Virus record (IMG/VR): IMGVR_UViG_3300021964_000041
Span: 1-64,000 of that record
From: a virus
Direction: 5' to 3' (one strand)
DNA: 64,000 nucleotides
In this document: positions 1-64,000 of the stretch, piece after piece
How the letters are laid out: every line of letters begins with the position of its first letter
How positions within the stretch are numbered: position 1 is the first letter of the stretch
The notes under the pieces: model-generated
What the model saw: the letters and a program-made list of their open reading frames with translations, nothing else
Database searches by the model: none
Told to the model about the DNA's origin: nothing
Program-made: the position numbers and the translations under genes

Positions 1-1
1 T

Positions 2-199
2 TTTCCAAATAGTTTCAACTAGTTCCTTGTTCATATCTTTTTCAAACAATGAACTAAAGTTGCTTTTACCGTATTTTGTTTCGTGCCTTTCGTTTGCGCC
101 TTTGCCTCTTCTAGTAAATTTGCCTTCTGTTTCATGCTCTTTTACTAGCATCATAATCTCGTCTACGTTTGTAATAAAGTCTTCCCTAACTTCATACAT
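2..199 (-). CDS. Hypothetical protein, N-terminal part only (runs off window start): MYEVREDFITNVDEIMMLVKEHETEGKF...
   Basis: Hand translation. ATG at 199-197 overlaps the TAA of the upstream gene (TAATG coupling) and the frame is open to the window edge. Not in the ORF track. Confidence 0.7.
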   Translation of the reverse strand, partial: MYEVREDFITNVDEIMMLVKEHETEGKFTRRGKGANERHETKYGKSNFSSLFEKDMNKELVETIWK

Positions 200-2571
200 T
201 AAAAATTTCCTACAAATTCCCAACTACCGCTTAAAACAGTTTTTGTTATGTCATATTCGTAAATATTACACACTGTACTTGGATCATTTGAAAACTGTCC
301 TCCTAAATCAAACCAATTTAGTGTTACTGTACCATACAGTTGTCCTCTACCAATTCTTACACCGCTTTTAATTCCATCTAGTGAAACAGCAGTTTCGTCA
401 AAGCCATATGCTTGAATAACACCATCTTGCCATACTACAACTCTTGCACCCACACCTTGTGGTAATCCAATATAATCAGCCATACGTTGATTTAATCCAG
501 GAGTAAACGTTAGATAAAAACTATCAAAAAAATCAAAATCAACTGCATCAGTAACAACTACGTTTGTATTAGTTGTTGTTGATGCTCCTGTACCTTTTTT
601 AACAAACTCATACCCCGTAATTGCACTTTTTGACGTAAGCACTTCACTTACATTTGCTTTTACACCAGTGTATGAATACGCTCTACCACCAATATAACCA
701 ATACCATATCTTACACCACTAACAGTTCCGTATCTACGGTAGAATTGTCCTGATGGTGTGTTTGAATAATAGTACGATCCTAAAATTCTTGCCTTAGTAC
801 CGGCGGCATATTCTGATGCTGGTGCTATTCTGTTTAATTGTGCTTTTACAGCATTGACATCCATGTCTCTTGTATCTAAGTGGAATGTTAAATCTTTAGG
901 TATTGCACCTACTTTTTCATCTACATACTGTTTGATTGCTAGTTGTGTTACAACTGTGTCGTTATCTGCATTACCAAATGTTCCATCTTTACTGATAAAC
1001 TTGAATGATCTGTTTTGATTGTCAGTAAATTTAGTAGATTTAACATTTGTTAAGATACCTACTGTACCTAATGCACTGTTTTCAATTCTTGAACCGTCAT
1101 CAATTACAACACGTTTTAGGTTTGAATCTTCAATGTCTGAATTGTCAACAGTAACACCGTCGATTCTTAAACTTGTTCTAGTTCTACCTGTATCCTGCGA
1201 AGGAATAGCGCCAGCGCCAATAGTACCTTTTGAAAGATTAACATTATAAACACTTGCTGTATGGTTAATATTAACCGCGGCATTAAATATTTGTGTTGCA
1301 GAGAAAGTTTTACTTCCACTAATTGTTTGATCATTTGATCTATACATGCCATCAAGCACATATCTTGCTGTACCATCTAAGAAACCTTCATAGTTTCCTG
1401 GGACACCGTCTTGGCCTGCGTCTGTTAATGCTATTTGTCTATCATTGTCAACAACAACTTTACCACCTGTTGCATATAAAGCACCAGTTGTGTTACCTGT
1501 TACGTTACCTGTTACGTTACCTGTAACTGCACCATTAACATTTCCTGTTAATGTACCGCTGAAGTTACCTAAAGCGTCACCAATAATGTTAGAATATATT
1601 GCATCTGCATAGATGTTTCTATATTTCATTGTAGGAGCACCAAGATTTACTTCATTATCTGCATAAGGTTTAATATCTTTGCCTTCAATATAGAATACAG
1701 TTTTATCTGCGCCGCTTCCTGTGTAGTTTACACCAAACGATAATATATCATTAGTTTCGTTGTTAACACCTGCATTACCAGTTACACTGTCAACGTTAAT
1801 TTTAAGTTCGTCATTTGGTCCTACATTAATACCGTCATTGTTTCTAAAACTATATACGCCTGCGATTAGTTCATTTTCTAATCTATTAGCATAAGTGTCG
1901 CCGGCTTTGCCTACTAATCTGTCTGCATTAGTAGCAGTACCGTGATGTTTTGTATCTGTGCTTACACCGTTTGAATTAGTTCCTTTTAATGTTGTGCCTC
2001 TATAACATTTTGTAAAGTTAGGAACAGATGTAACTGCTTGGTCAATAGTAAATTCTGTATCTGCAACAATAGCATATATTACATTATGAATATATCCTGC
2101 CATTACAGGATGTTTTGTTCCTTGGTCATCAGTTAAAACAATACTGCGCCATTGTGTAAATTCATATCCTTTTAGATCCTGTGGTCCAATTAGAATATGT
2201 TGGTCACCATCTGCTGTCCAAGCATACAATTGATTGTTATCTGAGTCCCACCAAAGGTCACCTTCTTTTCTATTATTAGGTTCTAGATCGGATACTTGTA
2301 CAATTCCAAGTTGTCTCCATTGTGTGCCATCAAAAACTGCCGGACGTAAGGTGTTAACTGTTTTGTCAAACCAAATTTGACCTACTTGCGCCTTTGCTGG
2401 TGCAGTAGTTGATGCAAAATTTTCTAATAATTTTACAAAATTTTCGTTTTGTATTTCACCGTAACCTGCAACATTTCGTCCTACTAGTTGTAGATCGGTA
2501 GTTGTATCAACTACACCATCTGCTAGTGTTACTAATGTTGTTCCGTCTGTTCTGTTAATAGTATATGGCAT
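199..2571 (-). CDS. Tail fibre / baseplate-associated structural protein (paralogue 3 of 3)
   Basis: 790 aa. N-terminal domain (Y.IN.TDG...L.LVGRN..YGE...ENF.K.LE.FA...P.....GQ.W.D) shared with the next two ORFs; VTGN repeats typical of fibre shafts. Confidence 0.75.
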   Translation of the reverse strand: MPYTINRTDGTTLVTLADGVVDTTTDLQLVGRNVAGYGEIQNENFVKLLENFASTTAPAKAQVGQIWFDKTVNTLRPAVFDGTQWRQLGIVQVSDLEPNNRKEGDLWWDSDNNQLYAWTADGDQHILIGPQDLKGYEFTQWRSIVLTDDQGTKHPVMAGYIHNVIYAIVADTEFTIDQAVTSVPNFTKCYRGTTLKGTNSNGVSTDTKHHGTATNADRLVGKAGDTYANRLENELIAGVYSFRNNDGINVGPNDELKINVDSVTGNAGVNNETNDILSFGVNYTGSGADKTVFYIEGKDIKPYADNEVNLGAPTMKYRNIYADAIYSNIIGDALGNFSGTLTGNVNGAVTGNVTGNVTGNTTGALYATGGKVVVDNDRQIALTDAGQDGVPGNYEGFLDGTARYVLDGMYRSNDQTISGSKTFSATQIFNAAVNINHTASVYNVNLSKGTIGAGAIPSQDTGRTRTSLRIDGVTVDNSDIEDSNLKRVVIDDGSRIENSALGTVGILTNVKSTKFTDNQNRSFKFISKDGTFGNADNDTVVTQLAIKQYVDEKVGAIPKDLTFHLDTRDMDVNAVKAQLNRIAPASEYAAGTKARILGSYYYSNTPSGQFYRRYGTVSGVRYGIGYIGGRAYSYTGVKANVSEVLTSKSAITGYEFVKKGTGASTTTNTNVVVTDAVDFDFFDSFYLTFTPGLNQRMADYIGLPQGVGARVVVWQDGVIQAYGFDETAVSLDGIKSGVRIGRGQLYGTVTLNWFDLGGQFSNDPSTVCNIYEYDITKTVLSGSWEFVGNF
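1492..1527. repeat. 12-bp tandem repeat x3 (GTTACCTGTTAC) encoding VTGN repeats on the minus strand
   Basis: gttacctgttac gttacctgttac gttacctgtaac read directly. Confidence 0.85.
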
Positions 2572-2580
2572 ATCTTATCC

Positions 2581-4419
2581 TTACAACGCTTGGGTATACG
2601 TCCAAGTCCCTCCGCTCACTGTTAATAAATGGTATGATCTTACCACACCCAACGCACTTCCTGAAAGTGTAATACCATCTGGGAATGCCACACTTGATAA
2701 AACACTAGCACTATTTTGTACTCCGTTTTGATCAACTGCTGTTTGTCCAATCAATAATGTGTTAGTTGTACCAGTTGGCACACTTGTAACACTAATATTA
2801 GTTTGTGCACCAGCAAGTGTTAAGTCTTCTGCTAACACTCTTGCAGTTGCACCGTTATTAAAATTACTTGCAGGAGCAAGTGTGTTCATAATAAACGGTA
2901 AACCGTCTACTGCTGATGTTTTATCTGCAATACCAGTTGTATTAATAGTCATAAACAGTGTTCTTGTTCTAATTTCACTGTCAATGTAATTCTTTGTTCC
3001 AACATCTTGTGCATCTGTTGGATCTTGCACACCTTTAATTTGTGTTACTGGTGATGCTTCTTCAGGATCAAGTACAATGTTACCTGTTCCGTGTATGTTA
3101 AAGTTTAAGTTACCGTTTGTATCTCGTGTACTAATAGTTGTACCGTTAATATCAATGTCGTCAACTTGTAATTCTGTAAGAACACCTACATTTTGTAGAT
3201 TAGAATTTACAACACTCGGTCCAATAGTTGTAGTATTAATAATATTGTTTTGTGCAATTCTAAATTCTCTACCTGCTTCTAAACTGATTGACTCTGAACT
3301 TTCCCATGCTTCATCTGTTCTGCTCCAAGCAAACGTATGATCACTGTCACCTTTAAGTGTTATACCACCGCCGTCTGCTGTAACATCTGTCTCTGAACCA
3401 CTAGCAAAACCAAGTTCAATATTTTTATCTGCAACTCTCAAATTTTGTGAATCAACAAAAGTTGTAATACCGTTTACTGTTAAGTTTTGTTGTACAACTA
3501 AACTTCCGCCAACTTCAACTTCACTTGCAGTCTTATCTTTGAATACATTAACTTTCATTACATCTGCATCAATTTCTAATGCATCAATAATACCACCATT
3601 TGTTTGTGAGTTAACTTGAATTTTAAAATCTTTGTCTTGTAGGTTATTTTTTAATACTGTTGTATCACCAATAACTTCAATATTGAGATCTTGTTCGCCG
3701 CCAACAACTAAACCAGCATCGTTTTGAATACTTAACTGTGCCTGCGATGTTGATGCAATATCTGCACGTAGAAAGTTACCTGGATCAATACCAGCAATAG
3801 TATCTGCCGAAGCCGCTGTTCCGTGTAACTTTAATCCTGTTACATTTGTGCTAAAATTTAATCCTACTTTAATACTTGCAAATCCTGTGATTGCTGTTTT
3901 AGGAGTAAAAGCATATCTACTTAAAATACCTACAAGCAAGTCATTTACAAAAAGTTTTGTGACTGCACGACCGTTATCGTTTGAGTCAACAAGTGTTTCA
4001 ACAATCCAACCGTGTTTACCTTGTGCTGAAGTATAGATTGGGCCTGCTAATCCTAAATCAACACCATCATAGAAATACAATTGATTGTTTAGTGAATCCA
4101 TCCATAGGTCACCTTTAACTAATCCTTGTGGTTGTGATTCTTCAACTAAAGGACCACCGGTTGGTTTAAATGTTGTACCTGTGTATACTTTTAATCTACC
4201 TTCAAGTTTATCATACCAAACTTGCCCTTCTAAAGGATTATCAGGTGCAGTAGTATTCGCAAAACTTTCTAGTATTTTAATTAAGTTTTCATTTAACACT
4301 TCGCCGTAGTTGCTAAACTTTCTACCTACTAATGAAATATCTGCAGAAGTATTATCAACTGTTCCGTCGACAACCGTTGTTAAAAGTGTCCCATCTGTTT
4401 TATTAACATTATATGCCAT
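2581..4419 (-). CDS. Tail fibre / baseplate-associated structural protein (paralogue 2 of 3)
   Basis: 612 aa. Same N-terminal domain; DKNIELG...ADGGGITLKG and DPTDAQDVGTKNYID motifs common in phage fibre proteins. Confidence 0.75.
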   Translation of the reverse strand: MAYNVNKTDGTLLTTVVDGTVDNTSADISLVGRKFSNYGEVLNENLIKILESFANTTAPDNPLEGQVWYDKLEGRLKVYTGTTFKPTGGPLVEESQPQGLVKGDLWMDSLNNQLYFYDGVDLGLAGPIYTSAQGKHGWIVETLVDSNDNGRAVTKLFVNDLLVGILSRYAFTPKTAITGFASIKVGLNFSTNVTGLKLHGTAASADTIAGIDPGNFLRADIASTSQAQLSIQNDAGLVVGGEQDLNIEVIGDTTVLKNNLQDKDFKIQVNSQTNGGIIDALEIDADVMKVNVFKDKTASEVEVGGSLVVQQNLTVNGITTFVDSQNLRVADKNIELGFASGSETDVTADGGGITLKGDSDHTFAWSRTDEAWESSESISLEAGREFRIAQNNIINTTTIGPSVVNSNLQNVGVLTELQVDDIDINGTTISTRDTNGNLNFNIHGTGNIVLDPEEASPVTQIKGVQDPTDAQDVGTKNYIDSEIRTRTLFMTINTTGIADKTSAVDGLPFIMNTLAPASNFNNGATARVLAEDLTLAGAQTNISVTSVPTGTTNTLLIGQTAVDQNGVQNSASVLSSVAFPDGITLSGSALGVVRSYHLLTVSGGTWTYTQAL

Positions 4420-6407
4420 TACGATAGTGCCCTTATGATATAATTCAATGTCAAGTAAGGATTCATAACATTAATGTTGCTGTAAACACCTGTACCAGTA
4501 TTATTTGTGTACTGTGTACCTTGACCTATTTCGTTATCTGTAATATCTTTTAATTCGTCACCTGCTGAACCACCTAATGATTCTGCTGATGTATCTGTAA
4601 CTCTACCTGCACTACCACCACCTGCATCAACAGCATTATTGTCTGTGTCTTGTACAGTTAATCCGTTATCCATGTTATCTTTACCTAGTGCAAATCTACC
4701 ACGTAGGTCTGGAAGTTTAAATGTGTTTGGATTTACACCTGTACCATATGTTGTACCGATAACTGCATACAAATCTTGATAACTTGCAATCGGAACTTCT
4801 GATCCATCACATAATAGATATCCTGTTGGTGCTGTAGAACCTGCATATGGCATAACACCTCCTACTGGAACTGTCGGTGCTCCTGCAAAGAAGTTTTTAT
4901 ACTGTACTTTTCTTAAACCTGTATTATCTCTTGATAGTAAAACAAAATCTTCATTTGATTCTGTAGTTGTACTTTCTATCTGCTCATCAATAGCGTCTTG
5001 TGTAAGTGTTACGTTAAATATTTTTTCTGTACCACCTGTTTGTCCATCAAAACTAAATCCTGTTGAATCAGCAACGTGTCCTGAAATCTTAAATGTTGTA
5101 CTAGCAACTAGTCTATCTGATGTACCATTAACGTTACCAGTAACGTCACCAACCATCGTACCAACTAATCTACCTGTGAATATTTCTGAATGTACGTTTT
5201 TAAATCTTAAACTAGGTGTACCAATAGTAAGTTTATCATCAACACTTGGTGCAATACCAGTTGCGTTGTCTACTGGATCATCTTCACCAACTCTAAAGTG
5301 TCCTCGAGTAGTTAAGTTGCCGCCGACAAATAATTGTTTAGCAACACCAATACCACCGCTGGTTGTAATACTTCCTGTTGTTGTATCTGTTGCTTCTTCT
5401 ATTGAACTACAAGTTAGTCGCTCTGTAAAATGTCCTGTACCATGAATATCTAGTGTTGTTACAGGACTTAGTGTGTTAATACCTAAACGCTTATTGGCTC
5501 CGTCAAAACGTGCCATTGTTTCGATAGTTCCTGTATCATTTGGAAATACTGAAATATCAATACTACCATCAACACTGTTGTTTTTAATTACAGCATTGTT
5601 GTCTGCAATTTCTAAGTTAAAAATTTGATTTGAGCCGATTGTAACACCACCATCGTTACGTACATATAACTGACCATTCATTGTATCAGTTATGTCACTT
5701 CTTAAAAAGTTGTTTGCATTTACAACTTCTACTGATGGTTGTGTAACGCTAAGTGCATCTGCTTTGGTTGCACTAGCATGTAATTTATTTAGAACAATAC
5801 CGTTACCGTCAAAGTCTTTTGCTGAAATGTTAATACCTGGATAAAGTTCTGTAAAACCTTCAATAACCTGTTTAGGAATAAATTGATCTTTTGAAATAAT
5901 TGTAACAACTTTATCATCGACATAATTTTTAACAATAGTATGTGTTACACCTTTTGTATCTACAACTTGCTCTGCTTGAGCACCTGACTTAAGGCCTCCA
6001 CTAAAGTTCGGACCTACCAGTTGAAATTGATTAGCAGTAAACAAGTATAGTTGTGAATTTGTTGTGTCAACCCAAATATCACCTTGTATTGGATTTTGAG
6101 GTTCTGTGGCACTTACATGAACGCCGCCTGCTGGTCTCCAGTTTGCCGCACCTGCTGTTGAATCGTTAATTAATAATCTATTCGATGCACTGTCATACCA
6201 CAACTGACCTTCAATTGGGTTATTAGGTGAAGTAGGATTAGCAAAGTTTTCTAATACGTGTACAAAGTTTTCTGCAATACTTTGACCGTAACTTGGTTCG
6301 TTACGTCCAATTAATGTTAATGATGTATCACTAGTATTTCTACTGTTATCATCTACAGTAATCGGTGTCTTTTGAACTGCGTTTGTAAAATTTACTGTAT
6401 ATGCCAT
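4419..6407 (-). CDS. Short tail fibre-like protein with phage tail-collar domain (paralogue 1 of 3)
   Basis: 662 aa. C-terminal VPVGGVMPYAGSTAPTGYLLCDG...LYAVIGTTYG...FKLPDLRGRF matches the tail-collar motif; ends NPYLTLNYII. Confidence 0.85.
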   Translation of the reverse strand: MAYTVNFTNAVQKTPITVDDNSRNTSDTSLTLIGRNEPSYGQSIAENFVHVLENFANPTSPNNPIEGQLWYDSASNRLLINDSTAGAANWRPAGGVHVSATEPQNPIQGDIWVDTTNSQLYLFTANQFQLVGPNFSGGLKSGAQAEQVVDTKGVTHTIVKNYVDDKVVTIISKDQFIPKQVIEGFTELYPGINISAKDFDGNGIVLNKLHASATKADALSVTQPSVEVVNANNFLRSDITDTMNGQLYVRNDGGVTIGSNQIFNLEIADNNAVIKNNSVDGSIDISVFPNDTGTIETMARFDGANKRLGINTLSPVTTLDIHGTGHFTERLTCSSIEEATDTTTGSITTSGGIGVAKQLFVGGNLTTRGHFRVGEDDPVDNATGIAPSVDDKLTIGTPSLRFKNVHSEIFTGRLVGTMVGDVTGNVNGTSDRLVASTTFKISGHVADSTGFSFDGQTGGTEKIFNVTLTQDAIDEQIESTTTESNEDFVLLSRDNTGLRKVQYKNFFAGAPTVPVGGVMPYAGSTAPTGYLLCDGSEVPIASYQDLYAVIGTTYGTGVNPNTFKLPDLRGRFALGKDNMDNGLTVQDTDNNAVDAGGGSAGRVTDTSAESLGGSAGDELKDITDNEIGQGTQYTNNTGTGVYSNINVMNPYLTLNYIIRALS

Positions 6408-6410
6408 TTA

Positions 6411-7070
6411 TTAATTCTCGCTCAAGTTAGTTAAACTTTGGATTCTAACTGTATAATCAATTTGAATCAATCTGTTTAAGGACTTTTGCACAGGGTGGAA
6501 AATAACATGTGTCAATAATCTACCTTCATTCGCTCCTTCTGTGCTGTATGCTCTTAATCCTAATTCATCAAAAACAAAGTTGCCATCTAAATCAGTGCTG
6601 TTGTCAAACGCTTGTTGTCCTGATGGTTCACCATAGTCTAGCAAACAACTAACAATAATGTCTGTGTATGTTGTTCCTAATGTATGACGTGTTTCAATAA
6701 AGTTTCTTGCAGGATCTGTATTGTTAACGTTGTTGTCATCAACAGTTTTATAATATGTTTGGTTGTACAACGAAGCGTTAACGCCTGTGTTATTTGGTGT
6801 CAAATATGTGATAATGCCTGTAGGATCAACTGTTGTACCACCGTTACCAAATGCCATTTCAACGATGTTACCGCGACCCTCGTTTCCTAGCGATTCCGCT
6901 AGTGATATACTCATGTTTTCGTAATGAATAGCATTACGTTTGTTTACTAGGATTTCACCTGATTTCGGATCAAATATTTTAATATGACCTTCCATTAGTA
7001 CCCCAGTATTTTCATTAGGTTTTTTATTATCTTTTGGCATTTGTTCCAACTTTTTATCCTCGTTTGACAT
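6411..7070 (-). CDS. Conserved virion/baseplate structural protein
   Basis: 219 aa, beta-rich, between baseplate and fibre genes; FDELGL...LLTHVIFHPVQKS motif. Confidence 0.6.
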   Translation of the reverse strand: MSNEDKKLEQMPKDNKKPNENTGVLMEGHIKIFDPKSGEILVNKRNAIHYENMSISLAESLGNEGRGNIVEMAFGNGGTTVDPTGIITYLTPNNTGVNASLYNQTYYKTVDDNNVNNTDPARNFIETRHTLGTTYTDIIVSCLLDYGEPSGQQAFDNSTDLDGNFVFDELGLRAYSTEGANEGRLLTHVIFHPVQKSLNRLIQIDYTVRIQSLTNLSEN

Positions 7071-7073
7071 TTG

Positions 7074-10000
7074 TTATTCCTTAATATTTATTACAGGTAA
7101 ACCAGAGGACCTCTCTAGCAAGAACGTAGCCTGAGGAGTTTCTGCTCTTTGCAGTGTAACACCATTCGAAGCAGTGCTAGATCCGGCTGTATACCATATG
7201 TGACCCTGCTTTTGAACCACTTTTATTTCAGTTCCGTTCTCTGGTTCATCCCTTAATATTAGTTTATAATAGCCTTTTGCTGTACTATCAGCAACTGGCT
7301 CAATAGTAAATTCTGCTTCTTGAACTACGTCACTAGCAACACCTGTACTATTTGTTTCATTACTATCATAAGCAATAGATGCATCGTGTTTTGTTATAGG
7401 ATTTGTAGAAGAAGTTGGCTTTTGTAACTTTCTTCCGCCTACATAAACTTCAACTTGATTGTGTGCATTAGCACCACTTGCAATGTTGATTGTTTCTAAA
7501 ACATGAACGCTTTTACCGTTAGGTAATCCGTCACGTACAATAATTTCGTATACACTTACACTATCTTTATATGGCATAGTTTGGGTAGGTCCAAAGTCGA
7601 ATACCTGTGTGTTAACAAGGTGTTCATCAGCAATACCTGTTCCTAGTGTACCTCTAGTAATTTGTTTTAGTTTATTACCTTCAATTTCATAAAATTCAAT
7701 ACGTTCTTTACCAATAATTACTACACCTGGTATACGTTTTTCTGCACTTGGTGTATCAAAGAAACTAGTATCTTGTACTTCAATTTCTTTATCGCCTGGT
7801 AATAGTTTGGTTGTTAATATTGTTGTATCCTGTTTACTAATTCTCTTATAGAAATTTCTGTTTAACATATCTTGGAATACATTAAATCCAACACCGTCAT
7901 AATTTTTATCTTCACTAAATGATGTGATAACAACTCTATCAGTAGATTTTTGCGAAAATCTATTGTCAATATAAACTGTTGTTCCGTTGTCTAAAATTTT
8001 GTAATCCGCATCTGCAATCAACGGTGTGTTGTTTAGTTCTACCCAAATGTAAGCAACATCAACTGACTTACGAGACAGTGTATAAGTTCCTCCTGGGTTA
8101 CCTGCATATACTTCTTTACGCATTAGATTTGCATCATGATTTGTAAAACTTGTAACTTTTAAAACTTGACCTTCTGCAAGTCCTGTACTGTCATCAGCAC
8201 TATTGTTTATAATTCTAATGTACCCTGCATTTGTGCTATCGTCGGTTGTGTTTTTTCTAATCTCATAATCATGATTACGTAATACTGTAATTGCAATTAC
8301 ATCGCCCGATGACAGTTTACCTTCATAGAAAGTAATTAAGTTTGTAGCAGTATTGAATTGATAATCTGCAATCGGCTCAAGTCTTACACCATTACGATGT
8401 ACTTCAAGTTCACCTAGTGCCAAACTGAATGCTGGGTATGCTGGATCTTGACTTACAAGATAATCTAATGTTATTCCATTAGCAACATAATAAATTGTAT
8501 CAGGTGCTCTTAATCTTTTACCGTCTAGTTCCACAACTACCATTGCATGGAACGGTTCAATTTTGTCTGGTACTTGACTTAGGTAAAATTCATTTCCTGA
8601 ATTACTTGCAATATTAAACACATCAGTTTTAACCTGACTAAATGTTTTTTCTAAACCACTTAGTGCTGTTATTTGTGTTACAGCATCAGACATATCATTT
8701 GGTGGATTTGTTAAAACAATTTTAGCACTTCCTGAATCTGTATCTTCGTAAATTTCATATTCTTGGACTACACCATTTACTGTAACAAACGCACTTTTTA
8801 CATCTTCATACTTACTTGTTAATATAAATTCAATTGTGCTGTCACCTTGATCTACATACTCTTGTTTTTCTAACATGTTAGTACCAGCAACATTTAAAGT
8901 TGTAATTGTAACCAACTCATCTGTTGCAGGTGCTGTTGTTAATATAATCTTTTTGTTTGCATAATCAACTGTATAGTCTGTGTCTAGAACTTTATATGCA
9001 CTAGTTTTTGTTGCAGGAGCACTTGGTCCAACTGTAACTAAAATACTATCTTCTGTTCCTGGGTACTTGTTAAAACTGAACTCAGTTTCGTTTCCATCAC
9101 CCCAGTGTCTAGTAATATCAATAATTGGTGAACCATCTGCAGGTGCATTGTAAACTTTCATGCTTAACGCATCAAATACTTGTCCTGGTACAACTTCTTC
9201 TGGTGCATGTGAAGTATCTGGTGTAACAAATCCGTCACCGTCTAAACTAATATCTTCTGGCTTAGCACCTGTTGCAGTACTGTAAGCAAAGTTACCACCA
9301 CTAATTAATGTGTCAAGATTGTTTACGTCAGTTGGTACTGTACTACCGTCTGAATCTTCTTGTCTAAACACAACCAATACTCCTTCAGCAGGTGTAACGT
9401 TTAGTGTATATTCTGTTTCATCTCCATCTCCAACAATAGTTGGTGTGTTAGTTGGATCTTGACGTTGTCCATCAAAGTATACGTTTAACTTATCGCCATT
9501 GTCTGGTGCATAAGGTAAAGTAAATGTGTTTGTGTTGCCGTCTGCACGGAAAGCATAATCTGTGTTATCACCTGAGAAAGTATCCCAACCATGACTGAAC
9601 CATGGAAGGCCGTCCCAACCTACACTAACACCAAAATCTAAACCTTGTACTTTTACGCCATCATACTCAATACCAGTCATTAACTGTGAAAGTTCTTTAC
9701 CTGGCATTCCGTCAGTTGGATTATAGAAATAGTTAATTCTATCAACAGCATTCATTAGACCAACATTTTTCTTATATGTAATCTGTACTGTTGATCTTTC
9801 TTTAGGTAATGTTTTTAATATTACATAACCAACTTGTTTTTTATATGTATTATCTGTTAGTGTTTGAATACTTACATCAAAGTTTTCAATAAACACTGTT
9901 TCGTTGTTTACACTAATTGTAAAGTCACGTTTATCAAGAGTAGGTACATACGTCAACTTGTATCGTACTTGCCCTGATGTACTTGTGTATGTGTCAATGT

Positions 10001-13000
10001 AATCTTGTGATTCAATCAATGCTTTAGAACTTGTTCTATCAAATTTCAAAGAAGTTTTACTTGTTCTTACTTTGTTATTTTCAAGTATTGCTACTGCTTT
10101 TGCAATTTCTGTTGCGTCACCGCCACCTGTAATAGTAACAGTAGGTGCACTTACATAACCTGCACCTGGATTGTTTACAACAATTTTACCTAGTTTGTTT
10201 CTACTGATGTATGCTGTTGCTGTTGCATTAATATTTCCGCTTTGTGGCATAGTACCGTTACCATTCGGTAGCAACGGTGTACCGTGATAGTTAGGTCCGA
10301 CAATATACGGATATGCTTCTTTAAGTTCTCCTTCGGCATCTGCTTCAACAGCAATGAAGTAAGCGTAGGTGCCTTGTGGGTGTTCTGGTGTTTGAACAAA
10401 ACGACCGTTGTTCTCATCAAGGTCTCCTAACCCTTCAACATATTCATAGTCTTCATTATAACGTCCTGTTGGCATACTACCGTCAGCACGTGGAGTAGTT
10501 TTTAATCTATAACTAGATTTAACTAATACAATAGTTTTGTCATTTGTTGCACGGTATCCATATGGACCATAAATTGGGAACCCATCAAACGCATATCCTA
10601 AAATAGGACTGTGTACTTCTGAGTCTTTGTTGTACATAAATTTAGGATCACTATGATAATGATAAATTCCATCTTCTTGTGGATGGCCGCTACCATCGTC
10701 AATACCTAATTCTTCATGACTGTAAACTGCATTTACTGTGTACTCAACTCCACCAAGTCTTTCAGTTGCGGCAGAACTTGGATTGAAAATACTTACTCCA
10801 TTAACTGCTACACCAATTGCACCTAGCGGTGTTGGAACTTTAACTTCAGGAACACTAGGGAATCTTGGAATTTGATAAACTAGATTTTGTGCAACTACAT
10901 TGGTTGTATTATAGAAGTGATCCGGAACACTTGTAGTATTAATGTACACATACTGATTATCGTAGTCAGTTGTTACAATACTTCTAAATGGTTTAGTTTG
11001 TGTAATAGCAGGTTTATCTTCTCTACCTCCACTAATTACAACAATTGGTGCTTGTGTATAACCGGAACCTGCACTTGCAATATCAATTCTGTCAATACTA
11101 AATTTGTAATTTTCAAACCACTGATTAAATGGCTCGCTAGTAATTAACTCACTAGTTTCATCTAGTACTTCAAACTTTTTAGTTTCTTCATTATATCTGC
11201 TAGGTAAATCAAAGTCAGTACCAAAAATATTACTTTGTTCTCGATTCTGATAACTTGTGATCATGTCTTTAATTGTAACACTGTAAGGTTTAATTTCTTT
11301 TACATACTTTTCTACGTCACCTGGATCATCAAGATTGTAATTTACTTTTCTTGTAAATCCGCCTAGATTGTTTTTAACACTTATTAAACTTGTTTTGAAA
11401 ATCCAATCAGTAAATGTTTGTTCACTAATTGCATATCTAATTGCAGTGAATAAAAACTCATTCCAAGCAAATTTTAAATCATCTACAAAAATATTGTTGT
11501 TAATGTTTTCTAAAATAATTCTAGTTTCTTGTGTAGGTTGTTCGTCATACAAGTTAATATCAAAGTTTTCTGCACCTGCAAAACCAAAACTTAATCCGCT
11601 GTAATCATAGATATTAGTACTAAATTCAATAGTACTTTTTGCTTTGTACATAATATCATAGTCTGCATTCCACGTACCATTTGATTCAACTTTACGTAAT
11701 ATGATTTTATTACCATCGCCAACGTTTGTAACTTCTACAAGTTCGCCAACATTAGGTTCGATAGTTTTTAGTAAGTATGGCTCTGCAATTTTAAAGTCAA
11801 TAATACTGTCAACATCAAAGCCTTCTACAACATAATCTTTATAGTTCCAGAATCTTGTTACATCGTAAGTTTGTGTATTTGTTCTTGACCATTGCTCAGA
11901 TGCACTGTTCCATTCATACATGGTCCAGTAGTTTCCAGCAGTTTCATCATTTGTTACTAATACTTTGTATGCTCTGATTCTAATAGTACCAGTTGTGTAG
12001 TTTCTACCTTCTTTTAAGACTTCGATGCCTGTAACTTCACCGTCAGCATTAATTGTTGACTTGAATTTTGCACCGTACCCTTCGCCGCTGATTTCAATAT
12101 CAGGTGCGTTTGTGTACCCAAAACCTTTGTTAATTACGTTAACAGATTTAACTCTACCATTAACAATAACTGCTTCAGCAGTTGCTTGTTTAAGATCTTG
12201 TGTTTTAATATCGTTAATATCGCTAAACTCTGCTACTTCAACATCATACTTGCCGCTAATAAGTGTAGGCTTAGGATCACTAGCAGATAACCCACTTAGA
12301 TCCTTTTCATCAACAACTCTATATTTTGCAAGTAAATTGTTTGTGTATGTTATTAGCACTTCTAGTGCTTTTAATCTATCTACAAAAATACTCTGTCTTG
12401 GTCTTATTGCTAACCCGTATTTTTTCTGTACAGGTAATTGTGCATCAGGAACACTGTTACCTGAATTGTCAAATCCAACTAAACTATCATATAACTTTTT
12501 AATTAATATTTGATTATCAATTTTATCACGCTGTTTTTCATCTAGTAATAACCAACTATTATGATCTGGTATATCTGTTTTAACTGTTTTATACTGTATA
12601 TTCAAACTAACATTTAAATCACTTAACGATGTTTTAACATTGGTTACTGAAAACGCATTAGTATCTAAAAGTTGTATAGACTTAATTCCATAGTTCTTAG
12701 GATCTAATATAACACTGGCAATTTCATTTGCAGGTAATTTTCTAGTATCAATTGCAATCTGTTCACTTAAACCTACAGCAATTTGTGTTGTAAATCTTTG
12801 AGGTAAAATTACAGCATTTCTTACCCAGAAGTAATATCTATCAACAAAGTTATTTGTTGCAGTGTCATATACACGTTTTAGTACATACGTGTTATCATCA
12901 TACTTTGTTGCTCCACTAAAGCCGGCCGCAATACCTTCGGTTGTATCTGCAATGTTGTTCCACTCTTCTGGTGAAATATCACTTTCTACCCATTCGTAAA

Positions 13001-16000
13001 TATCTATTCTTGATCCAGGGAATGTTGTTCCCCAGTTATTTTTTCTAAACTCTATATCACCTTGTTCATACCATGTGTATCGTACTGTGCTTAAATCCCA
13101 CCAAGTTTCTCCGACGTGGGTTGCACCCCAGTTAGTATCAGGATCGACATTTAAAGGTTGATCACTTGTTGTATAAATTGCAGGATCTCTTTCACTCTTA
13201 TATGTTAATTCTGTTTCCGCAATATATGGAATTTTTCCTTTTACAGGATCATAAGGTTCTAAGAAGTCAACAATAGTTTGTGTGTCGGTTCTGTATGTTA
13301 GTACTTTCTCGATGCTGAACGGATCTGTTAAACTTCCTTGTTGTCTTAGAGTATTCCAACCAGCAGTTGCTTCTTTTTGGTACACAAACAACATACCTGT
13401 TTTACTATCTTCTAATTCAAAATACGGAGCACCTACATATAAACTTGTTGTACTGTAAGCAAGTCCTGAACCAAACCCATCATTGGTTTGTAAATCGTTA
13501 CTTGATAATTTTTGACCAAATACAAAATCACTACCTAATTTAGTAAATGTATAAACACTACCTGTTCCAGTTACGTTGTCAATAAAGTTTGTACTGTAAG
13601 CATCAAATGTTGTTGTTTTGTTATCAAATGTTGTTGTTTTGTCATTGCTACCACTTGCACTAGAAACTGCAAAACTTGTTCCGTCTGGATTAACTGCAAT
13701 CTTATGACCGAACTGTTCGCCGTTTTGTATGCTTGGACTTATAATTGTTTCTTTGAGTGCATAACCAACAGTTGAATCACCTTGTGTTTGTCTTTCAAAC
13801 ACATAAACTGTTCCTTGGTTTACTTCTGTAACATCACCAAGTGGAGCACCTATAACAAGAGTATCACCATTATTACTAATTCCCATTGATGATCCGAACA
13901 AATCATTATTGCCTAATGACGTTACTACCGTTTCGTCAATTGTTTGAATTAAATTATATCCTGTGCCGTCGTGATAGTAAACAAAAACTTTACCTGTATT
14001 TTTAACTGTGCTGTCACCTGCTTCTGCAATAGTTTCTTTGCTTTTAGCACTTACAATTAAAATACCTAGATCTTTTGTAGCAACTAGTACTTCACCAAAT
14101 CTATCGCCTTCAGTATATTCTGGTGCTAGTAACTCTTCCGCATAATCCCAGTCTGTGCCTTTTTCATAAACATAAACTGCACCTGTATTAGTTGCTCTAC
14201 CAGGAGCACCAACAACTACTCTTTGATCACTAGTTGCAACACTGTAACCAAATTCTTCATTGTTTGCTGGCTTAGGACTACCAATAACATAGGTGTTATC
14301 ATAGACATTTGTAAGTGAATTATATGTTGTAAGTTTAACAACACCTTGCTTGGTAAAACTACTTACTGTTGCACCGTTGGCACTGTATTTGAAATTAGGG
14401 CGTTCTGGATCAGTTTCAGTTCTAACCGAACTTGCAAATGGAGCACCGGCAACAAGTGTATTTGTTGTAGATGAAAGTGATACACTGTGTCCTAGTCCTG
14501 CGTTGTTGTTAACACCAACCCATCTATCAGAAAATGTCGGACCAATATTAAATCCACTTGCACCTTCTAATGTATCAATTTCGCTGTTTAATTTTCTACG
14601 TAATACCAGTACTGAACCTTCATATGTTTGCCCAGGATTTCCTACAACAATAGTTCTACCCTGATTACCAAAAGCAATACTTGAAGCATACGTTTTTGCA
14701 TCACTAGCAATTTTTGTAAACTGATTTTCTACAAATGCTTTTGTCTTTTCATAAACTTTCCATTCACCGTTACCTGTATCATCTGCCCATATTTTAGAAC
14801 CAATTGAAAACTCTGCAATATCTTTAATATTGTTTATTTCGTTTGGTGTGTTTACCCTTACAGATTCAAGATTAAGTATTGTGCCTGTTGCACTATCTTC
14901 TGCAAGTGTAATTGTTGTTAACTCAGTTGCAACTTTAAATTTACGTAGGCCGTTGACCTCAGCAACAATGTGTGTTCCGTTTACTTGACTATCAAACCAA
15001 CGAATAACAATAGTATCACCTTCTTTTAAACCATGAGGAATATCTGTTGCTAATTCTAGTAACCCATCATCAATCACAACTAGATCTGTTTCTGTTTGAA
15101 TTACCCTTGCGTTGTTTGCTGTTAGCCTATAAATGTTCCACGTATCATTATCGTCTTTTGCTACCCAAACACTTGCACCTTCGCCTAGTGTTGGAATTGT
15201 TGTATCAGTTAAAATATCTCTACGATTGAATACTGTATGATTCACATCTTCTATACGAGCATAACCTGCTGTTGGAATTTTCTGTATGGTGTTTAAACTT
15301 ACTCCTTCGTCTGAAGTATCAAAGTTTTTCCAAGGATTATTATCAAACCCATTAGGTTTAAGAGTAAGTTCATTACTTAATAATTGTAAAGTATTTGTAT
15401 CAGCATCTGGTGTTTTAGCATTTACAAACTCATATGCTTGTGGATTCTCTACGTTATTTGCTTCTGATAAAACTAATTCAATTTCTTTTGTAGTGGCACC
15501 GCTACCAAGACTACCAATTTTTAATGCCCAGTTTTCATTAATGCTTAGGTCTGTACTAGTTCCGTCAATGGTCAAACGATTTAGTTTTTGTAATGCATTT
15601 TCTGTACCTTTTTCTTTAATAAAGCCAGTGTAAAACTTATACTGTGCAATATCGTCTCTTATAAGATTGTCAAGGTATAATCGTTTCTGATATCCTAATA
15701 GATGTTGACTTAGTTCAGTTGTTTGCTGATCAAAGTTTTCGCTTTCTAGTGCATAAAAATCTTCATACGAACTTGCTTTATAATCTAGGTTAGGTAATAA
15801 TTCTGCAACAGGCTTGTCACCTATAAACACCCAATCGCTAAAATTAAATGTTTTTGTTGCAGGTAAAAATTTACTTGCACTATAATACTTGCTCTTAAAT
15901 CTTACAACATCACCAAGATTGTAATCACGTCCTTGAACGTAATCTTCTACTACTGCTTCGTCAAATACAAATCCAGGACTAACATAATCACCGTCCCACT

Positions 16001-19000
16001 CGCTTGTTTTAAATCCAACTAACTTGATACGTTTTTGTCTGTAACCTGCTTCTTGGTCATATATCACATCGCCGAATTGACTCTTATCATCAAATACTAC
16101 AATGTGTTCCCACTGTACTAGATTTAATACAGCAAAGAAAATTCCTTTTTGTGTTCCTTTTGTAGAAAGTAAAAACTTACCATTGCCTCTAACAATGCTT
16201 AGAGACTCTTTTTCTAATGGTGCCCCATTAGCACTTAAAATACTATATTCATAAAAACTGTTAAGGACACTGTCTACAGTTGCATACTTGTATTCAAACT
16301 CTAAATTGTTTGCAAAAGGACTTAGTGCAATAACACTACCTTCTGCCCAATTTTGTGTTGTCCAGTACAAAAATTCTTTTGCACTTAGATCCCAGTCTTG
16401 TATTGATAATGTTTCTCTTTGATACTTGTCAAAAACAAAACCTTGTTCTTTCAACCAGTGTTCATAACCAAGAATTACATCATATACTTCTTGTGCTCTT
16501 GCATATACAGTTCCATAACTGACTTCGGTTACTTTGTTTTCGAATGATCTTGCTTTAGCAACTTCTGCTCCGCCAGTTATAGGCAATTCACCTAAAGATG
16601 TAAACTTATCATTGTCAAATGTTTCTGTACTTGTATGATTTGTTTTTACTCTAAAGTATTTTCCGCCAAATTCTACAATTTGCTTTTCACCGTAAAATTT
16701 TTCTGAACTCCAAATAACAAACTTTGCTTCTGTACCGCCTACATTGATCCCAATATCATTCTGTCCATGCTTTGGCTTATAGATATTAAACCACGGACGT
16801 AGTGTATCATAACCTCTAATTAAAAATCCTTTGGTTGTTTTTTCAACAATCATACCACTTATTCTTACACTGTTAATAGGGTTACTTTTTCTTAGTGTAA
16901 GTTGATAGTTTTCGCTAGGAAGGAAAACACTGTTGTCAGCAGTATTAGGATTAGAACTTTCTGCTAATACTCTTAATCTATTTTTGTTTGCAAAGCCGCC
17001 TAGTTTATAAGTTAAGTTACTTGATGTATTTCTCAATGTATCATAAAATGTTTCTTTAACGTCTTTCGAAAAACTCTTGAGGTATTCAACCATAGGTACA
17101 TGGTACCCTAGTCCTAAGAATCTCTTATTGCTAAACAGCAAGTCTTTAATTTTTGCTTCTTTTAGATTGAAAATCTTTCCTGTATCAGCATAAACAACAT
17201 TTCCACTAGCAGTAATTTGATTTTGATTAGTATCAAACTGACTACCAAAGTATTGTGCAGGTTTTGTTAGTGCTACTGCATTCTGTAATGCAAAAGGATA
17301 CCAACTAGATTTTCTCCATGAAGTTTCTGCCGGACCTTCGTCTCCGTACTTCCAATCATTTTTAATTTCTGTAACAAATATTGCTTTAACAATATTAATT
17401 TTACTAGGATCTATTAAATCACCGTATTCATCAACTGGTAAATTTTTAGATAACCCGAGTCTTGCAAAGTCTGAATATATTTTATTACCACTCGGATCTC
17501 TTACCAACCCTCTTTCAATGTCGTCCCAAAGAATTTTGTTTCCACTAGTGTAAGGTGCTTGGCCATAAACTTCGTCCCACCATGTAGGTTTAATTGTAAT
17601 ACCCAACATTTCCCATGGATGTGTATGAGGTCTATCAGTATCAAAGTATGATTTGTAAATTGCTCTCCAATAACCAGGTAAACGCTGATCATCAACACTG
17701 ATCATTGTGTTAAAGTTATAAGAAAACGGATTAGCGTCTACTGTAACATTGTTTGTTTCATAATCAATATCAAACAAACTCTTCCAATAACCAAAATCTG
17801 TTCTTAATACTTTGTTAAACTCGTTAGCGGTAAAAGTATTTGTTCTATATTTTCCAGGAACCTGTTTTAAAATATCAAAAACGTCTCTATTATATTTTAC
17901 TTTAAGGTTATTATAGATACGCTTTTCTAATTCTAAGATTAATTCATCACGTTCGTCATCAAACGCTTTTGTAATACTACCGTCGTGTCCTTGAATTACT
18001 TTTGTTGCTGTTAGATAACTGTTGTCTACAAATATTTCAGGAACAAATGCAGGATATAAACCAAGTTTAGTTGGAGTATGAGGGATAACCGAACCAGTAG
18101 TATCGTAATCGTTAACTTTGATTATGTCGCCAACTGATAATGTTTTTTTAATTGTAACAGTATTGTCTACAGCATCAAACTCATAGTCTGTATCGAGATA
18201 TAACTGTACATCATTCAAGTACACATACACTGCACGGTCGCTTACTTTAGTTGTATCAAACGCATTGTTAATTGCAAATACATTTTGCGTTCCATTTTTT
18301 ACTTCAAACTGTAAGCGTTCAACTTTTTTACCAAAGCCTGCCATGTCTGAATAAAAGTACGGTGCTTCGCTTGACTTATTAATACTTAATTCATATAAAA
18401 TTTTATCCACATCAGAAGCAATATTTTCACTTCTTTCAATTTTTCCTGCTTTTTCAATAAACTGATCTTTAAAGAAGTTATAATCTCTACCTGTCTTACG
18501 CATAGAGTTAACAAAATTTAAATCTTCTTGAATTAAGAAAAGTATTGCAGGTAAAACACTGCCTTTGTGCTTAACATATCTACTACCATCTAGGTGAATA
18601 TTGTACACATCTCTAGCATTATTAGGTCCTACCGACTTTCCTATAATGTTTGTATTAGATTGAAATATAGTTTTAAAGTGATCACTAACACTGCCAAGTG
18701 TAAATGTACGCAAATCGTTATTTTCACCATTGTTGGTTAGATTGATCGGTGGTTCATAAAACCCGTTGTCATTAGGTTTTTGATCAGTAAGAACTTTTAG
18801 TGTTACTCTTGTGCCACCTTCAATTGGTGTTTTAAATTTTAACTGATAAGATGCTCTATTTTTGTCAATAATTTTTTCAAAATCAGTTGTTTCCTTATAG
18901 GTAACACCGTTGTATTCAGCAATAATATCTAAATCATACTTGTAAGGTTCTTTTATACAATTAACAGCAACAGTATCTGCTGTTTGTGCTAGATCAAACA

Positions 19001-20987
19001 CCTGCAAAATTCTCTGTCTTGTAACTTTATCTTTTACAAGTTGCCAGCCACTATAATATTTTTCGTCATTATAATCATAAACTAACCCACTGGCAGTATC
19101 AACAGTTGTCAATATATTATTTTCTTGGTATGTAAACTCGCTATCGTCCCAATTGAATTCAAATGTAATATCACCTACATTGTTGATATTTTGATAACTG
19201 ATTGGAAACCCTAGTACAGGATCGTTTGCTCCTACACCACGCTTATAACTTGCAATAGCATTACCTTGGAAGTTAGATGAAAAGTAATTTGTTGCGTTTG
19301 AAAAACTGTTTGCACTACTATCAAACAAGTCAAACAAAGGACTTTGATTTAATTCTGTTTTAACTTGTGCTTTAACCCACTCTGTACCATTGTAATAATA
19401 TGACACACCTTGGTTTACTGCACCGTCTGTGGCAACAACACTGTCGTTGACCAAAGGTGTGTATTTTTCAATTAGATGTAAACGTTCTTGTCCTTCATAT
19501 TCTACAAAATCAACTTCGTATACTTTACCTTTTACTGTGATATCTGGATCAGCATTAAAAATTACACGCATACCTTTACGTAAAAGAACTTCATCTACGT
19601 GGTATCCAAATGACCCTTCAACATCACTCATAGCATCTTTAGTATCTGTATCAATTAAATCAACATTACCAATACCTTTTTCACCAAAGTTAAACAGTTT
19701 AAGATTAGGGTTGAATTCTAAAATAGGTCTTACTGCTCTATTGTTTTCATCAAGTACAGGAGATGTATTATTATACTCTGCACTTAGTTCAATTACATCT
19801 TTATGAACCCATCTATTATATCTACTCCACGGGTTTTTATCTTTACTTGCACGATTAATTGTAATATATTCTGCTGTTAAAGGACTATTCTCAGTATCAT
19901 CATATGGTGTATCATCAAATGGGTCAACGTCAAATTCGTATTCAGCATTTTTAGCATATAGTTCAGGTGTATCTAATTCTGTTTCGTCAATTAGCGTAAT
20001 TCGATCGCCTACACCTTCAACATACCAATTCTTTTCTCTATACTTTGTAGGTAAAACATCGCCTACAAAATTAATTTTCATTCCGTTTGTAAGTTTTACA
20101 CCATTAGCACTTGTAAAGTTTGCTTTTCCAATAATTTCTTGTTCAACATCAATTGTTAAATCTTGAGAAGTGTCACGGATTTCTAAGGTACCTTGCATCG
20201 ATTGATGATACTGACAAGCATAAAATAATCTATCAGGTGCATTTACAGGAACAGTAAATGTAATAGTTCCACTTTCTGCACCATTATTTTCAACACCGTC
20301 ATTGTATTGATCGCCTATGCCGATTGTATTTGCTGTTTTGATGTAGAAAGGATGCCCTGTTGCATTAACTTTAAACTTGTATGTGCCACCTCTATATAAT
20401 ACAACTGTTGGATTTTCACTAAATCCGTTTGGTGTAAACACAAAACTATTTTGTCCGCTATTTGTAACTGAATATTCACTTTCAGTATTGCCAGGATTTC
20501 CTGAAACACTTACTGGATCTGGACCTTGTGAAAGCCAATAGTACTGTCTATAATTTACAAACTTGTCAAAATCAAACATCGGATTCCAAGCAAAATATTC
20601 TGCTTGAAATAGTTTGTCGTGGTTATCTGTTATGCCGCCAAAAAAATCTAATTGATTAATTAGGTCGTCATATGTACCTGTCCACTTGTTTGAATTATCA
20701 ACAGGATTTTTAGTTACTGCTGATGGAAGAAAGTTATATCTTCTTCTATTTGCAGTTGGTTCTGAAATGTAAACGTCTTTAGGTGATGCATTTTCAGTAT
20801 TCCTAGCACCAACAAATCCATTTAGCCTATCTAAATTACCTTTGCTGATTAAACTGTCAACTGTTGCACCAAAAAACTTTCTATTTGCTTCTGTACGAAA
20901 GTACATAGGTAACAAGTCGGCACTGTTTCTCAACTTGTCTTTGTTTTCTATGTTTACTGGTGTACCTTGTTTGTCGCTATATGCCAT
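7074..20987 (-). CDS. Giant multidomain baseplate wedge protein (positional gp7 equivalent) with cupredoxin-like, FG-GAP propeller and YHYH domains
   Basis: 4637-aa uninterrupted ORF directly downstream of the gp6-like gene. FGxSVA...VVGAP repeats, YHYH motif, GxGYTxAPxVxIxGG repeats. Confidence 0.75.
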   Translation of the reverse strand: MAYSDKQGTPVNIENKDKLRNSADLLPMYFRTEANRKFFGATVDSLISKGNLDRLNGFVGARNTENASPKDVYISEPTANRRRYNFLPSAVTKNPVDNSNKWTGTYDDLINQLDFFGGITDNHDKLFQAEYFAWNPMFDFDKFVNYRQYYWLSQGPDPVSVSGNPGNTESEYSVTNSGQNSFVFTPNGFSENPTVVLYRGGTYKFKVNATGHPFYIKTANTIGIGDQYNDGVENNGAESGTITFTVPVNAPDRLFYACQYHQSMQGTLEIRDTSQDLTIDVEQEIIGKANFTSANGVKLTNGMKINFVGDVLPTKYREKNWYVEGVGDRITLIDETELDTPELYAKNAEYEFDVDPFDDTPYDDTENSPLTAEYITINRASKDKNPWSRYNRWVHKDVIELSAEYNNTSPVLDENNRAVRPILEFNPNLKLFNFGEKGIGNVDLIDTDTKDAMSDVEGSFGYHVDEVLLRKGMRVIFNADPDITVKGKVYEVDFVEYEGQERLHLIEKYTPLVNDSVVATDGAVNQGVSYYYNGTEWVKAQVKTELNQSPLFDLFDSSANSFSNATNYFSSNFQGNAIASYKRGVGANDPVLGFPISYQNINNVGDITFEFNWDDSEFTYQENNILTTVDTASGLVYDYNDEKYYSGWQLVKDKVTRQRILQVFDLAQTADTVAVNCIKEPYKYDLDIIAEYNGVTYKETTDFEKIIDKNRASYQLKFKTPIEGGTRVTLKVLTDQKPNDNGFYEPPINLTNNGENNDLRTFTLGSVSDHFKTIFQSNTNIIGKSVGPNNARDVYNIHLDGSRYVKHKGSVLPAILFLIQEDLNFVNSMRKTGRDYNFFKDQFIEKAGKIERSENIASDVDKILYELSINKSSEAPYFYSDMAGFGKKVERLQFEVKNGTQNVFAINNAFDTTKVSDRAVYVYLNDVQLYLDTDYEFDAVDNTVTIKKTLSVGDIIKVNDYDTTGSVIPHTPTKLGLYPAFVPEIFVDNSYLTATKVIQGHDGSITKAFDDERDELILELEKRIYNNLKVKYNRDVFDILKQVPGKYRTNTFTANEFNKVLRTDFGYWKSLFDIDYETNNVTVDANPFSYNFNTMISVDDQRLPGYWRAIYKSYFDTDRPHTHPWEMLGITIKPTWWDEVYGQAPYTSGNKILWDDIERGLVRDPSGNKIYSDFARLGLSKNLPVDEYGDLIDPSKINIVKAIFVTEIKNDWKYGDEGPAETSWRKSSWYPFALQNAVALTKPAQYFGSQFDTNQNQITASGNVVYADTGKIFNLKEAKIKDLLFSNKRFLGLGYHVPMVEYLKSFSKDVKETFYDTLRNTSSNLTYKLGGFANKNRLRVLAESSNPNTADNSVFLPSENYQLTLRKSNPINSVRISGMIVEKTTKGFLIRGYDTLRPWFNIYKPKHGQNDIGINVGGTEAKFVIWSSEKFYGEKQIVEFGGKYFRVKTNHTSTETFDNDKFTSLGELPITGGAEVAKARSFENKVTEVSYGTVYARAQEVYDVILGYEHWLKEQGFVFDKYQRETLSIQDWDLSAKEFLYWTTQNWAEGSVIALSPFANNLEFEYKYATVDSVLNSFYEYSILSANGAPLEKESLSIVRGNGKFLLSTKGTQKGIFFAVLNLVQWEHIVVFDDKSQFGDVIYDQEAGYRQKRIKLVGFKTSEWDGDYVSPGFVFDEAVVEDYVQGRDYNLGDVVRFKSKYYSASKFLPATKTFNFSDWVFIGDKPVAELLPNLDYKASSYEDFYALESENFDQQTTELSQHLLGYQKRLYLDNLIRDDIAQYKFYTGFIKEKGTENALQKLNRLTIDGTSTDLSINENWALKIGSLGSGATTKEIELVLSEANNVENPQAYEFVNAKTPDADTNTLQLLSNELTLKPNGFDNNPWKNFDTSDEGVSLNTIQKIPTAGYARIEDVNHTVFNRRDILTDTTIPTLGEGASVWVAKDDNDTWNIYRLTANNARVIQTETDLVVIDDGLLELATDIPHGLKEGDTIVIRWFDSQVNGTHIVAEVNGLRKFKVATELTTITLAEDSATGTILNLESVRVNTPNEINNIKDIAEFSIGSKIWADDTGNGEWKVYEKTKAFVENQFTKIASDAKTYASSIAFGNQGRTIVVGNPGQTYEGSVLVLRRKLNSEIDTLEGASGFNIGPTFSDRWVGVNNNAGLGHSVSLSSTTNTLVAGAPFASSVRTETDPERPNFKYSANGATVSSFTKQGVVKLTTYNSLTNVYDNTYVIGSPKPANNEEFGYSVATSDQRVVVGAPGRATNTGAVYVYEKGTDWDYAEELLAPEYTEGDRFGEVLVATKDLGILIVSAKSKETIAEAGDSTVKNTGKVFVYYHDGTGYNLIQTIDETVVTSLGNNDLFGSSMGISNNGDTLVIGAPLGDVTEVNQGTVYVFERQTQGDSTVGYALKETIISPSIQNGEQFGHKIAVNPDGTSFAVSSASGSNDKTTTFDNKTTTFDAYSTNFIDNVTGTGSVYTFTKLGSDFVFGQKLSSNDLQTNDGFGSGLAYSTTSLYVGAPYFELEDSKTGMLFVYQKEATAGWNTLRQQGSLTDPFSIEKVLTYRTDTQTIVDFLEPYDPVKGKIPYIAETELTYKSERDPAIYTTSDQPLNVDPDTNWGATHVGETWWDLSTVRYTWYEQGDIEFRKNNWGTTFPGSRIDIYEWVESDISPEEWNNIADTTEGIAAGFSGATKYDDNTYVLKRVYDTATNNFVDRYYFWVRNAVILPQRFTTQIAVGLSEQIAIDTRKLPANEIASVILDPKNYGIKSIQLLDTNAFSVTNVKTSLSDLNVSLNIQYKTVKTDIPDHNSWLLLDEKQRDKIDNQILIKKLYDSLVGFDNSGNSVPDAQLPVQKKYGLAIRPRQSIFVDRLKALEVLITYTNNLLAKYRVVDEKDLSGLSASDPKPTLISGKYDVEVAEFSDINDIKTQDLKQATAEAVIVNGRVKSVNVINKGFGYTNAPDIEISGEGYGAKFKSTINADGEVTGIEVLKEGRNYTTGTIRIRAYKVLVTNDETAGNYWTMYEWNSASEQWSRTNTQTYDVTRFWNYKDYVVEGFDVDSIIDFKIAEPYLLKTIEPNVGELVEVTNVGDGNKIILRKVESNGTWNADYDIMYKAKSTIEFSTNIYDYSGLSFGFAGAENFDINLYDEQPTQETRIILENINNNIFVDDLKFAWNEFLFTAIRYAISEQTFTDWIFKTSLISVKNNLGGFTRKVNYNLDDPGDVEKYVKEIKPYSVTIKDMITSYQNREQSNIFGTDFDLPSRYNEETKKFEVLDETSELITSEPFNQWFENYKFSIDRIDIASAGSGYTQAPIVVISGGREDKPAITQTKPFRSIVTTDYDNQYVYINTTSVPDHFYNTTNVVAQNLVYQIPRFPSVPEVKVPTPLGAIGVAVNGVSIFNPSSAATERLGGVEYTVNAVYSHEELGIDDGSGHPQEDGIYHYHSDPKFMYNKDSEVHSPILGYAFDGFPIYGPYGYRATNDKTIVLVKSSYRLKTTPRADGSMPTGRYNEDYEYVEGLGDLDENNGRFVQTPEHPQGTYAYFIAVEADAEGELKEAYPYIVGPNYHGTPLLPNGNGTMPQSGNINATATAYISRNKLGKIVVNNPGAGYVSAPTVTITGGGDATEIAKAVAILENNKVRTSKTSLKFDRTSSKALIESQDYIDTYTSTSGQVRYKLTYVPTLDKRDFTISVNNETVFIENFDVSIQTLTDNTYKKQVGYVILKTLPKERSTVQITYKKNVGLMNAVDRINYFYNPTDGMPGKELSQLMTGIEYDGVKVQGLDFGVSVGWDGLPWFSHGWDTFSGDNTDYAFRADGNTNTFTLPYAPDNGDKLNVYFDGQRQDPTNTPTIVGDGDETEYTLNVTPAEGVLVVFRQEDSDGSTVPTDVNNLDTLISGGNFAYSTATGAKPEDISLDGDGFVTPDTSHAPEEVVPGQVFDALSMKVYNAPADGSPIIDITRHWGDGNETEFSFNKYPGTEDSILVTVGPSAPATKTSAYKVLDTDYTVDYANKKIILTTAPATDELVTITTLNVAGTNMLEKQEYVDQGDSTIEFILTSKYEDVKSAFVTVNGVVQEYEIYEDTDSGSAKIVLTNPPNDMSDAVTQITALSGLEKTFSQVKTDVFNIASNSGNEFYLSQVPDKIEPFHAMVVVELDGKRLRAPDTIYYVANGITLDYLVSQDPAYPAFSLALGELEVHRNGVRLEPIADYQFNTATNLITFYEGKLSSGDVIAITVLRNHDYEIRKNTTDDSTNAGYIRIINNSADDSTGLAEGQVLKVTSFTNHDANLMRKEVYAGNPGGTYTLSRKSVDVAYIWVELNNTPLIADADYKILDNGTTVYIDNRFSQKSTDRVVITSFSEDKNYDGVGFNVFQDMLNRNFYKRISKQDTTILTTKLLPGDKEIEVQDTSFFDTPSAEKRIPGVVIIGKERIEFYEIEGNKLKQITRGTLGTGIADEHLVNTQVFDFGPTQTMPYKDSVSVYEIIVRDGLPNGKSVHVLETINIASGANAHNQVEVYVGGRKLQKPTSSTNPITKHDASIAYDSNETNSTGVASDVVQEAEFTIEPVADSTAKGYYKLILRDEPENGTEIKVVQKQGHIWYTAGSSTASNGVTLQRAETPQATFLLERSSGLPVINIKE

Positions 20988-20998
20988 TTATAATCCTA

Positions 20999-23900
20999 TT
21001 AGTAACCGCTAGATCCACTACTAGTAGTAGTTCCACTATTTGCAGTGGACACTGAAACTGTACCACTAGCATCTACAGAAGTAACAACGTTACCATCTGC
21101 CTTCAAATTATTTGCTGTAATTTGATCAATTATTTCTACGTTGTCAACTGATGCTGTACTAATAAAGATTTCATCTGCACGACATTTAATTTGATACAAA
21201 CTACCAAATGCTTGTGAACCGCTTCTCGGTACAATAACAAAGTTTGCTACATCTGGTGCAGTTTGCTGTTGTACAAAAGTTGCTAGTTCTGTAAAATAAA
21301 ATGTTTCGCCAAAGTCCCAATTATCAATAGCAAAGAAATCATTTACTGCTTGAATAATATTACTTTTAATTTCATTGTCACTTATTGTGCTTCCTGCACT
21401 TTTAACAACTTTGAATGTTGCTTGTAGTGTTGGGTCTGCATTAACTCCAAACAATGATCTGTAGTTTACAGCATGATATATAATTTCATCACTAATTGAT
21501 TTCACGCCGTTTAGTGTTCCATTAAGTTCAAGTCTTAGCGAAGCACTTGTAGGCTTAGTCGGTTCTGTACCGCCACTGTTTACAAAAATTCTATAATCTT
21601 CATCATATGCTCTTGTTAAAACATACATATCAATAATATTTGTTTTACCAGGATCAAGTCTTCTATCATTTTGTGCATTATGATTGTATTGGAATTTTAA
21701 TTCATCTCTGCCTGGTCTTGCAAAATAAGAAGTGTCTAAAGTAAGTGTACCACTTACACTATCAAATACTTTAACAACATCTTCTCTGCTATCATAGAAA
21801 TAAAATAACTGTCCTGTTTCGTAACCAACTAATGAACTTACATTTGCTTCTTTATCAAAAATTACAAACTTAGAACTATCAACTTTTGTTGTGGTTGTTA
21901 TACCGTTATCAATTGTGCTTTGGAAGAAAACAAATTTGTCTCTATAACCTCTACCGTCAACATTTGTTGGTTGAACAATTTTTACAAAACTATCCGGATC
22001 ATCAATCATGCCGTCATCGTCTGAATCATAAAAATTAACTCTTACTTTGTTTACTTCTTCAAATCCGTCATTGTTTAATACACTACCAATAATTTCCCAC
22101 TGATAATCTTTTTCTAAAATCTTATCTTCAACAGGATCTTCGTTTATTTTTAAAACCTTAACTTGATCTTTAATTACATTTCCAGTTTCGCTGTCGTATT
22201 TTTTAATACCTCTGTCAACGAAGAACTGAATTAACTGTTCGCTTTCGAATCTATAATCTAATCCTCTATAAGTGATTGTATATGTTTCACCGTCTGTTTC
22301 AAATAACACAAACCAACTCTTATCTAGTTTAGAACCTGTTGTATCACCTTGGCGTTCTAAACTAAAATCGTCTTTTGTGTTTAGGTTTGCGTTTACAACA
22401 ATTTTCCACTCTTTAGCATTTTGATCATAACGAATACCAAATGTCTTGTAGTTAAAAATTAAATCAACTAATTGTAATTCTAAATCACTTGGGAAGTTTG
22501 TTACAATATTAGGAACAATTAAACTTGGAACAGCAAGTGACGGAATGTTTTCGCTGAACACAATAGGACCAGTACCGTCATCTAAATTGCCTTGGCCGCC
22601 ATTTGAACCGTCACCACTTACTTGAACAACTTTTGCCCATATATAATTTAGACTGTTTTTAGTTTTTGTCGAAACTATTGTTCCGTCTGCTAAGAAGTAT
22701 TTTCCTTCTGGTGGCTCAAATTTTACTAAACTGTCAGGTCCAATAAACTTAAAATTATTTGTTGTAAATGTGCCTACTGTAATAGGTGAACCATTAATTG
22801 TATTTCTAAAGTATCCTGTACTATTTGTACTTGACTCAGTTGATCTTACCCAATCAATATTAATATCACTTGTTATAATTCTTGGAAACTTGTCATAATA
22901 AAATGCTTTGGTTGGCAAACTGTCAATAATAGGTTCAATAGTATTTCTAATTACACCCAAAATATCATTACGTGTTTGGAATGAAAAGTTAAAATCACTT
23001 TCATAAGGATTTTTATAAAGTATGCCATCATCTGCCATTAAATTAACAGAACTGTATTTTCCTGTAGGATCTTGAATTTCAAACTGTCTTGAAATTCCTG
23101 AACTAACTCTGTTTACTGATTTAATTTTAATTACATTATTACTTGCTGTTAAAGGATAAGAATTATAATCTTCTCCAGTAATCATTCTGTTTTGTGTATA
23201 AAAACTTTGTGGTGCATTTACTCTAATATCTGCTGTTGGCTCACTTGCACTTGCATTTGTTAAACTTGCTTCTAGTCCAAGTTGAACTGTAAGTGTATGT
23301 CCTTGACCATTCTTATTAAAGTAAGGAATAGTTAAAATGATATTTTGCATATCATTAGGTCTAATTGTATATGTTAATCCGTTTGACGTTCTGTAGTAAA
23401 CTCTAAAACTACCTAGCGGTAAGTCTCCAAAACTTCCGTCTGCAAAATTTAAACTAATCTGATCTTGGTCTCTAGTTGTGACATTGTACAATGTTCTAAT
23501 ATTTTTATTAACACTATTAAAAATTACATTGCTACCATATATGCTGTTTAACTTTGTCCATTCTGTAGTTGGAGCACCATTTCTATCAAGTTGCCATAAC
23601 CACACGTCAGTATTGTTAATGTTTGGAATATCAATATTAACAATTTCGTTTGGACTAGGATCAGTTACCGTAAACGGTGAACTTTGTAGTTCTCCTTGCC
23701 TAAAGTGGAAAAAGAATCCTGTATTAGGTGAACTGTTTCCTCTTTTATCATTTCTGTATAACATTCCAAGACGTCTTCCAGGAAAGGGTGATTCCTCCTG
23801 AATGGCACCATCTTCAATTCCGGCGCTAGTAACTTCAAATGTCATAGATCTACCAGTAACTGTTTTACTAAAAGTGTACAACGGTACATCAGTATTTTGT

Positions 23901-24472
23901 GTATTAACTTTATATTGTTCTGTTGTAATACCATCAATAACATCACTTTGATCTGGTTTACCAATTACAGTACTACCTTGCAAACTATTATTAATAATCA
24001 CTTGGAACTGTTCTAACCAGTTGCTGTTAGTATCATCATTCCAGTTAATAAATGTGTTTTCTAAACTATTACCTAAACTGTCTTGAACGTTGTCTGTTGT
24101 TTGTACACCGATTACTTTCAAAAGTCCATTACTTGGTACGTTACGAGTAGGATTATATCCTACAAGTCTTGCAAGACGTAAAACACTATCACGTCTTTCT
24201 GCTAATTCAATAAAATTTTCTCTGGCGTTTAAATCAAATCTGTAAGATAAACTTTGTCCTAAAAAGGCAATCATATCAATTAGTGCAAGGTATTCACTAG
24301 ATTCGATATAATCATTAAAATCTTCAGGATAATTCGCTCTTAGATAAGCGATCATAGTCCTACGTAGTGTAGGAAAATCATAAGAACTAAAATCAGCATT
24401 AGAAAAAGCCTTGTAAACCTTATCCCAATCTTGATTTGCTAACAACGAATTTTGTCTATCTGTACTTGCCAT
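20999..24472 (-). CDS. gp6: Baseplate wedge subunit, T4 gp6-like
   Basis: 1157 aa. DF..YDF.TLR..MI.YL...FNDY.ESS...LID..A...ENF...A.RRDSV..LA..VGY.P N-terminus; APQSFYTQNRMITGEDY. Confidence 0.85.
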   Translation of the reverse strand: MASTDRQNSLLANQDWDKVYKAFSNADFSSYDFPTLRRTMIAYLRANYPEDFNDYIESSEYLALIDMIAFLGQSLSYRFDLNARENFIELAERRDSVLRLARLVGYNPTRNVPSNGLLKVIGVQTTDNVQDSLGNSLENTFINWNDDTNSNWLEQFQVIINNSLQGSTVIGKPDQSDVIDGITTEQYKVNTQNTDVPLYTFSKTVTGRSMTFEVTSAGIEDGAIQEESPFPGRRLGMLYRNDKRGNSSPNTGFFFHFRQGELQSSPFTVTDPSPNEIVNIDIPNINNTDVWLWQLDRNGAPTTEWTKLNSIYGSNVIFNSVNKNIRTLYNVTTRDQDQISLNFADGSFGDLPLGSFRVYYRTSNGLTYTIRPNDMQNIILTIPYFNKNGQGHTLTVQLGLEASLTNASASEPTADIRVNAPQSFYTQNRMITGEDYNSYPLTASNNVIKIKSVNRVSSGISRQFEIQDPTGKYSSVNLMADDGILYKNPYESDFNFSFQTRNDILGVIRNTIEPIIDSLPTKAFYYDKFPRIITSDINIDWVRSTESSTNSTGYFRNTINGSPITVGTFTTNNFKFIGPDSLVKFEPPEGKYFLADGTIVSTKTKNSLNYIWAKVVQVSGDGSNGGQGNLDDGTGPIVFSENIPSLAVPSLIVPNIVTNFPSDLELQLVDLIFNYKTFGIRYDQNAKEWKIVVNANLNTKDDFSLERQGDTTGSKLDKSWFVLFETDGETYTITYRGLDYRFESEQLIQFFVDRGIKKYDSETGNVIKDQVKVLKINEDPVEDKILEKDYQWEIIGSVLNNDGFEEVNKVRVNFYDSDDDGMIDDPDSFVKIVQPTNVDGRGYRDKFVFFQSTIDNGITTTTKVDSSKFVIFDKEANVSSLVGYETGQLFYFYDSREDVVKVFDSVSGTLTLDTSYFARPGRDELKFQYNHNAQNDRRLDPGKTNIIDMYVLTRAYDEDYRIFVNSGGTEPTKPTSASLRLELNGTLNGVKSISDEIIYHAVNYRSLFGVNADPTLQATFKVVKSAGSTISDNEIKSNIIQAVNDFFAIDNWDFGETFYFTELATFVQQQTAPDVANFVIVPRSGSQAFGSLYQIKCRADEIFISTASVDNVEIIDQITANNLKADGNVVTSVDASGTVSVSTANSGTTTSSGSSGY

Positions 24473-24477
24473 AACAA

Positions 24478-24508
24478 TATTTATTACCCTTTTAATGTGC
24501 GTAGTTTA
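24478..24508 (-). promoter_or_regulatory. Late promoter: TAAACTACGCA-N14-TAAATA-N5-ATG
   Basis: TAAATA at 24483-24478, 5 nt before the gp6 ATG. The upstream 11-mer is repeated with identical spacing at 31302-31332. Confidence 0.7.
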
Positions 24509-24510
24509 TT

Positions 24511-24945
24511 TTATGCCAAAGCATTTGCTTTATCAAAAGTAAATTGCAATGCTTCTGAAACATCATACTGTTCATAGTACAAAACTGCTTGAATTTGCAA
24601 TCCGTACTCTTTTTCTACCAATGCTAAACTGTCAATACTAACCCTTGGATCACTATCAACTATTTCTCTAACATCTTGTAAAATTCTTTCTTTTAGGACA
24701 TCAGTAAACGGTTCAAACAGTGCGTCCCATATAATTGTACCAAATTGAGGTCTATAAATCTTTTCACCCTTACGTATGTTGAAATGATTAATCAAGTCCT
24801 GCTTAATTAATTCAATATCATATGACTGAAACGTGGGTGTTTCAGCGTTGACTGTACTAACTCCTCTATAAACATTCGATCGGCTATTTTGATTGCCTTT
24901 GTTGTTAGAATTAGGTTTAATTACAATGTCGGTATACTTTGCCAT
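24511..24945 (-). CDS. gp25: Baseplate wedge subunit / sheath initiator, gp25-like
   Basis: 144 aa. DIELIKQDLINHFNIRKGEKIYRPQFGTIIWDALFEP...DPRV is the GPW/gp25 signature. Confidence 0.9.
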   Translation of the reverse strand: MAKYTDIVIKPNSNNKGNQNSRSNVYRGVSTVNAETPTFQSYDIELIKQDLINHFNIRKGEKIYRPQFGTIIWDALFEPFTDVLKERILQDVREIVDSDPRVSIDSLALVEKEYGLQIQAVLYYEQYDVSEALQFTFDKANALA

Positions 24946-24950
24946 ACTGC

Positions 24951-24956
24951 TATTTA
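24951..24956 (-). promoter_or_regulatory. Late promoter core TAAATA (leaderless, N5-ATG)
   Basis: Minus strand TAAATA-gcagt-ATG; no SD. Confidence 0.65.
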
Positions 24957-26813
24957 AGCCTCTCTATCCGTCACCGACTTCTTGGATGAATTCGGATTTT
25001 GATTTTCATGTTGATCCCATGGTTCGTGAGTTGGAACACGTTTTAATATAGTTTCAAATGTGTCTGATCTATAGTAATTGTAGCCTTCCCATTTTGCTGT
25101 GATCTCTTTTTCCCACAACTGTATAACACCCATATGATCAATAAATCTGCTAGGTTGTGGAGCAGAATTATATGCACTAATATTAGGTTTAGCACCTGGT
25201 CCTGGTAAGTTCAAATGTACTGCTTCAGTACCATCTACATACACAACTTTATCTGTTTCAACATTAATGTTAGCACCGCTAGTATCAATTGAAATATCAT
25301 TTTGTGTAGTACTAATATTAATTTGTCCATTGCTGGCGCCTGCTTTATGTTCAGGTCCTGCAAATTCTGTCCAATACTCAGTATTGTTAGGATCAATGGC
25401 TTCTAGTGAATTGGGATCTTGTGTTCTTTTTAGTGCTTGATAAAATTTTAATTCATCATCTTCGTTTATAAAAGTAGTTGTATATCCTTTGCTATAAACA
25501 TCAGTTGCTACAAATGTTTCTGTAATTGCTGTGCTAGAATTTGCTTTGATGTTTACACTAGTTCCTGCTGTTTGTCTAATACCTAATGTAGTCGCTAAAT
25601 CAAAGTTACCGCTTTGTATTTTTGTATCAATTCTGTTTGCAATACTTAAATTATTTGTGTTAACTTGATAATCATTTGTATCTAAACGACTGTTAAGAGT
25701 TTTGATATCACTATTACCTTTAACCATCATTCTATGAGAACCATTTACTATTTCTCGTAAATGATTGCTTTCGATTTGTATACTATTATTAGATTTAATA
25801 TTGATATTTCTTTTTGCTTCTAAATTAAAATCTCTATCTGCAAAAAAATTAAAATCTCCTCTAGTACGCATACTAATACTGTCCTCACAGAACACATCCA
25901 TTTTACCGTCACCGGTTAATTCAATCCATGCAGTTCCTTTTGAGTTTGCAATGTAAATTAAATCTTCAGTGTCATGCAAAAGTATTTGATGTCCGGCTTT
26001 AGTTCTTAGTCTAACAAGGTTATTATTGCCGTCACCGTCACCGTCGTCCATAACAAACACATGACCACCGGACTGCGTAACTTTTAGTTTTGCTTTTTCT
26101 GCGCCAACTAGTTTTGTAACACCTTCATAACGACCTGGAGTGTTAATACCAAATATTTGATTTACACTGTCACGTCTATGACTGCTTGTTGTTAAACCTC
26201 TAGTACTATCTGCAAGTAATCCTTGTTCTTTTAATCTATTTGCAAAAGGATGAACAGGGTGTTTAATTTTATCTTCTGTTGTTTGTCCGATGAATGCCGC
26301 TTTGTTAAAATTACCTACCGGTAAACCATCTTCAGCAGGACTTAGTGCATTGTAAGTGTCATCGTCGACAGCAATATCAGTTTTTGCCGCATAATCAGGA
26401 ATACTATGATTCATTTCAGGTTCAATCAAAGCACCTAACCAAATTGCTTCTTCAATATTCTTATTGACTAGTAATACTAAACCTTTAGTACCTATCTGAG
26501 GTGCTGGAAAAATCATTCCCGAACTTTGTTGTGTGTGTTCAAAATTTTGTGGATCTTTTCCTGCATTTTTAAAATCCTTAACACTATAATAAGGCAACAT
26601 GACTCGACAATTAATTCTAGTGCTTACTACATCTCTACTGTCGTCTTGATTACCTAAAATTGTAACTGCTAATTGTCCGTGTTTAGTGTAATCACTATTT
26701 GATTCAACAACAGCAATATAAGGACCAATGCCTCCTGATGCTTGAGATAGTTTTTCGGCACGGGTTTCATTCATCTGCCCCCTGTTTTTCATTTGTCTAT
26801 TATAAATTGCCAT
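24954..26813 (-). CDS. gp5: Central baseplate spike, gp5/VgrG-like (OB-fold plus beta-helix, no lysozyme domain evident)
   Basis: 619 aa. GMIFPAPQIGTKGLVL OB-fold end; GGHVFVMDDG...RLRTKAGHQILLHDTE...WIELTGDGKMDVF beta-helix; ends RVPTHEPW. Confidence 0.75.
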   Translation of the reverse strand: MAIYNRQMKNRGQMNETRAEKLSQASGGIGPYIAVVESNSDYTKHGQLAVTILGNQDDSRDVVSTRINCRVMLPYYSVKDFKNAGKDPQNFEHTQQSSGMIFPAPQIGTKGLVLLVNKNIEEAIWLGALIEPEMNHSIPDYAAKTDIAVDDDTYNALSPAEDGLPVGNFNKAAFIGQTTEDKIKHPVHPFANRLKEQGLLADSTRGLTTSSHRRDSVNQIFGINTPGRYEGVTKLVGAEKAKLKVTQSGGHVFVMDDGDGDGNNNLVRLRTKAGHQILLHDTEDLIYIANSKGTAWIELTGDGKMDVFCEDSISMRTRGDFNFFADRDFNLEAKRNINIKSNNSIQIESNHLREIVNGSHRMMVKGNSDIKTLNSRLDTNDYQVNTNNLSIANRIDTKIQSGNFDLATTLGIRQTAGTSVNIKANSSTAITETFVATDVYSKGYTTTFINEDDELKFYQALKRTQDPNSLEAIDPNNTEYWTEFAGPEHKAGASNGQINISTTQNDISIDTSGANINVETDKVVYVDGTEAVHLNLPGPGAKPNISAYNSAPQPSRFIDHMGVIQLWEKEITAKWEGYNYYRSDTFETILKRVPTHEPWDQHENQNPNSSKKSVTDREA

Positions 26814-26814
26814 T

Positions 26815-29800
26815 TTACGTTCCTATATCCTGTCTGCCTATTCCAGACCCACCAGTAGTCACAACTTCAGTTCCTGCAACCACTTTGCTAGAAACTGCGT
26901 TTCCTGTTTCAACCGCTTTTTGTACAGTATCTGGTGTAAACTGACTTGCATCAAATGTTCCTGCGGCAAGTTGTTTGCTAACTTGTGTTGCTTGAGATAC
27001 TGATGCAAAAACACTTCCGCCAAATGCACCTGGATTTAATCCAAGCAATTCTGATGGTATTTCTACTTGTGCTTGTTGGGTAATGCCGCCTAGTGCACCA
27101 GGACCGTGATAATTTAAATTGTCAAGATCGTCTTGAGTTAATTTTTTCTTAGGTGCTTTTTTCATTTTTTCTAAGTTCTCTGGACTTGATGGTGCATGTT
27201 TAGGATCCTGTGCAGGAGCATTACGTATAATTTTTTGTTCACGCTGTTCTCTATAATCATTTGGTTGATTAGGTCTTCTGTAGGTATAAAGATTTTGTGT
27301 AAACACACCTTGATTAAATGAACTTTCAACCTGTGTAACCTTATATGCACCACTGTAAATGCTTTCGTCTAATAGCATGGCACTCTGGCCACCTTGCAAT
27401 TCGTCCCAAGTTGGATAATCTTCTGCCGTTCCAAATCTGAAAATTATGTCACCTTCTCTACTAAAACAGTTTATTTCTCCAATATTAGTTTCTACTTCGT
27501 CTGCTTCAATTAACGCACGATTAGTAATACCACTGCTTAGGAGATAAACTGGATCGCCTACAATCTGAATTTCTGCTTGTACTAATGATTTTTCTTGTAC
27601 TCCGCTATAAAGTGCATCATGTAACATTTTGGCCGTATCACTAGCATTCGTTGCTCTTGGCGAAGTTTGCGTTGTGCTCGATGATTGATCTACCTGTTGT
27701 GTACGCTTTGCTCCTACCATGTTCTGTACTGAGTGTGCATAAATTTCTTTGATAGATGGCGGCTTTGTGTTTGTTGTTTCTTTAGATGCTGTTCCTTGCG
27801 ATCCTTCAGCAGTTTGTTGTTTTTTATAGGTAGCAGTTGCTACAAATAAATTATTAAACTCTAAATCAAATTTTAATACATCTAAATTTTTACCAGTGTA
27901 AATGTAATTGTATTCTCTTACCGCTAATTGTTTTAAAACATCATACAAATAAACATCAGACGGCAAAGGCATACTGCTATAATGAACTTTAAAAGGTTGG
28001 ATTATATAATGAAAATCATATACTTCAGTATTCCTATATGTATCAAACCCTCTAAGATGTGCAATTTTTTCAATTCTGTACCAAGGAATATAACCAGTTG
28101 CTTCGTATTCTGCCGCAAGTTTATCGCCATCTAAATCTGTAGCGTACACACTGTCAAATATTACTTTGTGAATGTTATCATCTAACCGTGTATCCTTTTT
28201 GAATTGCCAACTTTCTGCACCTTTACCATAACGTACATATTTCTTTTCGTATATCTCGCCTTTTTTATTTGCAAGACCTTCTAGCACTTTTACTGCATCT
28301 TCATATTTTTTCTTGGCTTTGTTAGCAAGATCAATTTGTGTCATCCACTCTTGTCTTAGTTTGTTTAAATCAGCAACTTTAGTTTCGTCAACGTTAGGTT
28401 TAACTTTTGTATTGCCTGACTTATCCTCGTCATTAGGATCTAGTTCATTAAAATCATTGTATGTTAAAGTTTGTTTAATTTCCGGAGCACCTTTGTCTTC
28501 ATCTTCTTCTTCTGGAAATAGGCTTTTTAAATCTTGTCTACTAAATTTAAAATATGCTTGTGCTTTTACTTCGAAATCTTTTCTTGCACCAGTGGCTTTT
28601 GCTTTTGCAGTTTGCATTTCATCTCTAAAGTCATTAACAATTTTTTGTTGATCTTTGATTACTCCGTCTGCTTTTTCTACTTCTTGATCTAAAGTATTAA
28701 CAGCATAAAACCCTGTGTAAGATTGTTTTTCGCCTGATTGCATTCCTGACTTACCTATATGATTGCTAACAATCAAACTGTCATTAGCGCCAGCATAGTC
28801 TTTTGTGTTTAGGCCTTGGTCACGTTTATCGTTTGTTAGAAATGCTTGTGTATTTTGTTCCCACGACGTATAAGCGCCGCCTTCTAGTCCAGAAAGAACT
28901 GCTTCAAAAATAGTTATATTACTGCCTTCTTTAGATACGTTTGTCATAGGAGTGCCGCCGTTGATTGTGAAATCGTTTTTTGCATCGGCTGTCCTTGCTG
29001 TTCCATAATTTTTTGGAAACCAAAGCATGTATCTGTTACGCTGATATGGTTTTACTGCATCAGCACCTTTAATATCAGTTACTTTTTTTATTCTATCTTT
29101 ACTTGCTTTTGTGTTTTCTTCTATCTTCTTTTCTTTGTCTTTAGAATCTTCTTCATCTTTTCTAATATCTTCAAGCGTGTTGTTCATTTCCTTAAACAAA
29201 TGTAAAAGCACACTTGCTACTGTTGGCTTTACTTGTTTTGGTCCTGCTAGGTTTGCTGGTAACTTTGACATTACAGTTTGATTTGATATAGCATTAAGAC
29301 CAAAGAATGATACATTATAACTCGACCCTGCTTCGGTTACACTCATAGTACTGTTTTGCAAGGCTATAGGAAAATATCGAGTAGCACGAGGAACTATTTC
29401 TGTTACTAACTGGTCACCATCAAATCTGTGTCCAACAAACTGAAGTGTTAACAAAAACGGTGCTCCTAGATAATGTTGATGTCCAGCAAATACAGATGCA
29501 TTATATAATTCTTCATAAAATCCACCAACACCGTAAGGTTCAGTAACTTCAAAACTGCCTGTTGTTAAATTACTGTTACCGTTTGCACCGAGATCCATTG
29601 TGCAATTAAAATTTACATTATCTATAAAAAGATCTTTGTCTTTATGTTTTCCTTTTTTAAATCCACTATATCCAGTTAAGCCGCCTTTTTTACTCCCAAA
29701 AGTTTCTTCAATGTCTTGTGAGGTAACACCTTCGTCAAACTCTCCAAATTCGTTAAAATATTCTTTTGTAAATTGTTCACTGCTTACTGCTCCACTCCTT

Positions 29801-30183
29801 TTATATCCTCCCGATCTTAAAACAATATAGTTGTCGCGAGTTTCTAGGCCGGCATTAGTTCCGTCGTTAAAACCGCCGCCACCTACTTCATAATATCGTT
29901 GTGGATTTTTTAATTGATCAGTTGTTAAACTTGCTAGTGTAAAAATATAATTGTATGAGTTGTAGTTGTGTAAAATGTTACCGTTTTTAAACTTTCCATT
30001 ACCGGCATCGCCATAAAACTGTTTTGCGTTTATTTCAAGTGTAACATCGTTGATTCCTTTTAAATCTTCATAGGTAAGTGTATCTTCATACGCTTCGTAC
30101 TCGTCAGTTGGCTTAGAAACTGCTTCTTTATTTTCTTTAACTGTTGAATTTGTTTGAGTTCTACCTCGTTCGCCTGGAAACAT
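26815..30183 (-). CDS. Baseplate hub protein (gp27-like position and C-terminus) with coiled-coil insertion
   Basis: 1122 aa. AEIQIVGDP...YSGAYKVTQVESSFNQGVFTQNL is a hub-type C-terminal motif; lies between gp53-like and gp5-like genes. Confidence 0.65.
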   Translation of the reverse strand: MFPGERGRTQTNSTVKENKEAVSKPTDEYEAYEDTLTYEDLKGINDVTLEINAKQFYGDAGNGKFKNGNILHNYNSYNYIFTLASLTTDQLKNPQRYYEVGGGGFNDGTNAGLETRDNYIVLRSGGYKRSGAVSSEQFTKEYFNEFGEFDEGVTSQDIEETFGSKKGGLTGYSGFKKGKHKDKDLFIDNVNFNCTMDLGANGNSNLTTGSFEVTEPYGVGGFYEELYNASVFAGHQHYLGAPFLLTLQFVGHRFDGDQLVTEIVPRATRYFPIALQNSTMSVTEAGSSYNVSFFGLNAISNQTVMSKLPANLAGPKQVKPTVASVLLHLFKEMNNTLEDIRKDEEDSKDKEKKIEENTKASKDRIKKVTDIKGADAVKPYQRNRYMLWFPKNYGTARTADAKNDFTINGGTPMTNVSKEGSNITIFEAVLSGLEGGAYTSWEQNTQAFLTNDKRDQGLNTKDYAGANDSLIVSNHIGKSGMQSGEKQSYTGFYAVNTLDQEVEKADGVIKDQQKIVNDFRDEMQTAKAKATGARKDFEVKAQAYFKFSRQDLKSLFPEEEDEDKGAPEIKQTLTYNDFNELDPNDEDKSGNTKVKPNVDETKVADLNKLRQEWMTQIDLANKAKKKYEDAVKVLEGLANKKGEIYEKKYVRYGKGAESWQFKKDTRLDDNIHKVIFDSVYATDLDGDKLAAEYEATGYIPWYRIEKIAHLRGFDTYRNTEVYDFHYIIQPFKVHYSSMPLPSDVYLYDVLKQLAVREYNYIYTGKNLDVLKFDLEFNNLFVATATYKKQQTAEGSQGTASKETTNTKPPSIKEIYAHSVQNMVGAKRTQQVDQSSSTTQTSPRATNASDTAKMLHDALYSGVQEKSLVQAEIQIVGDPVYLLSSGITNRALIEADEVETNIGEINCFSREGDIIFRFGTAEDYPTWDELQGGQSAMLLDESIYSGAYKVTQVESSFNQGVFTQNLYTYRRPNQPNDYREQREQKIIRNAPAQDPKHAPSSPENLEKMKKAPKKKLTQDDLDNLNYHGPGALGGITQQAQVEIPSELLGLNPGAFGGSVFASVSQATQVSKQLAAGTFDASQFTPDTVQKAVETGNAVSSKVVAGTEVVTTGGSGIGRQDIGT

Positions 30184-30184
30184 G

Positions 30185-30478
30185 TTAAACTCCTAGTACA
30201 CGTTTGATAACATCGATAGTTGGAATCTTAATTTCGACGCCTGCTACAAAATCAAAAATTGGATCTTCAAGTTCGTTGGGATTTCTTGATTTGAACACCC
30301 ACCATAGATTAGGATCATCGTACAAGTCACTTGCAAGTAGATCAGGACGATAATTGTATTGTGGTTTGATAACATAAGGAACATCACTAGCAACGTTGGG
30401 AATTTTTCTATAATTCAAAATTCCTAATCCGGTTTGATTAAATCCTGTTGTTCCGTACAAACTTGTTTTTTCGTACAT
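30185..30478 (-). CDS. gp53: Baseplate wedge protein, gp53/LysM-like
   Basis: 97 aa. YRPDLLASDLYDDPNLWWVF..RN...DPIFDF..G..IKIP. Confidence 0.8.
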   Translation of the reverse strand: MYEKTSLYGTTGFNQTGLGILNYRKIPNVASDVPYVIKPQYNYRPDLLASDLYDDPNLWWVFKSRNPNELEDPIFDFVAGVEIKIPTIDVIKRVLGV

Positions 30479-31278
30479 TAGATCATTCCTTTAAATCGCA
30501 TATTACCTTGTGCATAATCTTGCATAGAAAACGTTGCTTGGTCTCTTCTTGAGAACGCTGGCATACATTCAACTGTAAATTCTGCTCTTGTTGGAACAGT
30601 AGTTTTTGCACCCTCTGTTGTGGCTACATCAATATAGTCTACATCTTCGTTTAATGTATAGAAAAAATTGCCTATAACAACCGGCATATCATTAAACATA
30701 TATTCACCATAACCCGAAAGTCTTACAACAGGCGGCGGTGCACCAACATTTGCTCCACTACCAAAGTGCATTTTTGTTATAGTTCTTAGTGCATGAACAC
30801 TACCAAGAAGCATACGTGCTTCGCCTGTATTTTGTGCAGTAAACGTTCCTACAATAGATAGTGCATCCAATTGTGAGTTCTGGTATGCTTGAAACTGATA
30901 ATTACTGTGTGTAGGATGTACCGGTGTATAATTGGCTCTTGTGGTTACAACTATTTGCGGTGTGAAAGGAAATACTACTCCGCCTAGTTTTTGTAATTCA
31001 GCCGCAGGACCTTGTAGATACTCCTGGTGAATTTTAATTTTGACTCTGTTATCAATAGTTGCTAAATGTGTTCCAGGTATGGGTTGGTATGGTTTTGCGC
31101 CACCCTTGGCTAGATCAAACCCTAAACGTTTTGTTGCTTCGTCACCAATGATCGACTGTAACCCTCGTACTGCGCCGGGGTTTTGTCCGATACCTGTTGC
31201 TTGTGCGGCGCTCTTACCGAACTTACCGGCGAAACTACCTACTTTGTCTATAAAACTGTTTGGATTATTTCCTGCCAT
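30478..31278 (-). CDS. Tail-tube initiator / baseplate-tube junction protein (gp48/gp54-like)
   Basis: 266 aa. GVVFPFTPQI...HPTHSNY...GAPPPVVRLSGYGEYMFNDMPVVI is typical of contractile-system tube-like proteins. Confidence 0.65.
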   Translation of the reverse strand: MAGNNPNSFIDKVGSFAGKFGKSAAQATGIGQNPGAVRGLQSIIGDEATKRLGFDLAKGGAKPYQPIPGTHLATIDNRVKIKIHQEYLQGPAAELQKLGGVVFPFTPQIVVTTRANYTPVHPTHSNYQFQAYQNSQLDALSIVGTFTAQNTGEARMLLGSVHALRTITKMHFGSGANVGAPPPVVRLSGYGEYMFNDMPVVIGNFFYTLNEDVDYIDVATTEGAKTTVPTRAEFTVECMPAFSRRDQATFSMQDYAQGNMRFKGMI

Positions 31279-31301
31279 ATTTTGGTTCCTTTTTATAACA
31301 A

Positions 31302-31332
31302 TATTTATTGCTTTTTTTAACTGCGTAGTTTA
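31302..31332 (-). promoter_or_regulatory. Late promoter TAAACTACGCA-N14-TAAATA for the baseplate operon
   Basis: TAAATA 31307-31302; 11-mer 31332-31322; SD-like AAGGAA before ATG 31278. Confidence 0.7.
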
Positions 31333-31336
31333 TAAT
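31308..31336 (+). promoter_or_regulatory. Sigma70-type promoter for gp55 (TTGCTT-N17-TATAAT)
   Basis: TTGCTT 31308-13, TATAAT 31331-36, GGAG SD before ATG 31360. Confidence 0.65.
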
Positions 31337-31359
31337 ACTTATATTAATCGGAGAATCTA

Positions 31360-32211
31360 ATGAAAAGAACGAAATACTTAACAAATAAAGATCTACTATC
31401 AGAGATTCATATCAGCAAGTGTACTTATTGCTCGTTTGTAGACGACGAACATGCACAACATGACATAATTTTACCGAGTTTAGAGAAAATTAACAGACTT
31501 AGTGTTGCACAGGCAAAACGTAATAGAGCCGATAGAATCGGTAAAGCCGCATATGAAAAAGCAAAAGAAGAAAAAAGAAAAGTAAAACAAGCAGATGTGC
31601 TTCCAGATTGGAAGAAAATTGAAAAAACAGACTTGATTTTTAGAATTATGACGTTTGATCATGTTCCACTAGAGCCGGGACGTAAACGAAAAACAAAAAC
31701 TGTGGCTGACGAACATACAAAGGTTAACTTTCCTCCATTCCAGCATTGGAAATATGACGAAAACGATAACTTGATTTGTGTGGGTAAAAGCCACTGGCAG
31801 GGTGGTATTCACAATGGACACTTTAACAAGGACCACGGCCGTATGACTGAACAACTAGGACGTATGTTCTTAAAACTTGCTGATCGTTATGGTACACGAA
31901 GCAACTGGCGTGGTTACACTTACAATGATGAGATGAGAGCACAGGCTGTGCTACAACTTTCACAGATTGGATTACAGTTTGACGAAAGCAAAAGTTTAAA
32001 TCCATTTGCTTATTACACCGCCGCAGTTACAAATTCATTTACTAGGGTATTGAACATTGAAAAGAAAAATCAAAACATTCGTGATGATATCTTACAAGAA
32101 AACGGTTTGAACCCATCATTCACTAGACAGAATGAGGAAGTGTTTAAAGAAGACAAAGAAAAACTTGCAGAGTTCTACAAAAATATGAGACGCCCAAAAG
32201 CGGACTATTAA
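31360..32211 (+). CDS. gp55: Late-transcription sigma factor, T4 gp55-like
   Basis: YLTNKDLL N-terminus; NWRGYTYNDEM...QFDESKSLNPFAYYTAAVTNSF.R....EKK; adjacent to gp47/gp46 as in T4-like phages. Confidence 0.85.
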   Translation: MKRTKYLTNKDLLSEIHISKCTYCSFVDDEHAQHDIILPSLEKINRLSVAQAKRNRADRIGKAAYEKAKEEKRKVKQADVLPDWKKIEKTDLIFRIMTFDHVPLEPGRKRKTKTVADEHTKVNFPPFQHWKYDENDNLICVGKSHWQGGIHNGHFNKDHGRMTEQLGRMFLKLADRYGTRSNWRGYTYNDEMRAQAVLQLSQIGLQFDESKSLNPFAYYTAAVTNSFTRVLNIEKKNQNIRDDILQENGLNPSFTRQNEEVFKEDKEKLAEFYKNMRRPKADY

Positions 32212-32213
32212 GG

Positions 32214-32242
32214 TTGACAAAACTTTTTTAATTTCGTATAAT
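32214..32242 (+). promoter_or_regulatory. Consensus sigma70 (early) promoter TTGACA-N17-TATAAT
   Basis: TTGACA 32214-19, 17-nt spacer, TATAAT 32237-42, AAGGA SD upstream of gp47. Confidence 0.9.
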
Positions 32243-32267
32243 GTTGTAGATCAGTATAAGGAAAGGC

Positions 32268-33290
32268 ATGACACAATTATTTAAAAAGGCCGCTGTGTTT
32301 ACAGATATTCACTTTGGTCTTAAATCGAATTCAAAAATACACAATGACGATTGCGAACGTTTTGTAGATTGGTACATCGAAACAGCCAAAGCAAATGGCT
32401 GTGATGTGGGCCTATTTACAGGCGACTGGCATCATAATAGAAGTGCATTAAATTTAACCACAATGGACGCTAGTTTACGTTCACTGGAAAAACTAGGTGC
32501 GGCTTTTGATAAGTTTTACTTCTTCCCAGGCAATCATGATTTGTATTACAAAGACAAAAGAGAAATTCATTCTGTAGTATTTGGTAAACACGTACCAGGT
32601 GTTACTGTGGTTAATGAACCAATGATTATAGACAATGTTGGTTTAGTTCCATGGTTGGTTGGAGAAGAGTGGAAAAATGTTGTAAAAATGAAGTGCAAAT
32701 ATATGTTTGGTCACTTTGAACTTCCGCACTTTAAAATGAATGCTATGGTAGAAATGCCAGATACAGGTGAAGTTAAAGCCTCAGACTTTAAGAATCAAGA
32801 ACTAGTTTTTAGTGGTCATTTCCATAAACGTCAAACACAAAATAATATCCATTACATCGGCAACGCCTTTCCACACAATTATGCTGATGCTTGGGATGAC
32901 GAACGTGGTATGATGATACTTGAATGGGACGGTCAGCCAAAATATGTTGATTGGCCAGACTGTCCTAAGTATCGAACTGTAAAACTTTCACAGTTACTAG
33001 ATAATACAGAAAGCATTTTATCGCCTAATAATTTATATCTACGTGTTACACTTGATATTGATATTAGTTACGAAGAAGCAAATTTTATTAAAGAAAACTT
33101 TACTGCACAATATGATGTACGTGAAATTAGTTTGCTACCAAACACAGAAGAAAATGACGAAGCACTAACACTTGAACGTGGAGAAATTGAATTTGAAAGT
33201 GTAGATCAAATTGTTACTGATCAAATTACAAAAATACAAAGCGAGCAGTACAGACCAAATACACTTTTAGATATCTATAGGAATTTATAA
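32268..33290 (+). CDS. gp47: Recombination endonuclease subunit, Mre11/SbcD-like
   Basis: Metallophosphoesterase motifs DIHFG, GDWHH, GNHD, GHFE, SGHFH. Confidence 0.92.
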   Translation: MTQLFKKAAVFTDIHFGLKSNSKIHNDDCERFVDWYIETAKANGCDVGLFTGDWHHNRSALNLTTMDASLRSLEKLGAAFDKFYFFPGNHDLYYKDKREIHSVVFGKHVPGVTVVNEPMIIDNVGLVPWLVGEEWKNVVKMKCKYMFGHFELPHFKMNAMVEMPDTGEVKASDFKNQELVFSGHFHKRQTQNNIHYIGNAFPHNYADAWDDERGMMILEWDGQPKYVDWPDCPKYRTVKLSQLLDNTESILSPNNLYLRVTLDIDISYEEANFIKENFTAQYDVREISLLPNTEENDEALTLERGEIEFESVDQIVTDQITKIQSEQYRPNTLLDIYRNL

Positions 33291-35071
33291 TGTTTAAAAT
33301 TAAAACTTTAACAGTTAAAAACTTCATGAGTGTTGGAAACACAACACAAGCAGTTGATTTTTATAAAAACTTCTTGACCCTTGTGCTAGGTGAAAATATG
33401 GACCTAGGCGGTGATGATGCAGGGTCACGTAATGGTACAGGTAAGACTACTATTATTAATGCACTAAGTTATGCACTGTACGGTGAAGCACTTACAAAAA
33501 TTCGTAAAGAAAATCTAATTAACAAAACCAACGGCAAAGACATGTTGGTTACTGTTGAATTTGAAAAAGAAGGACGTTCATATCGTATTGAGCGTGGTAG
33601 AAGAAAAAACGTATTGAAATTTTATATCAACGATGTTGATTCGACTGCTGATGATATAGATGAATCACAAGGCGATTCACGTAAAACGCAGGAAGAAATA
33701 GAACGACTTTTGAACATGAGTCATGGTATGTTCAAACACTTGGTGGCACTTAATACCTATACAGAGCCTTTCCTATCTCTCAGTAATAACGCACAACGCG
33801 AAATTATTGAACAGTTGTTAGGTATCACCATTCTGTCTGAAAAAGCGGAGAACCTCAAGGAGCAACAGAAACAGGTCCGTGACAATATTACTGAAGAAGA
33901 TGCTCGCATTAGAGGAGTCGAAAGTGCAAACAAGGCTGTACAGGAATCCATTAATGCCCTTGAAATTAAAAGCAAGGCTTGGGACGCTTCACAGGCAGAA
34001 GAAATTTCACGACTGAGCAAAGCAATTATGCAACTGATTCAAGTCGATATTGATGCTGAAATTGATGCATTTACAAAGTTAAGTGATTGGGAAACTAAAA
34101 ATAACGAACTGTCAAACTTGCAAAAAGAAAAAGCAAGTTTAGAAGCATCACTACAACGTGCAGAAAGACAGCACAAAAAATATGAACAAGAATTAAAAGA
34201 CATCAAAAGCAAAAAATGTTTTACTTGCGGTCAAGAATTACATGACGAATCACATGCGGATTTGTTAAAAGAAAAAGAAAATGATCATAAAGAAAGCGAA
34301 ACATACATACAAGGCGTTGCACTGCAACTTGAAGAATGTTTAGGAAAAATAGATGCTATTGGTGATCTAGATAGCAAACCGCAAACATTTTATGAAACTG
34401 CGGAAGAAGCATACAATCATAAAAACAATCTTGCAACACTAGAAGATAGAAAAAAAGAAAAAGAAGAAGAAACTAATCCTTACACAGAACAAATGAATGA
34501 ATTGCAAGATACAGCAATTAAAGAGATTTCGTGGGATTATATGAACGATCTGCAGAACATGAAAGCACACATGGACTTTTTATATAAACTGCTTACAAGC
34601 AAAGATTCATTTATTCGTAAACGTATTATTGATCAAAACCTTGCTGTATTAAATAAGCGTCTAGCGTACTATTTAGAAAAGACAGGATTGCCACATCAAG
34701 TACGATTCCAGAACGATTTAACGGTAGAAATTACAGAACTAGGACGCGACTTAGACTTTGATAACCTCAGTAGAGGAGAACGAAATAGACTCATCTTAAG
34801 CATGAGTTGGTCGTTCCGTGATGTTTGGGAAAGTCTATATCAAAGCATTAATTTGCTGTTTATTGATGAACTTATTGATAGTGGTATGGATGCCGCTGGT
34901 GTAGAAAGTTCTATAGGAATATTGAAAAAAATGGCTCGTGAACGTAACAAAAACATCTATCTTATTTCACACAAAGATGAACTAAGTTCAAGGGTCAACA
35001 ACATATTAAAAGTAGTCAAAGAAAACGGCTTTACAAGTTATGCTACTGATACTGAGGTAGTAGATGTCTAA
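33290..35071 (+). CDS. gp46: Recombination ATPase subunit, Rad50/SbcC-like
   Basis: Walker A NGTGKTT, coiled coil with CFTC zinc hook, signature LSRGE, Walker B LLFIDE, ISHK. Confidence 0.93.
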   Translation: MFKIKTLTVKNFMSVGNTTQAVDFYKNFLTLVLGENMDLGGDDAGSRNGTGKTTIINALSYALYGEALTKIRKENLINKTNGKDMLVTVEFEKEGRSYRIERGRRKNVLKFYINDVDSTADDIDESQGDSRKTQEEIERLLNMSHGMFKHLVALNTYTEPFLSLSNNAQREIIEQLLGITILSEKAENLKEQQKQVRDNITEEDARIRGVESANKAVQESINALEIKSKAWDASQAEEISRLSKAIMQLIQVDIDAEIDAFTKLSDWETKNNELSNLQKEKASLEASLQRAERQHKKYEQELKDIKSKKCFTCGQELHDESHADLLKEKENDHKESETYIQGVALQLEECLGKIDAIGDLDSKPQTFYETAEEAYNHKNNLATLEDRKKEKEEETNPYTEQMNELQDTAIKEISWDYMNDLQNMKAHMDFLYKLLTSKDSFIRKRIIDQNLAVLNKRLAYYLEKTGLPHQVRFQNDLTVEITELGRDLDFDNLSRGERNRLILSMSWSFRDVWESLYQSINLLFIDELIDSGMDAAGVESSIGILKKMARERNKNIYLISHKDELSSRVNNILKVVKENGFTSYATDTEVVDV

Positions 35072-35294
35072 AGGCCCAACAACACATGAACTATTAATCC
35101 AAGCAATTATGGATTACTATAACATGAATGAACGTTGGGAAGCAAAAGGCTTTGATGAAAACGGTCGTAAAGTACGTTCTATACTAAGCGATATTAGAAG
35201 GCTATGCACACAAAGGCGATACGAAGTACAGGATAGGCGCAAGGATCTTAAGGCAAAAAAGAAGCAAAATCAGAATCAAGACACTGAAAATTAG
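35064..35294 (+). CDS. Small basic helical protein, possibly Hc1 (histone H1-like) family
   Basis: 76 aa. NERWEAKG...GRKVRSILSDIRRLCTQRRYEVQ resembles the KG.KAAG.RARK.L pattern; K/R-rich C-terminus. Confidence 0.5.
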   Translation: MSKGPTTHELLIQAIMDYYNMNERWEAKGFDENGRKVRSILSDIRRLCTQRRYEVQDRRKDLKAKKKQNQNQDTEN

Positions 35295-35301
35295 GCATCG
35301 G

Positions 35302-35307
35302 TAAGTA
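35302..35307 (+). promoter_or_regulatory. Variant late promoter TAAGTA-N5-ATG
   Basis: catcggTAAGTA-tcact-ATG(35313). Same N5 spacing as the TAAATA sites, same CATCGG prefix as the site at 39655-39666, no SD. Confidence 0.55.
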
Positions 35308-35312
35308 TCACT

Positions 35313-35744
35313 ATGGAGTGGACTTATCAGGGCAAAAAAGTACAAGAACTTCCCGCAGATTGCGAAGGATTTGTATACCTGATTACTAACACTACCAACA
35401 ATCGCAAGTACGTAGGCAAAAAACTCGCAAAATTCAAAACCACTAAGCCACCTCTCAAAGGCAAGAAAAACAAACGACGAGGCACAAAGGAATCAGATTG
35501 GAGAGACTATTGGGGATCTTCAGATCATCTAAATGCTGATGTTAAAAAATTAGGGCCAGAAAACTTCACAAGAGAAATTTTATACTATTGCAACAGCAGA
35601 GGCATAATGAGTTACCTTGAGGCTAGAGAACAATTTGAACGCCGTGTGTTAGAGACGGATGAGTATTACAATGGAATTATTAATGTTAGAGTTGGCAGTT
35701 CAAAAATTCTCAAAGAAGCACTAGAAAATCTAAAGGCAATATAA
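35313..35744 (+). CDS. Stand-alone GIY-YIG (Seg-like) endonuclease domain protein
   Basis: GFVYLITNTTNNRKYVGKK (GIY..YIG), YWGSS, FTREIL...YLEAREQF (catalytic-type Glu), YYNG (conserved Asn). 143 aa with no C-terminal DNA-binding domain. Confidence 0.85.
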   Translation: MEWTYQGKKVQELPADCEGFVYLITNTTNNRKYVGKKLAKFKTTKPPLKGKKNKRRGTKESDWRDYWGSSDHLNADVKKLGPENFTREILYYCNSRGIMSYLEAREQFERRVLETDEYYNGIINVRVGSSKILKEALENLKAI

Positions 35745-36182
35745 CAGCACATAAGGTTGGCGGGCCAGTTTGCAAATACCGCTGAGTAAAAGGTCCCCTG
35801 AGAAGGACACTCGTACACATTGATCGACCCCCCATGGGAGGAAGCCAACAAACAAATTGGGCTCACTGGTTAATGTAGATTGAATGCTGTCAGTCGAAAA
35901 CACATGTGTTTGAAAAAACTCCACGCAACGGAACGAGGCGGGAGGTAGCGTAGAAGACCGCGAAGCGGTTTGCGGTAGCAAAGCGATTTGTAAAGCAGTT
36001 TTTTACGTGATGTCGACGTAGGTAGGGGAAAGGTCAGAGCCCCACAAACAGGTGTATAAACAAAATACCTACTTCCAAGTCTTGGCTGTGACGAACTCAC
36101 ATGATGTTCAAGATTAGATGGAACCATAAACAGGTTCCGTCTGACTGAAACAATCTACATGATGCTAAATTGCTTCGCAATT
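35745..36182 (+). ncRNA. Candidate large structured non-coding RNA (~430 nt; further hairpins to 36250)
   Basis: Longest ORF-free gap in the window; ~46% GC by hand count, visibly above the AT-rich flanks. More than 10 helices, including the long-range ATGTAGATTG(35873-82)/CAATCTACAT(36151-60). G-U pairs favour the + strand. Confidence 0.75.
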
Positions 36183-36206
36183 ATCTTTCATATATAAAGG
36201 AATAAA

Positions 36207-36250
36207 TGTGTTCGAGCGATAGCGATAACACAGATGAACGTAGTTCATCT
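36207..36250. terminator. Tandem hairpins between convergent units (possible terminator or processing site)
   Basis: TGTGTT(36207-12)/AACACA(36227-32); AGATGAAC-GTA-GTTCATCT(36232-50). No clear U-tract. Confidence 0.4.
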
Positions 36251-36256
36251 ACTAAC

Positions 36257-36451
36257 TTAATAAATTGCTTTTCCTGTTTTTTTAGATAGTTCAGAATTCT
36301 CTTTGATTAATTCGAATATGTATTTGCGTTGATCCCATGTAAGGTTGTAAGCATCGTTAAGATTGATACCACCTCTCATGTACCATAATATTTCCATTAG
36401 ATTCTTTTCGATGGCTTCTGACTCGTCTTCTAGTTTTTTGACGATCTCCAT
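36257..36451 (-). CDS. Baseplate hub / tail assembly chaperone C-terminal module (gp51-like), probably expressed as a -1 frameshift extension of the upstream gene
   Basis: LWYMRGGINLNDAYNLTWDQRKYIFELIKEN; no SD before the ATG; its frame stays open upstream through the slippery site at 36499-36490. Confidence 0.7.
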   Translation of the reverse strand: MEIVKKLEDESEAIEKNLMEILWYMRGGINLNDAYNLTWDQRKYIFELIKENSELSKKTGKAIY

Positions 36452-36483
36452 TACTTGGTCAGAGTCCGTGCATTGGCTTACGG

Positions 36484-37335
36484 TTATACGAAAAAATTTA
36501 CGTTATTCAAAAATACTGGAACACTTATAGTAGTTGGTGCTCCTTGATCCACTAAAGGTTGTGGCACTGTGACTTTTTGTACAGGAATATCAAACTTGCT
36601 TCGATTGCTTATTAAAAAGTCTCTAATAGCATTAAACAGTTCGCGATCTGAATCTGCTAGGAACTGCGTGATATTTGTAGGATTTGTTTCTTCACCTTCA
36701 GGTGTTGTTATTTTAACTATTTGTTTTGCTACAACATCAATGTTATTCATGCTGGCTTTATCGAGTATTTCCTGCATTACTTGTTTTCTTTTATCTTGAG
36801 GTAGTGTTTTATCGCTTAGTATATTGATAAAACGCTGTGTTTCAAACGTTTCGATATCAAAAAAGTTTTGATGCTTTAGTTTAAGTGGTAATAGATGAAA
36901 AGTAAGTTCATCATATGTAAATGTATCCTGCCATACTTGCGATTTTATACCGTCTAGCACTTCTGGAAGGCTTATTTCTACTTTTAGTTCTTCGTCCTCT
37001 ACTTTTGGAACTTTAACATCCATTTCCAGTTTTTCGCCGGTGGTTGCAATTCTAATAGCAATTAGTATTGCGTCCATATCAATGCTTGGAATATCCCATG
37101 GATCATCAATTAAAGGCACACAACTTTTAATAACTTCCGCTACTGCGTCTCCATTCATCAGTGCGTCAGGAGTTCTAAAGATCAATTCATCCTTAGCGGT
37201 CATGCTTAAAATAGGAATTTCACCCGTGCCTGAGCGTTCACAAGGATTATTCTTGTAAAATTTACCACCGCTAGGCAAAGTAAGGTAGATTTTTGGTGTT
37301 CTACTGTACTTGCTTAATATATTGTTTTGGTCCAT
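36484..37335 (-). CDS. gp26: Baseplate hub assembly chaperone, gp26-like
   Basis: 283 aa. PKIYLTLPSGG...MTAKDEL...IKSCVP...DMDAILIAIRIATTGE; ends NFFV. Confidence 0.75.
   Translation of the reverse strand: MDQNNILSKYSRTPKIYLTLPSGGKFYKNNPCERSGTGEIPILSMTAKDELIFRTPDALMNGDAVAEVIKSCVPLIDDPWDIPSIDMDAILIAIRIATTGEKLEMDVKVPKVEDEELKVEISLPEVLDGIKSQVWQDTFTYDELTFHLLPLKLKHQNFFDIETFETQRFINILSDKTLPQDKRKQVMQEILDKASMNNIDVVAKQIVKITTPEGEETNPTNITQFLADSDRELFNAIRDFLISNRSKFDIPVQKVTVPQPLVDQGAPTTISVPVFLNNVNFFV
36490..36499 (-). other. Putative programmed -1 ribosomal frameshift site (A AAT TTT TTC)
   Basis: Two overlapping X XXY YYZ heptamers in the correct phase, one sense codon before the stop; the -1 frame leads into ORF 36451-36257. 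Confidence 0.7.
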
Positions 37336-37347
37336 ATTTTTCTCAAA

Positions 37348-37353
37348 TAAATA
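37348..37353 (+). promoter_or_regulatory. Late promoter core TAAATA for the tape-measure gene
   Basis: Intergenic, 62 nt before ATG 37416; GAGGA SD present. Confidence 0.55.
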
Positions 37354-37378
37354 AAACTACAATAATATGTAGCAATAG

Positions 37379-37386
37379 TATTTATA
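37379..37386 (-). promoter_or_regulatory. T4-consensus late promoter TATAAATA for the gp26-like gene
   Basis: + strand tatttata at 37379-86. Confidence 0.7.
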
Positions 37387-37415
37387 TACGTACTTTATAG
37401 AGGATTTAAAAAAGA

Positions 37416-39740
37416 ATGGGTAGAGTTAGATTTGATGCGCCGGGCACGGAATTTGATAATATTATCCTAAACAATGCGGCATCTGAAGATACCTTGAAAG
37501 ATCTTATTGCGGCTGTAGAAGGTAAAAGCAGGCGTGACAACAACAACAATAATAATCTGGATAATAGCAGTGGAAAAGCCAGTAGTGCATTGGCAAAAGT
37601 TGCCAAAGTTGGTGCATTAGTAGGACAAGCATTCGATGCCGTTGTAACTGGAGCGGCTGGTGTTGTAGCAGGATTAGCAACTTATACCAAAGAACAGAAA
37701 AAAACTTCTGCGGCTTTGCGAGATATGGCTGATCTATTACCAGGTTCAACAAGCAAACTAGCAAGATCTTTTGCTGATACAGCAGAGTTATTTCAAGACA
37801 ACTTCCTTGCTTTTAGAAAACTAAGCGGAACTGGTCTTACACTAGGCGACAGAATAATTGATTTAACCACTGATTTTACTACCCTAGGCATCGACCTTGA
37901 TAAACTGACAACACAACTTGCGGCAAACTCAGAAGGTATTGTAAGGATAGGTAGTGGAGCAAGAGGAGTAGGACTTGCTTTAGACGAATCAAAGCGTTTT
38001 ATAAATGAGTATGGTACTGATCTACAGAGATTTGGTTATGGTTTTGATGAAGCAAACGAAAAGTTCTTTACATTCCTAACACTAAACAGTCTAGCACTAA
38101 GAAAAAATGCAAGTGAAATGACAACACTAAGTCAACGTGGTGCAGAATATGCAAAATATCTAAGGCAGTACAGTGACCTAACAGGACAACAAGCAGACCA
38201 ACTAGAAGATCAAATGAAGAAACAGCAGTTGGATGCTATATTTGATAACTTTATTAGCAGTATTAATGATCCTCAAGAACGCGATAGAATTAGAAATGCT
38301 GTTGCCGCGGCCGGCGCACTAATGGCAGATGGAGGTAGAGAACTTGCCATGGCAACCGCAATGGGTATCCAACCTCAAACAGAGGCTAGTAGAAGTCTTG
38401 CAGGTGTTAACCTAGGCTTTGCAGACCAAATTACTAACAGTGTAAACATGGCTAGAACGTTTAATGGTAGCATAAGCGATTATAATAAAGCAGTGCTAAC
38501 TGGATATGTAAACACTAACAATGCAAATCAAGATTTCTTACAAAGATTTAACCAAACAGGGTTTGCAATATCACAACAAGGCGGACCACTTGCTGATACG
38601 TTTATGGGAATTTACAGAGCAAATCAGTTGTTAGGTAAAAGCCAAGGCGACCTCGAGGAAGTGTTTCGAGCAGGAGAAGAAAGAGTAGGTGATGCGGCTG
38701 AAGGTTTTATTCAACTAGATGATTCAATGAGACTGTTAAGAATGGGTATGTCGGATCTGTATGATAATGTTTTTGGAGATCCTGCATTCCAAGAAGGATT
38801 TAAAAATTTTGCAAACGAAGTTAAAGGGTTTGCAAGAAAAGCAGGATCCGGAGCATTTAGTGGTAGTGAGTCTGACGATATAGCAAGTAGCGGTGCTACT
38901 GATGTAAACAGTGGCGTAATAGATACAATAGTAAGTGACTTTCTTGAAGGATTTAGTAAATCAATCGGAGGTGGTGAATTACCTAGCGGTGGTGAACTAA
39001 TGGACCTTATAGAAAACGGAATCCTTTCTGATAGTGGCGGTGGTGCACAATTTATTAAAAGCATAAAAGAAGGATTAAAAAAGAAAGCACTTGCGTCAGG
39101 CACAGAATTAAGCAATGAACAACTTTCACAAGCAACTCTTCAAGCATTAAAAGAATATCTTGCAGATCCTAATGTAAGAGATGTAATATTTGATAGTGCT
39201 CGAAAACTAGGAAAACCTATTATAAATCAACAAATTGACGGTGTTACTAAGAACGAACAAGTAATAGGAAAAATTAAAGAATATAATAAAGGTACTTTAG
39301 GATTTGGAAAACTGTTTGAAAACTTTGGCGATGGTACACTAGCAAAATTACACGGTGAGGAAGCAGTTATTCCTAAAAAATCTCCACTAGGTGGAATGCT
39401 AGACATGATGCAGGGAGATTTAGGAAATCTTAAACAGAATATGTTTACTGCTGACGGTAAAATGAATGTTTCTGGAATGATGGAAGCAGGACAAGCAATG
39501 GGTGCCAAGTATGATGCCTATGCAAAAGAAAATCAAGGTGCTATCAAGGAACAAGGTCGCGGTTTGGTAAAATCCATGACCAATTTGACTGATGCAGATC
39601 TTGACAAGATGGAACAATCTAGTGTAAAATCAAATACAACTGCGAAATCTAGTACATCGGTAAATACTATGTCTGGCAATAAAATGGATGAATTAATAAG
39701 AATTAACAAACAAATGCTACAAGAATTACGTAGTATGTAA
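37416..39740 (+). CDS. Tape-measure-like protein
   Basis: 774 aa, A/G/Q-rich and helical; GTLAKLHGEEAVIP motif near the C-terminus; next to the chaperone pair. Confidence 0.65.
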   Translation: MGRVRFDAPGTEFDNIILNNAASEDTLKDLIAAVEGKSRRDNNNNNNLDNSSGKASSALAKVAKVGALVGQAFDAVVTGAAGVVAGLATYTKEQKKTSAALRDMADLLPGSTSKLARSFADTAELFQDNFLAFRKLSGTGLTLGDRIIDLTTDFTTLGIDLDKLTTQLAANSEGIVRIGSGARGVGLALDESKRFINEYGTDLQRFGYGFDEANEKFFTFLTLNSLALRKNASEMTTLSQRGAEYAKYLRQYSDLTGQQADQLEDQMKKQQLDAIFDNFISSINDPQERDRIRNAVAAAGALMADGGRELAMATAMGIQPQTEASRSLAGVNLGFADQITNSVNMARTFNGSISDYNKAVLTGYVNTNNANQDFLQRFNQTGFAISQQGGPLADTFMGIYRANQLLGKSQGDLEEVFRAGEERVGDAAEGFIQLDDSMRLLRMGMSDLYDNVFGDPAFQEGFKNFANEVKGFARKAGSGAFSGSESDDIASSGATDVNSGVIDTIVSDFLEGFSKSIGGGELPSGGELMDLIENGILSDSGGGAQFIKSIKEGLKKKALASGTELSNEQLSQATLQALKEYLADPNVRDVIFDSARKLGKPIINQQIDGVTKNEQVIGKIKEYNKGTLGFGKLFENFGDGTLAKLHGEEAVIPKKSPLGGMLDMMQGDLGNLKQNMFTADGKMNVSGMMEAGQAMGAKYDAYAKENQGAIKEQGRGLVKSMTNLTDADLDKMEQSSVKSNTTAKSSTSVNTMSGNKMDELIRINKQMLQELRSM
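39661..39666 (+). promoter_or_regulatory. Candidate internal late promoter for the portal gene
   Basis: catcggTAAATA 84 nt upstream of the portal ATG, inside the 3' end of the preceding gene. Confidence 0.45.
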
Positions 39741-39750
39741 GGAATTTTAA

Positions 39751-41490
39751 ATGAGTTGGAAAAGATACTTTCAAGAATACACACCTAAAGACACATCAGG
39801 ACAGTCTAGTCCTGTTCCAGGCACCGGTGCAGGTCCTGCACGTACTAACTATTCAAGTTATTTGCCAGATGTGTATACAGGTCACCCAAATCGTATTGAA
39901 CGTTATGGTCAATATGAAACAATGGATATGGATTCGGAAGTAAATGCCGCTCTTGATATCCTTGCAGAATTTTGTTCACAGAAAAATGCAGAAAACAAAA
40001 CACCATTTACAATTACATATAAAAAGCAAGGTACTAGCACAGAAACAAAAGTTTTAAAACAGTATTTGCAACAATGGTGCGACCTAAACAGGTTTGAAAG
40101 ACGTATTTTTAAAATTGTGCGTAACGTATTCAAATACGGTGATGCATTTTTTGTAAGAGATCCTGAAACATTTAAGTGGATGCATGTTGATCCATCTAAG
40201 ATGGACAAGATTATTGTTAATGAAAGTGAAGGCAAAGAGCCAGAACAGTATGTTGTAAGAGATATTAATCCTAACTTTCAAAATTTATCAGTAACACAGA
40301 TTGATTCTAGAAGTTCTTCTTCACAAAGTGAGTATACAACAAGTGGCGGAGCACTAGGACGTGGTTATGTTGGCGGTGTAAACAGTGCAACCGGTACACG
40401 TTTTGAAAACAATCTAAATCAATATGCAATTGATGCCGCACATTTTGTACATTTAAGTTTAAGTGAAGGCCTAGACAGAAACTTTCCATTTGGTAATTCA
40501 CTGTTAGAGTCAGTTTTTAAAGTTTACAAACAAAAAGAATTATTAGAAGATGCGATTATTATCTACCGTGTGCAAAGAGCACCAGAGCGTAGAGTATTTT
40601 ATATTGATGTAGGTAATATGCCTACCCACCTTGCTATGGGATTTGTTGAAAGAGTTAAAAACGAAATTCATCAAAGACGTATTCCAAGTTCAACAGGCGG
40701 CGGAACTAATGTTATTGATGCTAGTTTTAATCCATTATCAATTAATGAAGATTACTTTTTCCCACAAACAGCAGAAGGACGTGGATCTAAAGTTGAAACG
40801 TTACCAGGCGGTACTAATTTAGGTGAAATTGATGATTTGAAATTCTTTACTAACAAGTTATTCCGTGGTTTACGTATTCCAAGTTCATACTTGCCAACAG
40901 GTGCAGATGATTCAGCCGCACAATATAATGATGGTAGAGTTGGCACAGCATATATTCAGGAACTAAGATTCAACAAATATTGTGAAAGATTACAAAGTCT
41001 TGTAGCACACGTATTTGATAAAGAGTTTAAAATGTATCTAAACGCCAAAGGCGTAAACATTGACAACGATTTATTTGATCTAATGTTTCAACCACCACAA
41101 AACTTTGCCGCTTATAGACAAAGTGAAATGGATAATGCTCGTGTTAACACATTTGCTTCCTTACAAGAAATTCCATATATGAGTAAACGCTTTGCACTTA
41201 AACGTTTCTTAGGACTAAGTCCAGAAGAAATGGCAGAAAACGAAACTATGTGGCGTGAAGAAAATACAGATGATAACATTTCTAATCCAGCCGCAGGTGT
41301 TGAGATGCGTGGAGCAGGTGTAACACCTGGAGGAATGCAAAGTGATCTAGACAATCTTGGTGATGCAACACCAGATGCAGATGCACCACCGCCAGCAGAA
41401 GAAGGCGGAAACACTACACCAGCAGGTGGCGGCGGCGGAGGAGCAACACCTACTCCTGGCGCAGGTGGTGGCGGTGACACAGGATTATAA
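39751..41490 (+). CDS. gp20: Portal vertex protein, T4 gp20-like
   Basis: LLEDAIIIYRVQRAPERRVFYIDVGNMP, EDYFFP....GRGSKVETLPGGTNLGEIDDLKFF, LRIPSSYL, ELRFNKYCERLQ. Confidence 0.95.
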   Translation: MSWKRYFQEYTPKDTSGQSSPVPGTGAGPARTNYSSYLPDVYTGHPNRIERYGQYETMDMDSEVNAALDILAEFCSQKNAENKTPFTITYKKQGTSTETKVLKQYLQQWCDLNRFERRIFKIVRNVFKYGDAFFVRDPETFKWMHVDPSKMDKIIVNESEGKEPEQYVVRDINPNFQNLSVTQIDSRSSSSQSEYTTSGGALGRGYVGGVNSATGTRFENNLNQYAIDAAHFVHLSLSEGLDRNFPFGNSLLESVFKVYKQKELLEDAIIIYRVQRAPERRVFYIDVGNMPTHLAMGFVERVKNEIHQRRIPSSTGGGTNVIDASFNPLSINEDYFFPQTAEGRGSKVETLPGGTNLGEIDDLKFFTNKLFRGLRIPSSYLPTGADDSAAQYNDGRVGTAYIQELRFNKYCERLQSLVAHVFDKEFKMYLNAKGVNIDNDLFDLMFQPPQNFAAYRQSEMDNARVNTFASLQEIPYMSKRFALKRFLGLSPEEMAENETMWREENTDDNISNPAAGVEMRGAGVTPGGMQSDLDNLGDATPDADAPPPAEEGGNTTPAGGGGGGATPTPGAGGGGDTGL

Positions 41491-41503
41491 GGTAAATAAA
41501 AAC

Positions 41504-41752
41504 ATGTTGTTAAAAGAATTCTTTTATTTTGATAAAGATGGAAATAGTTTCGGTCAAGACAATCGTTATGACGCTGAAAGAGATATTTCTGTGGTTAAAC
41601 AGGATGATACTAGAAAAACTAGATTAACTCTTAGTCAAATTAATACTATTCGCAAAACAGCAGAGGCTAGAGAATTAGAACAAGCCAAAGACCTAGAGTT
41701 TGTAAAAACTATGTACGGTCAACCACCAGCGGACCAGGCTGGAACACTTTAA
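41504..41752 (+). CDS. Conserved hypothetical protein, 82 aa (MLLKEFFYF...DTRKTRLTLSQINTIRK)
   Basis: Start re-called from 41357 to 41504: avoids overlap with the portal gene and follows TAAATA(41493-98)-N5-ATG. Confidence 0.75.
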   Translation: MLLKEFFYFDKDGNSFGQDNRYDAERDISVVKQDDTRKTRLTLSQINTIRKTAEARELEQAKDLEFVKTMYGQPPADQAGTL

Positions 41753-41776
41753 TAAATTATTTCCGTAAATAAAAAC

Positions 41777-42364
41777 ATGCGTAGAGTTGGGTATGTATTA
41801 GGTAACGGAACCTCTAGAAAGAAGTTCGACCTTAACAAATTAAAAGATAAAGAAATAGTTTATGCCTGTAATGCAGTGTATAGAGAGTTTCTTCCCAATA
41901 AACTTATCGCTGTAGATCCTAAAATGGTTCATGAAATAGTTGCCTCAAGGGCACACTTTGAAACAGAAGTATGGACCAACTATAATAAAGCATACGATGA
42001 ATACGTCGGATTAAACTACTTTAGTCCAAGCAAAGGATGGAGTAGTGGACCTACTGCACTGCTTAGAGCCTGTTTAGATGGCTGTCAAACCATCTATATT
42101 TTAGGGTTTGACTATGTAGGATTGCAGGGCGGACGTAAAGTAAACAACATATATGCAGGCACACCTAACTATAAACAGGCACACGAACCAGCAACCTACT
42201 ATGGAAACTGGCTAAGACAAACAGAAACCATACTTAGAGACCACTCAGACCGCGAATTTATACGTGTTGTAGGCAAAAAAGACTACAATCCTAACAATTT
42301 TAATAACTTTAATAACTATAAAACCATCAGTTATAAAGAGTTTGAGGAGTATCTTGATAAGTAA
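41777..42364 (+). CDS. CstII/Maf(DUF115)-like nucleotide-sugar-binding protein, putative glycosyltransferase
   Basis: VLGNGTSR...YACNAVY...AVD...WSSGPTALLRACLDGCQTIYILGFDY parallels the GNGPS / CN / SG / IYL.G.D motifs; own TAAATA(41766-71)-N5-ATG. Confidence 0.6.
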   Translation: MRRVGYVLGNGTSRKKFDLNKLKDKEIVYACNAVYREFLPNKLIAVDPKMVHEIVASRAHFETEVWTNYNKAYDEYVGLNYFSPSKGWSSGPTALLRACLDGCQTIYILGFDYVGLQGGRKVNNIYAGTPNYKQAHEPATYYGNWLRQTETILRDHSDREFIRVVGKKDYNPNNFNNFNNYKTISYKEFEEYLDK

Positions 42365-42370
42365 AGATAT

Positions 42371-42426
42371 AAAAAACCGCGATTTTACCACCATTTGGAC
42401 CGGTAAAACTGGTTTTTTTGTAAATA
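42371..42426 (+). terminator. Terminator-like hairpin immediately followed by late promoter TAAATA (42421-26)
   Basis: AAAAAACC/GGTTTTTT and TTTTACC/GGTAAAA arms with a T-run. Confidence 0.6.
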
Positions 42427-42470
42427 TATTATGACAGCCTTGCCAATTAACAAAATGAAGGAGAAATAAG

Positions 42471-43328
42471 ATGTCTGACAATACAAAGTTTGAACAATTA
42501 TTAGACCTTCTCGTAAACGAAGAAAAGGATAAAGCAGAATCTTTATTCCACGATATCGTTGTTGAGAAGTCAAAAGAGATTTATCAAGGATTAATTGAAT
42601 CTGATGAATCAGAAAAAGAAGATGAAGTTGAAGAAACTTCAGAAAAAGATGAAGATGCTGTAGAAGAAGCAACTGATACAGAAGAAGAAAAAACAGATGA
42701 GTCATTTGATGACGAGTCAGTAGAAGAAGTTGGTGGCGATGCCGCTGACGATATGGTTTCAGATGTTGAAGCACCAGACGCTGAAGGCGATATGGACTTT
42801 GACGGAGACGGCGAAATGGACGATCATGAAGATTCACATGATGACATTGAAGACCGTGTTGTTGACCTAGAAGATGCTTTAGACGAACTAAAAGCAGAGT
42901 TTGAAGAAATGATGGGCGACAAAGAAGGCGGAGAGGGCGAAGAAGAAATGCCTGCCGCTGATGAAGAAGAATCAGAAGAAGCCGAAGAAGAAGCAATCCA
43001 ATCACCGTTTGAAGCAACAGAAGAAGACGGTGAAGAAGTTGAAGAAGGTGCAAAAAGAGAAAAATCCGTTGGCGAGACTATGAGAGAATATGTCGAAAAA
43101 GTCTCTGCACCTAATAATTCAGAAGGCGCTGATAACACTGCGAGTCCAGTAGCATCGAAAGGTGGCAAAGACTCAGGTGCTGATGGTAAAAACATTGCAC
43201 AAAGCGGTGAAGAAAAGGGCGGTAGTGCCGTTAAAGCCAAGGACATGGGAAAATCTTTCGAGAATGAACCAGGTTCAAAAGCAGGCGACACTTTTAAGAA
43301 AGCATCTGCACCAAAGAGTGCTGAATAA
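42471..43328 (+). CDS. Highly acidic prohead core / scaffolding-type protein
   Basis: 285 aa, extremely D/E-rich, directly upstream of the protease; AAGGAG SD; L-x-E sites of the type cut by gp21. Confidence 0.65.
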   Translation: MSDNTKFEQLLDLLVNEEKDKAESLFHDIVVEKSKEIYQGLIESDESEKEDEVEETSEKDEDAVEEATDTEEEKTDESFDDESVEEVGGDAADDMVSDVEAPDAEGDMDFDGDGEMDDHEDSHDDIEDRVVDLEDALDELKAEFEEMMGDKEGGEGEEEMPAADEEESEEAEEEAIQSPFEATEEDGEEVEEGAKREKSVGETMREYVEKVSAPNNSEGADNTASPVASKGGKDSGADGKNIAQSGEEKGGSAVKAKDMGKSFENEPGSKAGDTFKKASAPKSAE

Positions 43329-43347
43329 TTGTTAAGGAGAAAGCCAA

Positions 43348-43974
43348 ATGGCTTACTTACGTGAGAATTTGACATTTGACCAAGCACAGGTCACCCTAGA
43401 GTCTAAAGGAGAAGGAGATTCCAAGGATCTTTATCTCAAAGGCATCTGTATTCAGGGTGGTGTCAAAAACGCTAATCAGCGTGTTTACCCTGTTTCCGAA
43501 ATAGGCAACGCTGTTAAGACTCTAAAAGATCAAATTCATGGCGGTTATTCTGTACTAGGTGAAGTAGATCACCCAGATGATTTGAAAGTAAACTTGGACC
43601 GTGTATCGCATATGATTACTGATATGTGGATGGACGGACCGAACGGATTTGGCAAGATGAAAATCTTGCCGACTCCAATGGGTAATCTAGTTAAAACAAT
43701 GCTGGAAAGCGGAGTTAAACTAGGAGTATCCAGTAGGGGTAGTGGAAATGTTAGCGAATCCAATGGTGAAGTTAGCGATTTCGAAATTATCACGGTTGAC
43801 GTGGTAGCACAACCTAGTGCCCCGGGTGCATATCCAACACCAATCTATGAACATTTTATGAATACAAAAGGTGGTTATAGTGCGTTAAGGACTGCGTCAG
43901 AGGTACAACAAGATGCTAGAGCACAAAAGCATCTTAAGGAAGCAATGCTAAGAGTCATAAAAGGCTTAAAGTAA
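43348..43974 (+). CDS. gp21: Prohead protease, T4 gp21-like
   Basis: LYLKGICIQGGVKNANQRVYP, GEVDHP, VSH, PTPMG, LGVSSRGSG, DVVAQPSAPGAY. Confidence 0.95.
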   Translation: MAYLRENLTFDQAQVTLESKGEGDSKDLYLKGICIQGGVKNANQRVYPVSEIGNAVKTLKDQIHGGYSVLGEVDHPDDLKVNLDRVSHMITDMWMDGPNGFGKMKILPTPMGNLVKTMLESGVKLGVSSRGSGNVSESNGEVSDFEIITVDVVAQPSAPGAYPTPIYEHFMNTKGGYSALRTASEVQQDARAQKHLKEAMLRVIKGLK

Positions 43975-43990
43975 CAATAGGAGAAACACG

Positions 43991-45076
43991 ATGAGTGATG
44001 TTTTTAATAAACTTTTTGAAACAGGTATTATCAGTGAAGAGGTCAAAGACCAAATTACTGGTGCTTGGGACGAAAAGATTAAAGAACACCGTGATAGTGT
44101 GACTGCTGAACTCCGTGAAGAATTTGCGAATCGCTACGAACATGACAAACAAAACATGGTCGAAGCAATTGATCGCATGGTCTCCGAGCGTTTGGAATCA
44201 GAAGTTGCTGAATTTGCTGAAGATAAGAAATCACTTGCAGAAGCAAGGGTTGAATATAAGAAGAAAGTCAGTGAGCATTCTGAGAAATTGCAAGAGTTTA
44301 TGCTCAAGCAATTAACCAAAGAAATTGCAGAGTTGAATGAGGACCGTCAAAAAGTCACTGAAAACTTTGCTAAACTTGAAGACTTTGTCGTGAAAGCACT
44401 CGCAAAAGAAATCAACGAGTTTGCAGAAGACAAAAAAGATCTTGCAGAAACCAAGGTTAAACTTGTAAAAGAAGCAAAATCAAAATTCAATGAACTTAGA
44501 TCTAAGTTTGTTGAAAAATCCGCTAAAGTGGTTGAGTCTGCTGTTAATGAAAAATTAGCAACAGAAATCAAACAACTCAAAGAAGATATCACGGCTTCAA
44601 GAGAAAACTACTTTGGTAGAAAAATATTCGAAGCATTTGCTAACGAGTATGGTTCTTCTTACTTAAACGAAAAATCAGAAACTTCTAAGTTGATGAAAAT
44701 CGTTGCTGAGAAAGAAGAAGCATTAGCAGAGGCTAAGAAACAAGTCACAGAGAAGGCTACACTTGTTGAGTCTAAGGAAGCAGAAATTGCTAAAGCCAAA
44801 GACGAAGCAGAGAGAGTTGCAGTGATGAACGAGTTGCTATCTCCATTAGGCACAGACAAAAAAGAAATAATGTCTGAATTACTGGAGTCAGTGCAAACGA
44901 ACAAGTTGCACTCAGCATTTGAGAAGTATCTACCAGCAGTAATGGAAGATAAGGCTCCAAGAGTAAAAAAGGCATTAAATGAAGGCGTAGAAGTAACAGG
45001 CAACAAAGAACACACAATTAAGGAAGATACTGATTCAAACTTAATTGAACTCCGCAGATTAGCGGGATTAAACTAA
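43991..45076 (+). CDS. gp22: Prohead scaffolding protein, T4 gp22-like
   Basis: 361 aa, E/K-rich coiled coil between protease and MCP; GRKIFEAFANEY motif. Confidence 0.8.
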   Translation: MSDVFNKLFETGIISEEVKDQITGAWDEKIKEHRDSVTAELREEFANRYEHDKQNMVEAIDRMVSERLESEVAEFAEDKKSLAEARVEYKKKVSEHSEKLQEFMLKQLTKEIAELNEDRQKVTENFAKLEDFVVKALAKEINEFAEDKKDLAETKVKLVKEAKSKFNELRSKFVEKSAKVVESAVNEKLATEIKQLKEDITASRENYFGRKIFEAFANEYGSSYLNEKSETSKLMKIVAEKEEALAEAKKQVTEKATLVESKEAEIAKAKDEAERVAVMNELLSPLGTDKKEIMSELLESVQTNKLHSAFEKYLPAVMEDKAPRVKKALNEGVEVTGNKEHTIKEDTDSNLIELRRLAGLN

Positions 45077-45092
45077 AAAGGAGAGACAAAAA

Positions 45093-46265
45093 ATGTCAGA
45101 TAATATCAACAACAACTGGCAGGAAACCAAAGAAGCACTTTTAGAAGGCCTAAATGGTTCGAAAAAAGGTGTAATGGACGTCACTCTCGAGAACACTCGT
45201 AAGTATCTCGCTGAGGCGGCATCTTCTGGGGCAACTTCCGCAGGGAACGTAGCAACTCTTAACAGAGTTATCCTTCCAGTAATTAGACGTGTAATGCCAA
45301 CTACAATCGCAAATGAGATTGTTGGTGTTCAACCAATGACTGGACCTGTAGCACAGATCCATACATTACGTGTCCGTTATGCAGACACAGCAGACACAGC
45401 AACAGCGGGTGAAGAAGCACTTTCTCCATTCAAAATTGCTGAAGGTTATTCAGGTAACGCATCTACTAATGGCGCAGACGCAACTGCAACGTTAGAAGGT
45501 ACACCTGGTAACAAGTTGTCAATTCAAATCTTAAAACAAGCAGTAGAAGCGAAAACTCGTAAACTATCTGCACGTTGGACATTTGAAGCGGCACAAGATG
45601 CACAAGCACAACAAGGCATCGACGTAGAGGCTGAAATTATGGCGGCTTTAGCACAAGAAATTACTGCTGAAATCGACCAAGAGATCATCCAATCACTTCG
45701 TTCATTAGCATCAGTTGAAGAAACTTACAACCAAGCAGGTGTAAGTGGTACAGCAACTTTCGTTGGTGACGAACATGCGGCGTTAGCAGTTCTAATTAAC
45801 AGAACTTCTAACAAGATCGCTCAGCGTACACGTAGAGGCGCAGGTAACTTTGCAGTGGTTTCAAACCAAGCATTAACTATCCTACAGTCTGCTACAACTT
45901 CAGCGTTCGCAAGAACTACAGAAGGTACATTTGAAGGACCAACAAATACTAAATTTGTAGGAACTTTAAACAACTCTATGAGAGTTTACGTTGACGCTTA
46001 TCTTGCTGATTCAGGTCAAGATGACAACCAAGTGTTAGTTGGTTACAAAGGCTCATCAGAAGCAGATGCGGCGGCATTCTATTGCCCATACATTCCGCTA
46101 ATGTCTTCAGGTGTTGTACTAGATCCAGCAACATTTGAACCAGTTGTTTCTTTCATGACACGTTACGGTTATGTAGAATTAACAAACACTGCATCTTCAC
46201 TTGGTAACGCGGCTGACTACTTAGGCAGAGTATCAATTACTTCTGCTAACGTATCATTCTCGTAA
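45093..46265 (+). CDS. gp23: Major capsid protein, T4 gp23-like (short, 390 aa)
   Basis: IRRVMP..IANEIVGVQPMTGP, KTRKLSARWTFEAAQD, EITAEIDQEI, TRRGAGNF, FYCPYIPL, FEPVVSFMTRYG; LAE/A maturation-type site near residue 42. Confidence 0.96.
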   Translation: MSDNINNNWQETKEALLEGLNGSKKGVMDVTLENTRKYLAEAASSGATSAGNVATLNRVILPVIRRVMPTTIANEIVGVQPMTGPVAQIHTLRVRYADTADTATAGEEALSPFKIAEGYSGNASTNGADATATLEGTPGNKLSIQILKQAVEAKTRKLSARWTFEAAQDAQAQQGIDVEAEIMAALAQEITAEIDQEIIQSLRSLASVEETYNQAGVSGTATFVGDEHAALAVLINRTSNKIAQRTRRGAGNFAVVSNQALTILQSATTSAFARTTEGTFEGPTNTKFVGTLNNSMRVYVDAYLADSGQDDNQVLVGYKGSSEADAAAFYCPYIPLMSSGVVLDPATFEPVVSFMTRYGYVELTNTASSLGNAADYLGRVSITSANVSFS

Positions 46266-46287
46266 TCCATAGAAGATAACGTAATCC

Positions 46288-46319
46288 AAATAGGGCGGCT
46301 TAGGTCGCCCTATTTTTTT
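46288..46319 (+). terminator. Rho-independent terminator after the MCP gene
   Basis: AAATAGGGCGGC-TTAG-GTCGCCCTATTT followed by a T-run. Confidence 0.9.
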
Positions 46320-46334
46320 GGCTTAAATACAGTT

Positions 46335-46610
46335 ATGAAAGAATTAGAAACATCACTGGATTGGCAAGCCATTGAACAAGAACTCAGAGAGATGGGAAAA
46401 ACTGCTCCTGAGTTTAGATTTAATATTATAAAATTTTGTTCATCAATACAAAGCGAAGTACGAAAACTTTCAGATATTGAAATAGATATTAGAAGAAGAC
46501 CAAGCGATAGTTTATTAGTAAAGCATAAAGATCAATCTAAAAAGATCAATGATGCAATAAAATTGTTCTCACAAACACACTTATTACACCTGTTTAGCAG
46601 GGTTGACTAA
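46335..46610 (+). CDS. Hypothetical protein, 91 aa
   Basis: Clean ORF filling the gap; TAAATA(46324-29)-cagtt-ATG. Confidence 0.75.
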   Translation: MKELETSLDWQAIEQELREMGKTAPEFRFNIIKFCSSIQSEVRKLSDIEIDIRRRPSDSLLVKHKDQSKKINDAIKLFSQTHLLHLFSRVD

Positions 46611-46716
46611 ATACATTGTCAGATATGTTCCATTCGAAGTAATGGACTTATGCAGTACTAAACCCACTGCGTACCGGCTAGAACCCGGATCGGACTTCTA
46701 AAAAAGGAGAAAACAA
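46608..46716 (+). promoter_or_regulatory. Late promoter TAAATA plus ~100-nt structured 5' leader
   Basis: TAAATA 46608-13; stems 46629-34/46641-46, 46649-56/46666-73, 46674-77/46685-88, 46679-83/46696-700; SD AAGGAG. Confidence 0.6.
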
Positions 46717-47163
46717 ATGGGTAGACCACTTAATAAAAGATACTTCGGCGAACCTACTGCGGGTGGAAATGAAATCAAAGTTGATTTTCACAACGGTACA
46801 AGTGTAGTTGAAGGACACATTGTAAGACAAAAAGGTAGCAAGAAGTTTGTAGTATCAGAAATTGGTGCTTCAGACACCGAATATACTTGCACATTAACAA
46901 CTGGTAAACTAATGTCAGCACTAGCGGCTGGTGAAATGGGTATCACGTTTAAAATGGACGATGCAGAAACTTACCAAGTTTCTAAAATTTCAGGTCGTAA
47001 AGCAACACTAGTTGCTCCAGATGCTACAGGTACTAACGCATATGACGGAAAGTCAGTGCCATGGAACTTTAACACATCTGTTGTAGACGGTGCGGCACAA
47101 GTTGAAGAGGCTGGTGACGACGATGTTGCTGGCGTTGATGACGACGATTTCGTTAACGCATAA
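46717..47163 (+). CDS. Virion structural protein (possible head decoration protein)
   Basis: 148 aa, MGRPLNKRYFG...IVRQKGSKKF; strong SD, own promoter and terminator, close to MCP. Confidence 0.5.
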   Translation: MGRPLNKRYFGEPTAGGNEIKVDFHNGTSVVEGHIVRQKGSKKFVVSEIGASDTEYTCTLTTGKLMSALAAGEMGITFKMDDAETYQVSKISGRKATLVAPDATGTNAYDGKSVPWNFNTSVVDGAAQVEEAGDDDVAGVDDDDFVNA

Positions 47164-47182
47164 TCGTAGTTTTACTAAACTT

Positions 47183-47217
47183 GAGAAGAGGGCAAATTTA
47201 CTTTGCCCTTTTCTTTT
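47183..47217 (+). terminator. Rho-independent terminator, followed by TAAATA at 47221-26
   Basis: GAAGAGGGCAAA-TTTAC-TTTGCCCTTTTC-TTTT. Confidence 0.85.
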
Positions 47218-47251
47218 GACTAAATAATAGCATACGATAGGATCCTAATGC

Positions 47252-48181
47252 ATGGCAACTGATATTTTAAAATTAACCGGTGATTACAAGATTGTAACTG
47301 CTAGTGGTGGCGAAGTTACCCTTAATACAGGTACGAGAAGAGGAACTACTAGAGTTACAGGAAATTTAATTGTAGAAGGTACTACTACAACTGTTGACAC
47401 TGAAGAACTTGCTATTGAAGATGCAATTATTACCCTTAATAAAAATGAAACAGGTAATGGTGTATCTCTAGGACAAAGTGGTATTGACATTGAAAGAGGT
47501 ACTGCTGATAATGCTACTATACTTTGGGACGATACATTAAGTTATACTAGACCAAATGGCGGTACTGGCGAAGGTATTTTTACATTTAAAGTTGGATCAG
47601 GATTAGCCGCAATTAGAACTAATCATATCAGTACTACAGGCGATGATATTGTTTTCTTAGGAACTAATGCACCTAATGCTAAACTAAGTGTTAGAGGTAC
47701 AACAAACTACGAAACTGGTTTACAAGATGACGATATTCCAAATGTAAGATATGTAAACCAAGCATTCCAAACAATTAACATTCCTCAAATTCAAGCAGAT
47801 AATACTATCATGAAAGCAGAAGATACAGCAGAGGGTGATGCAGTATCAAGATTGCTTGGAAAAGTAGATAATGTTATTAGAGTTGATATTAGATCAGATA
47901 TTATGACTTTTGGTAGTTTAGAATTTGATGATACTATTATTAGACCAACAAATACAAACGATGAACTAGTTTTACAAGCAAATGGATCAGGTGAAGTAGT
48001 AATTGATGAAATATTAAGTTTGCCTACAGTAAGCACAACACCTTCAGGTACTGATGGGCGTTTAAAAGTATATAAAGATTCAGAAGGGTTCGGCGGAACT
48101 GGTCTCTTTTTTGTAAATAACACTACTAACGGAGAGATAACTAGCAAAAGAAAAGCCATGCTCATGAGCATGATATTTTAG
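47252..48181 (+). CDS. Virion structural / fibre-type protein
   Basis: 309 aa. VTGNLIVEGTTTTV...IEDAIITLN...SGIDIERGT fibre motif. Confidence 0.65.
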   Translation: MATDILKLTGDYKIVTASGGEVTLNTGTRRGTTRVTGNLIVEGTTTTVDTEELAIEDAIITLNKNETGNGVSLGQSGIDIERGTADNATILWDDTLSYTRPNGGTGEGIFTFKVGSGLAAIRTNHISTTGDDIVFLGTNAPNAKLSVRGTTNYETGLQDDDIPNVRYVNQAFQTINIPQIQADNTIMKAEDTAEGDAVSRLLGKVDNVIRVDIRSDIMTFGSLEFDDTIIRPTNTNDELVLQANGSGEVVIDEILSLPTVSTTPSGTDGRLKVYKDSEGFGGTGLFFVNNTTNGEITSKRKAMLMSMIF

Positions 48182-48190
48182 GATAAAGAT

Positions 48191-48535
48191 ATGGCAATAA
48201 CAAATAGTTTTATAGATGCAACACTTACAACTGTGTACACTTCATCAGGTGAGAATGCTGTAACAAGCATGATTTTCTGTAACTACGCAGATGCGGATAA
48301 TATTCCTGGTGATAATATCTTGACTGATGCTGATACGTTTCTTGATTTACATATTGTAAGATCAGGTGAAAGTGCAACAGATGTAAACAAAATCTTACAT
48401 CAATTAAAAATTCCTGCAGGAGAAACTTTTATTATGGATACTGAAAAGTTTGTTCTTGAAACTGGAGATAAAGTTATTGCACAGACTACGTCACCAGCAA
48501 CTATTTCAGTTACGATTTCAACAATAGCGGTGTAA
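48191..48535 (+). CDS. Small virion protein (paralogue of 52863-53192)
   Basis: 114 aa; IPAGETF...EKFVLETGD versus LPPNGS...EKLVLDQDH in the paralogue. Confidence 0.6.
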   Translation: MAITNSFIDATLTTVYTSSGENAVTSMIFCNYADADNIPGDNILTDADTFLDLHIVRSGESATDVNKILHQLKIPAGETFIMDTEKFVLETGDKVIAQTTSPATISVTISTIAV

Positions 48536-48539
48536 TAAT

Positions 48540-49028
48540 ATGCGTTTTGTAAAACAACAACAGATTAACAGAAAAATGATAGTCGACAAATCAGTGTTTG
48601 TTGACATTGACGGGTCAGTAAGTTTCCAAGGTGCTGTTGGTGGATTGCAATTAGGTACAGGTGATACAAGCCAACGTAGTGGTGCGCCTGTTAACGGAAC
48701 TATTCGTTATAATAATCAAATAAATGAAATTGAAGCATACATTAACAATGCATGGGAAACCATTAGATCAGATCGTCCTGGTAACATTGTTGTACAAAAC
48801 TTAGGTACAGGTGATGCTTCTGAAACACAGTTTGGTACATTAGAACCTAAACCAGCCGCGGCTGAGAATGTACTTGTACTTGTTGAAAACGTTGTGCAGA
48901 TTGCAGGTGTAAACTACACAATGACAGTAGACAACAACGGAGACAAATATATTAAATTTGATTCTCCAGTTCCTTTAGGCAAAGACGTCACCGTTATACA
49001 CGGCTTCGACGGTAGCATTGTAGGTTAA
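48540..49028 (+). CDS. Virion structural protein
   Basis: 162 aa. GDTSQR...GTIRYN....EIEAY...W motif, also present twice in 49176-52856. Confidence 0.65.
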   Translation: MRFVKQQQINRKMIVDKSVFVDIDGSVSFQGAVGGLQLGTGDTSQRSGAPVNGTIRYNNQINEIEAYINNAWETIRSDRPGNIVVQNLGTGDASETQFGTLEPKPAAAENVLVLVENVVQIAGVNYTMTVDNNGDKYIKFDSPVPLGKDVTVIHGFDGSIVG

Positions 49029-49065
49029 TTTTTAACTACTAACTTACGGTTTTTCCAATTAAGAC

Positions 49066-49175
49066 TAAATACTATTAATGCAGACTTGACCGTTTAGGTT
49101 TGCAGGACAAACAGTGGTTAACCCGCTATGTAAGGTGGTTAGAGGCACAGGATGCCCGGTTTATAGGAGAACACA
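49066..49175 (+). promoter_or_regulatory. Late promoter TAAATA plus ~100-nt structured 5' leader
   Basis: TAAATA 49066-71; stems 49079-87/49096-104, 49119-23/49137-41, 49144-47/49153-56; SD AGGAG. Confidence 0.6.
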
Positions 49176-52100
49176 ATGGCCGTCGGTCGTATTTCGGGTC
49201 CGTTGTTAAAGGCAAACCTACTTCGTAATGGAGTGGATTTAGCATTTGAAACGGATTTATTATATTTGGATGTTAACAATGGTCGCATTGGCGTAAAGAA
49301 GACCAATCCTTCCTATGAACTAGATGTAAACGGTACAGTACAAACAACAGACTGGATTGCTACAAATTCAGCAACAACAGGTAATTTAACTTTTCAAGGA
49401 AACACAATCAGCAGTACACTAGGTACTATTGAATTGACACCTAGTGGTGGTGATCCTGTAATTTATCATTCAAGAATTCAAGTCGATTCATTAGAAATGA
49501 ACGACAACACTATTAGCACAATAGATTCAAATGCATCAATTGAACTTGCTCCTAACGGTACAGGTACTATCGAACTATTAGGAAACACAAACGTCACAGG
49601 AAACTTATATGCGACTGGCAATATTACTGCTGGCGGAAATATTAATTTAGGTGATGCTGATACTGACACTGTTAATTTCAAAGCAGATGTTGTTTCAAAT
49701 ATTATTCCAGACGTTGATCAAATTTACACACTAGGTACTCCTAGCAAACGTTGGAAAACACTAAACTCTAGACAAGCAAACATTGACAATATTCAAATTA
49801 CTGATAGTTTGATCGAAACTATTGACAGTAATGCAGATTTAACTATTCGTGCAAACGGAACAGGTAAAGTAAGAATTGAAAACTTGCTTTTGAATGAAGC
49901 AGGAAATACATATCATGTTACTACTAACGGTGATGACACAGAAGAAGGTACTAGTGTCGACAATGCTTTTGCTACAATAAAACATGCTCTAAGTGTTGCT
50001 ACATCAGGCGACAATATTAAAATTAGTGCAGGAACATACACTGAAGCATTTCCACTAGTGGTACCAGCGGGTGTTACTGTAGGTGGTGAAGGACTAAGAG
50101 CAACAGTTATAAAACCTACAGCAGGAACAAATAATAAAGACTGTTTTCATTTAAACAGTGGCACAACAGTACAACATATTTCGATTAAAGATATGTTTTA
50201 CGATTCGGTAAATGATACAGGATATGCTTTTGCTTTTAATCCTGCAGGTGTTACGGTTCCATTACAATCTCCATACATTATTAATTGTACGGTTTTAAAC
50301 AAAGGTACTGTAACGAGTGCTAGTGATCCATATGGGTTTGATTCAGGTAACGCAGGACGCGGTGCTAAAATTGATGGCAGTTTAGTTACTACAAGTTCAA
50401 TCGAAGCGGCAATGTTGTTTAATGATTCTACTTTCTTTGTACCAAACTCAGTTGGTTTATATATGACTAACGGTGCAAGATGTGAATGGTTAAACAGTTT
50501 CATTTACTTTGCTGACAAAGGTATTATTGGTGAATCAGGTACTGCTGGTAGAGGCGGCGACGGAAAAACTATTGTTGATCTTACAAACCAAGTAGGTACA
50601 TTCAATGTTGCTGACACAGTAACATTAACATCTGAAGATGGCTCTACAGTACTTGCACAAGGAACTATTGAAGCAAAAGAAATAGTTGATGGTAGATTAA
50701 GATTAACATTTGATGGCAAAACTACAGGTTGGGTAACCAATCTTGATAGAGAATCAAAAACAATTTCACTTTCAGGTAACAGTCAATTAAGTACAGCACA
50801 AAAGAAATTTGGTACAGCAAGTTTATACCTAGATGGTACTGGTGATTATGCAAGTATTTCAAGTACTAAAGACTTTGGGTTTGGTGATGGAAACTTTACA
50901 GTTGAAGGATTTTTTAGATTTGACGATGTAACAGGTACAAAATATCTGTTTGATATGAGAGATGATTCAAGCACAACTGCAATAGCAGTTTATGCCGATG
51001 GAGCCAATGTAAAAGTTTCTGTTGCAGGTAGCGACATTATTACAGGTACAGATACACTATTAGCAAATACATTTTATCATATTGCTGTTGCAAGATCAAA
51101 TGACGGAACAAAATTATTCATTAACGGATCTCAAGACGGGTCAACATATTCAGACTCCAACAACTACGGTACATCAAAACCGTTCTACATTGGCGGAGAA
51201 TATGATAACACAAACTTGTTTAAAGGATACATTGATGAAGTAAGAGTAACAAATGGTTTACCAAGATACTTAGGATCATACACAACACCAACAGCAGAGT
51301 TTGTTGGAGATCCTACGACAGTATTTTTAACACACTTTAACGGAACAAATGCAAGTACAACTGTTACTGAAGATGTTGAAGTTGCATTAGACATTGAAAG
51401 TTCAAGTGGCGGTACTGCAACAGGTATTGCATTTATTGATCTAAAACAATTTGGTGCTGAATTGAGAGCAATTGGTTCAGCAAACGTTTATGGTAACCAG
51501 GGTGTTGTTGCAGACGGCGACGGAGTTTTACTAAGACTTATTAATCATAACTTTGGATATATGGGTGTAGGTAAAGCACTTGAAAATGATGTATCAAAAG
51601 TTATACAAGCAAACGAAATTACACAAACCAACAATGGTAAAGTACTGTTTAGTTCAATTGACCAAAGCGGTGACTTTAGGGTTGGTAATGCATTTACAGT
51701 TGATCAAGAAACAGGTAACGTAACATTTGAAGCACAGAGTTTTGATATTAGTTCATTAAGTGGACTTACATTTACAGATGGCGGCAGTACTACTATTGTA
51801 GATCCTAGTAGATTAGAAACAGGCAATATTAGAATTAGTGGTAACCAAATTATTACAACAACAGGAGATTTAACTCTTAATCCAGATGGTGGAAACAATG
51901 TTGTAATTGATGGTAACTTAGATATTACTGGCGGATTTATTCAACTACGTGATGCTGATGGTGATACTAAAGTAACTGTTGAAAGCGACTTTGGCGCTGA
52001 CGAAGATACAATTAATTTCCAAGTTGCAGGAGCAACCATTGCTTATGTTGATGCTGATGGATTGCAAACTACTTCATTTATATCAGACGAAGTTAAATTA

Positions 52101-52856
52101 ATTAACAACTCTGTACAAACATTTAGAAATGATACAAACTTAGAAATTTTTGCTGACGGTGCTGGCTATGTTGACTTTAACAGTGACGATGCTATTAAAT
52201 TACCGTCTGGTACAACTGCACAAAGACCAGCAACACCTGTAAATGGTATGTTCAGATATAATACAAGTTCAAATGTTTTTGAATTGTATGCTAACGGCTT
52301 CTGGAACGCTGTTGGTGGTAGTGTTAGTGGTGTTGTTGACCAAGATTTGGACACATATATTACTGCTGAATTATCACAAGGTAATGACGATGACACATTT
52401 AGATTTTACAATGCAAGTACGTTATCAGCAGATTTAAATTCTACTAGATTTAATGTTGATACAATACATGCAAATACCATTAGTACAGAGGCTGTAGATG
52501 CAGATCTTACCCTTGCTCCAAACGGCACAGGTAAGGTAATAGTTGGTGATATTGAGATTGATCAAATCACAAATACGATAACTAATACTGTAGCAGATAG
52601 TGTTTCGAGTTTTAGTAGTACTAATGAAGGTTATTGGGACTTTACTGGTACAAACGGATTTAAAGTTCCGGTTGGTGACAACAATGATAGACCACAAACA
52701 AATGTTGCTACAGGGTTATTAAGATATAATACTCAAGGTGGTAAATTAGAAATTTGGAATGGTGTTACTTGGTCGTCAGTAGTTGGATCAAGTGGTGGTA
52801 TTACTTTTGCAGAAGCAGAAGATTTATCATTTATTAACGCATTATTATTTGGATAG
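49176..52856 (+). CDS. Large virion fibre protein with pectin-lyase-like beta-helix and LamG/concanavalin-A domain
   Basis: 1226 aa. YHVTTNGDD...AFATIKHAL...AGTYTE.FP; KFGTASLYLDGTGDY...FTVEGFF...YHIAVAR...GYIDEVRVT. Confidence 0.75.
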   Translation: MAVGRISGPLLKANLLRNGVDLAFETDLLYLDVNNGRIGVKKTNPSYELDVNGTVQTTDWIATNSATTGNLTFQGNTISSTLGTIELTPSGGDPVIYHSRIQVDSLEMNDNTISTIDSNASIELAPNGTGTIELLGNTNVTGNLYATGNITAGGNINLGDADTDTVNFKADVVSNIIPDVDQIYTLGTPSKRWKTLNSRQANIDNIQITDSLIETIDSNADLTIRANGTGKVRIENLLLNEAGNTYHVTTNGDDTEEGTSVDNAFATIKHALSVATSGDNIKISAGTYTEAFPLVVPAGVTVGGEGLRATVIKPTAGTNNKDCFHLNSGTTVQHISIKDMFYDSVNDTGYAFAFNPAGVTVPLQSPYIINCTVLNKGTVTSASDPYGFDSGNAGRGAKIDGSLVTTSSIEAAMLFNDSTFFVPNSVGLYMTNGARCEWLNSFIYFADKGIIGESGTAGRGGDGKTIVDLTNQVGTFNVADTVTLTSEDGSTVLAQGTIEAKEIVDGRLRLTFDGKTTGWVTNLDRESKTISLSGNSQLSTAQKKFGTASLYLDGTGDYASISSTKDFGFGDGNFTVEGFFRFDDVTGTKYLFDMRDDSSTTAIAVYADGANVKVSVAGSDIITGTDTLLANTFYHIAVARSNDGTKLFINGSQDGSTYSDSNNYGTSKPFYIGGEYDNTNLFKGYIDEVRVTNGLPRYLGSYTTPTAEFVGDPTTVFLTHFNGTNASTTVTEDVEVALDIESSSGGTATGIAFIDLKQFGAELRAIGSANVYGNQGVVADGDGVLLRLINHNFGYMGVGKALENDVSKVIQANEITQTNNGKVLFSSIDQSGDFRVGNAFTVDQETGNVTFEAQSFDISSLSGLTFTDGGSTTIVDPSRLETGNIRISGNQIITTTGDLTLNPDGGNNVVIDGNLDITGGFIQLRDADGDTKVTVESDFGADEDTINFQVAGATIAYVDADGLQTTSFISDEVKLINNSVQTFRNDTNLEIFADGAGYVDFNSDDAIKLPSGTTAQRPATPVNGMFRYNTSSNVFELYANGFWNAVGGSVSGVVDQDLDTYITAELSQGNDDDTFRFYNASTLSADLNSTRFNVDTIHANTISTEAVDADLTLAPNGTGKVIVGDIEIDQITNTITNTVADSVSSFSSTNEGYWDFTGTNGFKVPVGDNNDRPQTNVATGLLRYNTQGGKLEIWNGVTWSSVVGSSGGITFAEAEDLSFINALLFG

Positions 52857-52862
52857 GAAAAC

Positions 52863-53192
52863 ATGGCAAACTTATTAAAAACAGCAGTAATAGCAGACGT
52901 AGGAAAACTACCAATTGATGTTGCAACCGTGGCGGCGGGAAGAAAAATTATTGTAATTGGAATGACTATGACAAATAAAAAAGATTCAACAGTGCTTGGC
53001 AATGTATTTGTTAAGGATCCAGGAAGTGTTACTGCGTATTATGCAAAAGATATTCCACTTCCACCGAATGGTTCTGCAAGAATTGTTAATGGCGGTGAAA
53101 AATTAGTATTAGACCAAGATCACACGTTACAAGTATCATCAAGTTATCCTGATAGTGTAGATGTAATTGTAAGTTATGCGGAGCAATCTTAA
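52863..53192 (+). CDS. Small virion protein
   Basis: 109 aa with SD; paralogue of 48191-48535. Confidence 0.65.
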   Translation: MANLLKTAVIADVGKLPIDVATVAAGRKIIVIGMTMTNKKDSTVLGNVFVKDPGSVTAYYAKDIPLPPNGSARIVNGGEKLVLDQDHTLQVSSSYPDSVDVIVSYAEQS

Positions 53193-53204
53193 TAGGAGAA
53201 TAAA

Positions 53205-53552
53205 ATGGCTGATTATGTAGGAGCAAATGTAAACCAAGTTATAGACGGAATGGGAACACGTTATTTCTATGGTTTAAGAAAACAAGATGATGGATCAATA
53301 TATCTTGCAACAGTTGATCAACTTAACCCTAATGACCAAATTGAAATTAACGTTCCAGGTGATATTACACAGAACTATAATGATTTTGACATTGGACAGG
53401 ACTTTTTTGAAGGTAGAGATGTAAACCATGAAAAGGTTTATGAAAATCTAAAATACGAACAGTACAGATGGGACTACCAAAAAATTAATTATTATATCAA
53501 CGAGGATGGTAACTTAGTCGCAAGAGTAAACGACCCATACGATTACAGTTAA
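53205..53552 (+). CDS. Conserved hypothetical (virion-associated) protein
   Basis: 115 aa, AGGAG SD, RYFYGLRK...YEQYRWD...YYINEDGNLVARVN. Confidence 0.7.
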   Translation: MADYVGANVNQVIDGMGTRYFYGLRKQDDGSIYLATVDQLNPNDQIEINVPGDITQNYNDFDIGQDFFEGRDVNHEKVYENLKYEQYRWDYQKINYYINEDGNLVARVNDPYDYS

Positions 53553-53570
53553 ATACAGGTGAAGTAAAAA

Positions 53571-56500
53571 ATGGCACAATTTAAACTAGATAGATTTACA
53601 TACAAATACAGAAATGATTGGACTTCTGGTGTGGCTTATGCACTAGATGATATTGTAACTGTAAATGGTAATGTTTATTATTGTACAAAAGCACACACAT
53701 CTAACGAAGACTTTTACTTTGATTTCCTATACGATTTTACATATCCGGCTCCATACAGTGCTTCGGATAATATTAACGCGGCATTTGACTTTAGTGCTAA
53801 TGTAGGTGGAGAAAATACTACTGTTGACGGCACTGGAATACAATTTCAAATTGTAAGACGTGGCGACAAATATTCAGTTACCTTAACAGATGGTGGTAGA
53901 AACTATGTATCCAAAGAGTATTTTAAAGTTCCAGGTGATCAATTAGGTGGTGTTAGAGGCGTTAATGATGCAATAGTAACTGTTGCAACAGTTGATAACG
54001 TTACACAAAACAATCTAGTTGTTCCGGGTGTAGTACAAAGTTTAACAGTAACAGGAACTGCGGCAATAACCAAGTGGGAATTGATGTCAGAAGGTTACAG
54101 TTGGAAAGGTGCTTGGCAACCTAGTACATCAGTAACTAAGCAAGATGAAAATGGCAATGACGTAATTACAATTACACCAAATTTATATTATATCAACGAT
54201 CTAGTTGAGCGTGAAGGTAACATTTATAGATGTACACAAGGACACCAAGCACTAGTTGATGCTGATTTTGGTCTAAGTCAAAATTTACAATATTGGACAC
54301 TGCATGTTTTTGGAAGCCATTGGGAAGGTAATTGGACAGGACTAAATGCATATCAAGTAGGTGATGTAGTAAGAGCCGGCGGCACTGTTTGGAGATGTAC
54401 AACAGCACACACGAGTGGAACTAATGTTTCTGGTCTAGCAGGAGATCAAGGTAACTGGCAACAAGTTACTACATCAAATGACTGGTTGAATGAATGGCTA
54501 CCGACACAGAATTACAGACCAAATGATGTTGTAAGATACGGTGGGTATCTATATCGTTGTAATTCGCAACACACTTCAACTAATAATTTTGAAAATGAAT
54601 TAGACACTGAAGGCTGGTGGGATCTAGTTGTTCCTGGCATTGAATATAAAGGTACATGGACAGCACCAACTGCACACGCCGTTGACGGAGTAGCAAATAC
54701 TACTAAGTGGAAATTAGGTGATCTAATTAGATACAGTCAAGAAGTTTATGTTTGTACACAAACACATACCGTAACAGGTACAGATGTAGAAGCAGATGAT
54801 CCTTTATTCAAAGATTATACTTCAAACTGGCAACTGTATGTTGCTGGAATGGCTTATGAAGATCAATGGGACGAAACTGTAAACTATCAGCCAGGCGATA
54901 TTGTTATGTACGGTGGTTACACATACTACTGTAAGACATTTAATTTTTCAGCAAACCCAAGCACAGAAATAAATGATTGGGAAATTTTAAGCGAATGGTA
55001 CAACTTTAAAAATGACTGGAGTGAAATTACAGTATATAAAGTAGGTGATGTTGTACGTAACAATGGTTATTTGTATTGGGCAGTTACAGATAATACAGGT
55101 GAAAAACCAGATAGCGGCCAAGTTGATACTATTAAAGTTACTGTAGGTAATCCAGGATCCGGTAATAGATATTATTGGGACGGAAATTTACATCCTAATC
55201 AAACATTTATTAGAGGTAACACCTATGTATTTGATCAGTCTCACCCAACAAATGACGGTCATCCAATTTATCCAGCAGACGCAGAAAACGGTTTCTTAAA
55301 CACAGCAGTCGGCGGTAATGAATTATTTACAGGTGTGCAGACAACCTATATTTTAGATGATCAAATAATTGATACACTAGAAAATTACAATGCAGGATTT
55401 AATGCGGCAACTGTTAGACAGGTACGTGTTAAGATTGAGCCAGATGCTCCTGCAACTTTTTACTTTGCATGTTATAATCATTTAAACATGAGCGGCAGTC
55501 AAATTATTTCAGTAGGTGGAAGCACTTATTGGGATTTATTAATGCCTGGTGTAAGTTTTAGAGGTCCATGGGACGATTTCAATGCAGATTCAAGTATTAA
55601 CTTATATGAATTAGGTGATGTTGCTCTTTGGGCAGGAACTGCTTATCAGTGTATTAGAAGTCATAGATCAGATGCAACTGACAGCCGACCAGATGTAGAT
55701 GCTAGAAAAGATATTCCTGTATATTGGAAAGTTTATGTACAAGGTATTAGAACGAACGTACTTGCAAGACCAGGTGATATCAAATCGTTTAGTGCAGATT
55801 CAAATATACGTATTCCAATTGGAGACTTAGGTACTGTACTTAAAGGTCTACCTCAAACAAATGCAGATTCAAGTTTAGGTCAAGGACCACAATGGCAATT
55901 ACTAGGTGCTTCAACAAAAAATTACTATGTAAGTTTAAGTGGTGTTGATGCTACAGACAAAGGAGCGTCAAAAGAAAATCCTTTTAGAACTGTTAAGTAT
56001 GCATTAGATTACATTCTTGCAGATGAAGCAAATAGAGCACCAGCAACTGTATTTGTTGCAACAGGTGAATACGAAGAACAGTTACCTTTAAAGATACCAA
56101 GCAATGTTGCTGTGGTAGGCGACGAACTGCGTTCAACAAGAATCAAACCAAGACCCGGTAAAGAAGGCGTGGATATGTTCCATGTACGTAACGGTTGTGG
56201 TATTAGAAACATGACACTATCAGGATTGGTAGGAACACTAGGATCACCAAATGAGTTTGGAACAAAACGACCAGTTGGTGGTGGACCGAGTTTTGTTAGT
56301 TTAGATCCTGGAACAGGACCAACCGACGAAACAGTTTGGGTAACAAACAAATCAACATACGTACAAAACGTATCTACATTTGGTACAGCCTGTGTGGGTA
56401 TGAAAGTAGACGGCGGATTACATCAAGGCGGTAATAAATCTATTGTTGCAAACGACTTTACACAAGTTATCAGCGGCGGTATTGGTATGTGGATTGCTAA

Positions 56501-59500
56501 CGGTGGCTTATCAGAACTTGTATCGGTGTTTACATACTATTGTCATATTGGTTATTTGAGTGAATCAGGTGGTAAGATTCGTGCTACAAACGGTAACAAC
56601 TCTTATGGTGACTTTGGGTCTGTTGCAGAAGGTTACGATTTATTAGAAACCCCAATTACAGCAAGTGTAAACAACAGAGATAATGAAGCATCAGTAGCAA
56701 ATGTTTTAACTGATTTAGATAATGAAATTTATTTCTTTGGTTACTCACATGCTGGTCAAAGTTACACAACAGCAGATATTGATGCTTTTTCAGGAACAGG
56801 TTCAAATCTAGAAGCAGAATTTAAAGAATTTAGAAATAAAGCACTATCGCAAGTTCGTGTGCTTGATCCAGGTGATTCAACAACTCCTGGAGGTAGAGGA
56901 TTTAGTATTACTACAGGACAAGCACAAGGCGGAACTAGTTCTGGAATAATTACTTTAAGTGCTACAGATACTGTAGAAGATAGTAGTGGTGTATATGATG
57001 GCAAACGTATCTTTATTACACAAGGTAAAGGTAAAGGACAGTATGGTTATATTCAATCATATGATCCTTCTACAAAAATTGCATACGTACTAAGAGAAAG
57101 TGACGGATTACCTGGATGGGATCATTGGATTCCAGGAACACCGATTGAAGCAAATCTAGGCGATACAGCATTTTATCAAATTGAACCAAGGGTTGAATTT
57201 AATAAACCACCTTTTGCAACACAATCAATTAACGTTAACACACCATTAGATTATAGTAGTGTTGTATATGGTGGCGGAAGATATGTTGCTGTTGCACAAA
57301 GTAGTTTTGGATCACCAGGTACGCCACAATTTATTTACAGTACAGACGGAACTTCGTGGAGTTCAGGAAATATTGATGGACAGAATCTACCACAAAATTC
57401 AGGAACATGGTCATGGCAGGACATCGACTACGGCGGCGGCAAATTTGTTGCTGTTGCTAGAGAAGGTATTGTTGCAGTATCCAGTGATGGCGAAAACTGG
57501 ACTTGTTATGAAGTAACAAATGACAGTTCTACAGTTACAACAAGGCACATTGCATACGGTGATAACCCAACTATTGAACAAACATTTAAAGTTACAGTTT
57601 CTGTGCCAGGCGATAATCCACTTTACCACTTTGATAGTGCTGTTAATACTGCACCAGATATTTCTGTTGTTGAAGGTAACACATATACTTTCCAACAAAA
57701 TGACACTTCAAACACAGGTTGTCCGATATATTTCAGTACAACACCTGAAGGAATAAACGGTGGCGGCAGTGCATTTACAGAAGGCGTAAAATATTTCTTA
57801 AACAATGTTCAAGTTTCAGACTTACAAGCCTATGCCGCTGGTTTTAATACAGCAAACACTAGAAAAGTTACTTGGACAGTGCCAAATTCATTGGTAGGAA
57901 CAAATTTATATTATGTAAACTACAACAGCACAGGATCAGGTGTACAAACAGATAGTTCATATGCTGTTGTTAGAGTTGACGGACGTAGTGAATGGCTAGT
58001 TACAGCAGACGGTTCTCCAGAATATTTTCAAAGTTTAGATGGAGGTAATACATGGACACTGGGTAATTTACCTTCGTATCAATCATATGACGGTGGTGTT
58101 AAAGCAATGGCATATGGTGCTGGTAAATTTGTTGCAGTATCCGGCGACTGGGATTCAAGTAAACAGAGAATTTATACTAAAACTCCTGGTAACACTGATT
58201 GGCTAGAAAATTTTGAACAAACTACAAACATGTCTAACATGACTAGTTTAGAATTCGGTAACAATATTTTTATTGGTACTGTTGCAGGAAGTGACAGTGT
58301 ATGGATAAATCCAAAAGCCGGCAACGGAGCATTCTATGAACAAACTAATGTATTACCTACAACAGGTAATTGGACAGTAGGTTATGGTCAAGGTGTTTAT
58401 GTAGCATTTAAACCAAACACTAATGAATTTGCAATAAGTGAAAATGGTATAGTATGGGAAGCAAAAACATTACCAACAAGTGCTAACTGGACAACAATTG
58501 GTATTGGTACTCCTAATAATTCTTGTAAATTTGTATTACTAGGTAGTGGTAATCCTTTACAAGGTAGTGGCGAAGTAAATGCTGTTGTGGTTCAAGCAGG
58601 ACGTAGACCATTTGCTAGAATGTTTGTAAGAAATACAAGAGCAAGTGAATTTTGGATTTATGATCCAGGTTCAGGATACGAACAGGATCTTGCAAACTCA
58701 GTAAACAATGCTGTAATTACATTTGGCAGAAATACTGCCGATGATGCAGATGTTTATACAATTGACGGTGTAGAAAATCCTGCACTTACTTTAACTGAAG
58801 GTAGAAAATACGTTTATGATCTAAGCGACACATCATTAACAAACTATGGCGGCGCAGTTGTAGAAGGCGAAGTAGAAGACAATCCACATCCGTTCTTGTT
58901 CTATAGTGATGCGGCAAAAACAACAGTGTATGAAGACAATGTAATTTATAGATTAGGATCAACAATAGTTTCAAGAGCAACTTATCTTGCAGACTTCGCG
59001 GCCACTTTAACACGCTCAATTGAAATTGAAATTCAGTATGATGCTCCAAGCACATTGTACTATGGAAGTTCAGAAGATGCCGGCGTACAAACAATTACTA
59101 TTGAAGAAACAGACGATCTAAGTATGACAGTGAGTGATCCATTAGCGACAGCAGATCCTTATGTTAAACTAAGAATTGCTAATGGTGTTTTACCTCAACC
59201 ATCATTTAGAAACAGAGGTACTAAATTTAGAAGTGCAACAGCAAGTGTTACAGGTGATGGATTTGCTGATTCTTTCCAAATTGGTAACAAAATCAAAGTA
59301 ACAGACTTAACTAGAGAACCTGGACCAGGTGCTAACTTACAGGTTACAGGAATTGATGGTGTAATTTATCTAGTAACTAAAGTAACAAATATTACTGGAA
59401 CAGAACCAAATCTTTCTGCAACAATACAAATTAGTCCAACAATGGGAGTTGATGAATCACCAACACATGATACTTCAATTACTATTCGTGAATCATACAG

Positions 59501-60170
59501 TCAGGTACGTTTAACATTCCATGACTTCCTAGATATTGGTACTGGTAATAAAAATTCAACACGTTATCCTTTAAGATACCTAGAAGGTTACACTGATGCT
59601 GATGCTAATACTGTAAAACAAAATCAAGAAACAGACTTCAGTGATGGTGGTAGAGTGTTCTACTCAAGTACAGACCAAGATGGTAACTTTAGGGTGGGTG
59701 AACTATTTGAAGTTGAGCAGGCATCGGGTATTATTACTATTAATGCTGATCAGTTTGACTTATCAGGATTAACAGAATTATCATTAGGTGGAGTAACACT
59801 TGGTGGTACAGGTGCTGTTATTAGAGAATTTAGTATTGACCCACTGTTTACTGCAAACAGTGATAGCATTGTTCCAACACAAAAAGCAGTAGCGGCATAC
59901 GTTAAATCACGTATTACTGGTGGTGGTTCTAGTGTTAATGTTAACAAAGTAACTGCTGGTGTTATTACATCGGGTGATAGCGGACAAGGACTTGAAACAA
60001 CTGATGGTAGTACAATACAAATGAAAGCAAAAGTATCATTTGAAGGCGGAGTAGGCGGGGATATGGCGGCTAGAGCGTTCTTTGCATTTGGTACAGATGT
60101 TGCTATATCAGACGATTTTGGCGGTACAGACGAAGGTGGAGGAGACTATCAAGATGGCTTTGGCGGATAA
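53571..60170 (+). CDS. Large virion fibre / adhesin: CBM5/12-like W...Y..GDVV repeats, cupredoxin-like domains, beta-helix, Asp-box propeller
   Basis: 2199 aa. Many W.G.W.....Y..GDVVRYGG..Y.C...H.S repeats; S.DG..W Asp-boxes; TAAATA at 53550-55. Confidence 0.8.
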   Translation: MAQFKLDRFTYKYRNDWTSGVAYALDDIVTVNGNVYYCTKAHTSNEDFYFDFLYDFTYPAPYSASDNINAAFDFSANVGGENTTVDGTGIQFQIVRRGDKYSVTLTDGGRNYVSKEYFKVPGDQLGGVRGVNDAIVTVATVDNVTQNNLVVPGVVQSLTVTGTAAITKWELMSEGYSWKGAWQPSTSVTKQDENGNDVITITPNLYYINDLVEREGNIYRCTQGHQALVDADFGLSQNLQYWTLHVFGSHWEGNWTGLNAYQVGDVVRAGGTVWRCTTAHTSGTNVSGLAGDQGNWQQVTTSNDWLNEWLPTQNYRPNDVVRYGGYLYRCNSQHTSTNNFENELDTEGWWDLVVPGIEYKGTWTAPTAHAVDGVANTTKWKLGDLIRYSQEVYVCTQTHTVTGTDVEADDPLFKDYTSNWQLYVAGMAYEDQWDETVNYQPGDIVMYGGYTYYCKTFNFSANPSTEINDWEILSEWYNFKNDWSEITVYKVGDVVRNNGYLYWAVTDNTGEKPDSGQVDTIKVTVGNPGSGNRYYWDGNLHPNQTFIRGNTYVFDQSHPTNDGHPIYPADAENGFLNTAVGGNELFTGVQTTYILDDQIIDTLENYNAGFNAATVRQVRVKIEPDAPATFYFACYNHLNMSGSQIISVGGSTYWDLLMPGVSFRGPWDDFNADSSINLYELGDVALWAGTAYQCIRSHRSDATDSRPDVDARKDIPVYWKVYVQGIRTNVLARPGDIKSFSADSNIRIPIGDLGTVLKGLPQTNADSSLGQGPQWQLLGASTKNYYVSLSGVDATDKGASKENPFRTVKYALDYILADEANRAPATVFVATGEYEEQLPLKIPSNVAVVGDELRSTRIKPRPGKEGVDMFHVRNGCGIRNMTLSGLVGTLGSPNEFGTKRPVGGGPSFVSLDPGTGPTDETVWVTNKSTYVQNVSTFGTACVGMKVDGGLHQGGNKSIVANDFTQVISGGIGMWIANGGLSELVSVFTYYCHIGYLSESGGKIRATNGNNSYGDFGSVAEGYDLLETPITASVNNRDNEASVANVLTDLDNEIYFFGYSHAGQSYTTADIDAFSGTGSNLEAEFKEFRNKALSQVRVLDPGDSTTPGGRGFSITTGQAQGGTSSGIITLSATDTVEDSSGVYDGKRIFITQGKGKGQYGYIQSYDPSTKIAYVLRESDGLPGWDHWIPGTPIEANLGDTAFYQIEPRVEFNKPPFATQSINVNTPLDYSSVVYGGGRYVAVAQSSFGSPGTPQFIYSTDGTSWSSGNIDGQNLPQNSGTWSWQDIDYGGGKFVAVAREGIVAVSSDGENWTCYEVTNDSSTVTTRHIAYGDNPTIEQTFKVTVSVPGDNPLYHFDSAVNTAPDISVVEGNTYTFQQNDTSNTGCPIYFSTTPEGINGGGSAFTEGVKYFLNNVQVSDLQAYAAGFNTANTRKVTWTVPNSLVGTNLYYVNYNSTGSGVQTDSSYAVVRVDGRSEWLVTADGSPEYFQSLDGGNTWTLGNLPSYQSYDGGVKAMAYGAGKFVAVSGDWDSSKQRIYTKTPGNTDWLENFEQTTNMSNMTSLEFGNNIFIGTVAGSDSVWINPKAGNGAFYEQTNVLPTTGNWTVGYGQGVYVAFKPNTNEFAISENGIVWEAKTLPTSANWTTIGIGTPNNSCKFVLLGSGNPLQGSGEVNAVVVQAGRRPFARMFVRNTRASEFWIYDPGSGYEQDLANSVNNAVITFGRNTADDADVYTIDGVENPALTLTEGRKYVYDLSDTSLTNYGGAVVEGEVEDNPHPFLFYSDAAKTTVYEDNVIYRLGSTIVSRATYLADFAATLTRSIEIEIQYDAPSTLYYGSSEDAGVQTITIEETDDLSMTVSDPLATADPYVKLRIANGVLPQPSFRNRGTKFRSATASVTGDGFADSFQIGNKIKVTDLTREPGPGANLQVTGIDGVIYLVTKVTNITGTEPNLSATIQISPTMGVDESPTHDTSITIRESYSQVRLTFHDFLDIGTGNKNSTRYPLRYLEGYTDADANTVKQNQETDFSDGGRVFYSSTDQDGNFRVGELFEVEQASGIITINADQFDLSGLTELSLGGVTLGGTGAVIREFSIDPLFTANSDSIVPTQKAVAAYVKSRITGGGSSVNVNKVTAGVITSGDSGQGLETTDGSTIQMKAKVSFEGGVGGDMAARAFFAFGTDVAISDDFGGTDEGGGDYQDGFGG

Positions 60171-60202
60171 TATAATAAATAACTACAATATCGGAGCAAA
60201 AC

Positions 60203-63200
60203 ATGGCTGAATTTCTATTAGGAAGAATTAAATTTGTCTGGAAAGGTAACTGGACTACTGGTACTGCATACGTTAAAGATGACGTTGTAAGGCACGGTGG
60301 TAAGGTATACATTTGTATTGCGGCACACACTGCGGATGCAGATTTTTACACTGATCTAGAAAATCAAACACCAAGATGGAACATCTTTGCAGACGGCCAA
60401 GAATGGAAGGGTGACTGGGCAATCAACACTGTTTACAAAGCAGGTGATGTTGTCAAATACGGTGGTTACTTATATATTGCAAACAACGGCCATACTTCAG
60501 CAGATACAATCACAAAAGGTTTAGAATTTAATCAAGGTGATTGGGATACATATTCAGAATTTTTTGATTACAAAAGTGACTGGGCAATTAGCACACGTTA
60601 CAAAGTAAACGATATTGTAAAATACGGTGGTACAGTTTATGTTTGTACCGACGATCATACATCAGCATCAACTGCTACAAGCGACGATGATGGATTAGAA
60701 TCAGACAACGACGGTAAAGCACTTACAATTGATTCGATTTCAAATGCAGATGCTAGTCGTTCACAAGGAACTTACAATAATATTATTCCTACAGGCGGTA
60801 CTGGTACAGGATTAATTGTAAATGTTGTTGTTGACAACATTGGCGGACTTGCTATATCAATTACAGATAACGGTAGTGGTTATAGAGTAGGTGATACATT
60901 GAGTATTCCAGATGCAAGCCTAGGCGGTGGTGGCGCGGCAAACGTAAGTTTTGCTATTGCTTCTGTTGCAGATAGATGGAATATTTTTAGTGAAGGCTTT
61001 GAATGGAAAAACAACTGGCAAGTAAGCACAAGATATAAATTAAATGATCTAGTAAAATACGGCGGACAAATTTACGTTTGTATTCAAGGACATAAATCCT
61101 CTGTTGATTTAGCAGGCGGGTTAGAAGAAGATCAAGCAAAATGGCAACACTTCCACAAAGGTATTGAATATAGACAAACCTGGCAAACAGGTGTAAGATA
61201 TAGAGTAAATGACATTGTAAAATATGGTGCAAATATTTGGATTTGTACAGGCGCTCATACAGCGACAAATAGTTTTGCAACAGACGAATCAAACTGGTCA
61301 ATCTTTGTACCAGGTTTAGAATACGAAGATAATTGGAATAACGGAACAGTATATCAACCTGGTGACATTGTAACTTACGGTGGCTATTCTTATATAGCAT
61401 TAACCAATCACAGTGGTCGCCCGCCATACGCAAATGCATCAGATTGGAAACTGTACTTAAAAGGATATAACTTTAGAGGCGACTATGCAGATGATTCGAC
61501 CCTACAAGACTATCTAGTAGGCGATGTTGTTAGACTAGGTGGATACACTTATATGTGTATTCAAGATCATCAAGGTGTTGCAAAAAATCCTGCAAGTGAA
61601 ACTACTTTCTGGACAAGACTAAATGAAGGTTTTGCTTGGAAAGGTGACTGGACAAACATTACAGATTATGTATTAGGTGATGTTGTATACTATGGCGTAA
61701 ACTCATACGTAGTAATTCAAGCACACCAATCAAACCAAGCAATTGGTCAAAAGCGTCCTGACTTAGATGTTTCAGGTACCTACTATAAATTGTTAGCAGG
61801 TGGTGCTGAAGGTTCTAACTTAACAACAGACGGTGACATATTAATTTATAATGGTGCAGGTCCTGCACGTTTACCAATTGGTGAAGAAGGACAAATACTA
61901 ACAGTTGACACAACTGGATTACCAGCATGGAAATACTGGGGTAGAACAGACCATGTTTATTATGTTGGTCCTGATGGTGTTGACGGGACATATCCAAGTT
62001 ATGGTTCAACACTAGACAGACCATTTAAATCTGTAAGATATGCTTGTGACGCAATTGAAAAAGGTGTACTAAGACCTAACGCAACAAACTTATTAAAAGA
62101 AAATAGACAGTTTATTCAACGTGAAGCAGTTGAATGGGTTGACTATCAAATAGCAAATACCATTGCTCCATTTACTGGATCATTCAGTTACGATAAAGAC
62201 AAGTGTTACCGTGATGTAGGTATTATGGTTGACGCTATTATCTGGGATTTATCACATGGTGGTAATACAGAATCAAGAAAAGCGGCGTTTGCTTACTTTA
62301 CAAAAGCAGGCGTAAGTTATGTAGCAGGACAAGAAGATGAAACTGTTGCGGCACTTAACTATGCTAAAACTGTAATTGATGCAATTATTAGTAATTTAGA
62401 TCCTGCAACAAATTATCAAACTGAAAACAGTTATACACCTGCTGTTACACAAAGAAAAAACAGCAAAGTTGAGGAAGCAGAAGCACAAAGTATTATTGAT
62501 AGTCTAGTTGCAATAGTAACAGATGCTATCACAGCAGGAGCAGATACTAGTATTCCTGTAGAAGAACAAGTACAAAAAACAGTATTTGTTAAAACAGGTG
62601 AATATAAAGAAGTACTTCCAATTAGAGTACCGGCTAACACTGCTGTTGTTGGTGACGAACTACGTTCAACAAGAATTAAACCAAGCACAGCAGATGATTA
62701 CACTCAAAGATCAGATGTAGAATATAGTGTAGCAGGTATTACAAGAGTAAAAGATCTATTAAGCAATATTATTATAGGTAGTGCGGTTACAAAAACTGGC
62801 ACAAACACACAATCACAGGTACAAGCATTACCATACGGTTCAGCAACTGAAGGTACTGCGGCAGTAGCAAAACTACAACATGTTATTGATTATATCAATT
62901 ACTATGCAGGCAATGACTCACAAGATTCAACTGCACCTACAATGACAACAGGGCAGACAACTGCAAGTGTTATTAGTGCAACTAAAGCAAATCCAGTTAT
63001 AATCGAAACAAGTACAGCACATGGTCTATATGATAGAGCATTAGTAAACATTAAAAATATTAATGGTATGATCGAATTAAACGATCGAATGTATTATGTT
63101 GATGTATTAACAACAACTACTTTTGCACTTTACGAAGATTATAAAATGACAGTAGGTGTAGATGGAACAGGATACGAAGCATACACAAGCGGCGGTACTG

Positions 63201-64000
63201 CATACTGGAATGGTAACGTAAGAAGTTCAGATCAGAATGCACACAATGCGGCTAGACAGTTGTTATTAAACAAAGAATTTTTAGCAGAAGAAGCAACTGC
63301 TTATATTACAGCAACTTATCCAAGTTACACTTACAGTGTAGCAAGTTGTAAAGACGATGTAAGAGATTATATCGATGCTGTAATTTATGATTTAGTTTAC
63401 GGCGGAACTTATGCTTCACACTTTGCGGCAAGATTTTATTCAAATGCTGTTGAAGGTTCAGTTACAGAAGATATGTTCTACTTGAGAAATGGTTGTGGAT
63501 TACGTAACTGTTCACTAAATGGATTGACTGGCGTATTAGGAAGTGCAAATGCATATGGCACTAAACGTCCAACAGCAGGTGCATTTACATCACTAGATCC
63601 AGGTTGGGGTCCAGCAGATGATAGAACATGGATTATTAACAAATCACCTTACATTCAAAACGTATCAAACTTTGGTACTGCGGCAGTAGGTTGTAAAATT
63701 GATGGTGCATTACATGATAGCGGTAATGACTCAATTGTATCCAACGACTTTACACAAATTATTTCCGATGGTATTGGTGTATGGTGTACTAACTTAGGTA
63801 GAACAGAACTTGTTTCTGTGTTCTCATACTATGGACACATTGGTTACCTTGCAGAAAACGGCGGTAAGATTCGTGCTACAAACGGTAACTCATCTTACGG
63901 TACATTTGGTTGTGTTGCTGAAGGTGTTGATGCAACAGAAACAGTTATTGATGGTACAGTTAACAACAGATATTCAGAAGCATTAATTGGCGAAGTACTA
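60203..64000 (+). CDS. Large virion fibre / adhesin, paralogue of 53571-60170, truncated at window end (MAEFLLGRIKFVWKGNW...)
   Basis: Not in the ORF track because there is no stop in the window. TAAATA 60176-81, GGAG SD, ATG 60203; hand-translated segments show the same repeats plus VVGDELRSTRIKP and SIVSNDFTQ motifs in frame to 64000. Confidence 0.85.
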   Translation, partial: MAEFLLGRIKFVWKGNWTTGTAYVKDDVVRHGGKVYICIAAHTADADFYTDLENQTPRWNIFADGQEWKGDWAINTVYKAGDVVKYGGYLYIANNGHTSADTITKGLEFNQGDWDTYSEFFDYKSDWAISTRYKVNDIVKYGGTVYVCTDDHTSASTATSDDDGLESDNDGKALTIDSISNADASRSQGTYNNIIPTGGTGTGLIVNVVVDNIGGLAISITDNGSGYRVGDTLSIPDASLGGGGAANVSFAIASVADRWNIFSEGFEWKNNWQVSTRYKLNDLVKYGGQIYVCIQGHKSSVDLAGGLEEDQAKWQHFHKGIEYRQTWQTGVRYRVNDIVKYGANIWICTGAHTATNSFATDESNWSIFVPGLEYEDNWNNGTVYQPGDIVTYGGYSYIALTNHSGRPPYANASDWKLYLKGYNFRGDYADDSTLQDYLVGDVVRLGGYTYMCIQDHQGVAKNPASETTFWTRLNEGFAWKGDWTNITDYVLGDVVYYGVNSYVVIQAHQSNQAIGQKRPDLDVSGTYYKLLAGGAEGSNLTTDGDILIYNGAGPARLPIGEEGQILTVDTTGLPAWKYWGRTDHVYYVGPDGVDGTYPSYGSTLDRPFKSVRYACDAIEKGVLRPNATNLLKENRQFIQREAVEWVDYQIANTIAPFTGSFSYDKDKCYRDVGIMVDAIIWDLSHGGNTESRKAAFAYFTKAGVSYVAGQEDETVAALNYAKTVIDAIISNLDPATNYQTENSYTPAVTQRKNSKVEEAEAQSIIDSLVAIVTDAITAGADTSIPVEEQVQKTVFVKTGEYKEVLPIRVPANTAVVGDELRSTRIKPSTADDYTQRSDVEYSVAGITRVKDLLSNIIIGSAVTKTGTNTQSQVQALPYGSATEGTAAVAKLQHVIDYINYYAGNDSQDSTAPTMTTGQTTASVISATKANPVIIETSTAHGLYDRALVNIKNINGMIELNDRMYYVDVLTTTTFALYEDYKMTVGVDGTGYEAYTSGGTAYWNGNVRSSDQNAHNAARQLLLNKEFLAEEATAYITATYPSYTYSVASCKDDVRDYIDAVIYDLVYGGTYASHFAARFYSNAVEGSVTEDMFYLRNGCGLRNCSLNGLTGVLGSANAYGTKRPTAGAFTSLDPGWGPADDRTWIINKSPYIQNVSNFGTAAVGCKIDGALHDSGNDSIVSNDFTQIISDGIGVWCTNLGRTELVSVFSYYGHIGYLAENGGKIRATNGNSSYGTFGCVAEGVDATETVIDGTVNNRYSEALIGEVL

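Follow-up and report, generated by a model that had tools for sequence, protein, structure and literature searches.

Immediately behind the stop codon of a small nuclease gene in an uncultured T4-like myovirus lies a block of DNA, from ~35745 to ~36256, which encodes a large structured, non-coding RNA of about 450-510 nucleotides on the + strand (positions are those of the window, by which we mean the whole 64,000 nucleotides analysed, taken from an IMG/VR virus record of 79 kb). The same RNA is found behind nuclease genes of three unrelated families, which argues that it is probably a conserved RNA gene attracting mobile nuclease genes rather than a guide. The fuller proposal, that the flank of this RNA gene is a preferred home of mobile homing-type nuclease genes, has in our estimate an even chance of being right. 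Few structured RNAs are both large and strongly conserved, and earlier ones have proved to be ribozymes, ribonucleoprotein cores or regulators. The present one occurs in hundreds of uncultured T4-like phages of marine and freshwater habitats; apart from a 141-nt piece found in its cousins it has not been catalogued, and its tie to small nuclease genes, which belong to three folds, is unusual. Should this tie reflect homing, it would provide a clear natural example of an RNA gene spread by selfish nucleases; should it be functional, it would define a new class of RNA-nuclease partnership.

On the + strand a 283-aa ORF with no Pfam match is followed by gp47 (Metallophos), gp46 (AAA_23/SMC_N), a 76-aa ORF and the 143-aa nuclease ORF, and on the - strand a baseplate-type gene and a 64-aa ORF run towards the RNA region (Table 1). 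The stop codon of gp46 is overlapped by the 76-aa ORF (35064-35294, +) that separates gp46 from the nuclease gene; though poorly conserved (28-48%), this ORF is retained in many relatives, and where the nuclease cassette has been inverted it has stayed beside gp46. The first-pass annotation of this DNA, made from the letters alone, had endowed the nuclease gene with a promoter of its own and had described gene and RNA as one late transcription unit. The promoter-like TAAGTA-N5-ATG is indeed present at 35302-35315, but the TAAGTA-N-ATG pattern has four matches in the window against 9.7 expected and hence lacks enrichment, and TAAGTA was rejected as a promoter. A consensus search of the 64-kb window recovered no T4-type late promoter upstream of the GIY-YIG gene; the sole copy of this consensus, TATAAATA, lies on the - strand at 37379-37386, ~45 nt ahead of the start of the 283-aa baseplate-type gene. 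Thus, neither an own promoter nor a late unit finds support. Given this lack of promoter evidence, and the overlap of the GIY-YIG ATG with the gp46 stop codon in several relatives, the nuclease gene seems to close the gp47-gp46 operon rather than to form a separate late unit.

The 143-aa protein is a stand-alone GIY-YIG catalytic domain of the I-TevI/Seg type. Its residues 3-123 match Pfam SegE_GIY-YIG (PF19835) with E 3.7e-35, and it matches phrog_447 with E 2e-38 (the label 'NAD synthetase' attached to PHROG 447 is a misnomer). A model made with AlphaFold from 22 homologues (pLDDT 84) retrieved the I-TevI catalytic domain (1LN0/1MK0) as its best fold matches in Foldseek (prob 0.97-0.99, TM 0.58-0.60 by target, E 0.05-0.16). 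The GIY/YIG tyrosines Y22 and Y33, along with E88 and N120, are invariant across the 22 homologues, and we infer that these four positions are equivalent to residues of I-TevI. The catalytic-type residues of the first reading are therefore borne out, as are the K/R-rich insertion (residues 41-61), which is conserved and takes the form of a hairpin, and the lack of a C-terminal DNA-recognition domain: in both profile and model, the 20 residues following the catalytic domain offer only two low-confidence helices. Site-specific Seg/I-TevI enzymes require a DNA-binding domain. Copies adjacent to nrdB in the phages Melnitz and S-RSM4 had suggested an identity with T4 endonuclease II (DenA), which was rejected, as a sequence search of the PDB gave no match and the fold search placed I-TevI first, with EndoII absent among the matches. 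The GIY-YIG gene is nearly universal, is fixed in cyanomyophages and is under strong purifying selection (78-94% identity). In comparison with phage L007, a patch of ~15% nucleotide divergence (35370-35700) lies inside the gene, centred on the K/R-rich insertion and flanked by DNA that is 97-99% identical, which suggests a local gene-conversion tract or diversifying selection.

The structured element begins at the nuclease stop codon, as had been noticed from the letters. The + strand of 35745-36200 folds better than its shuffled versions (z = -3.3, as against -1.6 for the - strand), and a homologous element is present directly 3' of the stop codon in most of the 80 protein relatives that were fetched from viral contigs. 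RNAalifold derived 106 consensus pairs from a 14-sequence alignment, 21 of them with compensatory (two-sided) changes, and the consensus includes many G-U pairs, which are compatible with the + strand alone. A scan found no + strand terminator-like site between gene and element, in agreement with the initial reading, but the 3' end given there (36182) proved too early. The window and L007 are 98-99% identical in gp47, gp46 and the 76-aa ORF; their identity stays high through the RNA and then collapses immediately past 36256, and hence the conserved block takes in both terminal hairpins and extends as far as the stop codon with which the converging 64-aa ORF ends. The output of a naive exact-repeat finder contained too much noise for use, and so did an attempt to align 164 RNAs globally with MAFFT. 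The RNA is phage-specific: its core pattern had two matches in 185,579 prokaryote genomes, both on phage contigs binned into one MAG. None of the cultured phages in the collection, searched for four RNA types, carries it.

Table 1. Features of the nuclease-RNA region, with positions in the window
Feature	Position	Strand	Evidence or remarks
Stand-alone GIY-YIG nuclease gene, 143 aa (I-TevI/Seg-type catalytic domain, phrog_447)	35313..35744	+	Profiles, fold, residues
5' domain 'type A': outer helix around two hairpins and a branched stem	35745..35905	+	Compensatory pairs, RNAalifold columns 10-158
Stem-loop with invariant GGAACGA loop, start of conserved 3' domain	35919..35945	+	Helix covaries CG/UA/GC/AU, 87 unique sequences
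Optional hairpin cluster, GCGAAGC-type mini-hairpins	35950..36003	+	Missing in L040, L009, L024 and L025; shortened in L014 and L018
Helix H1 (GTAGGT with ACCTAC) around hairpin GGGG...CCCC	36018..36072	+	GUAG/CUAC, GAAG/CUUC and GAG/CUC changes across RNA types
Twin box 1, CTCACATGATG	36096..36106	+	Variable core equals that of box 2 in every RNA
Hairpin H2 (GGAACC / GGTTCC, extended), between the twin boxes	36111..36146	+	Pair counting
Twin box 2, TCTACATGATG	36154..36164	+	58 nt after box 1
Small hairpin, AATTGC-TTCG-type	36168..36182	+	Covaries TTGC/GCAA, TTAC/GTAA, GTGC/GCAC
Two terminal hairpins: GAGCGATAGCGA motif, then AGATGAAC/GTTCATCT	36207..36250	+	Covariation, RNAalifold columns 500-544
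283-aa baseplate-type gene	36484..37335	-	

Comparison of the loci indicates two parts of the RNA, a 5' domain that can be exchanged and a conserved 3' domain bearing two short boxes (Table 1). The 5' domain varies by phage group (types A, B, C and others) and the 3' domain is common to all; the type A domain of the window is replaced at other loci by type B or C domains and in two phages, L072 and L079, by the Rfam motif Polynucleobacter-1 (RF01718). Within the 3' domain a putative pseudoknot would join the loop GGTCAGA (36032-36038) to TCTTGGCT (36080-36087); compensating variants for it, judged by eye, were seen in L060 and L363. The hairpin H2 was evaluated by counting pairs in 33 very diverse RNAs: 86% of the cells are paired and 50 cells have changed on both sides, a level of pairing that none of 500 shuffles equalled, and slid controls gave 33-51%. 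The small hairpin at the end of Table 1's box region is a possible 3' end or weak terminator.

The two boxes form direct repeats with a constant spacing of 50-60 nt; the 7-8-nt word common to both varies from phage to phage and is the same within each RNA (e.g. ACATGATG, ACATGAAG, AGATAATG, ATCGAGAT, TCTTGAT, TGTCAAG and GGTGAAG). As many as 23 distinct words occur among 33 RNAs; the shared word has a mean length of 7.5 nt within an RNA versus 4.7 nt between RNAs, and in 1000 permutations the observed match was never reached. No current model explains this concerted evolution of the boxes. An internal complement to them has no consistent position among 80 RNAs, and none lies nearby in the window or in the start region of the nuclease gene. 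Several candidate roles were rejected: the boxes do not resemble the start region of the nuclease gene, which they might have mimicked; C/D-box or k-turn motifs, mini-hairpins and palindromes each suit some variants only (CAUCAUGAUGA and CUCAU-CGAG-AUGAG fit such ideas, and ACAUGAAG, AGAUAAUG and UGUCAAG do not); and a small conserved reading frame from the boxes fails because the type B frames, inspected by eye, end early.

To survey the neighbours of the RNA, loci were collected by a pattern of the RNA only, without reference to any gene. A GIY-YIG gene lies directly upstream at ~108 of ~119 such loci from viral and metagenome contigs. The 68 informative viral loci include 64 with GIY-YIG upstream, two with it downstream and one with a PD-(D/E)XK gene, with no HNH gene and no locus devoid of a nuclease; one further viral locus is truncated by the contig end. 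Among the 51 informative metagenomic loci, GIY-YIG is upstream in 44 and downstream in none, PD-(D/E)XK genes occur in four, an HNH gene is directly upstream in one and one gene away in another, and a single locus lacks a nuclease. A nuclease gene thus adjoins the RNA almost everywhere, usually upstream and co-oriented, and GIY-YIG has been replaced at the same place by nucleases of other families (PF24608 and PF01844 for the PD-(D/E)XK and HNH neighbours, respectively). The PD-(D/E)XK neighbour is a 171-aa phage endonuclease (PHROG label 'RusA-like') which takes the place of GIY-YIG between gp46/orf78 and the RNA (L157, 5250-5765; also L451, L452, L471 and L524). The HNH endonuclease, of 162 aa, precedes the RNA in L516 (1944-2432, directly adjacent) and L465 (428-916, one gene away), where the surrounding genes are different and include radical-SAM/SPASM genes.

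These neighbours bear directly on the suggestion of the first-pass annotation that the RNA guides or scaffolds the GIY-YIG enzyme, with a guide-like segment at 35921-35996. An arrangement in which RNA base pairing supplies target specificity would be reminiscent of HEARO/OMEGA systems (IscB, TnpB), where too a compact nuclease gene adjoins a large structured RNA, and the want of a DNA-binding domain in the present nuclease is in keeping with it. The system nevertheless differs from HEARO/OMEGA in its nuclease fold, in having neither a guide segment nor transposon ends, and in its swappable neighbours. The supposed guide is in fact the conserved loop together with the self-paired optional hairpin cluster, and the latter is missing in some relatives. 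In alignments of more than 100 RNAs there is no variable unpaired guide, nor any hypervariable single-stranded segment, at either end; what varies is the whole 5' domain, the optional hairpin and the two internal boxes, which have just 3-5 variable bases and for which no matching target was found. As the same RNA also lies behind PD-(D/E)XK and HNH nucleases, and as GIY-YIG homologues often occur without it, guiding or scaffolding is unsupported: with three unrelated folds beside it, one RNA is implausible as the cofactor or guide of all. We conclude that the RNA probably serves the GIY-YIG enzyme as neither guide nor cofactor, and regard an OMEGA/HEARO-type RNA-guided nuclease as very improbable.

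Approaching the linkage from the side of the gene, we sorted 360 GIY-YIG loci (a count that includes some duplicate contigs) by context. Where the gene follows gp46, the RNA is present at 249 loci and absent from 10, several of which have sub-threshold matches. At 12 loci an inverted cassette, with the order baseplate gene, orf64, GIY-YIG, RNA, faces gp46, and here the pair has been inverted as a unit; at another 27 the gene occupies the inverted position alone, with the RNA absent. None of 13 loci with the gene after nrdB has the RNA; the isolate Melnitz (79% identity) and the cyanophages belong here, and in them there is no room for it. At seven loci of an unrelated phage the order is RNA followed by GIY-YIG. 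In this higher-GC phage (L368, 1968-2923; also L366, L369-L371, L086 and L127) the full RNA comes first, succeeded by the two terminal hairpins, which are thus kept even upstream of the gene, a ribosome-binding site and a GIY-YIG gene of 47-52% identity.

Gene and RNA therefore form a co-oriented adjacent pair, as first described, which is conserved over large divergence in three arrangements (after gp46, as an inverted cassette, and with the RNA preceding the gene). The first-pass annotation had named a frequent lack of the RNA among close homologues as refuting its idea, and this is borne out in part: homologues of 72-81% identity, namely the nrdB-adjacent copies, that of Melnitz included, and the 27 inverted loci with the gene alone, do often lack it. 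The nuclease gene itself appears to be mobile, yet it is nearly universal and strongly conserved. On a tree of 213 unique GIY-YIG proteins the RNA state changes at least 14 times, against 48 for shuffled labels, and the genomic context at least 10 times, with at least four contexts occupied; moreover, the window and Melnitz are 79% identical in GIY-YIG and 26% in gp46, and the divergent patch inside the gene, seen against L007 with its 98-99% identical flanks, points the same way. The gene thus appears to behave like a freestanding, mobile homing-type nuclease gene.

The two-sided placement also bears on whether the RNA is merely a cis-acting untranslated region, one that would act on the mRNA of the nuclease or gp46 operon, through its stability, termination or translation, and would have no role of its own. 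The absence of a terminator between gene and RNA and the occurrence of hairpins where two gene blocks converge are consistent with such a region. However, a strongly conserved, multi-domain and probably pseudoknotted structure of ~450 nt far exceeds such needs, and the RNA is found both 3' and 5' of the gene and also behind unrelated genes, which makes this explanation quite improbable.

A different possibility is a functional partnership, in which the RNA would bind the GIY-YIG protein as scaffold, regulator or inhibitor, or would be processed by it, being a lineage-acquired add-on to a nuclease that works alone elsewhere. Such a scheme would account for the asymmetry of the linkage, with the RNA almost never lacking an adjacent nuclease gene and the gene often lacking the RNA, and for the persistence of the co-oriented, adjacent pair through inversion and transfer to an unrelated phage; the conserved K/R-rich hairpin of a protein devoid of a DNA-binding domain is in line with it as well. 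Set against these points are the PD-(D/E)XK and HNH nucleases that precede the same RNA, the close GIY-YIG homologues that do without it, and the free variation of the boxes beside a highly conserved GIY-YIG, owing to which the boxes cannot track the specificity of the enzyme. On balance we consider the partnership unlikely.

The window's RNA element has no match in Rfam, even at E 10. A tmRNA was rejected, with neither ARAGORN nor Rfam detecting one in the window (the ssrA gene of Melnitz is located elsewhere in its genome), and RNase P, group I and II introns, GOLLD, ROOL and HEARO were likewise rejected for want of an Rfam match. GOLLD and ROOL resemble it in being large, multi-domain, phage-borne RNAs, but they show no Rfam sequence or structure match to it and are not tied to a nuclease gene. 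Another parallel is offered by the group I introns of T4-like phages, in which a large structured RNA is likewise associated with a co-oriented I-TevI-type or HNH gene and the nuclease families are interchangeable. Unlike these introns, the present RNA has no exons, interrupted gene or Rfam intron match, and in a check for flanking exons no + strand reading frame resumed after it.

The RNA might be an intron-like mobile element, possibly catalytic, that resides between genes and carries interchangeable homing-endonuclease genes, with the twin boxes as its processing or recombination sites. The three nuclease families that lie directly upstream and co-oriented or, in one phage group, downstream, are typical of intron-borne or freestanding homing enzymes; the cassette moves as a unit, there is a sharp identity break at the 3' end of the RNA, and the boxes are regularly spaced direct repeats. 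Contrary to this, neither a group I nor a group II intron was matched in Rfam at E 10, there is no interrupted host gene, no empty sites are at hand for comparison, and the RNA diverges with the phage backbone, unlike a recent invader. We therefore judge an intron-like element to be distinctly unlikely.

GIY-YIG, HNH and PD-(D/E)XK are families from which both freestanding and intron-borne homing endonucleases are drawn. The reading that we prefer, a conserved RNA gene flanked by mobile homing-type nuclease genes, can be outlined as follows. The RNA gene would be situated at the tail of a gp47-gp46-orf76-GIY operon and would probably be co-transcribed with it; the likeliest reason for the linkage is that, being highly conserved, it serves as a landing site for nuclease genes or as their co-converted neighbour; and nuclease-driven gene conversion would then keep the RNA and the nuclease gene together. 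A precedent exists in T4, where the linkage of SegB to tRNA genes reportedly arises through nuclease-driven co-inheritance and not through an RNA-protein complex. There too a Seg-type GIY-YIG gene adjoins conserved RNA genes in a T4-like phage; but SegB has a DNA-binding region, which the window's protein lacks, and its neighbours are tRNAs, whereas here there is one large RNA. The initial suggestion of a link to homing-type recombination is plausible.

Several observations speak against homing as the whole explanation. The GIY-YIG protein is without the DNA-binding domain needed by site-specific Seg/I-TevI enzymes, and its strong purifying selection and fixation in cyanomyophages are unlike a decaying selfish gene. 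The gene is strictly co-oriented with the RNA, almost always lies directly upstream, and has been inverted and transferred with it as a unit; a pure target-site relation needs no co-oriented unit, and co-orientation thus also fits functional coupling. Finally, the twin boxes are left unaccounted for. Because of the missing DNA-binding domain, the purifying selection and the co-oriented unit, both the partnership and the intron-like alternatives retain some probability. Taken as one broader class, a new free-living mobile RNA element (intron-like, with sites for processing, recombination or recognition in the co-varying boxes) or an RNA partner of minimal nucleases without DNA-binding domains appears to us rather unlikely.

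A part of the RNA has been encountered before in the guise of Polynucleobacter-1. This motif has no gathering-score match in the window, whose 5' domain is unmatched by the model even at E 10, but it scores 107.8 bits in L072 and 59.4 bits in L079. In these two phages its 141 nt occupy the position of the window's 5' domain, right after the GIY-YIG stop codon, and are followed by the same 3' domain with its twin boxes; the published motif thus represents the 5' third of the RNA only. According to the supplementary account of the motif by Weinberg et al. 2010 (PMC2864571), GOS11034 genes related to PSSM2_218 of P-SSM2 precede most of its examples, and none was found in a purified phage. We identified PSSM2_218 as a member of the GIY-YIG family (42% identity, E 2e-23). 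Taken together with that account, this means that the adjacency was already noted in 2010 for the 141-nt piece; what the supplement's account of the motif does not describe is the 3' domain with the twin boxes, the nature of the adjacent gene as a nuclease, and the other nucleases that can stand in its place. Elsewhere in the window, a freshwater-2 RNA motif (RF02980, 73 bits; 46629-46719, +) precedes a gene with an AAGGAG ribosome-binding site, which hints at a freshwater or estuarine origin of the phage.

What the first reader, a model, noticed from the sequence alone, without database searches (positions are those of the whole stretch)
35745..36256. Large, ornate, GC-enriched non-coding element (candidate novel large ncRNA) directly behind a GIY-YIG gene
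Seen: the genome is gene-dense, yet this 512-nt gap has no credible ORF and is ~46% GC over 35745-36170 (hand count). Helices readable by eye: ATGTAGATTG(35873-82)/CAATCTACAT(36151-60), a perfect 10 bp closing a ~270-nt domain; TCAGTC(35890-95)/GACTGA(36143-48); AAAAAACT(35913-20)/AGTTTTTT(35997-36004); ACCGC-GAA-GCGGT(35957-69); GTAGGTA(36018-24)/TACCTAC(36066-72); GGGG(36025-28)/CCCC(36040-43); TGTGA-CGAAC-TCACA(36087-101); AGATGGAACC(36116-25)/GGTTCCGTCT(36133-42). The 5' domain has GTTGGC(35756-61)/GCCAAC(35844-49) crossing CCAGTTTG(35765-72)/CAAATTGG(35853-60), i.e. a pseudoknot, plus a GAGA GNRA-capped hairpin near 35793-808. Mismatches are G-U on the + strand. Inference: a multi-domain RNA in the size class of HEARO/ROOL/GOLLD/OLE RNAs. 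I do not recognise it as tRNA, tmRNA or an intron.
Basis: partly seen in the sequence, partly recalled or inferred. Interest (0 to 1): 0.92.

Follow-up and report, generated by a model that had tools for sequence, protein, structure and literature searches.

The report
Large twin-box phage RNA, function unknown
The gene-free stretch after a small nuclease gene of this uncultured aquatic T4-like phage encodes a real, intricately folded RNA of about 500 bases that hundreds of related phages share; no RNA catalogue holds this version, and its job is still unknown.

Summary
Window 35745-36256 is non-coding, G+C-enriched (0.45-0.46 against about 0.36) and folds better than shuffles on the + strand only. 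The same element follows the same GIY-YIG gene in most related viral contigs. On 22 close relatives a consensus fold has 136 pairs, 46 of them with compensatory double changes (16.7 expected).

The two long-range helices said to close a 270-nt domain, one A/U helix and one pseudoknot arm are contradicted by covariation.

Rfam gives no match in the window. Sister RNAs with the same 3' domain carry Rfam's Polynucleobacter-1 motif (RF01718) as their 5' domain, so the family has a partial precedent.

The conserved 3' module holds two short boxes, 36096-36106 and 36154-36164. Their 7-nt cores are identical to each other in every relative, although the sequence differs between relatives. I found no complementary partner in cis.

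A guide role for the nuclease is unlikely. Four complete phage genomes have the nuclease gene without the RNA. One relative has a PD-(D/E)XK nuclease there instead, and others have an extra gene in between.

Earlier follow-ups of this scan reported the same family on other genomes.

The parts
35313..35744 (+). GIY-YIG nuclease gene, 143 aa, catalytic domain only; the upstream neighbour of the RNA
   Evidence: Pfam PF19835 SegE_GIY-YIG, E 3.7e-35. Homologue of P-SSM2 PSSM2_218, 42% identity, E 2e-23.
35733..35759 (+). Conserved leader (AAGGCAA...ATAAGG) that overlaps the stop codon of the GIY-YIG gene; likely 5' boundary of the RNA and 5' strand of a possible closing helix P1
   Evidence: An AGGCAA leader stands at this place in nearly all structural types of the family examined. 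P1 (35746-35759 with 36151-36166) is 90% paired but shows no covariation.
35760..35895 (+). 5' domain specific to this subtype: hairpins 35760-63/35779-82, 35793-96/35805-08, 35828-32/35837-41, 35844-51/35857-62 and 35878-83/35890-95, enclosed in part by helix 35817-26/35867-76
   Evidence: Helices 2-8 have 1 to 5 pairs each with double changes. Coordinates. No match to RF01718 even at E<=10.
35919..36011 (+). Central arm (helices 35919-26/35938-44, 35945-55/36001-11, 35958-63/35970-75); its distal part is variable and shortened or deleted in some relatives
   Evidence: Helices 9 and 11 have 5 and 7 pairs with double changes. A deletion of about 50 nt is seen in L025, L010, L037 and L151.
36012..36075 (+). 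Highly conserved core helix GACGTAGGT/ACCTACTTC with an inner GGG/CCC hairpin
   Evidence: Helix 14 is 100% paired and nearly invariant.
36063..36192 (+). Twin-box 3' domain, the part shared by nearly all subtypes of the family (not recovered in three diverged relatives, L055, L067 and L045)
   Evidence: Covariance model R1 scores 114.3 bits, E 5.5e-20, the only hit in the window. The same domain is found in 54 of 80 GIY-anchored loci.
36096..36106 (+). Box 1, CTCACATGATG (7-nt core ACATGAT at 36099-36105); it is displayed in the loop of a hairpin whose closing stem (GAAC/GTTC here) differs between relatives
36116..36142 (+). Hairpin Hb between the two boxes
   Evidence: 100% paired in 22 sequences. 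Fully different but still complementary sequences in other subtypes.
36154..36164 (+). Box 2, TCTACATGATG (7-nt core ACATGAT at 36157-36163); its core is identical to that of box 1 in every relative
36168..36182 (+). Hairpin with a UUCG loop (AATTGC-TTC-GCAATT)
   Evidence: Helix 21 has 3 pairs with double changes. The stem covaries across subtypes.
36208..36250 (+). Two terminal hairpins (36208-12/36227-31 with an inner GC-GATA-GC, and 36232-39/36243-50) at the point where + and - strand transcription converge; probable 3' end or terminator region
   Evidence: Helices 22-24 have 3, 2 and 6 pairs with double changes. No T-run terminator was called by the scan.

Best explanation
This is a real non-coding RNA gene of about 500 nt, running from about 35733 to about 36250 on the + strand. 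It belongs to a large family carried by uncultured aquatic T4-like phages, which I call twin-box RNA here.

Shown: the RNA is conserved, structured and non-coding. It always sits at the end of the rightward gp47-gp46-(small ORF)-nuclease block, facing the baseplate-hub genes. It has a subtype-specific 5' domain and a 3' module shared by nearly all subtypes. That module holds two boxes whose 7-nt cores are kept identical to each other while the sequence differs between phages. Box 1 lies in a hairpin loop, and neither box has a complement within the RNA.

Inferred: in this phage the RNA is made by read-through from the nuclease gene, and some relatives have a promoter of their own. It ends in stable hairpins and accumulates as a stable RNA that acts in trans. 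The twin boxes are two equivalent single-stranded recognition sites that hold two copies of one partner. The partner could be a complementary RNA or DNA sequence, or the two halves of a dimeric protein. The subtype-specific 5' domain serves as scaffold or adaptor.

The nuclease gene is most likely only a syntenic neighbour. How confident I am differs by claim: about 0.95 that it is a structured non-coding RNA, and about 0.35 for the bivalent trans-recognition mechanism.
For: Conservation: blastn and nhmmer find the element right after the GIY-YIG stop in most of 80 related loci.

Structure: 136 consensus pairs are 94.9% paired. 46 pairs have double changes, against 16.7 +/- 2.5 in shuffles (0 of 500 reach 46) and 7-20 in slid controls. 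The + strand fold has z = -3.86, the - strand -1.94.

Non-coding.

Fixed synteny gp46 - (orf76) - GIY - RNA - (0-4 kb) - orf64 - hub across all subtypes.

Own promoter in diverged relatives: TTGACA-17-TATATT with TG, 11 of 12 matches, at the GIY stop of L055.

Twin boxes: the 7-nt cores are identical in the two boxes in essentially all of 26 distinct box pairs from loci that were not selected on the boxes (24 read clean; 2 are gapped in box 2). At least 8 core variants occur, plus 3 in diverged relatives.

Box 1 sits in a hairpin loop whose stem differs between relatives yet stays complementary.

No cis complement of the core in nearly all of about 105 RNAs examined, and none at a consistent place in the surrounding contigs.
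Against: - No expression data.
- No promoter of its own was found in the window.
- Predicted unpaired probability of the boxes is only slightly above the RNA average: 0.55 and 0.49 against 0.42.
- Box 2 could pair with the 5' leader in helix P1, which is 90% paired but has no covariation.
- No partner was found: the complement of the core is not enriched in the window.
- Identity of the two boxes could have another cause, such as a DNA-level process.
Confidence: 0.5

Rival explanations
1. The RNA is a cofactor or guide of the neighbouring nuclease, an RNA-partnered nuclease system in the manner of omega-RNA with TnpB or IscB. The variable twin boxes or the variable 3' tail would specify the target.
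For: The RNA starts on the stop codon of the nuclease gene. In L151 the GIY-YIG gene is replaced at the same place by an unrelated PD-(D/E)XK nuclease, PF24608, E 1.6e-22, so a nuclease followed by the RNA is kept. The protein is a bare catalytic domain with no DNA-binding domain. The box cores differ between phages.
Against: Complete genomes of Melnitz, S-RSM4, P-SSM2 and S-SRM01 have the GIY-YIG homologue but no twin-box domain. In L117, L103, L188, L197 and L092 one or more ORFs lie between the nuclease gene and the RNA. Gene order is conserved throughout the clade, so adjacency alone says little. Only about a dozen box variants occur among hundreds of phages, and both boxes are always the same, unlike a guide. 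No family of RNA-guided nucleases matches (Pfam, NCBIfam).
Confidence: 0.08
2. It is a cis-acting 3' untranslated structure. It would be a long terminator, insulator and exonuclease barrier at the point where two transcription units converge, stabilising the upstream messenger RNA, with no trans function.
For: The position at the convergence point, the absence of a promoter of its own in the window, and three stable hairpins at the 3' end.
Against: About 450 nt of multi-domain structure, with long invariant single-stranded stretches and the twin boxes, is far more than a terminator needs. Diverged relatives have their own strong promoter upstream of the element. No T-run terminator was found.
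Confidence: 0.15
3. It is an RNA-only homo-oligomeric assembly like ROOL or GOLLD, which are large phage-borne RNAs that form cages. Conserved single-stranded segments would serve as contacts between molecules.
For: Size, ornate fold, phage origin and unknown function match that class. Cryo-EM showed ROOL, GOLLD and OLE to be homo-oligomers (PMC12286853, listed).
Against: No Rfam match to any of these families. The box cores are not self-complementary (for example AGATAAT, ACATAAA), so they cannot kiss each other.
Confidence: 0.1
4. It is a DNA-level element. The twin boxes would be crossover or cleavage cores of a recombination or replication signal. Such cores must be identical to each other but may differ between genomes. 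The hairpins would act in single-stranded DNA.
For: Strict identity of two direct 7-nt cores 55-62 nt apart in most relatives (up to about 70 where there is an insertion), whatever their sequence, is what partner sites of a recombinase would show. Box 1 is flanked by inverted repeats.
Against: Strand asymmetry: G-U pairs occur on the + strand only, and only the + strand folds well. Covariation extends over 46 pairs throughout 500 nt, far beyond any site of this kind. The arms around box 1 and box 2 differ from each other, and the arms around box 1 vary like an RNA stem. No recombinase gene is next to it.
Confidence: 0.05
5. It is a diverged member of a known catalytic or housekeeping RNA: a group I intron carrying the GIY-YIG gene, a two-piece tmRNA as in phage Melnitz, or RNase P RNA.
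For: GIY-YIG genes often sit in phage group I introns (general knowledge). Related phages encode a permuted tmRNA (PMC9004378).
Against: No Rfam hit at E<=10 to any intron, tmRNA or RNase P model. ARAGORN finds no tmRNA. No + strand ORF downstream could serve as a second exon. In Melnitz the tmRNA is at gene 86, far from the GIY-YIG gene 43.
Confidence: 0.03

Closest known systems
Polynucleobacter-1 RNA motif (Rfam RF01718; Weinberg et al. 2010, PMC2864571)
   Same: Sister RNAs of this family score 59-108 bits against RF01718 (cut-off 37) right after the homologous GIY-YIG gene. They continue into the same twin-box 3' domain as the window's RNA. The 2010 supplement already places the motif downstream of genes like PSSM2_218, which is a homologue of the gene here. 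The leader (AGGCAA...ATAAG) and a first hairpin whose loop starts with GGC look alike (by eye).
   Different: The window's 5' domain gives no match to RF01718, even at E<=10 on 191 nt. RF01718 is a 141-nt motif listed as a possible cis-regulator or sRNA. It does not include the 3' twin-box domain, which is the shared core of the family. The whole RNA is three to four times longer than the motif.
GOLLD, ROOL, OLE and HEARO: large ornate bacterial and phage RNAs
   Same: Size class (about 400-600 nt or more), many covarying helices, carried by phages, found by comparative genomics, function unknown or only recently learned.
   Different: No sequence or structure match to any of their Rfam models. 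Not next to tRNA genes, nor to IscB or HNH genes. The twin-box feature has no counterpart that I know of in those RNAs (my own knowledge).
Omega-RNA of TnpB (IS200/IS605), an RNA that begins within the 3' end of the nuclease gene
   Same: The RNA leader overlaps the last codons of a nuclease gene and the RNA extends downstream.
   Different: The nuclease is a 143-aa GIY-YIG domain, not a RuvC-type protein. There are no transposon ends. The nuclease occurs without the RNA in complete phage genomes. No guide-like hypervariable segment was shown.

Membership tests
Polynucleobacter-1 (RF01718) | Score at or above the Rfam gathering cut-off of 37 bits against the covariance model | tested here: not met
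   No match in the window at gathering score, nor at E<=10 on 1.3 kb or on 191 nt. 14 sister loci score 59-108 bits.
Polynucleobacter-1 (RF01718) | Position downstream of a GOS11034 / PSSM2_218-like gene (Weinberg 2010 supplement) | tested here: met
   The window's GIY-YIG protein against PSSM2_218: 42% identity, E 2e-23. Quotation.
Twin-box RNA family as defined here (model R1) | 3' domain with box 1 hairpin, hairpin Hb, box 2 and the UUCG-loop hairpin, with identical 7-nt box cores | tested here: met
   R1 scores 114.3 bits, E 5.5e-20, at 36063-36192. Both cores read ACATGAT. The window is one of the seed sequences of R1, so the score is partly circular. nhmmer from the other sequences also links the subtypes.
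GOLLD / ROOL / OLE / HEARO / raiA | Match to the family's covariance model | tested here: not met
   No match at E<=10.
Group I intron with a homing endonuclease gene | Match to the intron model, and flanking exons that join into one gene | tested here: not met
   No match. No + strand ORF follows the element; the next genes are on the - strand.
tmRNA (one-piece or permuted) | tRNA-like domain and tag reading frame, as detected by ARAGORN or the Rfam tmRNA models | tested here: not met
   ARAGORN finds 0 genes in 64 kb. No Rfam match.
RNA-guided nuclease systems (OMEGA, CRISPR-type) | A nuclease of a known RNA-guided family, and obligate co-occurrence of protein and RNA | tested here: not met
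   The protein is PF19835 GIY-YIG only. The protein occurs without the RNA in four complete genomes. The RNA is separated from the nuclease gene, or follows another nuclease, in six loci.

The most novel reading that the evidence does not exclude
The RNA is a bivalent guide or bridge. Its two identical 7-nt boxes would base-pair with two copies of one sequence, holding them together or presenting them to the adjacent small nuclease (GIY-YIG, or PD-(D/E)XK in a sister phage). That would be a new kind of RNA-directed nuclease or synapsis system in phages, in which a large RNA supplies the target recognition that the bare catalytic domain lacks.
Probability: 0.07. Interest if true: 0.95.

Novelty: new variant of a known kind. 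Interest (0 to 1): 0.72.

Why it matters
Large, highly structured RNAs of unknown function are rare. Each earlier class (RNase P, group I and II introns, tmRNA, HEARO/omega-RNA, ROOL/GOLLD) turned out to do something unusual.

It appears confined to phages and is well supported by covariation.

It extends a 141-nt Rfam motif of 2010 into an RNA of about 500 nt with swappable 5' domains.

The twin boxes change in parallel rather than in a complementary way. This is an unusual signature that points to a partner still to be found. It gives a concrete handle for experiments: mutate one box, both boxes, or look for the complement.

Tried and rejected
- Rfam at gathering score and at E<=10, on the window and on nine sister loci: nothing except RF01718 in sister RNAs and a chance snoRNA-like hit.
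- ARAGORN: no tRNA or tmRNA.
- blastn against 50,697 phage records: no match, so no cultured phage holds a close copy.
- Melnitz tmRNA idea: rejected. The Melnitz tmRNA is elsewhere in that genome, and Melnitz has no twin-box domain.
- T4 endonuclease II (DenA) equivalence of the GIY-YIG protein: no support from a sequence search of solved structures.
- Partner of the boxes: an exact reverse complement in the contigs, a G-U-tolerant complement within the RNA, mutual information within one subtype (only phylogenetic noise), and enrichment of the core or its complement in the window. None found.
- Reading the complement of the boxes as a tRNA anticodon loop: rejected by hand, because position 37 would be a pyrimidine in several variants.
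- Short ORF starting at the ATG of box 2: rejected, because the following hairpin covaries as RNA while the peptide is not conserved.
- CRISPR-like repeat-spacer-repeat reading of the two 26-29-nt units: rejected, because the 'spacer' is a conserved, covarying hairpin.
- Twin-box pattern in 185,579 bacterial and archaeal genomes: 6 hits, of which only one is real, and that one is a phage-like contig in a metagenome bin.
- Q-INS-i structural alignment: not installed.
- Supplement of the IMG/VR structured-RNA survey (PMC10690425): not held, so I could not see whether fragments of this RNA are among its motifs.

Full report
**Setting.** The window is part of a 79-kb viral record rated 23% complete. 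It carries T4-type genes:
- an Mre11-like gene at 32268-33290 and a Rad50/SbcC-like gene (gp46) at 33290-35071;
- a 76-aa ORF;
- a 143-aa GIY-YIG gene at 35313-35744 (PF19835, E 3.7e-35);
- on the opposite strand, a 64-aa ORF and a baseplate-hub gene.

The finding concerns the 512 nt between the GIY-YIG stop codon and the first - strand gene.

- The gap has no + strand ORF of 30 aa or more.
- Its two - strand ORFs are interrupted by stops or frameshifts in nearly all of 21 close relatives: the 85-aa one in all 21, the other in 19.
- G+C is 0.45-0.46 against about 0.36 around it.
- The + strand folds at -149.4 kcal/mol, z = -3.86 with 0 of 100 shuffles as good. The - strand gives z = -1.94.
The one exception is the 35793-808 hairpin, which has an 8-nt loop rather than a GNRA tetraloop.

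**Relatives.**
- blastn and a profile HMM find the non-coding element immediately after the GIY-YIG stop in most of these loci.
- A scan for 17 nt around box 2 gave 117 or more stretches. After setting aside about twenty chance matches in coding DNA, these are the same element.
- No cultured phage in 50,697 records has a similar sequence.
- The nearest isolate by the nuclease protein is Methylophilales phage Melnitz, at 79%.
- Gene order is the same everywhere: gp46, often the small ORF, the GIY-YIG gene, the RNA, 0 to about 4 kb of variable DNA, then orf64 and the hub gene on the other strand. The RNA is therefore a vertically inherited, syntenic gene of this clade, not a roaming cassette.

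**Structure.**
- I aligned 22 sequences of the window's subtype (A2), computed an RNAalifold consensus and counted pairs.
- The consensus has 136 pairs in 24 helices, and 94.9% of cells are paired.
- 46 pairs have changes on both sides, against 16.7 +/- 2.5 in 500 shuffles (none reaches 46) and 7-20 when the partners are slid by 1-3 columns.
- G-U pairs on the + strand are frequent.
- The two long-range helices (35873-82 with 36151-60, and 35890-95 with 36143-48) fail. Many sequences have mismatches there, while a local hairpin GATTGA/TCAGTC (35878-83 with 35890-95) covaries at 5 of 6 pairs.
- AAAAAACT/AGTTTTTT and the pseudoknot arm GTTGGC/GCCAAC also fail.
- The other pseudoknot arm (35765-72 with 35853-60) is nearly invariant and stays open.
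- A possible closing helix between the 5' leader and box 2 is 90% paired but shows no covariation.

**The family and its partial precedent.**
- The RNAs fall into several types. They share the 3' domain but have different 5' domains.
- Rfam finds nothing in the window.
- In one type, the 5' domain matches Polynucleobacter-1 (RF01718) at 59-108 bits in 14 loci.
- The 2010 paper describes that motif as a 141-nt candidate found downstream of genes resembling PSSM2_218 of cyanophage P-SSM2. It adds that no sequenced phage carried it.
- PSSM2_218 is a homologue of the GIY-YIG gene here.
- So the family was glimpsed in 2010 through one of its 5' domains. The window's 5' domain and the shared 3' domain are not in Rfam.
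- A covariance model of the 3' domain (R1) hits the window once (36063-36192, 114 bits) and 54 of the 80 GIY-anchored loci.
- R1 finds nothing in the complete genomes of Melnitz, S-RSM4, P-SSM2 and S-SRM01, all of which have the GIY-YIG homologue.
- A strict twin-box pattern found only one true copy in 185,579 prokaryote genomes, on a phage-like contig of a metagenome bin.

**The twin boxes.**
- The 3' domain contains two similar units of 26-29 nt. They end in CTC-ACATGAT-G (36096-36106) and TCT-ACATGAT-G (36154-36164), with a covarying hairpin between them.
- Across the family the 7-nt core takes at least eight forms: ACATGAT, ACATGAA, ACATAAA, AGATAAT, AGATGAT, GCATGAT, GAATAAT and ATATGAT. 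Three more occur in diverged relatives: TGTCAAG, GGTGAAG and TGCCAAG.
- In essentially every one of 26 distinct box pairs, taken from loci that were not chosen on the boxes, the two cores are identical to each other; 24 pairs read clean and 2 are gapped in box 2.
- The boxes therefore change in the same direction, not in a complementary way.
- Box 1 sits in the loop of a hairpin. Its stem differs between relatives but stays complementary: GAAC/GTTC, GATAAC/GTTATC, CTAC/GTAG, AGTC/GGCT.
- I found no complement of the core within the RNA, even allowing G-U pairs. There was none at a consistent place in the contigs, and the core is not enriched in the window.
- The simplest reading is two equivalent exposed sites for one partner that evolves together with them.
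- Thermodynamic predictions give only weak support for exposure.

**Relation to the nuclease.** The RNA leader (AAGGCAATATAA...) overlaps the last codons of the GIY-YIG gene. Three results argue against an obligate pair:
- The nuclease exists without the RNA in four complete genomes.
- In five loci another ORF separates the two.
- In L151 an unrelated PD-(D/E)XK nuclease takes the place of the GIY-YIG gene.

The last point can be read either way. It could mean that a nuclease of some kind is kept next to the RNA, or that this is a hot spot for endonuclease genes. I therefore keep the guide or cofactor idea at about 0.08.

**Transcription.** No promoter of its own was found in the window, so read-through from the nuclease gene is likely here. 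Diverged relatives have a near-consensus sigma-70-type promoter exactly at the GIY stop, which fits an RNA gene in its own right. I could not obtain expression data.

**Verdict.** This is a genuine, large, covariation-supported phage RNA. About half of the proposed helices are wrong, and the novelty is qualified by RF01718. The function is unknown. My best guess is a stable trans-acting RNA with a bivalent recognition module. Earlier follow-ups of this scan reached the same family on other genomes. I re-derived their main points here independently.

Noticed in passing
window 35292-35307: The motif TAGGCA-NN-GGTAAGTA lies between the stop of the 76-aa ORF and the GIY-YIG start. GGTAAGTA occurs only once in the 64-kb window. 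GTAAGTA is kept 6-12 nt before the GIY-YIG start in nearly all related loci of several RNA subtypes. It may be a translational operator, a ribosome-binding signal or a processing signal.
   Followed up: partly
window 46629-46719 (+): A freshwater-2 RNA (RF02980) matches at 73 bits against a cut-off of 49.9. It is the only Rfam family found in the window.
   Followed up: no
L055 3414-3442 (also L067, L045): Diverged relatives have a near-consensus promoter, TTGACA-17-TATATT with an upstream TG, exactly at the GIY-YIG stop, followed by about 130 nt of A+T-rich leader before the RNA.
   Followed up: partly
L151 9469-9978 (-): In this relative a 169-aa PD-(D/E)XK endonuclease (PF24608) stands where the GIY-YIG gene is elsewhere, directly before the RNA.
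   Followed up: partly
window 36257-36483 and the same place in the loci: The distance between the RNA and the orf64/hub genes ranges from about 150 nt to more than 4 kb among relatives. This is a variable insertion region right after the RNA.
   Followed up: no
window 35313-35744; NC_006883 PSSM2_218; NC_013085 SRSM4_050: This GIY-YIG family (phrog_447) is named 'NAD synthetase' in many RefSeq phage records. That name appears to be an annotation error that has been copied from record to record.
   Followed up: partly
L208 (CAZCDW010000003.1): A 56.7-kb contig binned as 'uncultured Bifidobacterium sp.' carries a complete twin-box RNA with a Polynucleobacter-1 5' domain. It is probably a phage contig placed in the wrong bin.
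   Followed up: no
window 36183-36207: The A+T-rich spacer between the UUCG-loop hairpin and the terminal hairpins varies in sequence and length even among close relatives, while everything around it is conserved.
   Followed up: no
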